In this document: positions 1-40,302 of the stretch, piece by piece
Layout of the letters: the number at the start of each line of letters is the position of its first letter
Position numbering within the stretch: the stretch's first letter is position 1
Source: Alphaproteobacteria bacterium
Lineage (GTDB): Bacteria > Pseudomonadota > Alphaproteobacteria > UBA7879 > VGCX01
Direction: 5' to 3'
NCBI GenBank assembly: GCA_016869935.1
Contig: VGCX01000003.1
Coordinates: 1 to 40,302, forward strand
Length of the DNA: 40,302 nucleotides
Position numbers and translations under genes: made by a program
The notes under the pieces: model-generated
Told to the model about the DNA's origin: nothing
Seen by the model: the letters and a program-made list of their open reading frames with translations, nothing else
The model's database searches: none

Positions 1-64
1 CCCAGAAGTAGATTTTTATATGAAAGGATCTATAGAAGATGTCCTAAAAACAACAAAGAAATGA
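1..64 (+). CDS. atpD: F0F1 ATP synthase beta subunit, 3' end (partial)
   Basis: The frame from nt 2 reads PEVDFYMKGSIEDVLKTTKK*, resembling the beta C-terminal PEQAFYMVGxIEE motif. The TGA stop overlaps the ATG of atpC (ATGA). Confidence 0.85.
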   Translation, partial: PEVDFYMKGSIEDVLKTTKK

Positions 65-471
65 AAGAACTAGCGCTCCATATTCAAACACCTAAAGAGA
101 CGTTTATACACAATAGCGTCTCTAAGATCCAATTACCCGGATCAATAGGTCCTGTTGGAGTTTTACCCAATCACGCCCCAATGATTTTAGAATTAATCTC
201 TGGCGTTATTCATATTTCTAAGACAGATTCTTCTTCGCAACGCTATTTTATTAATCCTGGAATTGCTTATGTAAAAAAAGATTTATGTCTCATTTTGACT
301 GAACAATCAAAACATCTCTCGGATCTTGATGCGCTTGTTTTAAACGCAGAGCTAGAAAACTATCATCAAACGCTTGCAGGACTTGATGTAGGATACGAAT
401 ACCGTCTTATTGAACGTCAAATTAAAATCATTCGAACAATGCTAAAGGCTTTGAAAGAAGAAACCCTATAA
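61..471 (+). CDS. atpC: F0F1 ATP synthase epsilon subunit
   Basis: LHIQTP...LPGSIGPVGVLPNHAP motif, 136 aa, follows atpD. Confidence 0.9.
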   Translation: MKELALHIQTPKETFIHNSVSKIQLPGSIGPVGVLPNHAPMILELISGVIHISKTDSSSQRYFINPGIAYVKKDLCLILTEQSKHLSDLDALVLNAELENYHQTLAGLDVGYEYRLIERQIKIIRTMLKALKEETL

Positions 472-473
472 GC

Positions 474-1010
474 CTAATTCTCTAAAAACCACAGCGCTGT
501 TTTTCCATAAATACGATGGTCTTTTATTCTGTAACTATTCTCTAAAATTAACTCTTCTTTCGCTGTTTCAACAACAATCAACCCTTTTCCTTTAAGCCAT
601 TCGTATCGTTTTATGGTTTCCAAAAGGTCATGTATGGGAATTTTCCCATAAGGAGGGTCTATAAAAATAAGATCTACAGGCTCTCTGGGATTTTTTGACA
701 AAAAATCAAAAACGTTTTGAGGGCTAATAAAACATTTGTCGTGAAAAATTTTTGTATTTTCGTTAAGAATCTTCAAGGCCTCAAGATGATTATCAACGAA
801 CACTGCTTTTTTGGCCCCTCTTGATAAGGCCTCAATTCCCAAAGCGCCGCTCCCTGCAAAAAGATCTAAAACAGCAATATCTTGGAAAATCATACAATTT
901 GACAAAATATTAAATAAATTTTCCTTGATGCGATCGCTGGTTGGGCGCGTTGCGCTATCTAAAGGAGACTTAAGTTTTTTACCACGATAAACACCCCCAA
1001 TAATACGCAT
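474..1010 (-). CDS. rsmD: 16S rRNA m2G966 methyltransferase
   Basis: MRIIGG...RPTSDRIKE, LDLFAGSGALGIEALSRGA and DPPY motifs. Confidence 0.95.
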   Translation of the reverse strand: MRIIGGVYRGKKLKSPLDSATRPTSDRIKENLFNILSNCMIFQDIAVLDLFAGSGALGIEALSRGAKKAVFVDNHLEALKILNENTKIFHDKCFISPQNVFDFLSKNPREPVDLIFIDPPYGKIPIHDLLETIKRYEWLKGKGLIVVETAKEELILENSYRIKDHRIYGKTALWFLEN

Positions 1011-1016
1011 TGATTC

Positions 1017-2759
1017 CTACATTTTTTCAGGAATATCAATGCCTAAAAGGCCTGTAAGATTCTCTAAAACTTCAAGAGTTTTTTTCGTAATAGAAATTCT
1101 TGATCCTTGAAGTGTCTTATCTTTCTCATTCAAAATATAGGCAACCTGATAAAACCGGCTAAATTTTTGACAAAGATCAAAAGCATAGTCACATAAAATG
1201 TGAGGGGATAACTTTTCATAAGCTCTTAAAACATAGTCATCAAAGCGTGTTAAAGAAAGGACAAGCTCTCTTTCTTCGGGTAGAAGTGTTGGTAAAATTG
1301 GGCCTTCTTTAAGACCAGACTCCCTTATTTTTTGAAGCATTGAGCGCATTCTAACGCCTGCATATAAAATATAAGGACCTGTTTTTCCTTCAAATTTCAT
1401 AAATTTTTCAATATCGAATTGATAGTTTTGAACAGGGTCATGTTGAAGGTCTGCAAATTTTATGGCAGCAATCCCAATTTTTTGAGCAATATCTTGAAGT
1501 GTTGCAGGGGATAAGTCTTTTCCAAGCCCTGCATCTGTAATCCTTTTAAGGGCCTCAGAGATCAGCATATCAATAAGCTCTCCAAGGCGCATAACGCCCC
1601 CTTCTCTTGTTTTAAAAGGTTTCCCATCAGACCCATTCATTGTACCAAAGCCAATAAAGTCATAGTGAGCCTGGAGCCCTATTTTTTTTGCAGCACGGAA
1701 AACTTGCTCAAAGTGAAGACCCTGACGTCCATCAACAACATAGATGATGCGCTCTGCCCCAAAAACATTCACACGTTCTGCAACCGTTGCAAGGTCTGTG
1801 GTGGCATACAAAAACCCTCCGTCTTTCTTTTGCAAAAGAAGAGGCGGAACAGGCGCCTTGTCTGCTTCTTCCTCGACTTCTATGATCAGGGCCCCTTCAC
1901 TTGTCTTGGCTATTTTTGATTTTATAAGACGGTCTAGTAGAGGCGGAATTTGGTCTTGATACCGACTTTCCCCAAACCATTGATCAAACTCAACACCAAG
2001 TTTTTGAAGGTGCTCTTTCATATCCTGAATGGATATATCAACAAAATGCTGCCAAAGAGCCCTGTATCCGCGCCTTCCTTGCTGTAATTCAACAGTTGCA
2101 AGTCGAGCTTTTTCAGCAATAGTTTCATCAATTTTACATTTTCCAGAAATGATAGGGTAAATTTCTTGTAAGTCTTCCAGTGTTACAGGCGAATTTTTAG
2201 GGTACGACCCTTGAAATTCTTGATCAAAATACGGAAGATCTGGGTGTCTTAGGCTCAGTTCATAAATCATCATGCCCATCTGGGTGCCCCAGTCACCCAT
2301 ATGAATATCACCGATCACATCATGCCCAATAAAAACACAAAGACGTTTTAAGGTTTCTCCAATAATAGTGGAACGAAGGTGACCAACATGCATAGGCTTT
2401 GCAACATTGGGGCCACAATAATCGATAATAACTTTTTGCTTTGGAATGGAAAATTGGCAAAAGGATTGGGTGTTAACGTAATGACCAAGATCTAGAGTAG
2501 AAATTTTTATATTAATGAACCCAGGACCTGCAATCTCTATTTCTAAACTTGGTATCGCGTCTTTAAGTTTCTTAGCAAGGATGTCGCCAAGAACACGAGG
2601 ATTTTTGCTAAGTATCTTGGCACCCGTAAGAGCCCCATTGCACTGATAGTCACCCAAATCCGGTCTATCTGATATTTTTAAAGACCCAAGATGACCATCT
2701 AATCCTTCTTCTTTAAAAATATCTTTGAGCTTTGTTTCTATAAATTGTTGGGGCGTCAT
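1017..2759 (-). CDS. argS: Arginine--tRNA ligase
   Basis: GDYQCN, PNVAKPMHVGHLRS (HIGH), GDWGTQMG, FKTREG and C-terminal PEKM. Confidence 0.97.
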   Translation of the reverse strand: MTPQQFIETKLKDIFKEEGLDGHLGSLKISDRPDLGDYQCNGALTGAKILSKNPRVLGDILAKKLKDAIPSLEIEIAGPGFINIKISTLDLGHYVNTQSFCQFSIPKQKVIIDYCGPNVAKPMHVGHLRSTIIGETLKRLCVFIGHDVIGDIHMGDWGTQMGMMIYELSLRHPDLPYFDQEFQGSYPKNSPVTLEDLQEIYPIISGKCKIDETIAEKARLATVELQQGRRGYRALWQHFVDISIQDMKEHLQKLGVEFDQWFGESRYQDQIPPLLDRLIKSKIAKTSEGALIIEVEEEADKAPVPPLLLQKKDGGFLYATTDLATVAERVNVFGAERIIYVVDGRQGLHFEQVFRAAKKIGLQAHYDFIGFGTMNGSDGKPFKTREGGVMRLGELIDMLISEALKRITDAGLGKDLSPATLQDIAQKIGIAAIKFADLQHDPVQNYQFDIEKFMKFEGKTGPYILYAGVRMRSMLQKIRESGLKEGPILPTLLPEERELVLSLTRFDDYVLRAYEKLSPHILCDYAFDLCQKFSRFYQVAYILNEKDKTLQGSRISITKKTLEVLENLTGLLGIDIPEKM

Positions 2760-2773
2760 TTTGTCCTCTAACG

Positions 2774-2812
2774 AAAAAAAGGCCTACTCAGCAATCCTAA
2801 GTAAGGCCTTTT
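2774..2812 (-). terminator. Intrinsic terminator downstream of rpsD
   Basis: Imperfect inverted repeat AAAAGGCCTACT...AGTAAGGCCTTTT followed by a T7 run on the minus strand. Confidence 0.65.
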
Positions 2813-2831
2813 GTCTTAAAATTACTCCGAA

Positions 2832-3449
2832 TTATCGTGAGTAGAATTCCACAACTAAATGTGGTTCCATTTGAACCGGGTAAGGAACATCTTCAAACTT
2901 TGGCGCTCGAAGGAATTTTCCTTTCATGGACTTATGATCTACATCCAAATAATCAGGGACATCTCTTTCTCCTGATTGAGAAGCCTCAACAACCATATTA
3001 ATGGCACGAGAACGTTCCCGTACTTCAATCACATCGCCTTCTTTCACTTGATAAGAAGGAATGTTGGTTTTCTTTCCATTCACAAGAATATGTCCATGGC
3101 TGACAAACTGACGGGCAGAGAAAACAGTTGGAACAAACTTCATGCGATAAATAACAGCATCCAAACGCTTCTCCAAAAGACCAATCAAGTTTTCGCTTGT
3201 GTCTCCAGAAAGGCGTGAAGCTTCCTTAAACGTATTACGGAACTGACGTTCGCCAATACTTCCGTAGTACCCCTTAAGCTTCTGCTTTGCATTAAGCTGA
3301 ATACCGAAGTCCGTTGTTTTTTTGCGACGGCTGGGACCATGTTGACCAGGGCCATAAGGACGCGCATTAACAGGACTCTTAGGGCGACCCCAAAGGTTTT
3401 CCCCTAAACGACGGTTAATTTTATACTTTGAACTTAATCTTTTACTCAT
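2832..3449 (-). CDS. rpsD: 30S ribosomal protein S4
   Basis: [27 protein letters not shown] and VVEFYSR; alphaproteobacterial-type N-terminus. Confidence 0.98.
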
Positions 3450-3501
3450 TGACTATAAACTCTAACAAATACTTCCTTGTTGTTTAAACAAATTTAACCC
3501 T

Positions 3502-3526
3502 TGTTGTCAAACGATTTTTGACAACA
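3502..3526. promoter_or_regulatory. 10-bp perfect inverted repeat containing TTGACA, upstream of rpsD
   Basis: TGTTGTCAAA-cgatt-TTTGACAACA. The minus-strand TTGACA at 3505-3510 is positioned as a possible rpsD -35 box. Confidence 0.45.
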
Positions 3527-3534
3527 GAGAAAGT

Positions 3535-4272
3535 CTACTTCCTATATGTGGGGAGTGGCCCTCGAAAAGTCAAGGCCGAAACAACCCCTCTCAGTGTTCG
3601 AACGTCTTGAGTTGACAAGGGAATATGCTGAAACATGCTCCGAAGATTTCGAACCATACGAGGTTTTTTGTCTTGGGGTAAAAAAAAGTCAGTTTTATCA
3701 AGCTCTCTTTCTAAGTGTTCGAATAAATTTATTAAATCTTCCTTTGGAGCTGGGGTATTGGTAATACCGTGATTTGTTTTATAAACACGCGTAGATTTTT
3801 CTCTTTGATACCATTCATAAGTACAAATAAGCACTGCTTGGGCTAAATTAAGCGAAGAATACTCAGGATTAAGAGGAATTTCAATAATTCGATTAGCCAA
3901 GGCAATATCATCATTATCAAGCCCTGCCCGTTCTTTTCCAAAAAGGATCCCAACTTTTTGATCTGGATTCTTTTTAATATGCAAAGCGGCTTGATTAGGC
4001 GTTACAACCCTTTTTTCCATATCTCTTGGACGTGCCGTTGTTGCAAAAACCCAATCAAGATCAGCAATAGCTTCTTTTGTTGTGTTGAAAACTGTAGCCT
4101 TTTGAACGTCTTCTCCAGCACCCGCTGCTGCCTTAATTGTATGCTCATTCAGCCAATGAATACGCGGACGCACAAGCCTTAAATCACAAAGCTCACAATT
4201 TTTCATAGCACGTGCGACCATACCAATATTTTCTCCAAGTTGTGGGTCAATCAGAATAATTGCTGGTTTCAT
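3535..4272 (-). CDS. trmJ: TrmJ/LasT-family SPOUT tRNA/rRNA methyltransferase
   Basis: PQLGENIGMVARAMKN, ATTAR, LFGKERAGL and SLNLAQAV motifs. Confidence 0.9.
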   Translation of the reverse strand: MKPAIILIDPQLGENIGMVARAMKNCELCDLRLVRPRIHWLNEHTIKAAAGAGEDVQKATVFNTTKEAIADLDWVFATTARPRDMEKRVVTPNQAALHIKKNPDQKVGILFGKERAGLDNDDIALANRIIEIPLNPEYSSLNLAQAVLICTYEWYQREKSTRVYKTNHGITNTPAPKEDLINLFEHLERELDKTDFFLPQDKKPRMVRNLRSMFQHIPLSTQDVRTLRGVVSALTFRGPLPTYRK

Positions 4273-5210
4273 GAAGATTCCTCTAGACTTTTTGGGGTTG
4301 CAGCCCTGATCAAGCGATCATTGATCGCTTTTCCAATGCCACTATTGGGGATAGGAGCAATCGCAATCGCGTAGAACTGATTTGGATCATCGAGGACATG
4401 AAGCATTTTGAATAAATTAGATCCCGCTTTCTCTAAATTGCCTTCTCTGCTTAAGTTTAATGTTTCTTTAGGATGAGGAGCTCCAAAGTTTAAAAAAGCT
4501 TCTTTTTCTAGAGGATACTCCGCGTTTAATCGGATAGGAAGAGTGGGGGCGTAGTGATGCTTTAACTGGCCTGGTGACTTTATTTTTTCAACAGTTGTGG
4601 AAAGCTTGATCGAAGGAATATAGTCCTGAATGGCTTCTAAAGATAAAGCCCCATATCGAAGAAGGGTAGGGATTGAAGTTGAAAAATCGATAATCGTTGA
4701 TTCTAGACCGCATTCACAAGAAGCAGGGTCTTCTAAAACATAAATACCTTGCCCCAGAGATCTTCTTACATGCGCTGCTGTCGTACAGCTTAACGTGTTG
4801 GACGCATTAGCGCTGGGAGCAGCAATCGGCTTTCCATAGCCTTTCAAAAGCTCTCGACACAAAGGATGGCGGGGAACCCGTAGACCTATGGTTGAAAGGC
4901 CCGCTGTAACAGAGGGAGCAATTGGCGCGCCTTCTTTTAAAGGTACTACAATCGTTAAGGGTCCTGGCCAATAATTGTTAACAAGAGGCAGGGCTTCTTG
5001 TGGAACATAGGCAATAGTATCGGCCCACGAAAGATCCAGCAAATGAACAATCAGTGGATTAAAGCCAGGACGCTTCTTTGTTGTAAAAATTTTCTGAACA
5101 GCTTGTTCATTTGAGGCATCAGCACCCAATCCATAAACAGTTTCTGTTGGAAAGGCGATAACATCTCCAGTGTTCAAAAGATCGATTGCTTTTTTAATAT
5201 CCGATATCAT
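4269..5210 (-). CDS. sua5: L-threonylcarbamoyladenylate synthase, Sua5 type
   Basis: FPTETVYGLGA, NPLIVH, WPGPLT and APSAN, plus the Sua5 linker/C-domain SPGQLKHHYAP...AINDRL. Confidence 0.95.
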   Translation of the reverse strand: MISDIKKAIDLLNTGDVIAFPTETVYGLGADASNEQAVQKIFTTKKRPGFNPLIVHLLDLSWADTIAYVPQEALPLVNNYWPGPLTIVVPLKEGAPIAPSVTAGLSTIGLRVPRHPLCRELLKGYGKPIAAPSANASNTLSCTTAAHVRRSLGQGIYVLEDPASCECGLESTIIDFSTSIPTLLRYGALSLEAIQDYIPSIKLSTTVEKIKSPGQLKHHYAPTLPIRLNAEYPLEKEAFLNFGAPHPKETLNLSREGNLEKAGSNLFKMLHVLDDPNQFYAIAIAPIPNSGIGKAINDRLIRAATPKSLEESS

Positions 5211-5431
5211 GAAGCCAAAAGATTTTTATAATAAAGACAAACATAAACGCGAAGAGCACTAGAAAGGTTCCCTTTACGGTTTTGATCTATTTCTTCTATA
5301 AGCGCCTTAAGAGAAATTTTTTTTTGATCCGCAATATGTTTCAATGTCTCCCAAAAAACAGTTTCAATCGTAATGCTTGTTTGGTGACCAAATAAATTAA
5401 TGGAATGTTTTTTTAAGGATGGCTCAATCAT
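5207..5431 (-). CDS. Ribbon-helix-helix domain protein (RHH_4-like)
   Basis: [20 protein letters not shown]...NLSSALRV matches the alphaproteobacterial RHH family often found next to fumC. ATGA-coupled on both sides. Confidence 0.85.
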
Positions 5432-6807
5432 GACTCTTTTGGTTCAATCATTTCCTCAGGACGAACCCACTCGTCAAATTCTTCTGCGGTCAAATAGCCA
5501 AGATCAAGCGCTGATTCCTTCAACGAAAGGTTTTCCTTATAAGCTTTTTTTGCAATCGTTGCCGCTTTATCGTAGCCAATTTTACGATTTAAAGCTGTAA
5601 CAATCATTAAAGATCGTTCTACATAGGATTTAATTTTGTCCTTATCAAGTTCAAGATCTTTTAGGCAATTTTCCGTAAAACTTTTAACGCTATCCGTTAA
5701 AAGCTGAATGGACTGTAAGATATTATAAATAATGACCGGTTTAAAAACATTAAGCTGAAAATGCCCCTGGCTTCCCGCAACAGTGACGGTTGTATGGTTT
5801 CCCATAACTTGGGCAGCGACCATGGTTAAGGCCTCTGCTTGGGTGGGATTAACTTTTCCTGGCATGATGGAGGACCCTGGCTCATTTTCTGGAAGGATGA
5901 GCTCTCCAAAACCACACCGAGGGCCTGATCCAAGAAGCCGTATATCATTAGCAATTTTCATAAGAGAAACGGCGATAACATTCAAAGCACCCGAAACCTC
6001 TACAAGGGTATCATGGGTTGCAAGAGCTTCGAATTTATTAGAAGCACTTGTAAACGCATACCCAGAATAATGAGACAATTCTTTTACAAACTCTTCAGCA
6101 AACTTAGGATGGGCATTAAGGCCTGTACCAACGGCTGTTCCTCCCTGCGCAAGACTTAAAAGCCGAGGAAGCGTTGATAAAATACGTTCTTTGTTTAAGT
6201 GAATTTGTTCTCTATAAGCGGAAAATTCTTGGGCAACAGTCATAGGCGTTGCATCTTGTAGATGGGTACGACCTACTTTAATGATATTATTGAAACGGAG
6301 CTCTAATACTGAAAGGGCATCTTCCATAGAGCTTAAAGCAGGCAATAACCCTTCATGAAGTGCAAGCGTCGTTGCAATATGCATAACCGTTGGAAAAGAA
6401 TCATTTGTTGATTGGCCTTGGTTTACGTGGTCATTAGGGTGAATTGTCAGGCCCGATATTTCTTGCCCTCTACAGGCAATTACTTCATTAAAATTCATAT
6501 TTGTTTGTGTACCGGATCCTGTTTGCCATACAACAAGAGGAAATTGGTCATAAAGCTGACCATGAATAATCTCCTCACAAACACTTACAATTGCAAGCGC
6601 TCGCTCTTGATCAAGCCGCCCAACTTTTTGGTTTGCAACAGCTGCAGCCCTTTTTTGAAGGGCAAACGCTTTAACAAAAAGAGTGGGGAACGTTTCGGTG
6701 CCAATTTTAAAATTTTCTAGAGATCTTTGAGTTTGGGCGCCCCAATACTTATCTTTAGGTACTAAAACAATACCAAAGGAGTCCTTTTCTTCACGATATT
6801 GCGTCAT
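5428..6807 (-). CDS. fumC: Class II fumarate hydratase
   Basis: [27 protein letters not shown] and the [13 protein letters not shown] signature. Confidence 0.98.
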
Positions 6808-6816
6808 GTTTTTCTC

Positions 6817-7221
6817 TTAAGATAGCAAATAATCAAAATTAGGTTTTTCTTCAAAAAACCACTGAGCAAGGGAAAGCTCTTTTTTTGAACCAACAGTTAG
6901 AACAAGACGCTTGTTCTCGCTAATAAGCACCATAGATTCACAAAACGTAGCGCCACTTTCTTGATGGATAAGATTGATGATCTTTTGTCCAAATAAAAAT
7001 CTTTCCCAGCGATAGAAGCCAAGAACGGGTTGATCCAAAATAAGAGTTGGATCATTGTTGTAAAGACCTTTTTCAAGGTAAGCATTCATGAAAGAAGGAG
7101 GGGCGATAAACTTTAAAATGTTAGGCCCTTCTAAAACAAGGATGGATAGAAAAACAACCCCTTTTGGTTGAAGGGTCTTTAGAAATACATCTTCCGGATT
7201 TACTGCAATTTTTGTATTCAT
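6817..7221 (-). CDS. Probable stand-alone LuxR-type autoinducer-binding domain protein (no HTH)
   Basis: F44-Y48-D57-P58-W72 has the same spacing as TraR W57-Y61-D70-P71-W85. The 134-aa ORF ends about 10 nt before fumC. Confidence 0.6.
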   Translation of the reverse strand: MNTKIAVNPEDVFLKTLQPKGVVFLSILVLEGPNILKFIAPPSFMNAYLEKGLYNNDPTLILDQPVLGFYRWERFLFGQKIINLIHQESGATFCESMVLISENKRLVLTVGSKKELSLAQWFFEEKPNFDYLLS

Positions 7222-7224
7222 CGT

Positions 7225-8643
7225 CTAGGCACTTTCTCTTAGAGTATCGATAGCGCTTTGTATGGGAGGAACCATATAAGAAGGAAGGGGTGCCTCAAAT
7301 AAAGATAAGATCGTTGGGGCAGCCGCAATAGATTCAACGATTGGTCTTTTTGTAAAGGCGGGAAGTCCCTTTTTATAAATAATCATAGTGCCTTCAGGTT
7401 GGTGATACCCTGTTCCTGGATCTCGAGCTTCTACAGAAATACCTAAATCTTCAAAGGATATTTTTTCTTTTTTCTGATCACGGTAAAGACCTCCAGACCT
7501 TACAAGAGCGGCGGTTGTTTGTAGGTTAATATTGAGGGTCAATCCAGATTTTTTGAATCCAAAAACGGGTGTTCCATTCGAATCTGTTAAGTTTAAAACG
7601 GCGTTTTGGAATACCTTCAGATCATCCGATGATTCAAACTCAAAGGCAAAATCTGGACTCATCGCCATATTATTTTTAATGGGTTTATTAAAGTGAATAG
7701 CCCGATAAAACTTATCCATGTGACGCAGTTGCAATTGGCCCAAGAACTCCCCTCGATCAATTGCCTCTTGCCCCATACTGGAGGCTATCATAAGCGTATA
7801 TTTGTTAGCATCTGCAAATTCTTTAAGCTTTTTAAGTTGACCATCTGCAATCTGCATTGCTCGAAGAATAGCATGCGATCTGAAGTAGTCATGATTTGTC
7901 TTCAGCTTATAATTAAAATCTTCCGGGTAAAGATATTTCCAATACCGATGCATCATACCAGCAACATGGTTTGTAAAAAAAGTCGTATAGGCAGGCTTCT
8001 TTTTTTGTAAAATACTAAAAAAAAGATCAAAAGCAACAGGAGACTGATAAATGGAACGAATATGCTTAAAGTTTTTATTGAGCATCTCACGAATAAGTTG
8101 TCTTACAAGAAGTAAAATTGTTTTTATTGTAAGGCCATTTTGAATCATTTGAAAAAGATCTCTAAGGGATCCTAGACTTAAAAAAACGCCTTGAGCAACA
8201 ACGCCCCCATCCCTTTTTGTTTGTGCAAGATTAACTCGCTGAAAACACTCTAGAGCATGCGGCAACGTTTGTGGCGTTTTTGCAAAGGTATCAGAAATAT
8301 AAAAAGAGTAATTACCTGTGGTTGGAATAGGCCAAGACTGAAGGCTTCCAAAAACACCGGTTGAAATACCTTGTTCTGCAATCAGTTCCCAAGTTGGTTT
8401 ATAGTTGGTTACAATTTCCTGATTTAAAAACCGGATATCATGGGTGTCATTGTAAACCCCCCGATGAAAAGTTGGCCACGTCGTCCACGGATGCAGTTCA
8501 CCTGAATCTTTAGTATAGGTTTTATAATGCAATGATTCTTTTAACAAAGAAGCCAAGGTAGAGGTTGGATACTTTTCAACAAACGTATCAACAACGCGCC
8601 AGGGAACTTCATTTAGCTCATAAAGAATTATTTTAGACATCAA
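7225..8643 (-). CDS. Alkaline phosphatase/nucleotide pyrophosphatase superfamily-like protein
   Basis: ILYELNEVP, HPWTTWPTFHRG, NHVAGMMHRYW, ASSMG, GYHQPEG and AAPTIL occur in the order of the AlkP-superfamily core motifs. Confidence 0.6.
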   Translation of the reverse strand: MMSKIILYELNEVPWRVVDTFVEKYPTSTLASLLKESLHYKTYTKDSGELHPWTTWPTFHRGVYNDTHDIRFLNQEIVTNYKPTWELIAEQGISTGVFGSLQSWPIPTTGNYSFYISDTFAKTPQTLPHALECFQRVNLAQTKRDGGVVAQGVFLSLGSLRDLFQMIQNGLTIKTILLLVRQLIREMLNKNFKHIRSIYQSPVAFDLFFSILQKKKPAYTTFFTNHVAGMMHRYWKYLYPEDFNYKLKTNHDYFRSHAILRAMQIADGQLKKLKEFADANKYTLMIASSMGQEAIDRGEFLGQLQLRHMDKFYRAIHFNKPIKNNMAMSPDFAFEFESSDDLKVFQNAVLNLTDSNGTPVFGFKKSGLTLNINLQTTAALVRSGGLYRDQKKEKISFEDLGISVEARDPGTGYHQPEGTMIIYKKGLPAFTKRPIVESIAAAPTILSLFEAPLPSYMVPPIQSAIDTLRESA

Positions 8644-8693
8644 AATTTCCAGTTCATTAAGCTCACTAGTTTAGCCTGATTTCTATTGAATGC

Positions 8694-9566
8694 CTAGAGG
8701 GCTAGAAGGTTTTTCCAGGAAATTTTATGAAAATGACAGCAGCTTTTTAAAGTATTGATCATTAAATAACTAATGGTCATGGGGCCTACACCCCCAGGAA
8801 CGGGGCTTATGGCCGATGCTTTTTCTTTAACCGCGTTAAAGGCAACATCACCTACTGTTAACTCTTGATCATTCTTGGAAATACCAACATCGATCACGCA
8901 AGCCCCCTCTTTGATAAAGTCAGCTTGAATTAAATTTGGATGACCTGTTGCAACAACCAAAATATCAGCAAGACGTGTAATATCTTTTAGGTTTTTTGTG
9001 TGCGTATGAGCCTGAATGACCGTTACATTTTCTTTTAAAAGCATCGCTGCAATTGGCTTTCCAACAAGGGTGGATCTTCCAACAACAACGGCAACTAACC
9101 CTCGAAGATCCGATCGCCATTGATGAATAAGGTGAAGACAGCCTTGGGGAGTACAAGGATAAAGCGCATCAACACCTTGGACAAGCTTTCCCATATTAAG
9201 CGGATGGAGGCCATCAACATCTTTAGAGGGATTAATTGTTTCGATAAGTTTTTGGGCATCGAGCGCAACAGGGACAGGCAATTGGAGTAAAATTCCATGA
9301 ACACTATCATCATGATTAAGCGTTTGAATAAGATCAAGGCATTCTTCAAGAGACGACTCTGCAGGCAGACGAAAGATTTCTGTTTGAATCCCAATACGGG
9401 AGGCAAACTCTTGTTTTTTTTCAACATATAAAAGGCTTGCTGGACGGCTTCCTATCACTATGACAGCAAGTTTTGGTACAAGGGAATAAAGAGCTTTTAA
9501 AGCCTTAATTCTCTCTTCTAAACAATGGGCTATTTTTGCTTGTTCTACAACACCATTAAGGATCAT
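8694..9566 (-). CDS. folD: Bifunctional methylene-THF dehydrogenase/cyclohydrolase
   Basis: GILLQLP, KDVDGLHP, PCTPQG, VGRSTLVGKP and PVPGGVGPMT. Confidence 0.97.
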   Translation of the reverse strand: MILNGVVEQAKIAHCLEERIKALKALYSLVPKLAVIVIGSRPASLLYVEKKQEFASRIGIQTEIFRLPAESSLEECLDLIQTLNHDDSVHGILLQLPVPVALDAQKLIETINPSKDVDGLHPLNMGKLVQGVDALYPCTPQGCLHLIHQWRSDLRGLVAVVVGRSTLVGKPIAAMLLKENVTVIQAHTHTKNLKDITRLADILVVATGHPNLIQADFIKEGACVIDVGISKNDQELTVGDVAFNAVKEKASAISPVPGGVGPMTISYLMINTLKSCCHFHKISWKNLLAL

Positions 9567-9877
9567 TACCAGCTAAACTCCATAGCAAGCTTTGCCAGAA
9601 GCCTCAAAAGAGCATGTTCAAGAAAATTAATAATCAAAAAGAGGACAAGAACTGAAAGATCAATACCTCCAATGACCGGGATGAAAGACCTCAAAGGCTT
9701 TAAAAAAGGGGCTAAAAATTTTGATAGACCTTCATAAATGCGATAGGGAAAAGATGAACGTGTCGCAACGTCAAAGTAAACAAGCCATGACATAATCACG
9801 TAAATGATCACTGACCACTTGAATATAGAGGTCAATAAAGAAAAGAAATTAAAAATTGGAACGATAATTAAATCCAT
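9566..9877 (-). CDS. yggT: YggT family membrane protein
   Basis: IMSWL...PFLKPLRSFIPVIGGIDLS; upstream of folD as in other alphaproteobacteria. Confidence 0.9.
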   Translation of the reverse strand: MDLIIVPIFNFFSLLTSIFKWSVIIYVIMSWLVYFDVATRSSFPYRIYEGLSKFLAPFLKPLRSFIPVIGGIDLSVLVLFLIINFLEHALLRLLAKLAMEFSW

Positions 9878-9887
9878 GGTTTTCTCC

Positions 9888-10697
9888 TTAAACTAATGCA
9901 ATATCTGGAGCATCAATCGCTTTCATACCCACCACATTATACCCGCAGTCTACGTGATGAACTTCTCCTGTAACACCCGTTGATAAGGGGCTTAAAAGAT
10001 AAAGTCCCGCGCCCCCAACTTCTTCTTGCGTAACGTTACGCTTGAGAGGAGAGTTATACTGGTTCCACTGAAGGATGTAGCGAAAATCTCCGATTCCTGA
10101 AGCAGCAAGAGTTTTAACTGGGCCTGCTGATAAGGCGTTAACACGGATATTTTTGCTCCCTAAATCAACAGCAAGATATTTAACGCTTGCCTCTAGTGCC
10201 GCCTTAGCAACACCCATCACATTATAATGGGGCATAACTTTTTCAGCGCCATAATAGGTGAGTGTTAGACAACTTCCGCCATTTGACATTAAGTGCTGTG
10301 CTCTTTGGCAAACAGCTGTAAAGGAATAGCAGGAAATATCCAAGCTTTTTAGAAAATTCGTACGGCTCGTATCACAATAAAGACCAGAAAGTTCTGTTTT
10401 ATCGGCAAACGCAATCGCATGGACGATAAAATCGATTGATCCCCATTCTTTCTTTAATGTATCAAATACCGCATCTAATTGATCATCCTGTGTAACATCA
10501 CAAGGAAGAATAAGCTTAGACCCAACGGATTCCGCTAAGGGACGAACACGCTTTTCAAGGATTTCCCCTTGATAGGTAAAAGCAAGCTCCGCTCCGCTTT
10601 TATGGGCAAGATGTGCAATAGCCCAGGCGAGAGACTTATCATTGGCAACGCCCATAATAAGACCGCGTTTGCCGACCATCAGAGAGTGATTTGACAT
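9888..10697 (-). CDS. fabI: Enoyl-ACP reductase
   Basis: GLIMGVANDKSLAW, YNVMGVAKAALE and SAGPVKTLAA. Confidence 0.97.
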   Translation of the reverse strand: MSNHSLMVGKRGLIMGVANDKSLAWAIAHLAHKSGAELAFTYQGEILEKRVRPLAESVGSKLILPCDVTQDDQLDAVFDTLKKEWGSIDFIVHAIAFADKTELSGLYCDTSRTNFLKSLDISCYSFTAVCQRAQHLMSNGGSCLTLTYYGAEKVMPHYNVMGVAKAALEASVKYLAVDLGSKNIRVNALSAGPVKTLAASGIGDFRYILQWNQYNSPLKRNVTQEEVGGAGLYLLSPLSTGVTGEVHHVDCGYNVVGMKAIDAPDIALV

Positions 10698-10829
10698 TGA
10701 TTCCTCTTTCTCTTTGCTCTTTTAGTAAAACGACATTATCCTATATTATGTTTAAAAATAAACTAAAATCTTATTGATCTGTAGAAAATGAATGTCTATT
10801 TTTAAAGAAAATCAATATCAGAAGTGTTC

Positions 10830-11702
10830 ATGATGTCAATCAGTTTTCAGGAATTAATCCTTAAATTACAAACTTTCTGGGCCAAGCAAGGTTGTGCAAT
10901 ATTGCAGCCCTATGATACCGAAGTAGGTGCTGGCACGTTGCATCCTGCAACAACCCTAAGATCGCTCGGTCCAAAACCTTGGCGTGCTGCTTATGTTCAG
11001 CCCTCTAGGCGCCCAGGAGATGGTCGCTATGGAGAAAATCCAAATCGTCTTGGTCACTACTATCAGTTTCAGGTTATTATTAAGCCCTCCCCCCCTAATT
11101 CACAGGAGCTTTATCTCGAAAGTCTTAAGTACATTGGTGTTGATATGCAAACGAATGATATTCGATTTGTAGAAGATGATTGGGAAAATCCAACCATTGG
11201 GGCCGCAGGTCTTGGGTGGGAAATATGGTGTAATGGCGCCGAAGTAAGTCAATATACCTATTTTCAACAGGTAGGAGGTATTGCCTGCAATCCCGTTTCC
11301 CTAGAACTCACTTACGGGTTAGAACGCCTTGCCATGGTGCTCCAAAAAGTTGAAAATGTTTATGAGCTAAATTGGAATGGGTTAGAAGGCGACAAAAAAA
11401 TTACCTATGGAGATGTCTTCTTAAAAAATGAGCAGCAGTTTTCTGCGTATCACTTTGAACATGCAACGACCGATATGCTCTTTCAACATTTTCGAGATGC
11501 AGAACAAGAATGCCTTAAGCTCTTAGGGGCACGGTTACCCCTGCCAGCTTATGATCACTGTATTAAAGCCAGTCATATCTTTAATATTTTAAATGCACGC
11601 GGTGTAATCAGTGTAACAGAGCGTGCGACTTATATTGCCAGAGTCAGAGACCTTGCAAAAGCGACCTGCTCTCTTTGGCTAGCAATGGAAAAGGAAGACT
11701 AA
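10830..11702 (+). CDS. glyQ: Glycine--tRNA ligase alpha subunit
   Basis: [23 protein letters not shown] and [12 protein letters not shown] at 10830 or 10833 preferred over the GTG at 10824. Confidence 0.97.
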
Positions 11703-11704
11703 AA

Positions 11705-13774
11705 ATGTCTTGGTATCTTTTAGAACTTTTAACTGAAGAAATTCCAGCACGGATGCAAGAAAAGGCCTCTGAGCAGCTCGGCGAGATGTTAAAGGAAAAA
11801 TTAAAGGCAGAAGGACTAGACTTTAAGTCTTTAGAAACCTTTATAACACCCCGTCGCTTAGGTGCTTTTCTTGAGGGTCTTCCAGCGGCACAAAACGATC
11901 GAGTAGAAGAAAAAAAAGGACCGAGCGTTACAGCATCTCCAGACGCAATCCAAGGGTTCTTGCGCTCAGCTAACGTATCTCTTGAAGAATGTGAAACCCG
12001 AGAAATCCCCGGAAAGGGATATTTCTATTTCGTTCAAAAAACAACAAAAGGCCAATCCTTAAAGTCTCTTTTATCAAAAATAGTTTCTGAGATTATTCAA
12101 GAATTTCAATGGCCTAAATCTATGCGGTGGGGTTCTTATACGTCTTCGTGGGTTCGCCCTCTCCGGTCAGTTATCTCTCTTTTAAATAATGAAATAGTCC
12201 CTCTGTCTTTGGAAGATCCCCATATCACCGTAGGACGATCCACACACGGTCATCGATTTTTAGCCTCAAAGGCTTTGGAAGTTCATAGTTTTGATGACTA
12301 CAAACGAGGCCTTCACGAATTCTATGTTATGTATGATCCAAAAGAACGCTTTTCTTTTATTAAAATCCAGATGGAGAAAATATGCGCAGAGAAAAAACTT
12401 CTTGTTAAAGAAGATGATGCCCTTTTAAAAGAGGTTGTTGGATTAACTGAATGGCCCATTGTGGCAACAGGTCGCATTGACAAGCAATTTATGACCTTGC
12501 CCCCAGAAGTTCTAGAAACAACGATGAAAGTTCATCAACGGTATTTTTCTGTTTTAAATCACGATAGAACAACAGCCCCTTATTTTTTAGTGGTTGCAAA
12601 TACCGAGACCATTGATCATCAAACGCAAATTGTTGAAGGAAACGAACGTGTTTTAAGAGCGCGGCTCTCCGATGCAGCCTTCTTTTGGAATCATGATCAA
12701 AAAATACCTCTCATCGAACGATTGGCATCATTAAAAGATTTAGTCTTTCATGAAAAAATAGGGTCTGTTGCTGAAAAAGCTCAACGTATTAAACTACTGT
12801 CTTCTTTTTGCTTTTTTGGAGACCGAAGAGATTTTTCTTTAGTAGAAACGGCTGCAGAACTTTCCAAAGCAGACCTTGCAACCGGCATGGTGGGAGAATT
12901 TCCAGAACTCCAAGGTATTATGGGAGCCTATTATGCTAAAATAGAAGGAAAACCTGAAGCTGTTTCTCTTGCTATCAGAGAACATTATTCGCCTCTTGGT
13001 CCAAATGATAAGGTACCAATAAGCCCTATAAGCGTTGGCGTAGCTTTAGCTGATAAAATTGATACATTGGTAAGTTTTTGGGCGGCTGGCATCCAACCTA
13101 CGGGATCTAAAGATCCTTACGCACTAAGACGAAGCGCTTTGGGGGTTATCCGTCTTATTTTGGAAAATGAACTGACACTTCCTTTGAGGGATGTTTTTTC
13201 TAAGGCATATGATTTCTTGCCTATTGGTATGAAAAAAGAACCCAAAGAGACAGTTTTAAAGGATTTAATAGAGTTCTTTAAGGGAAGACTAAAGGTTTTC
13301 TTAAAAAACAAAGAGTTTGATAATTCAATAATTGAATCAGTGCTTCCGCCTCATTGGGATGGGGATATTTATAAGTCGTATCAAATTTTAGAAGCGCTTG
13401 ATCGTTTCTTACAAACATCTGGGGGACAAGATTTACTCGTTGCCTACAAAAGAGCCGCTAATATTGTTGATAGCGCAGAAATTTTAGATATAGTTCTTGA
13501 TGAAACGCTATTGGATCAAGAAGAAGAAAAAGATCTTTATCAAGTATTTTTGACGGTTCAAAAAAACGTTGAAACCGTGATCCGTCTTGCTGCAGATTAC
13601 CAGCGTGTGATGGAGAGATTTTCAGATCTCAGGATTCCGTTAGATGCTTTTTTTGATCGTGTAACTGTTCAAAGTGATGATGAAAAAGTTCGTGAAAATC
13701 GTTTGGCTCTTCTTAAAAGTATAAGAATTCTTTTAGAAAGCGTTGCTAACTTTGGGACAATTTCTCTTCCATAG
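11705..13774 (+). CDS. glyS: Glycine--tRNA ligase beta subunit
   Basis: LLELLTEEIPA, TPRRL, WPKSMRWG, EFPELQG and GSKDPYALRR. ATG at 11705, just after the glyQ stop. Confidence 0.97.
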   Translation: MSWYLLELLTEEIPARMQEKASEQLGEMLKEKLKAEGLDFKSLETFITPRRLGAFLEGLPAAQNDRVEEKKGPSVTASPDAIQGFLRSANVSLEECETREIPGKGYFYFVQKTTKGQSLKSLLSKIVSEIIQEFQWPKSMRWGSYTSSWVRPLRSVISLLNNEIVPLSLEDPHITVGRSTHGHRFLASKALEVHSFDDYKRGLHEFYVMYDPKERFSFIKIQMEKICAEKKLLVKEDDALLKEVVGLTEWPIVATGRIDKQFMTLPPEVLETTMKVHQRYFSVLNHDRTTAPYFLVVANTETIDHQTQIVEGNERVLRARLSDAAFFWNHDQKIPLIERLASLKDLVFHEKIGSVAEKAQRIKLLSSFCFFGDRRDFSLVETAAELSKADLATGMVGEFPELQGIMGAYYAKIEGKPEAVSLAIREHYSPLGPNDKVPISPISVGVALADKIDTLVSFWAAGIQPTGSKDPYALRRSALGVIRLILENELTLPLRDVFSKAYDFLPIGMKKEPKETVLKDLIEFFKGRLKVFLKNKEFDNSIIESVLPPHWDGDIYKSYQILEALDRFLQTSGGQDLLVAYKRAANIVDSAEILDIVLDETLLDQEEEKDLYQVFLTVQKNVETVIRLAADYQRVMERFSDLRIPLDAFFDRVTVQSDDEKVRENRLALLKSIRILLESVANFGTISLP

Positions 13775-14528
13775 GCTCTGCAGGCATTCCTTTTTCTAAA
13801 AGATCTGAAACCATTGAATCCATGCGTGGGAGCTTTACAACTTGTGACCAGTATTGGAGCGTTAGGCTGATGTGTTCGCAATACTCTTTAAAGTTCAGAG
13901 GCTTTCTAATGAATCCAGCCGCATAGTGTTGATAGCATTTAATCATTTCTTCACGATCTACAGAATTTGTTAGAACAATAACGGGAATATCACATAAGCG
14001 CCGATCCCTTTTAATTTCTTTTAAAAGGATCTGCCCCTCCTTACGAGGCGTATTTAATTCTAAGATAATAATTTCAGGTCTTGGAAAGGTTGGTGGAGTC
14101 CCTGGATCTTTTAAGAATTCCAAAACCTTGTCCCCACTATGAAAAATATGAAAATTAGAGGGAATTCCAGATTTTTCAATAGCTTTTCTTGTAATAAGGG
14201 CATCTTCAGGATTGTGCTCCAGAAGCAAAATATCAATTGGTTTTTGTCTTTTCTCCGGCAAATTCCCTTTAATGCTTTTTACAAAGCTTTTATGTGTTTC
14301 TTCAAACCCCTCAAAAAACTGATCACTTTTTATACCCATCACAAGGGAAACTTGATAAAGAACCCCAACAGATATACGTGTTTTCCCTTGTTCGTATTTC
14401 TGTAATTGCTGACAAGATAAAAAAATCTTCTCTGCAAGATCCCCTAGAGACCACCCTAGTTTTTTTCGATACCGACGAATTCGAGCCCCAACAAAAGGAT
14501 CTAGTTTAGATATATAAGATTTTTCCAT
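13746..14528 (-). CDS. XRE-family HTH fused to an atypical Rcp1-like receiver domain
   Basis: N-terminal VGARIRRYR...QQLQKYEQG (XRE HTH). C-terminal ILLLEHNPED...RPEIIILELNTP...IPVIVLTNS...FIRKP receiver fold. Confidence 0.85.
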   Translation of the reverse strand: MEKSYISKLDPFVGARIRRYRKKLGWSLGDLAEKIFLSCQQLQKYEQGKTRISVGVLYQVSLVMGIKSDQFFEGFEETHKSFVKSIKGNLPEKRQKPIDILLLEHNPEDALITRKAIEKSGIPSNFHIFHSGDKVLEFLKDPGTPPTFPRPEIIILELNTPRKEGQILLKEIKRDRRLCDIPVIVLTNSVDREEMIKCYQHYAAGFIRKPLNFKEYCEHISLTLQYWSQVVKLPRMDSMVSDLLEKGMPAEPMEEKLSQS

Positions 14529-14701
14529 AAGCTATACCTATTTTTATTATTTTTTCTTATTAAGCATTAGTCCATATAAGATAATTAAAACAAGTTGAAA
14601 TATTGTTAAAAATTCAACTAAATATATTCAAACCTTCCCGGGGAGGAGGTATAATCAGGCGGATTTCTGGGATTTTTTGATAAGTTTTTTTAAAAGAAAA
14701 A

Positions 14702-14747
14702 TACAAAAAAAGACAGAAAAAATCTTTTAATTCTTGTCTTTTTTGTA
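14702..14747. terminator. AT-rich inverted repeat just downstream of the dsbA-like gene (possible terminator)
   Basis: TACAAAAAAAGACA...TGTCTTTTTTGTA near-perfect arms. Confidence 0.4.
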
Positions 14748-14764
14748 AAAGATTAAGGGTATCT

Positions 14765-15520
14765 TTAAGAAGGGTTATGGGGGGCTTCACTATGCTGGGG
14801 CTCCTTATGCTGCGCAGCCCCTGCAAGCTTTTCGCGCTCTTTTTGAATCGCTAAACGAAATTCATCGATACCAACGACACCTGGAAGAAGCGTTGACTCA
14901 CCGATAATAAAGACCGGTGTCCCTTCAACACCAACCGATTCAGCAATATGATGATTTCTTTGAAGAACGGCCTCAAGCGATGGATCTTTCATGTCTTTTT
15001 CAAGCTCAGACATATTAAGGCCCACTGTTTTGGCGATACCTAGAACAACATTTTTTGTGAACTCACGATTATTCGCCATAAGTTCTTGGTGCATAGGAAT
15101 ATATTTTCCTTGTTTATGCGCTGCAAGAGCAGCACGTGCAACGAACGTATCAGAAAAAATAGGAAATTCTTTGTAAATCACTTTAAGATTTGGATCTGTT
15201 TTTACAAGTTCATCAACGATTGGATCGGCTTTGCGACAGTATCCGCAAGCATAGTCAAAGAAGTAAATGATGCTAAGATCGCCTTCTGGATTTCCAGCGA
15301 TAGGACTATCTTTATCTTCAGAGAGCTCTTTTGTTTTCTGTTTAAGCACATCAGCCTGCTGTTTCTTTTGTTCAGCTATATCTTTTTCACGAAGTGTTTG
15401 CATCCCTTCTAAGGTGAGTTTGGCTAATTCTTCTGGGTTTTTTTGAAAGTGTTTCCACGTTGAATATCCCCCTAAACCAAGGCTTAGGATCACTAAAAAC
15501 ATCAAGACTTTTATTTGCAT
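14765..15520 (-). CDS. DsbA/Com1-like thioredoxin-fold protein with N-terminal membrane anchor
   Basis: GNPEGD, FFDYACGYC (CxxC), KEFPI and GTP cis-Pro loop. Start moved to the ATG at 15520 (MQIKVLMF) to avoid overlap with holA. Confidence 0.9.
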   Translation of the reverse strand: MQIKVLMFLVILSLGLGGYSTWKHFQKNPEELAKLTLEGMQTLREKDIAEQKKQQADVLKQKTKELSEDKDSPIAGNPEGDLSIIYFFDYACGYCRKADPIVDELVKTDPNLKVIYKEFPIFSDTFVARAALAAHKQGKYIPMHQELMANNREFTKNVVLGIAKTVGLNMSELEKDMKDPSLEAVLQRNHHIAESVGVEGTPVFIIGESTLLPGVVGIDEFRLAIQKEREKLAGAAQHKEPQHSEAPHNPS

Positions 15521-15590
15521 ATTATTTCTTCTTTGATAACTTCTCATAAGATAAATATACTTGAAGTACATTGAAATCTCAAGATTTTTT

Positions 15591-16607
15591 TTAATGCGTC
15601 CTGCTTTTACTAAAATCCAAAAGAACTTTTTCAAAAACATTATTTGCCAAATCTCCGGACGTCTTACAAAAAGTTTCCACTTGAATCAAAGAATCTAAAA
15701 GGCTCTCAAGAGCCTTAACAGGCCATTTTTCTAAAAATCGTTTTACCTTGTCTTTTTGGTGACTAAAAATAGGAGGAGTGACCATCATTAAGGCTTGATC
15801 GATTGCTTTGCCTTCTGTTTGAGCACATTTTAAGGCATAAAGACGACGGGTGTTAAAAATAAGTGTCCTTAAAACACCAATCGAAGATCCTCCTTCTGCA
15901 AGCTGTACTTGAAAAAAATGGAGGGTTTTTTTTGGGTTTTGGTCAAAAAAAGCATCTATCAAATCGTCATACCCCAAAACCTCATTGACTGAAAGACACG
16001 ATTCGATATCTTGTTCCAAGATATCACTTTTGCTCAACGTATAGGTTAAAAGTTTTTCGATTTCACCTTCTAACACCAAAGGGCTTCGAACAAAAATTTC
16101 ACTCAGTTTTGTTAAAAGATTAGGGGTAATTGTTTTATTTTCACGACGAAAAATATCCCCTAATTTTTGCTTAATATCCTCTAATGTTGGCGCAAAACAA
16201 CCCATCGATAAAAGAGAACGTTCTTCTTCATAATACTGACGCATTTTTGAGGAGGGTTTTAGATATTTATCGGCTGTAACAATAAAAAAAGAGCAGTGAT
16301 CATCTTCTAAAAACTCCTTAATAAAAGGAAGTGTTTTTTCTGATGCCCTCTGAAGCCAAATTGTTTTTTTTTCTTCTTCAAAGAGCGTTCTCTCTTTTAA
16401 TAAATCCGATAAAAAAACTTCTTTTGATAGAACTTTTTCAGCATCTATGCTTAAAGTCTCTGAGAGTTTTGTTTTTAAAGCCCCTTGAAGAAAGGTATGA
16501 ACTTTTTCAATGACGAATAAATCTTCTTCTCCATAAAAAAGAATAGATTTTGCATCCTTAATCCCAGAATTTAAAAGCGTTTTAAATTGGTAAGTTGCTA
16601 ATTTCAT
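15591..16607 (-). CDS. holA: DNA polymerase III delta subunit
   Basis: ILFYGEE, SLF-like TLFEE, EIEKL and PPIF motifs; conserved leuS-lptE-holA order. Confidence 0.85.
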   Translation of the reverse strand: MKLATYQFKTLLNSGIKDAKSILFYGEEDLFVIEKVHTFLQGALKTKLSETLSIDAEKVLSKEVFLSDLLKERTLFEEEKKTIWLQRASEKTLPFIKEFLEDDHCSFFIVTADKYLKPSSKMRQYYEEERSLLSMGCFAPTLEDIKQKLGDIFRRENKTITPNLLTKLSEIFVRSPLVLEGEIEKLLTYTLSKSDILEQDIESCLSVNEVLGYDDLIDAFFDQNPKKTLHFFQVQLAEGGSSIGVLRTLIFNTRRLYALKCAQTEGKAIDQALMMVTPPIFSHQKDKVKRFLEKWPVKALESLLDSLIQVETFCKTSGDLANNVFEKVLLDFSKSRTH

Positions 16608-17110
16608 TCAACCGTTGGATTGCTTAAGTAACTTGATATACTAAGTTTTATAAGATTTGCAACAAGCTCAACTGTTCCCTCTTGCGCATTATTTTTGGAA
16701 ACAATATTTGAATAATAAGAGGTGGTTAAAATATTATAGTCAGAGCTTTCAGTTTCTGATGCTTGATGAAGGACTTTTCCTGTTTTTGCGTCTTTCAAAG
16801 TATAATGCACAGATAAAACAACTTCAGTCCGTGTTGTGGTTGCGTCTTTTGCAACCCCTAAATCCCGGTCAGAAAAACGGAGAGAAATATCTAAAATATA
16901 GTGAGGATTTCTTGGGTTTCCTAAAGGCGTTAGCTTTTGCACCAAAGCATTTCGCATCACCTGGCCCAGCCGTCCCTCAATTTGAGAAACCTTGATAGAG
17001 GCAAGGCGCTCAACAACATCTCCTTCATAAGAACTATAAAGAGGTTTGAAGGCACAACTACTCATGAAGAGCAAACTAAGTCCCAAAAAACTTTTTTTAA
17101 ACCACAACAT
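16604..17110 (-). CDS. lptE: LPS assembly lipoprotein LptE
   Basis: Lipobox MSSC followed by AFKPLY; lies between leuS and holA. Start taken at the ATG at 17110. Confidence 0.85.
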
Positions 17111-19649
17111 TAACGATCCTATTTTTAACAATGATAATCTTTTTAGGGGAACGTCCTTCAAGGTGTCGCTGAACCCCCTCTAAAGCACAGGCCTGTTTTT
17201 CAATTTCAGCTTCTGAGGCTTCTTTAGAAAGCGTAATTTCACCGCGTAATTTTCCATTCACTTGAATTGCAAGCGTCATATGATCGTCTTCTATGAGGGA
17301 AGGATTTGCTCTAGGCCATCCAAATTCAGAGATTGTTTTTACCTCTTTGCCATTCAATGTGCACCAAGCCTCTTCAGCAAAGTGGGGCGCAATTGGTGCC
17401 AAAAGCTGACAGAGTATTTTGGCAGAAAACCAGACAACGTCCTTTTCAAAATCATTCTTGGGTTCCAAAGCAAAGAGCGCATTTGATAATTCCCGAAGAC
17501 GTGCTATTGCCTTATTAAAGTGATAGTGTTCAAAATCCTCTGTTACCCATCTGATAGTTTTATGGGTAAGACGGTAAGCATTTTGAAATATTGGTGTCAT
17601 ATCATCTAAGACAAGAACCTTTTCTTCTCTCTGTCCAGCTTCCTTTACAAACTGCCACAAGCGATTGAGATAACGCCATACGCCTTGAAGGCCCGCATCA
17701 GACCAGTCTAAATCTTTCTCTGGGGGAGAATCTGACATAACAAAAAGTCGCGCTACGTCTGCCCCATATTCTTGAATAATATGTTCTGGATCAACAACAT
17801 TTTTCTTGGATTTGCTCATTTTCTCAGAGGGGCCGACAACGATTTCTTCTTGCGTTTTTAGGTGAAAAGCTTTTGACCCTTTCTTGTGAATATCATCAGG
17901 GGCAACCCATTTACCTTCTTTGGTTTTATAGGTTTCATGGCAAACCATCCCTTGCGTCATGAGTGCTTTAAAGGGTTCACGAACTGTTGTGTATCCACAG
18001 TGGCGAAGTGCCCGACTAAAAAACCGCGCATAAAGTAAGTGCAGGACTGCGTGTTCAACGCCCCCTATATATTGATCAACAGGGCACCAGTCGTCCACTA
18101 CACTCTTTTCAAAAGCGCTCAAAGCTTTTGGACTACAATAGCGAAAGAAATACCAAGACGATTCAAAAAACGTATCTAAAGTATCTGTTTCTCGTCGCGC
18201 TGGCTTTTGACATTTGGGGCATATTGTTTTGGACCATGTTGGGTGATGATCCAAGGGATTTCCTGGTTTGTCAAAAGACACATCTTCTGGAAGTCTGATG
18301 GGAAGATCAGATTCTGGAACTGGAACAATCCCACAATCATTGCAGTAAACAATGGGAATAGGACAACCCCAATACCGCTGACGAGAAACACCCCAATCGC
18401 GAAGACGATAGGTTGTAATGCCTTTGCCAAGATTTAAAGATTCAATTCGTTCAATTGCTTTTTTCTTTGCCTCTTCAACCAGAAGATCATTCAAAAAATC
18501 AGAATGAATCATCGTTCCATCGCCTGTAAACGCCTCTTGGGTCAGGTTCGTTTCTTCGGCAACTAGGGGCTGAACCACTTGGCGAATTGGAAGATTATAT
18601 TTTTGAGCAAACTCAAAATCCCGTTGGTCATGAGCAGGGCACCCAAAAACAGCCCCTGTGCCATAATCGGCAACCACATAATTGGCAATATAAACGGGAA
18701 TTTCACGCGTTGGCTCGAACGGTGAGACCACCCGAATGCCCGTGTCGATCCCTTTCTTTTCAACTGTTTCTAAAGCTTTTTCACTTGTTCCTAATCGGGA
18801 ACATTCTTCAATAAATTCTCGAACATCTTTTCTACCCTTTAACCCTTGTGCTACGGGATGTTCGGCAGCAATCACCAAAAAACTTGCCCCAAAAAGGGTG
18901 TGAGGACATGTCGTAAAAACAGAGATAGAAAGAGTGTTGTCTTTTGTTTTAAACTCAACCTCTGCTCCATAAGATTTTCCAATCCAATTACGTTGCATGG
19001 TTCTAACCTTTTCAGGCCAACCAACAAGCTCATCGATACCCGACAAAAGATCTTCTGCAAAATCGGTAATACGTAAAAACCACTGTGACAGTTTTTTCTT
19101 TTTAACAAGGGCTCCAGAACGCCATCCACGGCCATCCACCACCTGTTCATTGGCAAGAACGGTGTGCTCAACGGGATCCCAATTCACGGTAGATTCTTTT
19201 CGATAGGCAAGTCCTACCTTAAGAAAGTCCAAAAACATTTTTTGTTCATGAACATAGTATTCTGGATCACAGGTTGCAATCTCCCGCTTCCAATCGTAGC
19301 TAAATCCCAGTGATTTTAATTGGGCTTTCATTGCCTTAATATTTTCATAAGTCCAATGCGCTGGATGGGATTTTCGCTCAATTGCTGCATTTTCTGCAGG
19401 AAGGCCAAAAGCATCCCACCCTATTGGGTGCAAAACGTTATATCCTGAGGTTTTTTTGTAACGCGCGAGCACGTCCCCAATCGTATAATTACGAACATGG
19501 CCCATATGAAGCCGACCCGATGGATAGGGGAGCATTTCAAGAACGTAGTACTTATTATCCTGATGATCGTGCGCAGCAAAAAGGCCGTTTTCGTCCCAAA
19601 ACGATTGCCATTTTTTTTCAACTGTCCGAAAATTATATTTCTCTGACAT
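17097..19649 (-). CDS. leuS: Leucine--tRNA ligase
   Basis: [23 protein letters not shown] and QVNGKLR. Confidence 0.98.
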
Positions 19650-19651
19650 TA

Positions 19652-20182
19652 TTACTTTTCTTCTTGTATGCGAATATCACGCGCACGCTTTAAAATTGTT
19701 TCCTCGATTTGATCAATCACATGATGGGAAACAGGCGCATCAACCCAATCTTTATCTTTAAGCTCCTGACGGAAAACAGAAACCCTAATCGCATCAGAAC
19801 GCAACTGACGACCAATAATAATAACTTCCATTTTCAATCGTTCATTAGGGGACGCGTCTGTAATATGCCAGTCTGTGAGGATAACCCCCCCAAAAGGATC
19901 CGTTTTAACTTTTGGAAGAACCGCTAGAACATCGAGTGTCGCCCGCCATAAATAACTATTGACACCAATATTTGATTCCTCCGCTTTTTTGGATCCAATC
20001 GATAAAAGAGGTTCCCCAAAAATATATCCCTTCGTTTTTTCTTGGGTGCGTTCTAATTTTGTCTTGGGGGTTCGGCGGTCGCGGGATGCAGCATCCTCAA
20101 GGTCTTTATCTTGACGATTACACTGAGCAAGAAAGCCCGTTAACATAAGTGAAATAAATAAGAAACTTTTCCGTGAGCTCAT
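19652..20182 (-). CDS. DUF3576-family lipoprotein
   Basis: Signal peptide with Cys, [12 protein letters not shown] and [11 protein letters not shown]; upstream of leuS as in alphaproteobacteria. Confidence 0.85.
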
Positions 20183-20251
20183 AAGAAACCTTTTTCAATA
20201 GTACGTTTGACGACAGGCCTTACTATACAGATTTTTAAAAAAGCTTCAAAT

Positions 20252-20276
20252 AAAAAAGGGAGCTTTCGCTCCCTTT
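20252..20276 (-). terminator. Intrinsic terminator of the porin gene
   Basis: Minus strand AAAGGGAGC-GAAA-GCTCCCTTTTTT: perfect stem, GNRA loop and U tail. Confidence 0.9.
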
Positions 20277-20295
20277 ATAATGGTTACTCTAAAGA

Positions 20296-21501
20296 TTAGA
20301 AGTTGATCCGTGTTCCAAGAACAAAGGCAGATCCTTGGTTGCCCTTGCTGGTTGAAGGGTTAGAATCCAAGTAGTCTGTGTTTGCAACATAAGCTCTTCC
20401 ACTTGTTCCTGATGCTAGGTTGATATGATCAACTGGCGCTCTGAACTTGAAGTAGCTCGCCTCTCCATAGAAAGCCAAACCGTCTGCTACTGAATAATCA
20501 ACTGTGAAGGATGAAATATCAGCTTTTGCTTTTCCACTGGTTACAGTTCTTTCTGTTCCTGTGTAGCCCAAAGCCAAGCTTACAGGACCCATACCATAGG
20601 AAACACCAAGGTTAAACCCGTGTGTATTGGTATATCTTGTATCCCGACGCATATAGGACTTGCCGTTATTGAAATATCCGGCACCAAACTGCCAGTTTTC
20701 ATAATCGATCAACGTTCCAAATTGCCATGCTTTCACTGGATTAAGTTGTGTTCCTTGTGACGCTGTACCACGAGGACCTTTTGCTTTTCCAAGAGCTCCA
20801 ACAAGATATACACCAACTGTGTATGGACCAGAATCATTAGTAAAGGACAAACCACCTTCCATGTGGTTCACGGCATAAGGCTTTTCCAAAGCTGCTGACG
20901 CATACGTGCTTTGTGAACGACCTTTTTGTGATGTATCTGGTGTGTAAGATGTTCCTACCTGCCATCCGGAAACTTCTGGAGACATCCAAGTCAACTTCCC
21001 AGAACGTGCAGAACCATCTGTCACATATCCAATGTTTTGACCAAAGTCTACACCGCGTGTTACGTTAAGGATCTTATCAAGGTTTGCATCAAACCCTCCT
21101 GTACCGCCCATAACATCTGTTGCATCATAAAGCATCAAGGAAGAAACACCGTTGGTGTCACCCAACTGGAAATTTCCCATCGCATCAGATCCAAGGTAAG
21201 CATAAGCTTCGGTGAAGCGATCTTTTTCTTTACGGTCGCGACCCATATCTAAAACGGCCATAACACCGTAACTTAAACCATTATTGGCAACACTTCCGGC
21301 ATTAAACGTGATGTTTCCTTGGTTCATAGTTTGAACGCCTTTGTTTGAACGAACACGTTGATTTGTCCCAACCATATAGGCCTTGTAAACACCCGTGATT
21401 TTAACATTAGGGCCCGAAGAACTTGCGGAATCCGCGCCTGCAGAAAGAGCAACGCACGAAACTCCTACCATCATTAAGCTTGTTAATACTTTTTTATACA
21501 T
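20296..21501 (-). CDS. Outer membrane porin (Gram-negative porin family)
   Basis: Sec signal (AGA), amphipathic beta-strands, C-terminal GTRINF, AGGAGA RBS and its own terminator. Confidence 0.9.
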   Translation of the reverse strand: MYKKVLTSLMMVGVSCVALSAGADSASSSGPNVKITGVYKAYMVGTNQRVRSNKGVQTMNQGNITFNAGSVANNGLSYGVMAVLDMGRDRKEKDRFTEAYAYLGSDAMGNFQLGDTNGVSSLMLYDATDVMGGTGGFDANLDKILNVTRGVDFGQNIGYVTDGSARSGKLTWMSPEVSGWQVGTSYTPDTSQKGRSQSTYASAALEKPYAVNHMEGGLSFTNDSGPYTVGVYLVGALGKAKGPRGTASQGTQLNPVKAWQFGTLIDYENWQFGAGYFNNGKSYMRRDTRYTNTHGFNLGVSYGMGPVSLALGYTGTERTVTSGKAKADISSFTVDYSVADGLAFYGEASYFKFRAPVDHINLASGTSGRAYVANTDYLDSNPSTSKGNQGSAFVLGTRINF

Positions 21502-21587
21502 ATGACTCTCCTAACTACATAAAGCCTTTTCCTAAAATAAACCTTTTTTTCCCATCAAAGGCAAGACAATTTTATGATATTTCTTGA

Positions 21588-21749
21588 CTATTTGACCCCT
21601 TGTTGCCCCAGCGCAACAGACAGGGTTTTAGAACTTGGATATGAACGAGGATACGCACTCTCTTCTTCATAGACCAAATCACCTTTTTTCCCGCACGAGG
21701 CAAGGATGAAAACGCTTAAAAAGAATAAGTTTTTAAGATCAACACGCAT
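21588..21749 (-). CDS. Small lipoprotein, LptM/YifL-like (53 aa; not in the ORF track)
   Basis: MRVDLKNLFFLSVFILASCGKKGDLVYEEESAYPRSYPSSKTLSVALGQQGVK*. Lipobox LASC plus CGxKG; GGAGA RBS overlapping the ubiA stop, 6 nt before the ATG. Confidence 0.8.
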   Translation of the reverse strand: MRVDLKNLFFLSVFILASCGKKGDLVYEEESAYPRSYPSSKTLSVALGQQGVK

Positions 21750-21759
21750 TCATATTCTC

Positions 21760-22653
21760 CTATATTCTTCCAAGAAGGATGGCTCCTAAAACCCAAAACC
21801 CGACCCATTTTTGATTTCTAAAAAGAGCCAAAAGATTTTGCTTGTCATTTGAGTTTAAAAACCAAACCTGATAAATAAACCAACTATAAAGACTTATAAG
21901 GATTCCATAATAAATTTTTGTATATTCATTATATACACCTATGCTTATAAGCAAAAAAATCATGACAGAAAAACAGCCAAGAAGAAATGGTTTTAATTGA
22001 TCTTTAAAAAGAAGGGCTGTTGATTTTAAACCTAGCCCTTCATCTTCTTCTTTATCTTGATAGCCATAAACCGTATCATACCCAAGGGTCCAAAAAATGC
22101 CTGCCCCATATAACAGTAAAGGCTCAAGAGAAAGAGCCCCTTTTCCATCCACCCAAGCCATTAGAATCCCGCCATTAAAAACGAGTCCTAAAAAAAGCTG
22201 AGGCCAATAAGTCCAGCGCTTCATAAAAGGATAAAGAATAACTAAGGGCAAAAAAAAGAAACCCATTAAAATCGTTATTTTTTTTAATTGAAGAAGAATT
22301 AAAAATGCACCTCCCAGAAGCAACACCAGAAAGGACAACGCCTGATGTTTAGTTAAGGCACCTGCTGCCAGAGGTCTTGTTTTTGTACGCTCCACTTTTT
22401 GATCAAAGGATTGATCGGCAAGGTCATTAATAACACACCCAGCGCTACGCATAAAAATAGATCCCCATAAAAAAAAGAATACCGTCATCCAAGACCAGGT
22501 TTCACTAAGCCCAAAGGACCAAAGACACGGCAAAAACAGCAACCAGAATCCAATAGGACGATCAAGGCGCGCCAAATACAAATAAGGACGAAAAAAGGGA
22601 GGGAGAGACTCAATCCATGAAACCCTTCTTATGTCGGTATGGGGATGATACAT
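21760..22653 (-). CDS. ubiA: 4-hydroxybenzoate polyprenyltransferase
   Basis: RLDRPIG, NDLADQSFDQKVERTKTRPLA and YDTVYGYQDKEED. Confidence 0.95.
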   Translation of the reverse strand: MYHPHTDIRRVSWIESLPPFFRPYLYLARLDRPIGFWLLFLPCLWSFGLSETWSWMTVFFFLWGSIFMRSAGCVINDLADQSFDQKVERTKTRPLAAGALTKHQALSFLVLLLGGAFLILLQLKKITILMGFFFLPLVILYPFMKRWTYWPQLFLGLVFNGGILMAWVDGKGALSLEPLLLYGAGIFWTLGYDTVYGYQDKEEDEGLGLKSTALLFKDQLKPFLLGCFSVMIFLLISIGVYNEYTKIYYGILISLYSWFIYQVWFLNSNDKQNLLALFRNQKWVGFWVLGAILLGRI

Positions 22654-22697
22654 AATTATGGCTATTTTTTGTTTCTATCATTAAAGTTGAAAGTATT

Positions 22698-23405
22698 ATG
22701 AAAGATATTACAAAAATGCCAAGACTTTTTATCCAGAACATCCTAAGTCTTGGAAAGACGATTGCCCTTACAAAAGAACAGTCCCACTATATTCGAAATG
22801 TTTTGCGCCTAACCATGGGCGACTTTATAAGAGTATTTAATGGGAAAGACGGAGAATTTCTTTCCTCTCTGACAAAGAGTGATAAGATGTGCGAGATCAC
22901 GGTACAAAACCTTCTAAAACCCCAAACCATTTCAAAAGGTCCATGGCTTTTCTTTTCACCCATAAAAAAAGATCGCCTGAGTTTTTTAATTGAAAAAGCT
23001 GTTGAGTTGGGCGTTCAAAAACTAATTCCTGTCATAACGGAACGAACCATCGTCAGAACCTTTAATATTGAAAAGGCTCATTTAAGCATTATTGAAGCCT
23101 CTGAACAATGTGAACGACTGGATGTCCCAGAGATTTTACCCTTCATCACGCTCAAGGATATTTTCAAAACGCTAAAAGAACCTCAACGCCTTTATTTTTG
23201 TAAGGAACGAAGCGATGCGCCTCCCCTTCGATCCTTATCAATTTCACCAGATTCTGGCATCTTGATTGGTCCAGAGGGAGGATTTGCTGATACAGAAATT
23301 GCTTTTCTGGAATCTAGCCCTCAGACCCAGGCCGTATCCTTGGGTGATCGGATCTTAAGAGCCGAAACCGCAGCAATCTATGCCTTGAGTCAAATCTCTT
23401 CCTAA
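22698..23405 (+). CDS. rsmE: 16S rRNA m3U1498 methyltransferase
   Basis: HYIRNVLR, EKAVELGV, EASEQC, IGPEGG and LGDRILRAETA. Confidence 0.96.
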   Translation: MKDITKMPRLFIQNILSLGKTIALTKEQSHYIRNVLRLTMGDFIRVFNGKDGEFLSSLTKSDKMCEITVQNLLKPQTISKGPWLFFSPIKKDRLSFLIEKAVELGVQKLIPVITERTIVRTFNIEKAHLSIIEASEQCERLDVPEILPFITLKDIFKTLKEPQRLYFCKERSDAPPLRSLSISPDSGILIGPEGGFADTEIAFLESSPQTQAVSLGDRILRAETAAIYALSQISS

Positions 23406-23408
23406 AGA

Positions 23409-23437
23409 TTGCCTTTTAACCCTTCCGGTGCCATACT
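23409..23437 (+). promoter_or_regulatory. Putative sigma70 promoter of the small peptide gene
   Basis: TTGCCT-17 nt-CATACT, 36 nt upstream of the ATG at 23474. Confidence 0.6.
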
Positions 23438-23473
23438 AAGACATAACGATAATTATTCTTGGAGGATTTAATC

Positions 23474-23605
23474 ATGAAAAAAGTATTTGCTGTTCTTTTA
23501 GGTATGTTGACAACGTATGGGTTTGTCGCATCTGCTGATTTTGTGGATCCTGTTCCAAACAGCGGTCAAGTTGTAAAGGGTGTTTGGGTTCCAAATCAAC
23601 GTTAA
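23474..23605 (+). CDS. Small exported prepeptide, 43 aa (not in the ORF track)
   Basis: MKKVFAVLLGMLTTYGFVASA|DFVDPVPNSGQVVKGVWVPNQR*. GGAGGA RBS at 23461, Sec-type signal ending in A-S-A, flanked by a promoter and a terminator. Confidence 0.8.
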   Translation: MKKVFAVLLGMLTTYGFVASADFVDPVPNSGQVVKGVWVPNQR

Positions 23606-23621
23606 TTTGAATTTTGCCTTT

Positions 23622-23659
23622 AATGCCTAAGATGAAAGTCTTAGGCATTTGTTATTTTT
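23622..23659 (+). terminator. Intrinsic terminator after the small peptide gene
   Basis: AATGCCTAAGAT-GAAA-GTCTTAGGCATT 12-bp stem (one U-G pair) followed by TGTTATTTTT. Confidence 0.8.
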
Positions 23660-23730
23660 AACTTCCGATTCTTTGATTTTTGTATTATGGTGTCTTTCTA
23701 TTAAATTGTGATTTTTAGGCACAGAAATAA

Positions 23731-24573
23731 ATGAATAAAATTTTTTCTTTATTACGACTGAATCTAATAGTTCTCTCTTTGGGGATATTAACCAGCTGTG
23801 GATCTTCGAAAGATGAAAAATTTGAGGAAAAAAGCCCCGAAGACCTTTATACAAGGGCCGATAAACTTTTAGAAAAAGGCGAAAATAAAAAAGCAGCCGT
23901 TGCCTTTGAAGAAGTCGTTCGTCAACATCCTTATTCAAAATGGGCAACTTCTGCCCAAATTATGGCTGCTTATGCGTATTATAAGGGTCAGGCTTTTGAA
24001 GATGCTCTCGCCAATATTGATAGCTTCCTTCAAATGCACCCAGGCAGCGAATACGTTCCCTATGCCTATTTCTTAAAAGGACTTTGTTACTATGTTCAGG
24101 TTTCCGACACAGAGCGGGATCAGTCCTCAACAGAACAGGCTCTTTCGATCTTTTTAGAACTGATTAAACGATTCCCAACAAGCGCCTACTCTAAAGATGC
24201 TCGATTCAAAATCGATCTTTTGAGAGACTATATTGCTGGAAAAAATATGGAAGTGGGTCGGTTTTACCTTTCTCAAAAACAATACATAGCAGCCCTTAAT
24301 CGTTTTCAAAATACAGTTAAAAATTTTGAAGGAACAACGCACATACCAGAGGCCCTGTATCGGTTGGTTGAAACCTATTTGATTCTGGGAATTGTTCCAG
24401 AAGCTCAAAGAACAGCGCGTGTTCTCGGACACAATTATCCCGATAGCTCTTGGTATAAAGAAGCGTATCAGCTTTTAGAGAACAAGCAAATGCTTCCTTC
24501 AGCAGACTCTTCTATGAAAATTACAAAACAATGGGAGCAGCAGCCCAATGCTGCAAAGCATAACCGCCTCTAA
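23731..24573 (+). CDS. bamD: Outer membrane protein assembly factor BamD
   Basis: Lipobox LTSC, TPRs, RDQ, AALNRF and EALYRLVE; precedes recN-ligA. Confidence 0.95.
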   Translation: MNKIFSLLRLNLIVLSLGILTSCGSSKDEKFEEKSPEDLYTRADKLLEKGENKKAAVAFEEVVRQHPYSKWATSAQIMAAYAYYKGQAFEDALANIDSFLQMHPGSEYVPYAYFLKGLCYYVQVSDTERDQSSTEQALSIFLELIKRFPTSAYSKDARFKIDLLRDYIAGKNMEVGRFYLSQKQYIAALNRFQNTVKNFEGTTHIPEALYRLVETYLILGIVPEAQRTARVLGHNYPDSSWYKEAYQLLENKQMLPSADSSMKITKQWEQQPNAAKHNRL

Positions 24574-26197
24574 TATCGCTGTTGTCAGCCACATTCACGT
24601 CGATCTTTGTTCTGGCCTTAATGTTTTTACAGGAGAGACAGGCGCAGGGAAGTCTGTTCTTCTTGATGCCCTTGCCTTTGGCCTTGGGTCCAGAGCCCAA
24701 ACAACCCTTATTCGAGAAGGGGCTCATGAAGCTTCTGTTACTCTTGTTTTTGAATTAATCCCTCCCTACACTTTTTTAGAGGATTTGCATATTCCTATAG
24801 AGGACAACACCCTTATCATAAGAAGGTTTATGACAAAAGATGGGAAAGGAAAGTGTTTTATCAATGATACTGCAACCACCGTTTCTAGCCTTAAAACCCT
24901 TGGCGAGTCGTTGATCGAAATTCACGGTCAATTTGATCGACTTTTATTGCCAACCCACCATCGAATGGCTCTAGATTCCTTTGGGGACTTGGAACCTTTA
25001 TCAAAAGAAGTCCAAGAAACCTATGAAAAATGGAAAAAAGCAGAGCGCGATCTTTTTCAAACAAAACAGATTCTTCAAACCCAACTAGAAAACAAAGAGT
25101 ATACGGAATTTTGCGCACAAGAATTGCAACAGTTTAATCCTCAACCTAAAGAAGAAGAGACCCTGGTCCAACAGCGATCTTTAGTTTTGCATAAAGAAAA
25201 AATTCAATCCGCCTTAAAAAATGCCCTTCGAGAACTTCAAGAAAAAGCCCCTGTAGAATCTATTTTTAAAAATACATATCGATTTTTGCAACAAGGCAAC
25301 GTTGATGGACAACTATCCCTATTGATAGAACGGACAGATCTTCTGTTGGTTGAAATTCAAGAATTTATGAGCGAACTGGAGCAAGCGGGTCAAGAATTTG
25401 AGGAACAAAACCAGGAACTATCTTTGGAATTTCTTGAGCAACGGTTATTTTCTTTAAGGGCTCTTGCAAAAAAACATCGATGCAGTCCCGATGATTTGCC
25501 AGATTTTTTGCTGCAGTTACAAGTAAACTTAGATGCCATAAGTAACAGTGATGCCTCCGTAAAAGCCCTTGAAAAGGAAGCCGATCTTTGTAAATTAACT
25601 TACAAAAACAAAGCAACAGATCTTAGCGCAAAAAGAAAAGAAGTAGCCCATTATTTAGAAAAAGTAATTGCACAAGAACTTCCCCCTTTAAAGCTTCAAG
25701 CACATCTTAAGGTGAATTTTCATTCTATTCCTGAAGATCAATGGTCAGAGCACGGTATGGAAACGATTGAATTTTTTGTCTCAACGAATCCGGGGGATCC
25801 TTTTGGGCCTCTTTCCAAAATTGCCTCTGGTGGTGAATTATCAAGAATTATGCTGGCTTTAAAAGTTGTCTTAAATCAAAAAAATCAAGTCCCAACCCTG
25901 ATCTTTGATGAAATAGATACAGGAACAGGGGGATCTGTCGCAGATGCTATGGGAAAAAGACTTCATGGTCTTGCAAAAAATGTCCAAGTGCTTGCTGTAA
26001 CTCACAGTCCTCAGGTAGCCTCTTATGGAGATCATCATTACTTTGTTTCAAAGGCTCTTGAAGAGGGGCGGATGAAAACAACAATTGAAGAATTAAGGGA
26101 TCATTCCCAAAAGGTAGAAGAAATTGCTCGTATGCTTTCAGGATCTAGCATTACACCTCAAGCTAAAGCTGCTGCAGAAGAACTATTAAAGGATTGA
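24548..26197 (+). CDS. recN: DNA repair protein RecN
   Basis: TGETGAGKS, EIHGQ, ASGGELSR, FDEIDTG and EIARMLSG. Confidence 0.97.
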   Translation: MLQSITASNIAVVSHIHVDLCSGLNVFTGETGAGKSVLLDALAFGLGSRAQTTLIREGAHEASVTLVFELIPPYTFLEDLHIPIEDNTLIIRRFMTKDGKGKCFINDTATTVSSLKTLGESLIEIHGQFDRLLLPTHHRMALDSFGDLEPLSKEVQETYEKWKKAERDLFQTKQILQTQLENKEYTEFCAQELQQFNPQPKEEETLVQQRSLVLHKEKIQSALKNALRELQEKAPVESIFKNTYRFLQQGNVDGQLSLLIERTDLLLVEIQEFMSELEQAGQEFEEQNQELSLEFLEQRLFSLRALAKKHRCSPDDLPDFLLQLQVNLDAISNSDASVKALEKEADLCKLTYKNKATDLSAKRKEVAHYLEKVIAQELPPLKLQAHLKVNFHSIPEDQWSEHGMETIEFFVSTNPGDPFGPLSKIASGGELSRIMLALKVVLNQKNQVPTLIFDEIDTGTGGSVADAMGKRLHGLAKNVQVLAVTHSPQVASYGDHHYFVSKALEEGRMKTTIEELRDHSQKVEEIARMLSGSSITPQAKAAAEELLKD

Positions 26198-26202
26198 CCC
26201 CC

Positions 26203-28296
26203 ATGAGCCTTTTTAAATCCCTTCCAGAAATTCCAACATCAGAAGCAAAAGCACGCGCAAAACTCGATCACCTTTATAAGGAACTTTTTTATCATAATTA
26301 TTGCTACTACGAACTCAATGAACCAGAAATTTCTGATGAGGATTATGATGCTCTGTTTCAAGAGGCGCTAGCCCTCGAAAGAGCTTATCCTCATTTAAAA
26401 AAGGACAATACCCCAACAAAAAGTGTTGGATATGCGCCTCTTGAAAAATTTGAAAAGGTCTCGCATTCCGTTCCTATGCTTTCCCTTGATAATGCCTTTA
26501 AACAAGAAGGAATTGAAGACTTTATCAAGCGCATTAAAAAATTTCTAGGCCTTGAGATAGACGCTCCTTTAGAATTTATGGCAGAACCCAAAATTGATGG
26601 ATTATCAGCAGCCCTTCGCTATGAAAAGGGCCATCTTGTTCTTGGATGCACAAGAGGGGATGGAACGACGGGCGAAAATATTACTCATACGCTTAGAACC
26701 ATCCACTCTATTCCTCACCATCTTAAGGGAGACGATTATCCTGATTTTTTGGAAGTACGCGGGGAAGTTTTTTTATCAAAAGAAGACTTTTTACTATTGA
26801 ATGAAGAACGCGAGAAAGAAGGACTTCCTGCCTTTGCAAACCCTAGAAATGCGGCAGCGGGATCTGTTCGCCAGTTAGATTCTGTGGTTGCAGCAAAACG
26901 CCCTCTCCAGTTTTTTGCCTATAGCCTAGCCTTAATTCCAGAAGGAATCAAAACACAACGCGCGCTTTTAGATTCCTTAAAAAAGTGGGGATTTTCGCTT
27001 GGAGATCCTTTAAAAATCTGTGGGTCTTTAAGCGATCTTTTGGAATATTATGGGTCTGTTGAAAAAATCCGATCCCACCTACCTTATGATATTGATGGTG
27101 TCGTTTATAAAGTGAATCGCCTTGATTACCAAGAGCGTTTAGGACAAGTGTCTAGATCCCCTCGCTGGGCGATTGCGCATAAATTTCAAGCAAGTCAAGG
27201 CGAAACTATTTTAAAAGCCATTACAATTCAGGTTGGAAGAACCGGTGTTTTAACACCCGTCGCAGAGTTGGAGCCTATCAATCTTGGTGGCGTTTTGGTT
27301 TCACGAGCAACCCTTCATAATGCGGATGAACTTCTTCGAAAAGATATTCGTGAAGGCGATCGTGTTTTGATTCAAAGAGCGGGTGATGTTATTCCTCAGG
27401 TTGTTCGAGTTTTATCAACTGACTCTTCAAAAAGAAATCCCCCCTTTATTTTTCCAAACCACTGTCCTATTTGCCATAGCCATGCTTATCGAGACCCAGA
27501 GGAAGCCGCAACCCGTTGTACTGGCGGGTTTAATTGCTCTGCTCAAGCAAAAGAGCGATTAAAGCATTTTGTTTCTCGCCACGCCTTTGACATCGAAGGA
27601 TTAGGGGACAAAAGCATCGACTTTTTCTGGGAACAGAAACGAATTCTTTCTCCGATGGATATCTTTACTCTGGAGGAACGAGATTCAAAAGAGACACCAT
27701 CCCTTAAAATGATCCCAGGATGGGGAGAAAAATCTGCAGAAAATTTATTTCAAGCGATTCGAGAAAAAAACCACATTTCATTTGATCGATTTCTTTATGC
27801 CCTAGGCATCCGCCATATTGGTCAGATAACCGCAAAAAGTTTGGCTCTGAGTTATGAAACAGCCCCTGCTTGGTATGAATTTATGGAAAAAATGGCCGCA
27901 GAATCCTTAGAAAGCGAAGCATTCCAATCTCTTATTTCCATTAATATGATTGGCCAAACAATAGGTCTTTCTCTTTACGAATTCTTTAGAGAACCCCTAA
28001 ACAAAAAAATGGTAAAAGACTTAATAGAGTTCTTAACAATTATTCCAATACAACAAACAAAAGGAATTCTTTCGGGAAAAACTTTTCTTTTTACAGGCAC
28101 CCTGCAAACCATGACGCGTGAAGAAGCAAAACAAAAGGTTGAGTCATTAGGAGGAAAAATAACCAGCAGCCTGTCTTCGCAAACAAACTTTTTAGTCGTT
28201 GGCGAAAATCCTGGAAGCAAAATCCAAAAAGCTCAAGCAATTGGTGTCCCTATTCTTAATGAACAAGAATGGCTTCAGCTCATCCAAAAGCCCTAA
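26203..28296 (+). CDS. ligA: NAD-dependent DNA ligase
   Basis: PMLSL, EPKIDG, NPRNAAAGS, QVGRTG, zinc finger and BRCT domain. The ATG at 26203 is preferred over the TTG at 26194. Confidence 0.97.
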   Translation: MSLFKSLPEIPTSEAKARAKLDHLYKELFYHNYCYYELNEPEISDEDYDALFQEALALERAYPHLKKDNTPTKSVGYAPLEKFEKVSHSVPMLSLDNAFKQEGIEDFIKRIKKFLGLEIDAPLEFMAEPKIDGLSAALRYEKGHLVLGCTRGDGTTGENITHTLRTIHSIPHHLKGDDYPDFLEVRGEVFLSKEDFLLLNEEREKEGLPAFANPRNAAAGSVRQLDSVVAAKRPLQFFAYSLALIPEGIKTQRALLDSLKKWGFSLGDPLKICGSLSDLLEYYGSVEKIRSHLPYDIDGVVYKVNRLDYQERLGQVSRSPRWAIAHKFQASQGETILKAITIQVGRTGVLTPVAELEPINLGGVLVSRATLHNADELLRKDIREGDRVLIQRAGDVIPQVVRVLSTDSSKRNPPFIFPNHCPICHSHAYRDPEEAATRCTGGFNCSAQAKERLKHFVSRHAFDIEGLGDKSIDFFWEQKRILSPMDIFTLEERDSKETPSLKMIPGWGEKSAENLFQAIREKNHISFDRFLYALGIRHIGQITAKSLALSYETAPAWYEFMEKMAAESLESEAFQSLISINMIGQTIGLSLYEFFREPLNKKMVKDLIEFLTIIPIQQTKGILSGKTFLFTGTLQTMTREEAKQKVESLGGKITSSLSSQTNFLVVGENPGSKIQKAQAIGVPILNEQEWLQLIQKP

Positions 28297-29306
28297 TCCA
28301 GAAACGAAGACAGCTTTAGTTTTACAGCCTCAGCTGGTATTGTTCTTATATCAGCACTCCCAAAATCTCTGGATTTTATGATAACAACAGAGGAAGAAAA
28401 GGGATGTACTTTTTCTGCTTTTGTGTGCCCAAACAAAGAAATTATTGGACACCCCCCTGCTGCTAACAAGTGTCCTGCACCCGAATCATTCGAAACACAA
28501 ACCGTTAAAAATTTGGCAATCGCAATTGTATACAAAAGAGATTGTGTAAAAGCAGGATAGTGTTGGAGAGGAAAAATATCTCCAGGACATAGGGTAGACA
28601 ACTGTTCGTACATATCATTTTCTTGCGGACCTAAAATCCAAACGGGAACAAAATTTTTTGTTCGTATAAAAGAAGATAGCTCCATAAAATATTCCAACGG
28701 CCAGCATTTTTTCCGATTTCCAGCTCCTGGAACAAGTCCTATATATTTTAGCTTAGGATCAAAAATGGAGGAAACTTTTTCAGAAATTGAAGACGGCATA
28801 GAAACCGAAAAAGAGGTTCTTTGAATTTTTTTTTGCGCCGCTACATCAACAAGATCTAAAAGTTTCTCTGTTAAATGAAGAGGATATTTATATTTTTTAT
28901 TCAAAGGCTTAAGAGAAGAGTAAAGATAACTATGCAACGAACAAACAAAAAACGAATGAGGGTTTCTTTTTAAAATCAGAGTTTTTTTTAAATTATTTTC
29001 CGTATTGATAATCATATCAAACGAAGGCAGGAGGTTATTTTTTTGAATTAAATCACGCCACCGCATTTTTTTAGGAAATGCATTTTCTATTACTTGATTC
29101 AAAAAATCTTTTACAAGAGGTTTTAACACAGATGCATAGGGGCTGCTACCAATACCCACAATCCATGTAATATGAGTTTCAGGAAATGCTTTCCTAAGAG
29201 CTTGCAAAAAAGGTAATTTTAAAAGACTTTCTCCAATTAAGTCCTTTTCAACAAAAACCCCTATAGTTTTAATTTTATTTGGATGAAGCGTTTTGATAGG
29301 ATTCAT
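28293..29306 (-). CDS. Glycosyltransferase family 9 (heptosyltransferase-like)
   Basis: LIGE...LRKAFP, PGAG..KKCWP, SNDSGAGHL and SLFG.T motifs. Confidence 0.85.
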   Translation of the reverse strand: MNPIKTLHPNKIKTIGVFVEKDLIGESLLKLPFLQALRKAFPETHITWIVGIGSSPYASVLKPLVKDFLNQVIENAFPKKMRWRDLIQKNNLLPSFDMIINTENNLKKTLILKRNPHSFFVCSLHSYLYSSLKPLNKKYKYPLHLTEKLLDLVDVAAQKKIQRTSFSVSMPSSISEKVSSIFDPKLKYIGLVPGAGNRKKCWPLEYFMELSSFIRTKNFVPVWILGPQENDMYEQLSTLCPGDIFPLQHYPAFTQSLLYTIAIAKFLTVCVSNDSGAGHLLAAGGCPIISLFGHTKAEKVHPFSSSVVIIKSRDFGSADIRTIPAEAVKLKLSSFLD

Positions 29307-31095
29307 CTTTCTGACTCTGCTTAGTCCAAAGATTGTAATAAGATCCTTTTTTCTTCAAAAGATCTGCATGTGTTCCTTTTTCTATAATCTCCCCGTGTTC
29401 AAGAACGATAATTTGATCCGCATCAACAATTGTTGAAAGACGATGAGCAATAACAAGCGTGGTATGATTTTTTGAAATTTTATTCAGGTTTTCTTGTATT
29501 TCTTTTTCTGTGTGGGTGTCCAAAGAAGAGGTTGCTTCATCGAGCAAAAATATTTTTGGATTTTTCAAAAGGGTACGGGCGATTGCAACGCGTTGCTTTT
29601 CCCCGCCTGATAATTTTAATCCTCTTTCTCCAACGATCGTATCATATCCCTGGGGAAGTTTTTTCTTAATGAAGGTACTTAAATTTGCAGCTTGTGCAGA
29701 TCGTTCAACTTCTTCTTTCGAGGCTGTTGGCTTACCGTAAAGGATATTATAGAAAATACTTTCGTTAAATAAAACAACGTCTTGAGGAACAACACCTATG
29801 GTTGCTTGCAAACTTTTTTGGGTCAATTTTTTAATGTTTTTTCCATCCAAAAGAATTTCACCCTCATTAACATCATAAAAACGGTAGAGCAATCTTGCAA
29901 TGGTTGATTTTCCAGAACCACTCGGCCCAACAATTGCAACTTTCTTTCCAGCAGGGACTGTAAAAGAAACATTCTTTAAAATCTGTCGATCTGGATTGTA
30001 GGAAAAAGAAACATTACTGAAAACAATCTCGCCTTCTTGAATAGTGCAAGGACATGCATCTGGAGCATCTTGAATTTCAATAGGCACATCCATCAATCCA
30101 AACAAATTTTCCATTTCAACAAGAGATCTTTTGATTTCACGATAAGCAAACCCTAAAATCATCAGAGGCTGAAATAACTGAATAAGATAAGTATTTAATA
30201 AAACAAAATCCCCCAAAGTTAATTGATGCTGTGTTACCTGATATCCAGAAATAAGCATGGTTACAATAAGCGAAATTGAAATAATAATGCCTTGTCCTGC
30301 ATTTAAAATAGAAAGACCTATTTTATTTTTCACAGCCGCTTCTTCGTAAAATTTTTGCGCTTTGTTGAATCGATCATATTCATGGGTTTCGTTACCAAAA
30401 TACTTAACCGTTTCATAGTTAATAAGACTTTCAATAGAACGGTCATTGCTTTCATTATCAGCCTCGTTCATGTGTCTTAAAAACTTGGCACGCCACTGGG
30501 TGATTTTTAGAGTGTAATAAATATAAAGGACCATAGATAGGGCTATAATCACGCAAAGAAACCAGCCATAAAAATAAAAAACTGTCCCAATGACCAAAAG
30601 AATTTCTAAGGCCGTTGGAATTAAACTAAAGGTTGAAAATCTAAAAAAAGTTTCAATAGCTTTTGTTCCTCGCTCTAAAGCCCGGGTCACGCTTCCTGTT
30701 TGACGATCCAAATGAAATCGAAGACTGAGCGAATGAAGGTGGGAAAAAACTTTTAGAGCTATATGACGAATGGCTTGATGTTCTACGCGTGCAAAAAGGC
30801 TTTCTTTGATTTCCAAAAAACTAACCGATAGTCCCCGTGATAACCCATAGGCAACTAGAAAAAATACAGGAACAGAGAGCGCCTGGAGATGCCCCTCATC
30901 AAAAACATCAACGGCTTTTTTGTAAAAAAATGGAACCCAAACAGCAATAATTTTAGAGAGCAAAACAGCACAGATTGATAAAATAACCCTAGCTTTTATA
31001 GAAAAATTTTTTTCTGGCCAAAGATACGGGAACAAAAAGCTAATAACCTTTGGCTTGGGCGTCTCTGTGTAAGAATGGGTGCCAAGATTTTGCAT
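29275..31095 (-). CDS. Atm1/ABCB7-type ABC exporter (fused TMD and NBD)
   Basis: LSLRFHLDRQTG, SLINYETVKYF, GPSGSGKST, LSGGEKQR and DEATS. Confidence 0.93.
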   Translation of the reverse strand: MQNLGTHSYTETPKPKVISFLFPYLWPEKNFSIKARVILSICAVLLSKIIAVWVPFFYKKAVDVFDEGHLQALSVPVFFLVAYGLSRGLSVSFLEIKESLFARVEHQAIRHIALKVFSHLHSLSLRFHLDRQTGSVTRALERGTKAIETFFRFSTFSLIPTALEILLVIGTVFYFYGWFLCVIIALSMVLYIYYTLKITQWRAKFLRHMNEADNESNDRSIESLINYETVKYFGNETHEYDRFNKAQKFYEEAAVKNKIGLSILNAGQGIIISISLIVTMLISGYQVTQHQLTLGDFVLLNTYLIQLFQPLMILGFAYREIKRSLVEMENLFGLMDVPIEIQDAPDACPCTIQEGEIVFSNVSFSYNPDRQILKNVSFTVPAGKKVAIVGPSGSGKSTIARLLYRFYDVNEGEILLDGKNIKKLTQKSLQATIGVVPQDVVLFNESIFYNILYGKPTASKEEVERSAQAANLSTFIKKKLPQGYDTIVGERGLKLSGGEKQRVAIARTLLKNPKIFLLDEATSSLDTHTEKEIQENLNKISKNHTTLVIAHRLSTIVDADQIIVLEHGEIIEKGTHADLLKKKGSYYNLWTKQSQKDESYQNASSK

Positions 31096-31680
31096 TTATG
31101 AGGTCACTTGCTTTTTAAAGTGTCGATGACAAAGGGAAACATACCGATCATTTCCCCCAATTTCCACTTGAGCCCCAACAGTAACCATAACACCATTACC
31201 ATCAATGCGCGCGTTCATAGTTGCTTTGCGCCCACAATGACAAATCGTTTTAATTTCACAAAGCTCTTCTGCGTGAGATAAAAGATACTTGCTTCCCTCA
31301 AACGGCTCGCCTAAAAAATCTGTTCGAAGGCCGTACGTTAAAACAGGAAGCCCTAAAAAATCTGCAATATCGCTTAGTTGGTGAACATGTTTTTTGGTTA
31401 AAAAATGCGCCTCGTCAACGAGAACACACTTAATACGATGATCCGGTTCCTTTAATTTTTTTTCTACAAAACCATAAAAATCAAAGTCTTTATGAAAGGG
31501 AATTGCTGGAGCTTTAAGGCCGATTCGAGAGACAATATGGTTTTTTTCATACCGATCATCAAAAGAAGGAGTAAAAAGAAGGGTTTCCATTCCCCGTTCA
31601 CGATAATTATATTCTGACTGCAGCAAGGTTGTTGTTTTGCCCGCATTCATTGCAGAATAATAAAAATAAAGCTTTGCCAA
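31096..31680 (-). CDS. tdk: Thymidine kinase
   Basis: YSAMNAGKTT, VDEAHFL, YGLRTDF and zinc ligands CHC...CHRH. TTG start with a GGAG RBS. Confidence 0.96.
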   Translation of the reverse strand: MAKLYFYYSAMNAGKTTTLLQSEYNYRERGMETLLFTPSFDDRYEKNHIVSRIGLKAPAIPFHKDFDFYGFVEKKLKEPDHRIKCVLVDEAHFLTKKHVHQLSDIADFLGLPVLTYGLRTDFLGEPFEGSKYLLSHAEELCEIKTICHCGRKATMNARIDGNGVMVTVGAQVEIGGNDRYVSLCHRHFKKQVTS

Positions 31681-31845
31681 GGCCTATGCTCCTTTGTCTG
31701 TTTCGTTCTTTTTATGTCACAAGGGTATAAAAAAGGCAATCATTAGAAAAAAAATTCCTTACAAATTCTGCATATTTATAGAGGACTTTCTGTACAAGTG
31801 ATGCTATCCTCTTTGTTTCTTAAAATGTAATAAAGAGTTTAAGAG

Positions 31846-32841
31846 ATGAAAGATATTCATGTTACGGTGCTTACGAATGCAATTGTTGATATTCTTGCCC
31901 ATGTTGAAGATAAATTTTTAGAGAATCTTGGTCTTCAAAAAGGGGGGTATAAGATTATTTCTCAAATGGAAATGGAAGATCTTTATGCAAAAATCCCCCC
32001 CGCCACAGAGCAATCTGGAGGGTCTCTTGCAAATACAGCAGCAGTTCTAAGTCTTTTGGGCGCTAAAACTTGTTGCCTTGCAAAGATAACGAATGATGCG
32101 TTTGGGAAAATCTTTATGCATGATATGAAAGCAGGAGGTGTTCTTTTTCCCATTCCCCCAGCAGAGTCTTTAGAGGCAACTGGACGAAGTATTATTTTAA
32201 TCGACGAAAAGGGGGACAGGTGCATGAATACAAACCTCGGATCTTCCGTTAATATTAATCCTGAAGATTTATGCCTTGAAAGTATAAAAAAATCACACAT
32301 ATTATGTGTAGAAGGATATTTTTGGTCTGATGAGAGAACAAAAAAATCGGCCCACAAGGCGATTGAAGTCGCAAAGCAAGCCGAAACTAAAATTGCCTTT
32401 GGGTTATCTGCAGAGTGGTGTGTGAAAACCTTTAGAGAGGAATTTTTGTCGCTCATTGAAGAATCTGTTGATATCCTTTTAGGAAATGAACTGGAATATT
32501 TGGCTTTATTTAACAAATCCTTAGAGGATACAATTCATCATTTGACAAAAATGAATGTGTTGTCTGTAATAACACGAGGATCTGAGGGATCTGTTATTGT
32601 AAAAGGCCAAGAAGTTTTTTATATTCCATCCATTACTCCCAAGAACTTTGTTGATGCAACGGGAGCTGGGGATACGTACGCCAGTGGATTTTTATATGGA
32701 CTAACCCAAGGGTTATCTTTGGAAGAGTCTGCTAAATTTGGAGCGCTTGTCGCTTCAATAACGATTGCTCAAATAGGCGCGCGACCAGAACTATCAACGA
32801 TTAGGAAAACACTTAAAGAAGCAGGTTATGAAATTGAATAG
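31846..32841 (+). CDS. PfkB-family adenosine kinase-like protein
   Basis: NAIVDI, SGGSLANT, VEGYFW, NELE and DATGAGD. Confidence 0.88.
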   Translation: MKDIHVTVLTNAIVDILAHVEDKFLENLGLQKGGYKIISQMEMEDLYAKIPPATEQSGGSLANTAAVLSLLGAKTCCLAKITNDAFGKIFMHDMKAGGVLFPIPPAESLEATGRSIILIDEKGDRCMNTNLGSSVNINPEDLCLESIKKSHILCVEGYFWSDERTKKSAHKAIEVAKQAETKIAFGLSAEWCVKTFREEFLSLIEESVDILLGNELEYLALFNKSLEDTIHHLTKMNVLSVITRGSEGSVIVKGQEVFYIPSITPKNFVDATGAGDTYASGFLYGLTQGLSLEESAKFGALVASITIAQIGARPELSTIRKTLKEAGYEIE

Positions 32842-34648
32842 AGACATTAGAAATTTAGCAATCATTGCGCACGTTGACCATGGAAAAACAACCCTTGTTG
32901 ATGTTTTATTAAGGCAAAGTGGTATTTTTAGAGCCAACGAGCATGTTGCAGAACGTGTTATGGATTCGAATGATTTGGAAAAAGAGCGGGGCATTACGAT
33001 TCTCTCTAAGTGTACATCCATTGACTGGGGCCAGTATCATTTTAATATTGTGGATACTCCTGGACACGCAGATTTCGGTGGGGAAGTTGAGCGAATTCTT
33101 GGGATGGTTGATGGGGTTGTTCTTTTGGTTGATGCCTCTGAAGGACCTATGCCACAAACGAAATTCGTTTTGACAAAAGCCTTAGAACAAGGACTCAATC
33201 CTGTTGTTGTGATCAACAAAGTTGATAAACCCGATGCAAGACCTGATGAGGTTTTAAACGAAGTATTTGATCTGTTTGTTGCCCTTAAAGCGTCCGATGA
33301 ACAATTAGATTTCCCAACAATTTATTCTTCTTCTAAAGAAGGGTGGGCTGTTCATGATTTAGGGGATGAAAGAAAAAACATGGATCCTTTGTGTGAAGCA
33401 ATTGTTAAAAGAATTAGTGCTCCCAAAGTTGATCCAACCAAACCTTTTTCCATGCTTGGTACAACCTTAGATTATGATAACTTTGTAGGAAGAACGCTTA
33501 CAGGTCTTATTGTAACAGGTACAGTAAAGGTAAACGATTCTGTAAAAGTTCTAACCCCTGAGGGAACCCTTAGAGAAACAGGAAAAATATCAAAACTCTT
33601 TGCTTTTAAGGGCATTCAACGTGTTTCGATTGATACGGCAACAGCAGGGGACATTGTTATGATTGCAGGATTGCCAAACGCAACAGTTGCCGATACTATT
33701 TGTGCGACCGACGTTCAGCATCCTTTGAAATCTGTCCCGATTGATCCTCCAACAATTGCGATGACTTTTTCCGTTAACGACTCACCTCTTGCAGGGCGTG
33801 AAGGGGAAAAATTAACCTCTAGAATGATCAGAGAAAGACTCTTCCATGAAGGTGAAATCAATGTGTCTATTTCTGTAAAAGAAACGGAAAATAAAGATGC
33901 CTTTGAAGTTTCAGGAAGAGGAGAGCTTCAACTCGGTATTCTTATTGAAAATATGCGTCGTGAAGGATTTGAACTTTCCATCAGCCGCCCTCGGGTCCTT
34001 TTTCAAAAAGATAGCTCTGGGAAGCTTCTAGAACCTATCGAAGAACTTATGGTAGATGTTGATGAACCTTATGTTGGAATTGTGATTGAAAAAATTGGCC
34101 TTCGCAAAGGTGAAATGCTTGATATGCATAACATTGATGGGAACAAAGTGCGCGTAAAATTTTTAGTCCCTGCGCGGGGGTTAATTGGATATCGAAATGA
34201 ATTTTTAACGGATACGCGTGGCACAGGGATCATGAACAAATCCTTTCATGGATACGCCCCCTTTAAAGGGGATATCACAGGACGCCATAACGGTGTATTG
34301 ATTTCTCTGGAGCAAGGAGAAGCTGTTGCTTACGCTTTATGGTACATAGAAGAGCGCGGCGTTCTTTTCGTATCACCAGGTGAAATGTTATACCAAGGGA
34401 TGATTATAGGGGAAAACTCTCGGCCTCAGGATTTAGAAGTGAATGCTTTGAAAGAGAAAAAACTTTCAAACGTCCGTGCCTCAGGTAAAGATGATGCTAT
34501 TCGGTTAACGCCCCCTCGGCAATTCACTTTAGAGCAGGCTTTATCTTATATTAATGATGAGGAACTTGTGGAAGTAACGCCTAAGAATATACGGTTACGA
34601 AAAGTTTATTTAGATTCTAATGATCGCAAACGGTTTAAAAAATCATAA
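32828..34648 (+). CDS. typA: Translational GTPase TypA/BipA
   Basis: AHVDHGKTT, DTPGHADFGGEVER, GRGELQL and IENMRREG. Confidence 0.98.
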   Translation: MKLNRDIRNLAIIAHVDHGKTTLVDVLLRQSGIFRANEHVAERVMDSNDLEKERGITILSKCTSIDWGQYHFNIVDTPGHADFGGEVERILGMVDGVVLLVDASEGPMPQTKFVLTKALEQGLNPVVVINKVDKPDARPDEVLNEVFDLFVALKASDEQLDFPTIYSSSKEGWAVHDLGDERKNMDPLCEAIVKRISAPKVDPTKPFSMLGTTLDYDNFVGRTLTGLIVTGTVKVNDSVKVLTPEGTLRETGKISKLFAFKGIQRVSIDTATAGDIVMIAGLPNATVADTICATDVQHPLKSVPIDPPTIAMTFSVNDSPLAGREGEKLTSRMIRERLFHEGEINVSISVKETENKDAFEVSGRGELQLGILIENMRREGFELSISRPRVLFQKDSSGKLLEPIEELMVDVDEPYVGIVIEKIGLRKGEMLDMHNIDGNKVRVKFLVPARGLIGYRNEFLTDTRGTGIMNKSFHGYAPFKGDITGRHNGVLISLEQGEAVAYALWYIEERGVLFVSPGEMLYQGMIIGENSRPQDLEVNALKEKKLSNVRASGKDDAIRLTPPRQFTLEQALSYINDEELVEVTPKNIRLRKVYLDSNDRKRFKKS

Positions 34649-34656
34649 CGTATAGA

Positions 34657-35934
34657 ATGCCCCTTTGGTTACAAGACATAAAAAGAACATATTTTAGCCC
34701 TCGTATTTTAGGGATTGGTTTTTTTGCCTTTCCCTACGGCATGATGTTCTTTTTGGCTGTATCAACACCCCAAGTCTGGCTTAAAGATATTGGGGCTACC
34801 AATACAGACATTGGTCTCTTTGCAATTGCCAGTTTTCCCTACATGCTCAAATTCCTTTGGGCACCGATGGTTGATCTGATTAAAATTCCCTATCTTTCAA
34901 AACGCCTTGGCCACCGTCGTAGTTGGCTATTAGTTATTCATATCTCGTTAATGATTGGTCTTTTATTAATGGGATTTTCAAACCCTACCCCTTGCCATTT
35001 AAGATGGACGGCCATTGTTGCCCTATCGTTGGCTTGTTTAGCAGCAACCCAAGATATTATTGTGGATGCTTACCGTATTGAAATTCTAAGCACCAAAGAA
35101 TCCGTTCCAGGAATCGGGATGTTGATTTTTGGATATCGTTTAGGATCCATTACAGCAAAAGCTGGGACTCTTTATCTTGCCCATTATTTTTCATGGCCCC
35201 TTGCTTATAGCGTCATGGCTCTTTTAATCATTGTTGGTATTATTGCCGTTTTCTTCAATCCAGAACCCGAAGAACGCCCAAAGCCAGAGCGCATTATTTA
35301 TCACACAGTCGTCAGACCCTTTACGGAATTTGTAACCCGCTCCCCCCTTTGGTGTATTCCCGTCCTATTCATTCTTCTTTATCGTTTAGCAGATGCTATG
35401 ATCAACAATATGGCAAATTCTTTTTATATAGAAATTGGATTTACAAAAGCAGAAATTGCAACGGTTACCAACGTTTTCGGTGTCTTTGCAAGTGTTGTTG
35501 GGGGATTTTTAGGGGCAGCGCTTGTTCGCCGACTAGATGTCTTTAGGGGTGTTTTAGTCTGTGGCATCCTCCACACAGTTTCCAACTGTATGTTTATAGT
35601 TTTAGCTTATACAGGAAATGATATTACGATACTTTATACAGCAATTGCCGTTGAAAATATTACAGGCGGAATGAGTACTGCTGCCTTTTTTGTTTACCTT
35701 ACAAGGCTCTGTCATATGTCTCATGCAGTGACTCAATTTGCCCTTTTCACCTCTATTTGGTCTGCCCAGTCCTTTATTGCAAGTATTAGTGGATGGATTG
35801 TCGATCAGTTAAAGGGGGATTGGCCTTTATTCTTTTTAATCACTATTGGTGTTGCTTTGCCGGGAATGGTTTTAATTCCCTTTTTAAAGAAATTTCCTTT
35901 TGGAAATCGGGGAGAATTAGAGTCTGTTGGATAG
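34657..35934 (+). CDS. ampG: AmpG-family muropeptide MFS permease
   Basis: KFLWAP, GHRRSW, ATQDIIVDAYRIE and TQFAL. Confidence 0.92.
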   Translation: MPLWLQDIKRTYFSPRILGIGFFAFPYGMMFFLAVSTPQVWLKDIGATNTDIGLFAIASFPYMLKFLWAPMVDLIKIPYLSKRLGHRRSWLLVIHISLMIGLLLMGFSNPTPCHLRWTAIVALSLACLAATQDIIVDAYRIEILSTKESVPGIGMLIFGYRLGSITAKAGTLYLAHYFSWPLAYSVMALLIIVGIIAVFFNPEPEERPKPERIIYHTVVRPFTEFVTRSPLWCIPVLFILLYRLADAMINNMANSFYIEIGFTKAEIATVTNVFGVFASVVGGFLGAALVRRLDVFRGVLVCGILHTVSNCMFIVLAYTGNDITILYTAIAVENITGGMSTAAFFVYLTRLCHMSHAVTQFALFTSIWSAQSFIASISGWIVDQLKGDWPLFFLITIGVALPGMVLIPFLKKFPFGNRGELESVG

Positions 35935-35989
35935 AAAATTTTTTCTAGATGTTTTTTCATTTTAATTGGCAAAAAACTTTCAAGAAGGG

Positions 35990-36017
35990 TTGACTGTAAA
36001 AATTTGAAAACTATATT
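35990..36017 (+). promoter_or_regulatory. Putative sigma70 promoter of the ankyrin gene
   Basis: TTGACT-16 nt-TATATT upstream of the GTG at 36054. Confidence 0.4.
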
Positions 36018-36053
36018 TAAGATAGTTTCTATTTTTAATGGGATAACAAAACT

Positions 36054-36872
36054 GTGCGTTACTTATATTTGATACTTATAATTATCACTAATGCATCTTG
36101 CTCTCATGTCAAACAATCTGACAAGGCACTTTTAAAGCATTTACAGAATTTTAATCCTGAGGGTATTAAAAAAGAACTATCTAGAGACATTCATCCAGGG
36201 CAAGAAGGTGAATTTTTTCTAACATTTTCTTTTTTTGAGGCTTGCAGCAATGGTGATCTTAATCGCGTAAAAGAGCTTCTAGAGGCTGGATCAAATATTC
36301 ACTCTGTTACAGCACTAGGAAAAACGGCCCTTCATTTAGCCTGCGAATCAAAAAGATCTTCCACAGAGCTTGTCAAATTTTTAATTAATCATGGATTAGA
36401 TATTAACGGAAACTTTAAAACACATTTAAAAATAGAAAAATTTTGCTGGAGCCCTCTCATGATTGCATGCGTACATAGAAATGTAGATATTGCTAGGGTC
36501 TTAATAGAAAAAGGCGCAATGATCGACGAAAAAGATGCTGGAGGAGATACACCTCTATTGAAAGCAAGCTTCTATGGATCCGTTAAAATTGTAGAGGAGC
36601 TCTTAAAAAATGGTGCTAACATTAAAGCAATCAATAACGAAGGGAATACAGCCTTACACGAAGCCTTTTTGGGATATATGACTAAAAACACCCTTTTCTC
36701 TTCATCTAAAGATTCTTATACCGAAGAAGACTTTGAAGAAATTATGAATCTTTTAAACCATTATGGTATTGATTTCTATGCACGAAACAATCAAGGGAAA
36801 ACAATTCAAGATCTAATACAAGATTTCAAAACTAACGTCGCCCAAACAGGCGCTCTAAATCCTGCAATTTAA
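36054..36872 (+). CDS. Ankyrin-repeat protein with signal/lipoprotein-like N-terminus
   Basis: Repeats GKTALHLAC, WSPLMIAC, GDTPLLKAS and GNTALHEA; N-terminus MRYLYLILIIITNASC. Confidence 0.9.
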   Translation: MRYLYLILIIITNASCSHVKQSDKALLKHLQNFNPEGIKKELSRDIHPGQEGEFFLTFSFFEACSNGDLNRVKELLEAGSNIHSVTALGKTALHLACESKRSSTELVKFLINHGLDINGNFKTHLKIEKFCWSPLMIACVHRNVDIARVLIEKGAMIDEKDAGGDTPLLKASFYGSVKIVEELLKNGANIKAINNEGNTALHEAFLGYMTKNTLFSSSKDSYTEEDFEEIMNLLNHYGIDFYARNNQGKTIQDLIQDFKTNVAQTGALNPAI

Positions 36873-38619
36873 GTTCCACATAGGTTGGGCGACCATGGTT
36901 ACATTGACCCGAACTGTTCACCTTTTCCATTTGACGTAGCAAATCATTCATTTCTTGGATCGTCATTTTTCGACCAGAACGGATACTTCCATGGCACGCC
37001 ATCGTTGAACACACTTCTTCTATTTTTTCCTTTAACGAAAAAGCATTTCCCCATTCTTCAATTTCTTGCGCAAGGTCTTTAAGGAGCGTTTCCGCTGACA
37101 CATTCTTTAAAAGCAGGGGTACCTCTCGAACTAAAATCGCATCATTCCCAAAGGCTTCGATAACAAGGCCAAAATCTTCAAATTCTTCAGCGCGACTTAA
37201 AAGGGCCGCACGATCTTTCTCAGCCATCGTTACAACTTCGGGTATGAGTAGCAACTGACGGGGAATACCGTTGTTTAAATTTTCTTTAAGCTTTTCATAA
37301 ACCAATCGTTCATGGGCTGCATGTTGATCGATCACCACAATACCATCTTCTGTTTGAGAAACGATAAAAGTCTCATGAATCTGGGCACAAGCTGCCCCTA
37401 AGGGGTATGAAAATTTTTCAATGGTAAAAGAGATTGGCTCTGATTTAACCACTGGTTTTAAATCAAGACCTGGTAATGTCTGTTGGGTATAGGAAGGCCT
37501 AGATTGATTGGGTTGAAACAATGGTTTTCTAGCAACGCTTGGATAGGTTACTGCTTGCGCCATAACGGGGTGAAATGCTTCAACCGTTTCTTGGGTTAAA
37601 GCCGTTGATGACCGATGGCCCATCGTTGACAGGGCTTGACGTAAAGCACTGACCAAAAGACCACGGACAAGGCTACTATCTTGAAAGCGCACTTCTATCT
37701 TTGATGGGTGAACATTCATATCAACAACAAGAGGAGGCATCGTCAAAAAAAGACATAAAAGAGGATGACGGTCTCTGGCAAGATAATCTTGATAGGCTGC
37801 ACGCACAGCACCTGTCAAAACCTTGTCTTTAACAGGACGCCCATTAACAAACAAAAATTGCATCTGGGCATTCGCCCGATTAAGAGTTGGAAGACCGATA
37901 AATCCCCGAACAGTAATCCCCCCTTTTTCTAAAAACACGGGAAGGGAATTATCTTTAAATTCTTTTCCAAGAATAGACTGAAGACGATCGAGTTGGCCTG
38001 ACTCATCACTTGAACAAGGCGGCAAATCTAGTACCGTTCGATTTTCCGTTTTTAAAGAGAATCCAATCTGAGGATAAGCCATGGCAAGACGTTGCAGTGC
38101 GTCTTCACTATGCTGCACTTCTGTTGCCGCCATTTTTAAAAACTTTAAACGAGCAGGGGTTGCATAAAACAAATCTCGAACCTCTACCTGCGTTCCAGAT
38201 CTATAGGGGGCTGGCTCTAAAGACCCAACAGCACCCCCTTCTATTTTTAATGCCCATGCTTCTTTTGAGTCTTTTACGCCACTTGTAAGCATAAGACGGC
38301 TAATGGACGCGATTGAAGGAAGGGCTTCTCCGCGGAAACCAAGGGTATGAATATTAAAAAGATTATCGTCATTGAGTTTAGAGGTTGCATGACGTTCAAC
38401 GGAAAGAATCATATCGTCAGGAACCATCCCACACCCATTATCCTTAACGCAGATAAAGCTTTTCCCCCCGTCCCTGACAATTACATCAATTTGTGTCGCT
38501 CCAGCATCGATGGCATTTTCAACCATTTCCTTAACAACAGAAGCTGGTCTTTCAACAACTTCTCCTGCTGCAATTTGATTCACAAGATGAGAAGGAAGAC
38601 GACGAATCTTTAAAGACAT
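36832..38619 (-). CDS. mutL: DNA mismatch repair endonuclease MutL
   Basis: IAAGEVVERP, GFRGEAL, DQHAAHER, ACH and CNHGRP. Confidence 0.98.
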   Translation of the reverse strand: MSLKIRRLPSHLVNQIAAGEVVERPASVVKEMVENAIDAGATQIDVIVRDGGKSFICVKDNGCGMVPDDMILSVERHATSKLNDDNLFNIHTLGFRGEALPSIASISRLMLTSGVKDSKEAWALKIEGGAVGSLEPAPYRSGTQVEVRDLFYATPARLKFLKMAATEVQHSEDALQRLAMAYPQIGFSLKTENRTVLDLPPCSSDESGQLDRLQSILGKEFKDNSLPVFLEKGGITVRGFIGLPTLNRANAQMQFLFVNGRPVKDKVLTGAVRAAYQDYLARDRHPLLCLFLTMPPLVVDMNVHPSKIEVRFQDSSLVRGLLVSALRQALSTMGHRSSTALTQETVEAFHPVMAQAVTYPSVARKPLFQPNQSRPSYTQQTLPGLDLKPVVKSEPISFTIEKFSYPLGAACAQIHETFIVSQTEDGIVVIDQHAAHERLVYEKLKENLNNGIPRQLLLIPEVVTMAEKDRAALLSRAEEFEDFGLVIEAFGNDAILVREVPLLLKNVSAETLLKDLAQEIEEWGNAFSLKEKIEEVCSTMACHGSIRSGRKMTIQEMNDLLRQMEKVNSSGQCNHGRPTYVELKLQDLERLFGRR

Positions 38620-39909
38620 TTACGCCCCTTCCAACAGATATTTTTTGGCAAGAACTTTTCCCTCTTCAACCGCTGGTTGATTAAAAGGATCAACCCCTAA
38701 AAACTCCGCCATAAAAAGAGTTTCTAAAACAAAGTGCATGGAAAGCGCGCCTAAGGCATAAGGCGTTATTTCAGGAACGTGGATGACACGTGTGGGGCAT
38801 TGGTTTTTAATCAGTGTTTCAATCGTTGCCTTTTGTTCTGCTTCCATTAAGTCTCCAAGAGACTTGTCATAAAGATACTGAAGATCGCTATCATTAATAA
38901 GATGAGATGGGAGATAGGAAAGATTTTTTTGCTTCATATCCGTTGTTAAAATAGTAAAAAATTTATCCCGGGGCCCATCAAGATAAAGTTGTAGCTGGCT
39001 GTGTTGATCAACTGCACCCAGGGCATCAACGGGCGTTGTGCCTTTTCCATTTTTTCCAAGACTTTCTGCCCATAATTGTCGATACCATTTTGAAAAGAAT
39101 TGCAACCGATCCACATAAGGCATCATGACGGAAATTGTTTTTTGATGATCCTTCCAAAAAGCATAGGAAAGACTCGCTCCAACAGAGGGAGCAAATTCTA
39201 AAATATTAGAACACGTTGTCATTTGCTCTATAAGGCTTGCTGCTCCTTGGCGAAAATTAATAGCATCAACACCAACCAAAAGAGCCGGAAAAAGACCCAC
39301 TAAGGAAAAGATCGAAAATCGTCCTCCTAAGTTGGGATCATGTTCAATGAACGACAAATCATAGCGTTCTTTAAACCGATAAAGGGGGGAGCTTTTCTTC
39401 TCTGTTATCACCAAAAAGTGATGAGAAAGAGATTGCTCCGAAAGATGCGTCCGCCAATGATTTATACAGGTTAAAAACTGAAGCAAGGTTTCTGCCGTTG
39501 ATCCGGATTTTGAAATAGCAATAACCCCAGTTGTTTTGGGATCAATTCTTGAGAGCAAATTAGAAAATGTATGAGGATCGATGTTATCCATAAAATGAAG
39601 ACGGGTTGCCGTCATATTTGCAAGCCCTGAAAGAGTTTGTCCACCCAAGCTAGAGCCCCCTGTTCCAAGAAGAATGACATCTGAAAATTCATCTTGAAAT
39701 TTTAAGACTAAAGGGGAAGCTTCCACCAAATCTTTTCTAGAAAATGGCACCATAAAATGAGGGAGAGACCCTTCTTGGTACAATCGTTGAAACTTTAACA
39801 GAGCATCAAGAGCAACAGGGCGAAGATCTTCTAGAACCTCTTGTTTAAGACCATGGGTTTCGCCTAAAAGAGACGCAAAACATCCATCGATTTTATGCTG
39901 GTACGCCAT
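38620..39909 (-). CDS. pgi: Glucose-6-phosphate isomerase (short type)
   Basis: GTGGSSLG, SKSGSTAET, GGRFS, QLWAESLGK, DQHSQLQ and PFNQPAVEEGK. Confidence 0.93.
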   Translation of the reverse strand: MAYQHKIDGCFASLLGETHGLKQEVLEDLRPVALDALLKFQRLYQEGSLPHFMVPFSRKDLVEASPLVLKFQDEFSDVILLGTGGSSLGGQTLSGLANMTATRLHFMDNIDPHTFSNLLSRIDPKTTGVIAISKSGSTAETLLQFLTCINHWRTHLSEQSLSHHFLVITEKKSSPLYRFKERYDLSFIEHDPNLGGRFSIFSLVGLFPALLVGVDAINFRQGAASLIEQMTTCSNILEFAPSVGASLSYAFWKDHQKTISVMMPYVDRLQFFSKWYRQLWAESLGKNGKGTTPVDALGAVDQHSQLQLYLDGPRDKFFTILTTDMKQKNLSYLPSHLINDSDLQYLYDKSLGDLMEAEQKATIETLIKNQCPTRVIHVPEITPYALGALSMHFVLETLFMAEFLGVDPFNQPAVEEGKVLAKKYLLEGA

Positions 39910-40302
39910 GGTTTTCCAAACGTTTCATTTCGTCTTTCGCAGAAATAATCTTCGCTGGTTTCTTTTTATCAGAAGACTTCCAAAACATAACAATGCTCTT
40001 TGCCTTTTCTTGAAGCGTTTTAACTTTTGATGGGGGAATATTAAGGTCTTGGTTCACAGTATTTTTAATTTCAGGGTAAGATTCTACCTGAAGAACGGCT
40101 AAAAGCTTTTCCTCTCCTGGTGTTAAAACGTCCCGTGTATTTCGATCATGGGGAACAAGGATTGTTTCAATATCAATACGCTCTAATACCTCAAGGGTTG
40201 CCCCTGGTGTTTTAATATCCATATCAGCAGGAATTTCGAGCGCATGGTGCCTTGTAACTTCAAATTCATCAGGCACGTCTTTTGTCAAACCTAATGTTTC
40301 TT
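39893..40302 (-). CDS. DUF3035-like protein, 5' end outside the window
   Basis: The frame is open to the window edge (ETLGLTKDVPDEFEV...LEIP). PDEFxV is typical of alphaproteobacterial DUF3035 lipoproteins. Confidence 0.6.
   Translation of the reverse strand, partial: ETLGLTKDVPDEFEVTRHHALEIPADMDIKTPGATLEVLERIDIETILVPHDRNTRDVLTPGEEKLLAVLQVESYPEIKNTVNQDLNIPPSKVKTLQEKAKSIVMFWKSSDKKKPAKIISAKDEMKRLENHGVPA

Follow-up and report, generated by a model that had tools for sequence, protein, structure and literature searches.

What does the short ORF between rsmE and bamD encode, and is it a gene at all? The window (the whole stretch of 40,302 nucleotides analysed here, contig VGCX01000003.1) had been described in a sequence-only reading as carrying, at this place, a self-contained unit for a tiny exported peptide with a promoter, a ribosome binding site and a terminator of its own, and with several possible functions. 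Indeed, each of the elements described was found in the sequence. In terms of interpretation, the small gene, the Sec/signal peptidase I (SPase I) type signal and the gene's own ribosome binding site and terminator held up, while the promoter and the functional proposals (signalling peptide, host effector, protease inhibitor, BAM-interacting peptide) did not, none of the latter finding support in our results.

The ORF and its flanking elements

The 43-codon ORF (MKKVF…VPNQR, positions 23474 to 23605 of the forward strand, with the stop codon TAA at 23603-23605) is identical to the database cluster P0001. The Shine-Dalgarno sequence GGAGGA (23461-23466, forward strand) lies 7 nt upstream of the ATG at 23474, and the intrinsic terminator (23622-23659, forward strand) is composed of a 12-bp stem (arms 23622-23633 and 23638-23649), a GAAA loop and a T-rich tail, TGTTATTTTT, read from the sequence at 23650-23659; all three elements are where they had been reported. 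The terminator folds at -17.5 kcal/mol (z = -4.36, 0 of 200 shuffles folding equally well), was also listed by the terminator scan, and exceeds chance. On sequence grounds, we consider the ORF between rsmE and bamD to be a real gene for a small, presumably exported peptide.

The promoter fared less well. The two hexamers are present (TTGCCT at 23409-23414 and CATACT at 23432-23437, with a 17-nt spacer, together 23409-23437, forward strand), but they match the consensus at 8 of 12 positions (4+4), which is no better than chance, and this weak, putative pair was not listed by the promoter scan because it falls below the 9-of-12 threshold; at that threshold, the scan returned 4 sites in the region against 4.3 expected from shuffles. 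One strain variant, G>A at 23427, lies in the promoter spacer. No terminator was detected between rsmE and the ORF by the terminator scan of the region, so the ORF may be transcribed by read-through from rsmE. The homologous genes of genus g2 (G002 and G003) have the promoter TTGACA-N18-GATAAT (11/12), a ribosome binding site and a terminator. A purine-rich stretch lies no more than 25 nt from the start in 7 of the 8 other genomic homologues, G015 has GGGAGAG (both read by eye), and a GC-rich hairpin followed by a T run was read by eye 3' of the homologous gene in G002, G003, G005 and G014. Nothing relevant was found in Rfam within 22600-24000, and the single metatranscriptome searched (X23, n=1) placed nothing on the stretch, which is informative on expression in neither direction.

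A family of small, presumably exported proteins in one order

Judged from its sequence, the peptide belongs to a previously unnamed family found in one order of small-genome freshwater alphaproteobacteria. The family as defined here has 17 members (P0001-P0006, P0011, P0014-P0019 and four genomic ORFs). The closest relative, P0002 from a metagenome, is 81% identical, is likewise 43 aa long and keeps P26, G31, G36 and W38; when metagenomes were scanned for its DNA, only L038 was retrieved, a 99.74%-identical contig of the same species as the window. Homologues of 53-66 aa are present in species genomes of the same order, and a six-frame profile search identified carriers in 9 of 18 genomes at E <= 3.6e-9 (3/4 in family f1, 6/9 in family f3 and 0/5 in family f2). 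The window ORF itself matched the family profile with E = 4.7e-16 within its own genome, and the per-genome values went down to 1e-25. Conservation in close relatives, which had been named as a test of the gene, is thus divided: the gene is absent from the sole same-genus relative (G001) and is kept in another genus and in another family.

The profile search of 1.84 billion representatives gave 6 short proteins (43-58 aa, E 1e-4 to 2.7e-28), and 13 clusters at E <= 0.01 were found among 5.8 billion proteins. Among 401 genomes sampled across the class, full-length matches came only from 4 genomes, all of this order, and 383 genomes sampled from the other orders of the class gave no credible relative. 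Four matches outside the order in the class sample were rejected, since they covered no more than the first 22 to 35 of the 51 positions of the profile, for the most part signal peptide; a further out-of-order match, in G220, begins at a stop codon and is without the Trp. The sequence-only reading had recognised no family for the peptide, and no Pfam, NCBIfam or PHROG family matches it: Pfam gave no family at E <= 1, NCBIfam gave two matches that are not credible (best E = 0.02 and 0.064), and the best PHROG match (E = 0.027) was to the signal-peptide part. A tblastn search against phages returned one row (E = 5), the ESM Atlas returned no usable match, and the part of the literature accessible as full text, queried also by the peptide motif, contained nothing on this peptide.

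The mature part carries the relationship on its own. In a leave-out test, the mature 22-mer scored 22.3 bits against a mature-only profile built on 15 other members, a value reached by 0 of 2000 shuffles (maximum 11.5). The mature core of the family follows the pattern [YF]-x-[LMIV]-x-x-P-x(4-5)-G-x(4-6)-G-x-W, in which P, G and W never vary and the turn G is kept by 90% of the members or more; the corresponding residues of the window peptide are P26, G31, G36 and W38. Relatives of the peptide are under purifying selection, pN being 0.22-0.37 and pS 0.62-0.99 in 5 pairs of relatives (a set to which the P0001/P0002 pair does not belong), and dN/dS being 0.11-0.33 in the 3 pairs of relatives with computable dS. 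Since the ORF is conserved as a protein, it goes beyond chance, and the suggestion that it is an accidental reading frame in an intergenic spacer, for which its short length might speak, is barely credible against a protein conserved across two families, with per-genome E-values as low as 1e-25 and with pN far smaller than pS.

The window form is the shortest member. Its mature part is shorter before and after the core than that of the others, and it has neither the single Cys nor the tail of its relatives. Exactly one Cys in the mature part is found in 15/17 members, so that the absence of Cys, which had been taken as a property of the peptide, is true for the window copy and P0002 but not for the rest of the family; by their sequences, these two form a Cys-less, shortened subgroup. 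The repeat of VPN pointed out earlier is also present in two copies, but it carries no meaning, since in the 81%-identical P0002 VPS stands in place of the second copy. We picture the window copy as a shortened derivative, in which the single Cys, the acidic tail and about 8 residues past the predicted cut have been lost; all four conserved core residues are nevertheless retained.

Such shortening also raises the question of decay, namely whether the genus is losing a 55-aa gene of which the 43-aa form would be a truncated leftover without function. The mature part shortened at both ends, the lost Cys, the absence of the gene from the same-genus G001 and a promoter weaker than that of genus g2 (8 against 11 of 12) all fit this explanation, and the window form, with its Cys and flanking segments lost, could be on its way out. 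But the lineage of P0002 keeps the same 43-aa length and all four core residues, the ribosome binding site and the terminator are intact, and no variant or indel falls in the ORF among the variable places listed, so we regard decay into a functionless remnant as rather improbable. The strain comparison behind the last point (0 variants in the 132-nt ORF among 40 variable places listed from three strain contigs, about 2.8 listed being expected) is a weak one, with a divergence of about 1.1-1.4% and 11 further variable places, about 10 from run X11, lying outside the list.

Predicted export signal and probable location of the mature peptide

SPase I cleavage follows the (-3,-1) rule of small residues, and the signal peptide was assessed by rule alone (a basic n-region, an h-region some 10-15 residues long, and small residues without charge at -3 and -1). 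Codons 1-21 (23474-23536, forward strand) agree with the Sec/SPase I signal proposed before: K2 and K3 are followed by hydrophobic residues 4-18 (V4-V18) and by A19-S20-A21, with the cut predicted after A21. A or S occupies the aligned -1 position in 17/17 family members (alignment A7, read by eye), with K/R in the n-region, and AlphaFold2 gave a helix over residues 2-14 of the window peptide. The lipobox [LVI][ASTVI][GAS]C is not present, the window peptide being without Cys; in the 55-aa relatives the Cys lies 3 residues past AxA and D or E stands at -2, which does not give a lipobox either. The predicted mature peptide is DFVDPVPNSGQVVKGVWVPNQR, 22 aa encoded by codons 22-43 (23537-23602, forward strand).

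Small-ORF surveys of diderm bacteria have described generic Sec/SPase I-exported small periplasmic proteins as a class. The peptide shares with them the positively charged n-region, the hydrophobic core and AxA, a mature part of less than 50 aa, a monocistronic gene and the lack of an enzymatic domain, and differs in that its 22-aa mature part is unusually short and its family occurs in one order only. In diderms, a Sec signal by itself takes a protein no further than the periplasm. We propose that the 43-aa precursor would be cut by signal peptidase I after Ala21 and release a 22-aa peptide into the periplasm, where it would probably remain, since its size exceeds what porins let through and in no genome is an outer-membrane exporter encoded beside it. 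The reading that we favour, with a probability of about 0.55, is a separately terminated gene for a Sec-exported, SPase I-cut periplasmic mini-protein that acts by binding a partner.

If the peptide instead left the cell, it could act on other cells or on a eukaryotic host as an extracellular signal, a bacteriocin or a host-directed effector. Small predicted Sec-exported products of this sort, a lineage-restricted and fast-evolving family (33-35% identity between genera, compared with 62-63% for BamD), its patchy presence across the order, and an ankyrin-repeat protein also encoded in the window, which hints at a host-associated lifestyle, are all consistent with such a role. But no exporter, immunity, receptor or modification gene is adjacent in any of the nine carrier genomes (the neighbours were scanned with Pfam in the window and G002 and read as ORFs of at least 90-110 aa in the other seven), the Sec signal by itself reaches only the periplasm, and the mature peptides range from neutral to acidic, whereas antimicrobial hairpins of the cationic kind are basic; we consider an extracellular role unlikely.

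Gene order around bamD

The gene order in the window is rsmE, peptide, bamD, recN, while in G002 and G003 it is sodB (divergent), peptide, bamD, recN. In G005, a divergent superoxide dismutase-like ORF (named by eye from its N-terminus) precedes the peptide and a terminase-like ORF follows it. The peptide gene is directly upstream of bamD in 3/9 carrier genomes, belonging to two genera and all to family f1. Around five of the six homologues in f3, the flanking 1.2-1.5 kb contain no bamD in either direction, the flanks in G014 differing from those in G005, and the sixth (G015) is located on a contig other than that of its bamD. In G001, the only same-genus relative (98% complete), rsmE-bamD-recN is kept and the peptide gene is absent, the 209-nt gap between rsmE and bamD containing no similar ORF; a close relative can thus do without the gene.

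The upstream region of bamD (23660-23730, forward strand), of which we note only the boundary because it is outside the peptide unit, contains TTGTATTATGGT, and the same sequence is found upstream of bamD in G001, which does not have the peptide gene. This suggests, as far as the sequences go, that bamD can be transcribed without the peptide unit.

An envelope or BAM-linked peptide, as proposed in the sequence-only reading, would bind BamD or BamA or mimic the beta-signal of outer membrane proteins (OMPs). The adjacency in 3/9 carriers and two f1 genera is what speaks for it, but since it is limited to f1 and the f3 copies are elsewhere in the genome, the link to BAM is unsupported; moreover, G001 retains rsmE-bamD-recN without the peptide gene, and in the window a strong terminator and the separate upstream region of bamD stand between the two genes. 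As for the beta-signal, the peptide ends in VPNQR and its relatives in acidic PADEA or similar, whereas the window porin ends in GTRINF with a C-terminal aromatic residue; the OMP pattern (C-terminal aromatic, G-x-x-hydrophobic-x-aromatic) is absent, so the peptide is not beta-signal-like. When the G002 BamD (residues 18-269; alignment of 13 rows) was co-folded with the 34-aa mature peptide of G002 (alignment of 10 rows), the score was 0.02 against a mark of 0.32, which speaks neither for binding nor against it. We find a role at BAM very unlikely; the bamD adjacency, eye-catching as it is, is inherited gene order in family f1 rather than functional coupling, and gives no evidence of BAM function.

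The same position could be that of a cis-acting leader ORF. SecM, VemP and MifM are secretion-monitoring leader peptides, and a leader of this type would tune the downstream bamD through export-dependent translation. The resemblance lies in a small ORF with an export signal immediately upstream of an envelope-biogenesis gene, and in conserved Gly, Trp and Pro near the C-terminus. But a strong intrinsic terminator begins 17 nt past the stop codon, ahead of bamD (even later in G002), G001 keeps the upstream region of bamD but not the ORF, an arrest motif cannot be recognised, and the f3 homologues are not upstream of bamD: in G007, G009 and G011 the first downstream ORF with 110 aa or more runs on the opposite strand, the next ORF in G015 is convergent (302 aa), and the terminase-like ORF of G005 lies past a terminator. 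The conserved, co-transcribed position upstream of a regulated gene that characterises SecM is not found here, and a leader function is highly improbable.

Predicted hairpin and its comparison with the T4 foldon

AlphaFold2 predicted for the window peptide two strands, one at residues 31-34 and the other at 37-40; the mean pLDDT is 87 over residues 31-40 (GQVV-KG-VWVP; codons 31-40, positions 23564-23593, forward strand), a segment that holds the conserved G31, G36 and W38 of the family. The 55-aa homologue P0003 gave the same hairpin (block pLDDT 80 and 87 over residues 31-50). Both models have low pTM (0.28 and 0.30) and come from shallow alignments of 10 and 17 rows. The core of the family is thus predicted, from these models, to be a two-stranded beta-hairpin with an Asn/Asp/Gly/Lys-Gly turn and the invariant Trp on the second strand. 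Within the favoured reading of a periplasmic mini-protein, the peptide would be a small binding module whose hairpin docks on a partner protein or on other copies of itself.

Self-assembly of the kind known from the C-terminal foldon of T4 fibritin is a specific version of such binding, in which the exported, free-standing hairpin would form a tiny trimer of three copies around the packed Trp. The T4 foldon (Wac, AF158101, 92129-93592) has in common with the peptides a length of about 25-30 residues and an N-terminal part that is extended and contains Pro, with a beta-hairpin after it, and in both a D/N-G turn is followed by x-W-V; it differs in that the peptide is free-standing and exported, while the foldon ends a cytoplasmic coiled-coil fibre. 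By hhalign, the family core fell exactly on the foldon (21-22 columns, 33-36% identity, probability 6.5-8.4%) with P = 0.004-0.006, a P-value that is post hoc because the foldon was picked as target after the fold search; when this was rerun with 400 shuffled targets, one of them came up to the real score. In the Foldseek list, 7/13 rows were confirmed foldon chains, a fold that occurs in only 565 of 177,635 distinct PDB sequences.

These points are offset by several others. All Foldseek rows were non-significant (best E = 4.5, TM 0.21-0.47), and the helix-plus-hairpin shape that they matched is partly due to the signal-peptide helix, which is removed in vivo. The HMMER mature-only profile scored 0.3 bits against the foldon, a value reached by 232 of 5000 shuffles; the profile search of all PDB sequences gave nothing at E <= 10; and no family at E <= 1 came from Pfam, whose fibritin C-terminal family we take to be that of the foldon. 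No significant sequence match to the foldon was obtained. In addition, the invariant Gly of the family stands opposite an Ala in the foldon, and the family does not have the hydrophobic tail found after the hairpin of Wac. The broader VIA-align search had a best Z of 2.5, mostly single helices that match the signal peptide, with no foldon row. The weak resemblance to the foldon is only a lead, and we hold it unlikely that the peptide behaves in this way; a foldon-like periplasmic trimer around the invariant Trp that perhaps clamps or plugs some trimeric protein of the envelope, a porin for instance, is still less probable. If true, a foldon-like peptide would be among the smallest autonomous oligomerising proteins with a bacterial gene of their own.

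Small exported proteins of bacteria are poorly charted, and the family adds a well-delimited case with a conserved signature of four residues, a predicted hairpin and, in its smallest form, a mature product of 22 residues. The alphaproteobacteria that carry it live in fresh water, are uncultured and have genomes of 0.9-1.5 Mb, and as such small genomes consist mostly of housekeeping genes and the family is under purifying selection, the retained peptide gene likely does something specific in the envelope. Further, the peptides are short enough for chemical synthesis, so their structure, oligomeric state and partners can be approached without cultivation.

Long repeat proteins from the first profile search

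Much longer homologues had been named in the sequence-only reading as a sign that the ORF is a truncated remnant; the relatives measure 53-66 aa, and the long proteins that matched at first were lost once the signal peptide was taken out of the profile. P0007-P0010, P0012 and P0013, long repeat proteins from the first profile search, were rejected as homologues since their matches covered the signal-peptide half of the profile. With the mature-only profile, P0007, P0009, P0010 and P0013 disappeared, and P0008 and P0012 scored at most 12.9 bits per stretch. The Ig-like repeat of P0007 and P0013, long proteins of actinobacterial type, is weakly Y_Y_Y-like (P0013 against Y_Y_Y: E = 2e-4, under the Pfam cut-off) and has a short motif in common with the peptides, Y-x-[FL]-x(3-4)-P-x(2-4)-G-x(1-5)-W.

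A family of short, probably exported proteins

Only one other sequence in 5.8 billion proteins matched the 43-aa peptide of the window, namely P0002 (43 aa, 81% identity), and the tblastn check proposed in the sequence-only reading, run with the single peptide against 40 related genomes, returned nothing credible. By reading the DNA upstream of bamD, we found a 55-codon ORF in genomes G002 and G003 of the sister genus g2, at a position equivalent to that in the window. Its product carries a signal peptide, and its mature part shares G-x-V-V-x-G-x-W-V-x-N with the window peptide. A profile search of 1.84 billion representatives gave six short proteins (E from 1e-4 to 2.7e-28, two of them already in the query alignment), and profile matches in the 5.8-billion set amounted to 13 clusters at E <= 0.01. 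Within the order, the six-frame profile search detected the peptide in 9 of 18 genomes (E <= 3.6e-9): three of four in f1, the window's family, six of nine in f3, and none of five in f2. Four full-length matches were present in a 401-genome sample of the class, all from the peptide's own order. Five weak matches outside the order (E = 0.0014-0.0062) were rejected: four reach no further than position 22 to 35 of the 51-position profile, a stretch that is largely signal peptide, and the fifth opens with a stop codon and lacks the Trp. The gene is single-copy in the window's genome, where two further matches (E = 0.10 and 0.15) cover the signal peptide alone.

The relationship was also tested without the signal peptide, using a mature-only profile of 15 members from which P0002 and P0001 (the database cluster identical to the window peptide) were excluded. 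The window 22-mer scored 22.3 bits, a value reached by none of 2000 shuffles (maximum 11.5). Across five pairs of relatives with DNA, pN was 0.22-0.37 and pS 0.62-0.99; dN/dS was 0.11, 0.25, and 0.33 in three pairs and the other two were saturated. We therefore hold with high confidence that the peptide gene is real. Pfam, NCBIfam, and PHROG gave no credible family match for the peptide, and a full-text literature search found nothing on it; the family is an unannotated, order-restricted one of predicted Sec-exported mini-proteins, which as a general kind are already well known.

Conserved core and predicted structure

In our reading of the 17-row alignment, every member has a basic n-region and a hydrophobic core, with A or S at position -1 in 17 of 17 rows, and export with cleavage of the predicted signal peptide is likely. 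The mature part is 22-36 residues long; Pro, Gly, and Trp are invariant (P26, G31, and W38 in window numbering) and the turn Gly, G36, occurs in at least 90% of rows. Three subtypes were distinguished: genus g2 and its metagenomic kin ([DE]-x-C-P-x3-Y-x-[LM]-x-x-P-x4-G-x4-G-x-W-x-x-N-x-x-A-D-E-x), family f3 (Y-x-L-[YI]-[SA]-P ... D/N-G-x-W ... C-[AD]-A), and the window peptide with P0002, which are without about 8 residues past the cleavage site, without Cys, and without the tail. This shortened form, together with the absence of the gene from the same-genus relative G001, is what a decaying remnant of a longer gene might look like, against which P0002 retains the length and core of the window form.

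AlphaFold2 predicted a signal helix and one beta-hairpin both for the window peptide (strands 31-34 and 37-40, block pLDDT 87, mean 74.4, pTM 0.28) and for the 55-aa relative P0003 (strands 39-42 and 45-48, mean 75.4, pTM 0.30). We consider it improbable that the mature hairpin is akin to the foldon, the C-terminal trimerising domain of T4 fibritin (Wac). Seven of 13 Foldseek rows were chains confirmed to carry this foldon, yet nothing was significant (best E = 4.5) and the likeness in shape partly rests on the signal-peptide helix. With hhalign, the family core NYTLYSPAAGDGSVV-NGAWVA was set exactly on the foldon of T4 Wac over 21-22 columns (22 protein letters of the foldon aligned) with 33-36% identity and P = 0.004-0.006, a value that is post hoc because the target was selected after the fold search; one of 400 shuffled targets equalled the real score in our own rerun. 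However, the HMMER foldon score was 0.3 bits, a value that 232 of 5000 shuffles reached, a PDB-wide profile search gave nothing at E <= 10, and Pfam reported no match.

Transcription unit and neighbouring genes

The window gene had been described as a self-contained transcription unit, and this stood for its 3' end and ribosome-binding site. GGAGGA (23461-23466) is followed after 7 nt by the ATG at 23474, the 43 codons end with TAA at 23603-23605, and the terminator (12-bp stem, GAAA loop, 23622-23649, then TGTTATTTTT) was listed by the consensus scan, its fold of -17.5 kcal/mol (z = -4.36) being equalled by none of 200 shuffles. The letters of the claimed promoter are present (TTGCCT at 23409-23414 and, after 17 nt, CATACT at 23432-23437), but the pair fits only 8 of 12 consensus positions and is not listed by the scan, so the 5' end of the unit is open. 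At a 9-of-12 threshold the scan gave 4 sites in the region against 4.3 expected. No barrier to read-through into the peptide ORF lies after the end of rsmE at 23405.

According to Pfam, the neighbours encode a porin (20296-21501, -), UbiA (21760-22653, -), RsmE (22698-23405, +), BamD/YfiO (23731-24573, +), and RecN (24548-26197, +), and the remaining window genes are housekeeping genes. The last 26 nt of bamD (24548-24573) also belong to the longest recN frame, and the bamD-recN junction is equally tight in G002 and G003. A second small exported ORF of 53 aa lies between the porin gene and ubiA (21588-21749, -); with its lipobox-like ...FILASC followed by GKKGDLVY, it may encode a small LPS-assembly-type lipoprotein (Pfam LptM_cons, E = 0.077, 13.3 bits, under the 27.3-bit cut-off).

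Genomic context and the bamD question

In G002 and G003 the order is sodB (divergent), peptide, bamD, recN; a ribosome-binding site precedes the peptide ORF, and a GC-rich terminator with its T run follows it. The divergent spacer contains a perfectly conserved promoter, TTGACA-N18-GATAAT (CCCCTTGACAATAAAC...GAGATAATT; contig L036 3925-3975 in G002, L037 3905-3955 in G003), which suggests that the peptide is strongly and constitutively expressed in g2. In G000, the window's genome, the sodB-type gene is on a different contig from the peptide. Among the f3 carriers, G005 has a divergent superoxide dismutase-like ORF (named from its N-terminus), the peptide, and a terminase-like ORF. Other neighbours flank the gene in G015, G009, G011, G007, and G014; in G015 it is on a separate contig from bamD, and in the other four no bamD occurs within 1.2-1.5 kb on either side. 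Upstream of f3 peptide genes (contigs L039, L050, L042, L049), genome pairs share motifs, CCTTGC[CT]C ... CCCTATGCTTA in G007 and G011 and GCTTGTTT ... GTCACA in G005 and G014, which on sequence grounds resemble alphaproteobacterial -35/-10 elements and the TTGCC...CATACT of the window.

G001 (98% complete, BamD 75% identical) keeps the order rsmE-bamD-recN, and its 209-nt rsmE-bamD gap has no similar ORF and could not be aligned with the 325-nt gap of the window; the peptide gene has been lost at least once. From G001 and the f3 contexts, we conclude that the peptide-bamD adjacency is limited to f1 and most plausibly reflects inherited gene order; the eye-catching link to bamD does not hold. 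This adjacency in f1 is the one point in favour of a BAM-linked peptide, whose C-terminus, VPNQR, is unlike a beta-signal when compared with the porin of the window (GTRINF). A SecM-like leader controlling bamD is contradicted by the terminator between the ORF and bamD, by the f3 contexts, and by G001, where bamD retains an upstream region of its own.

Proposed mode of action

The gene, its signal-peptide layout, the core residues kept across the family, and the hairpin as a prediction are established; the steps that follow are inferred. SPase I would cut after A21 to release the 22-aa peptide. A Sec signal by itself brings a protein no further than the periplasm, a peptide of 2.4 kDa exceeds the porin size limit, and no exporter gene was found near the peptide in nine genomes (Pfam scan in the window and G002, reading of ORF lists in the other seven). 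Therefore, we favour, tentatively, a periplasmic mini-protein whose hairpin would bind a partner or itself. An extracellular signal or effector has a low probability; no gene nearby supports such a role. Our confidence in the account as a whole (a real gene, likely export and cleavage, and, more tentatively, periplasmic binding) is 0.55. Synthesis makes the peptide easy to test.

Strain variation and other observations

A metagenome scan for DNA of P0002 yielded nothing but a contig from the window's own species, 99.74% identical. The organism is known only from freshwater, lake, wastewater, and aquaculture metagenomes. Three strain contigs, 95-99% alike, span the stretch, and the ORF is free of the 40 listed variable places, which is weak evidence because the list leaves out 11 further variable places; two listed places fall in 23406-23473 and one at 23616. 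In the strain of metagenome run X9, 3 bases are missing at 22738-22741, near the rsmE start, and strains differ at several sites nearby, so the annotated start at 22698 may not be the true one. A second, unrelated X9 contig of 10.8 kb matches only 34 nt of rsmE (23279-23312, 4 differences, both ends loose), which is probably another organism's copy of a conserved RsmE motif.

Two adjoining ORFs, 6817-7221 (-, 134 aa) and 7225-8643 (-, 472 aa), matched no Pfam family at E <= 0.1. An ankyrin-repeat protein of 272 aa (36054-36872, +; Ank_2, E = 2.3e-27), encoded in housekeeping surroundings of this 1.47-Mb genome, hints at a host-associated lifestyle.
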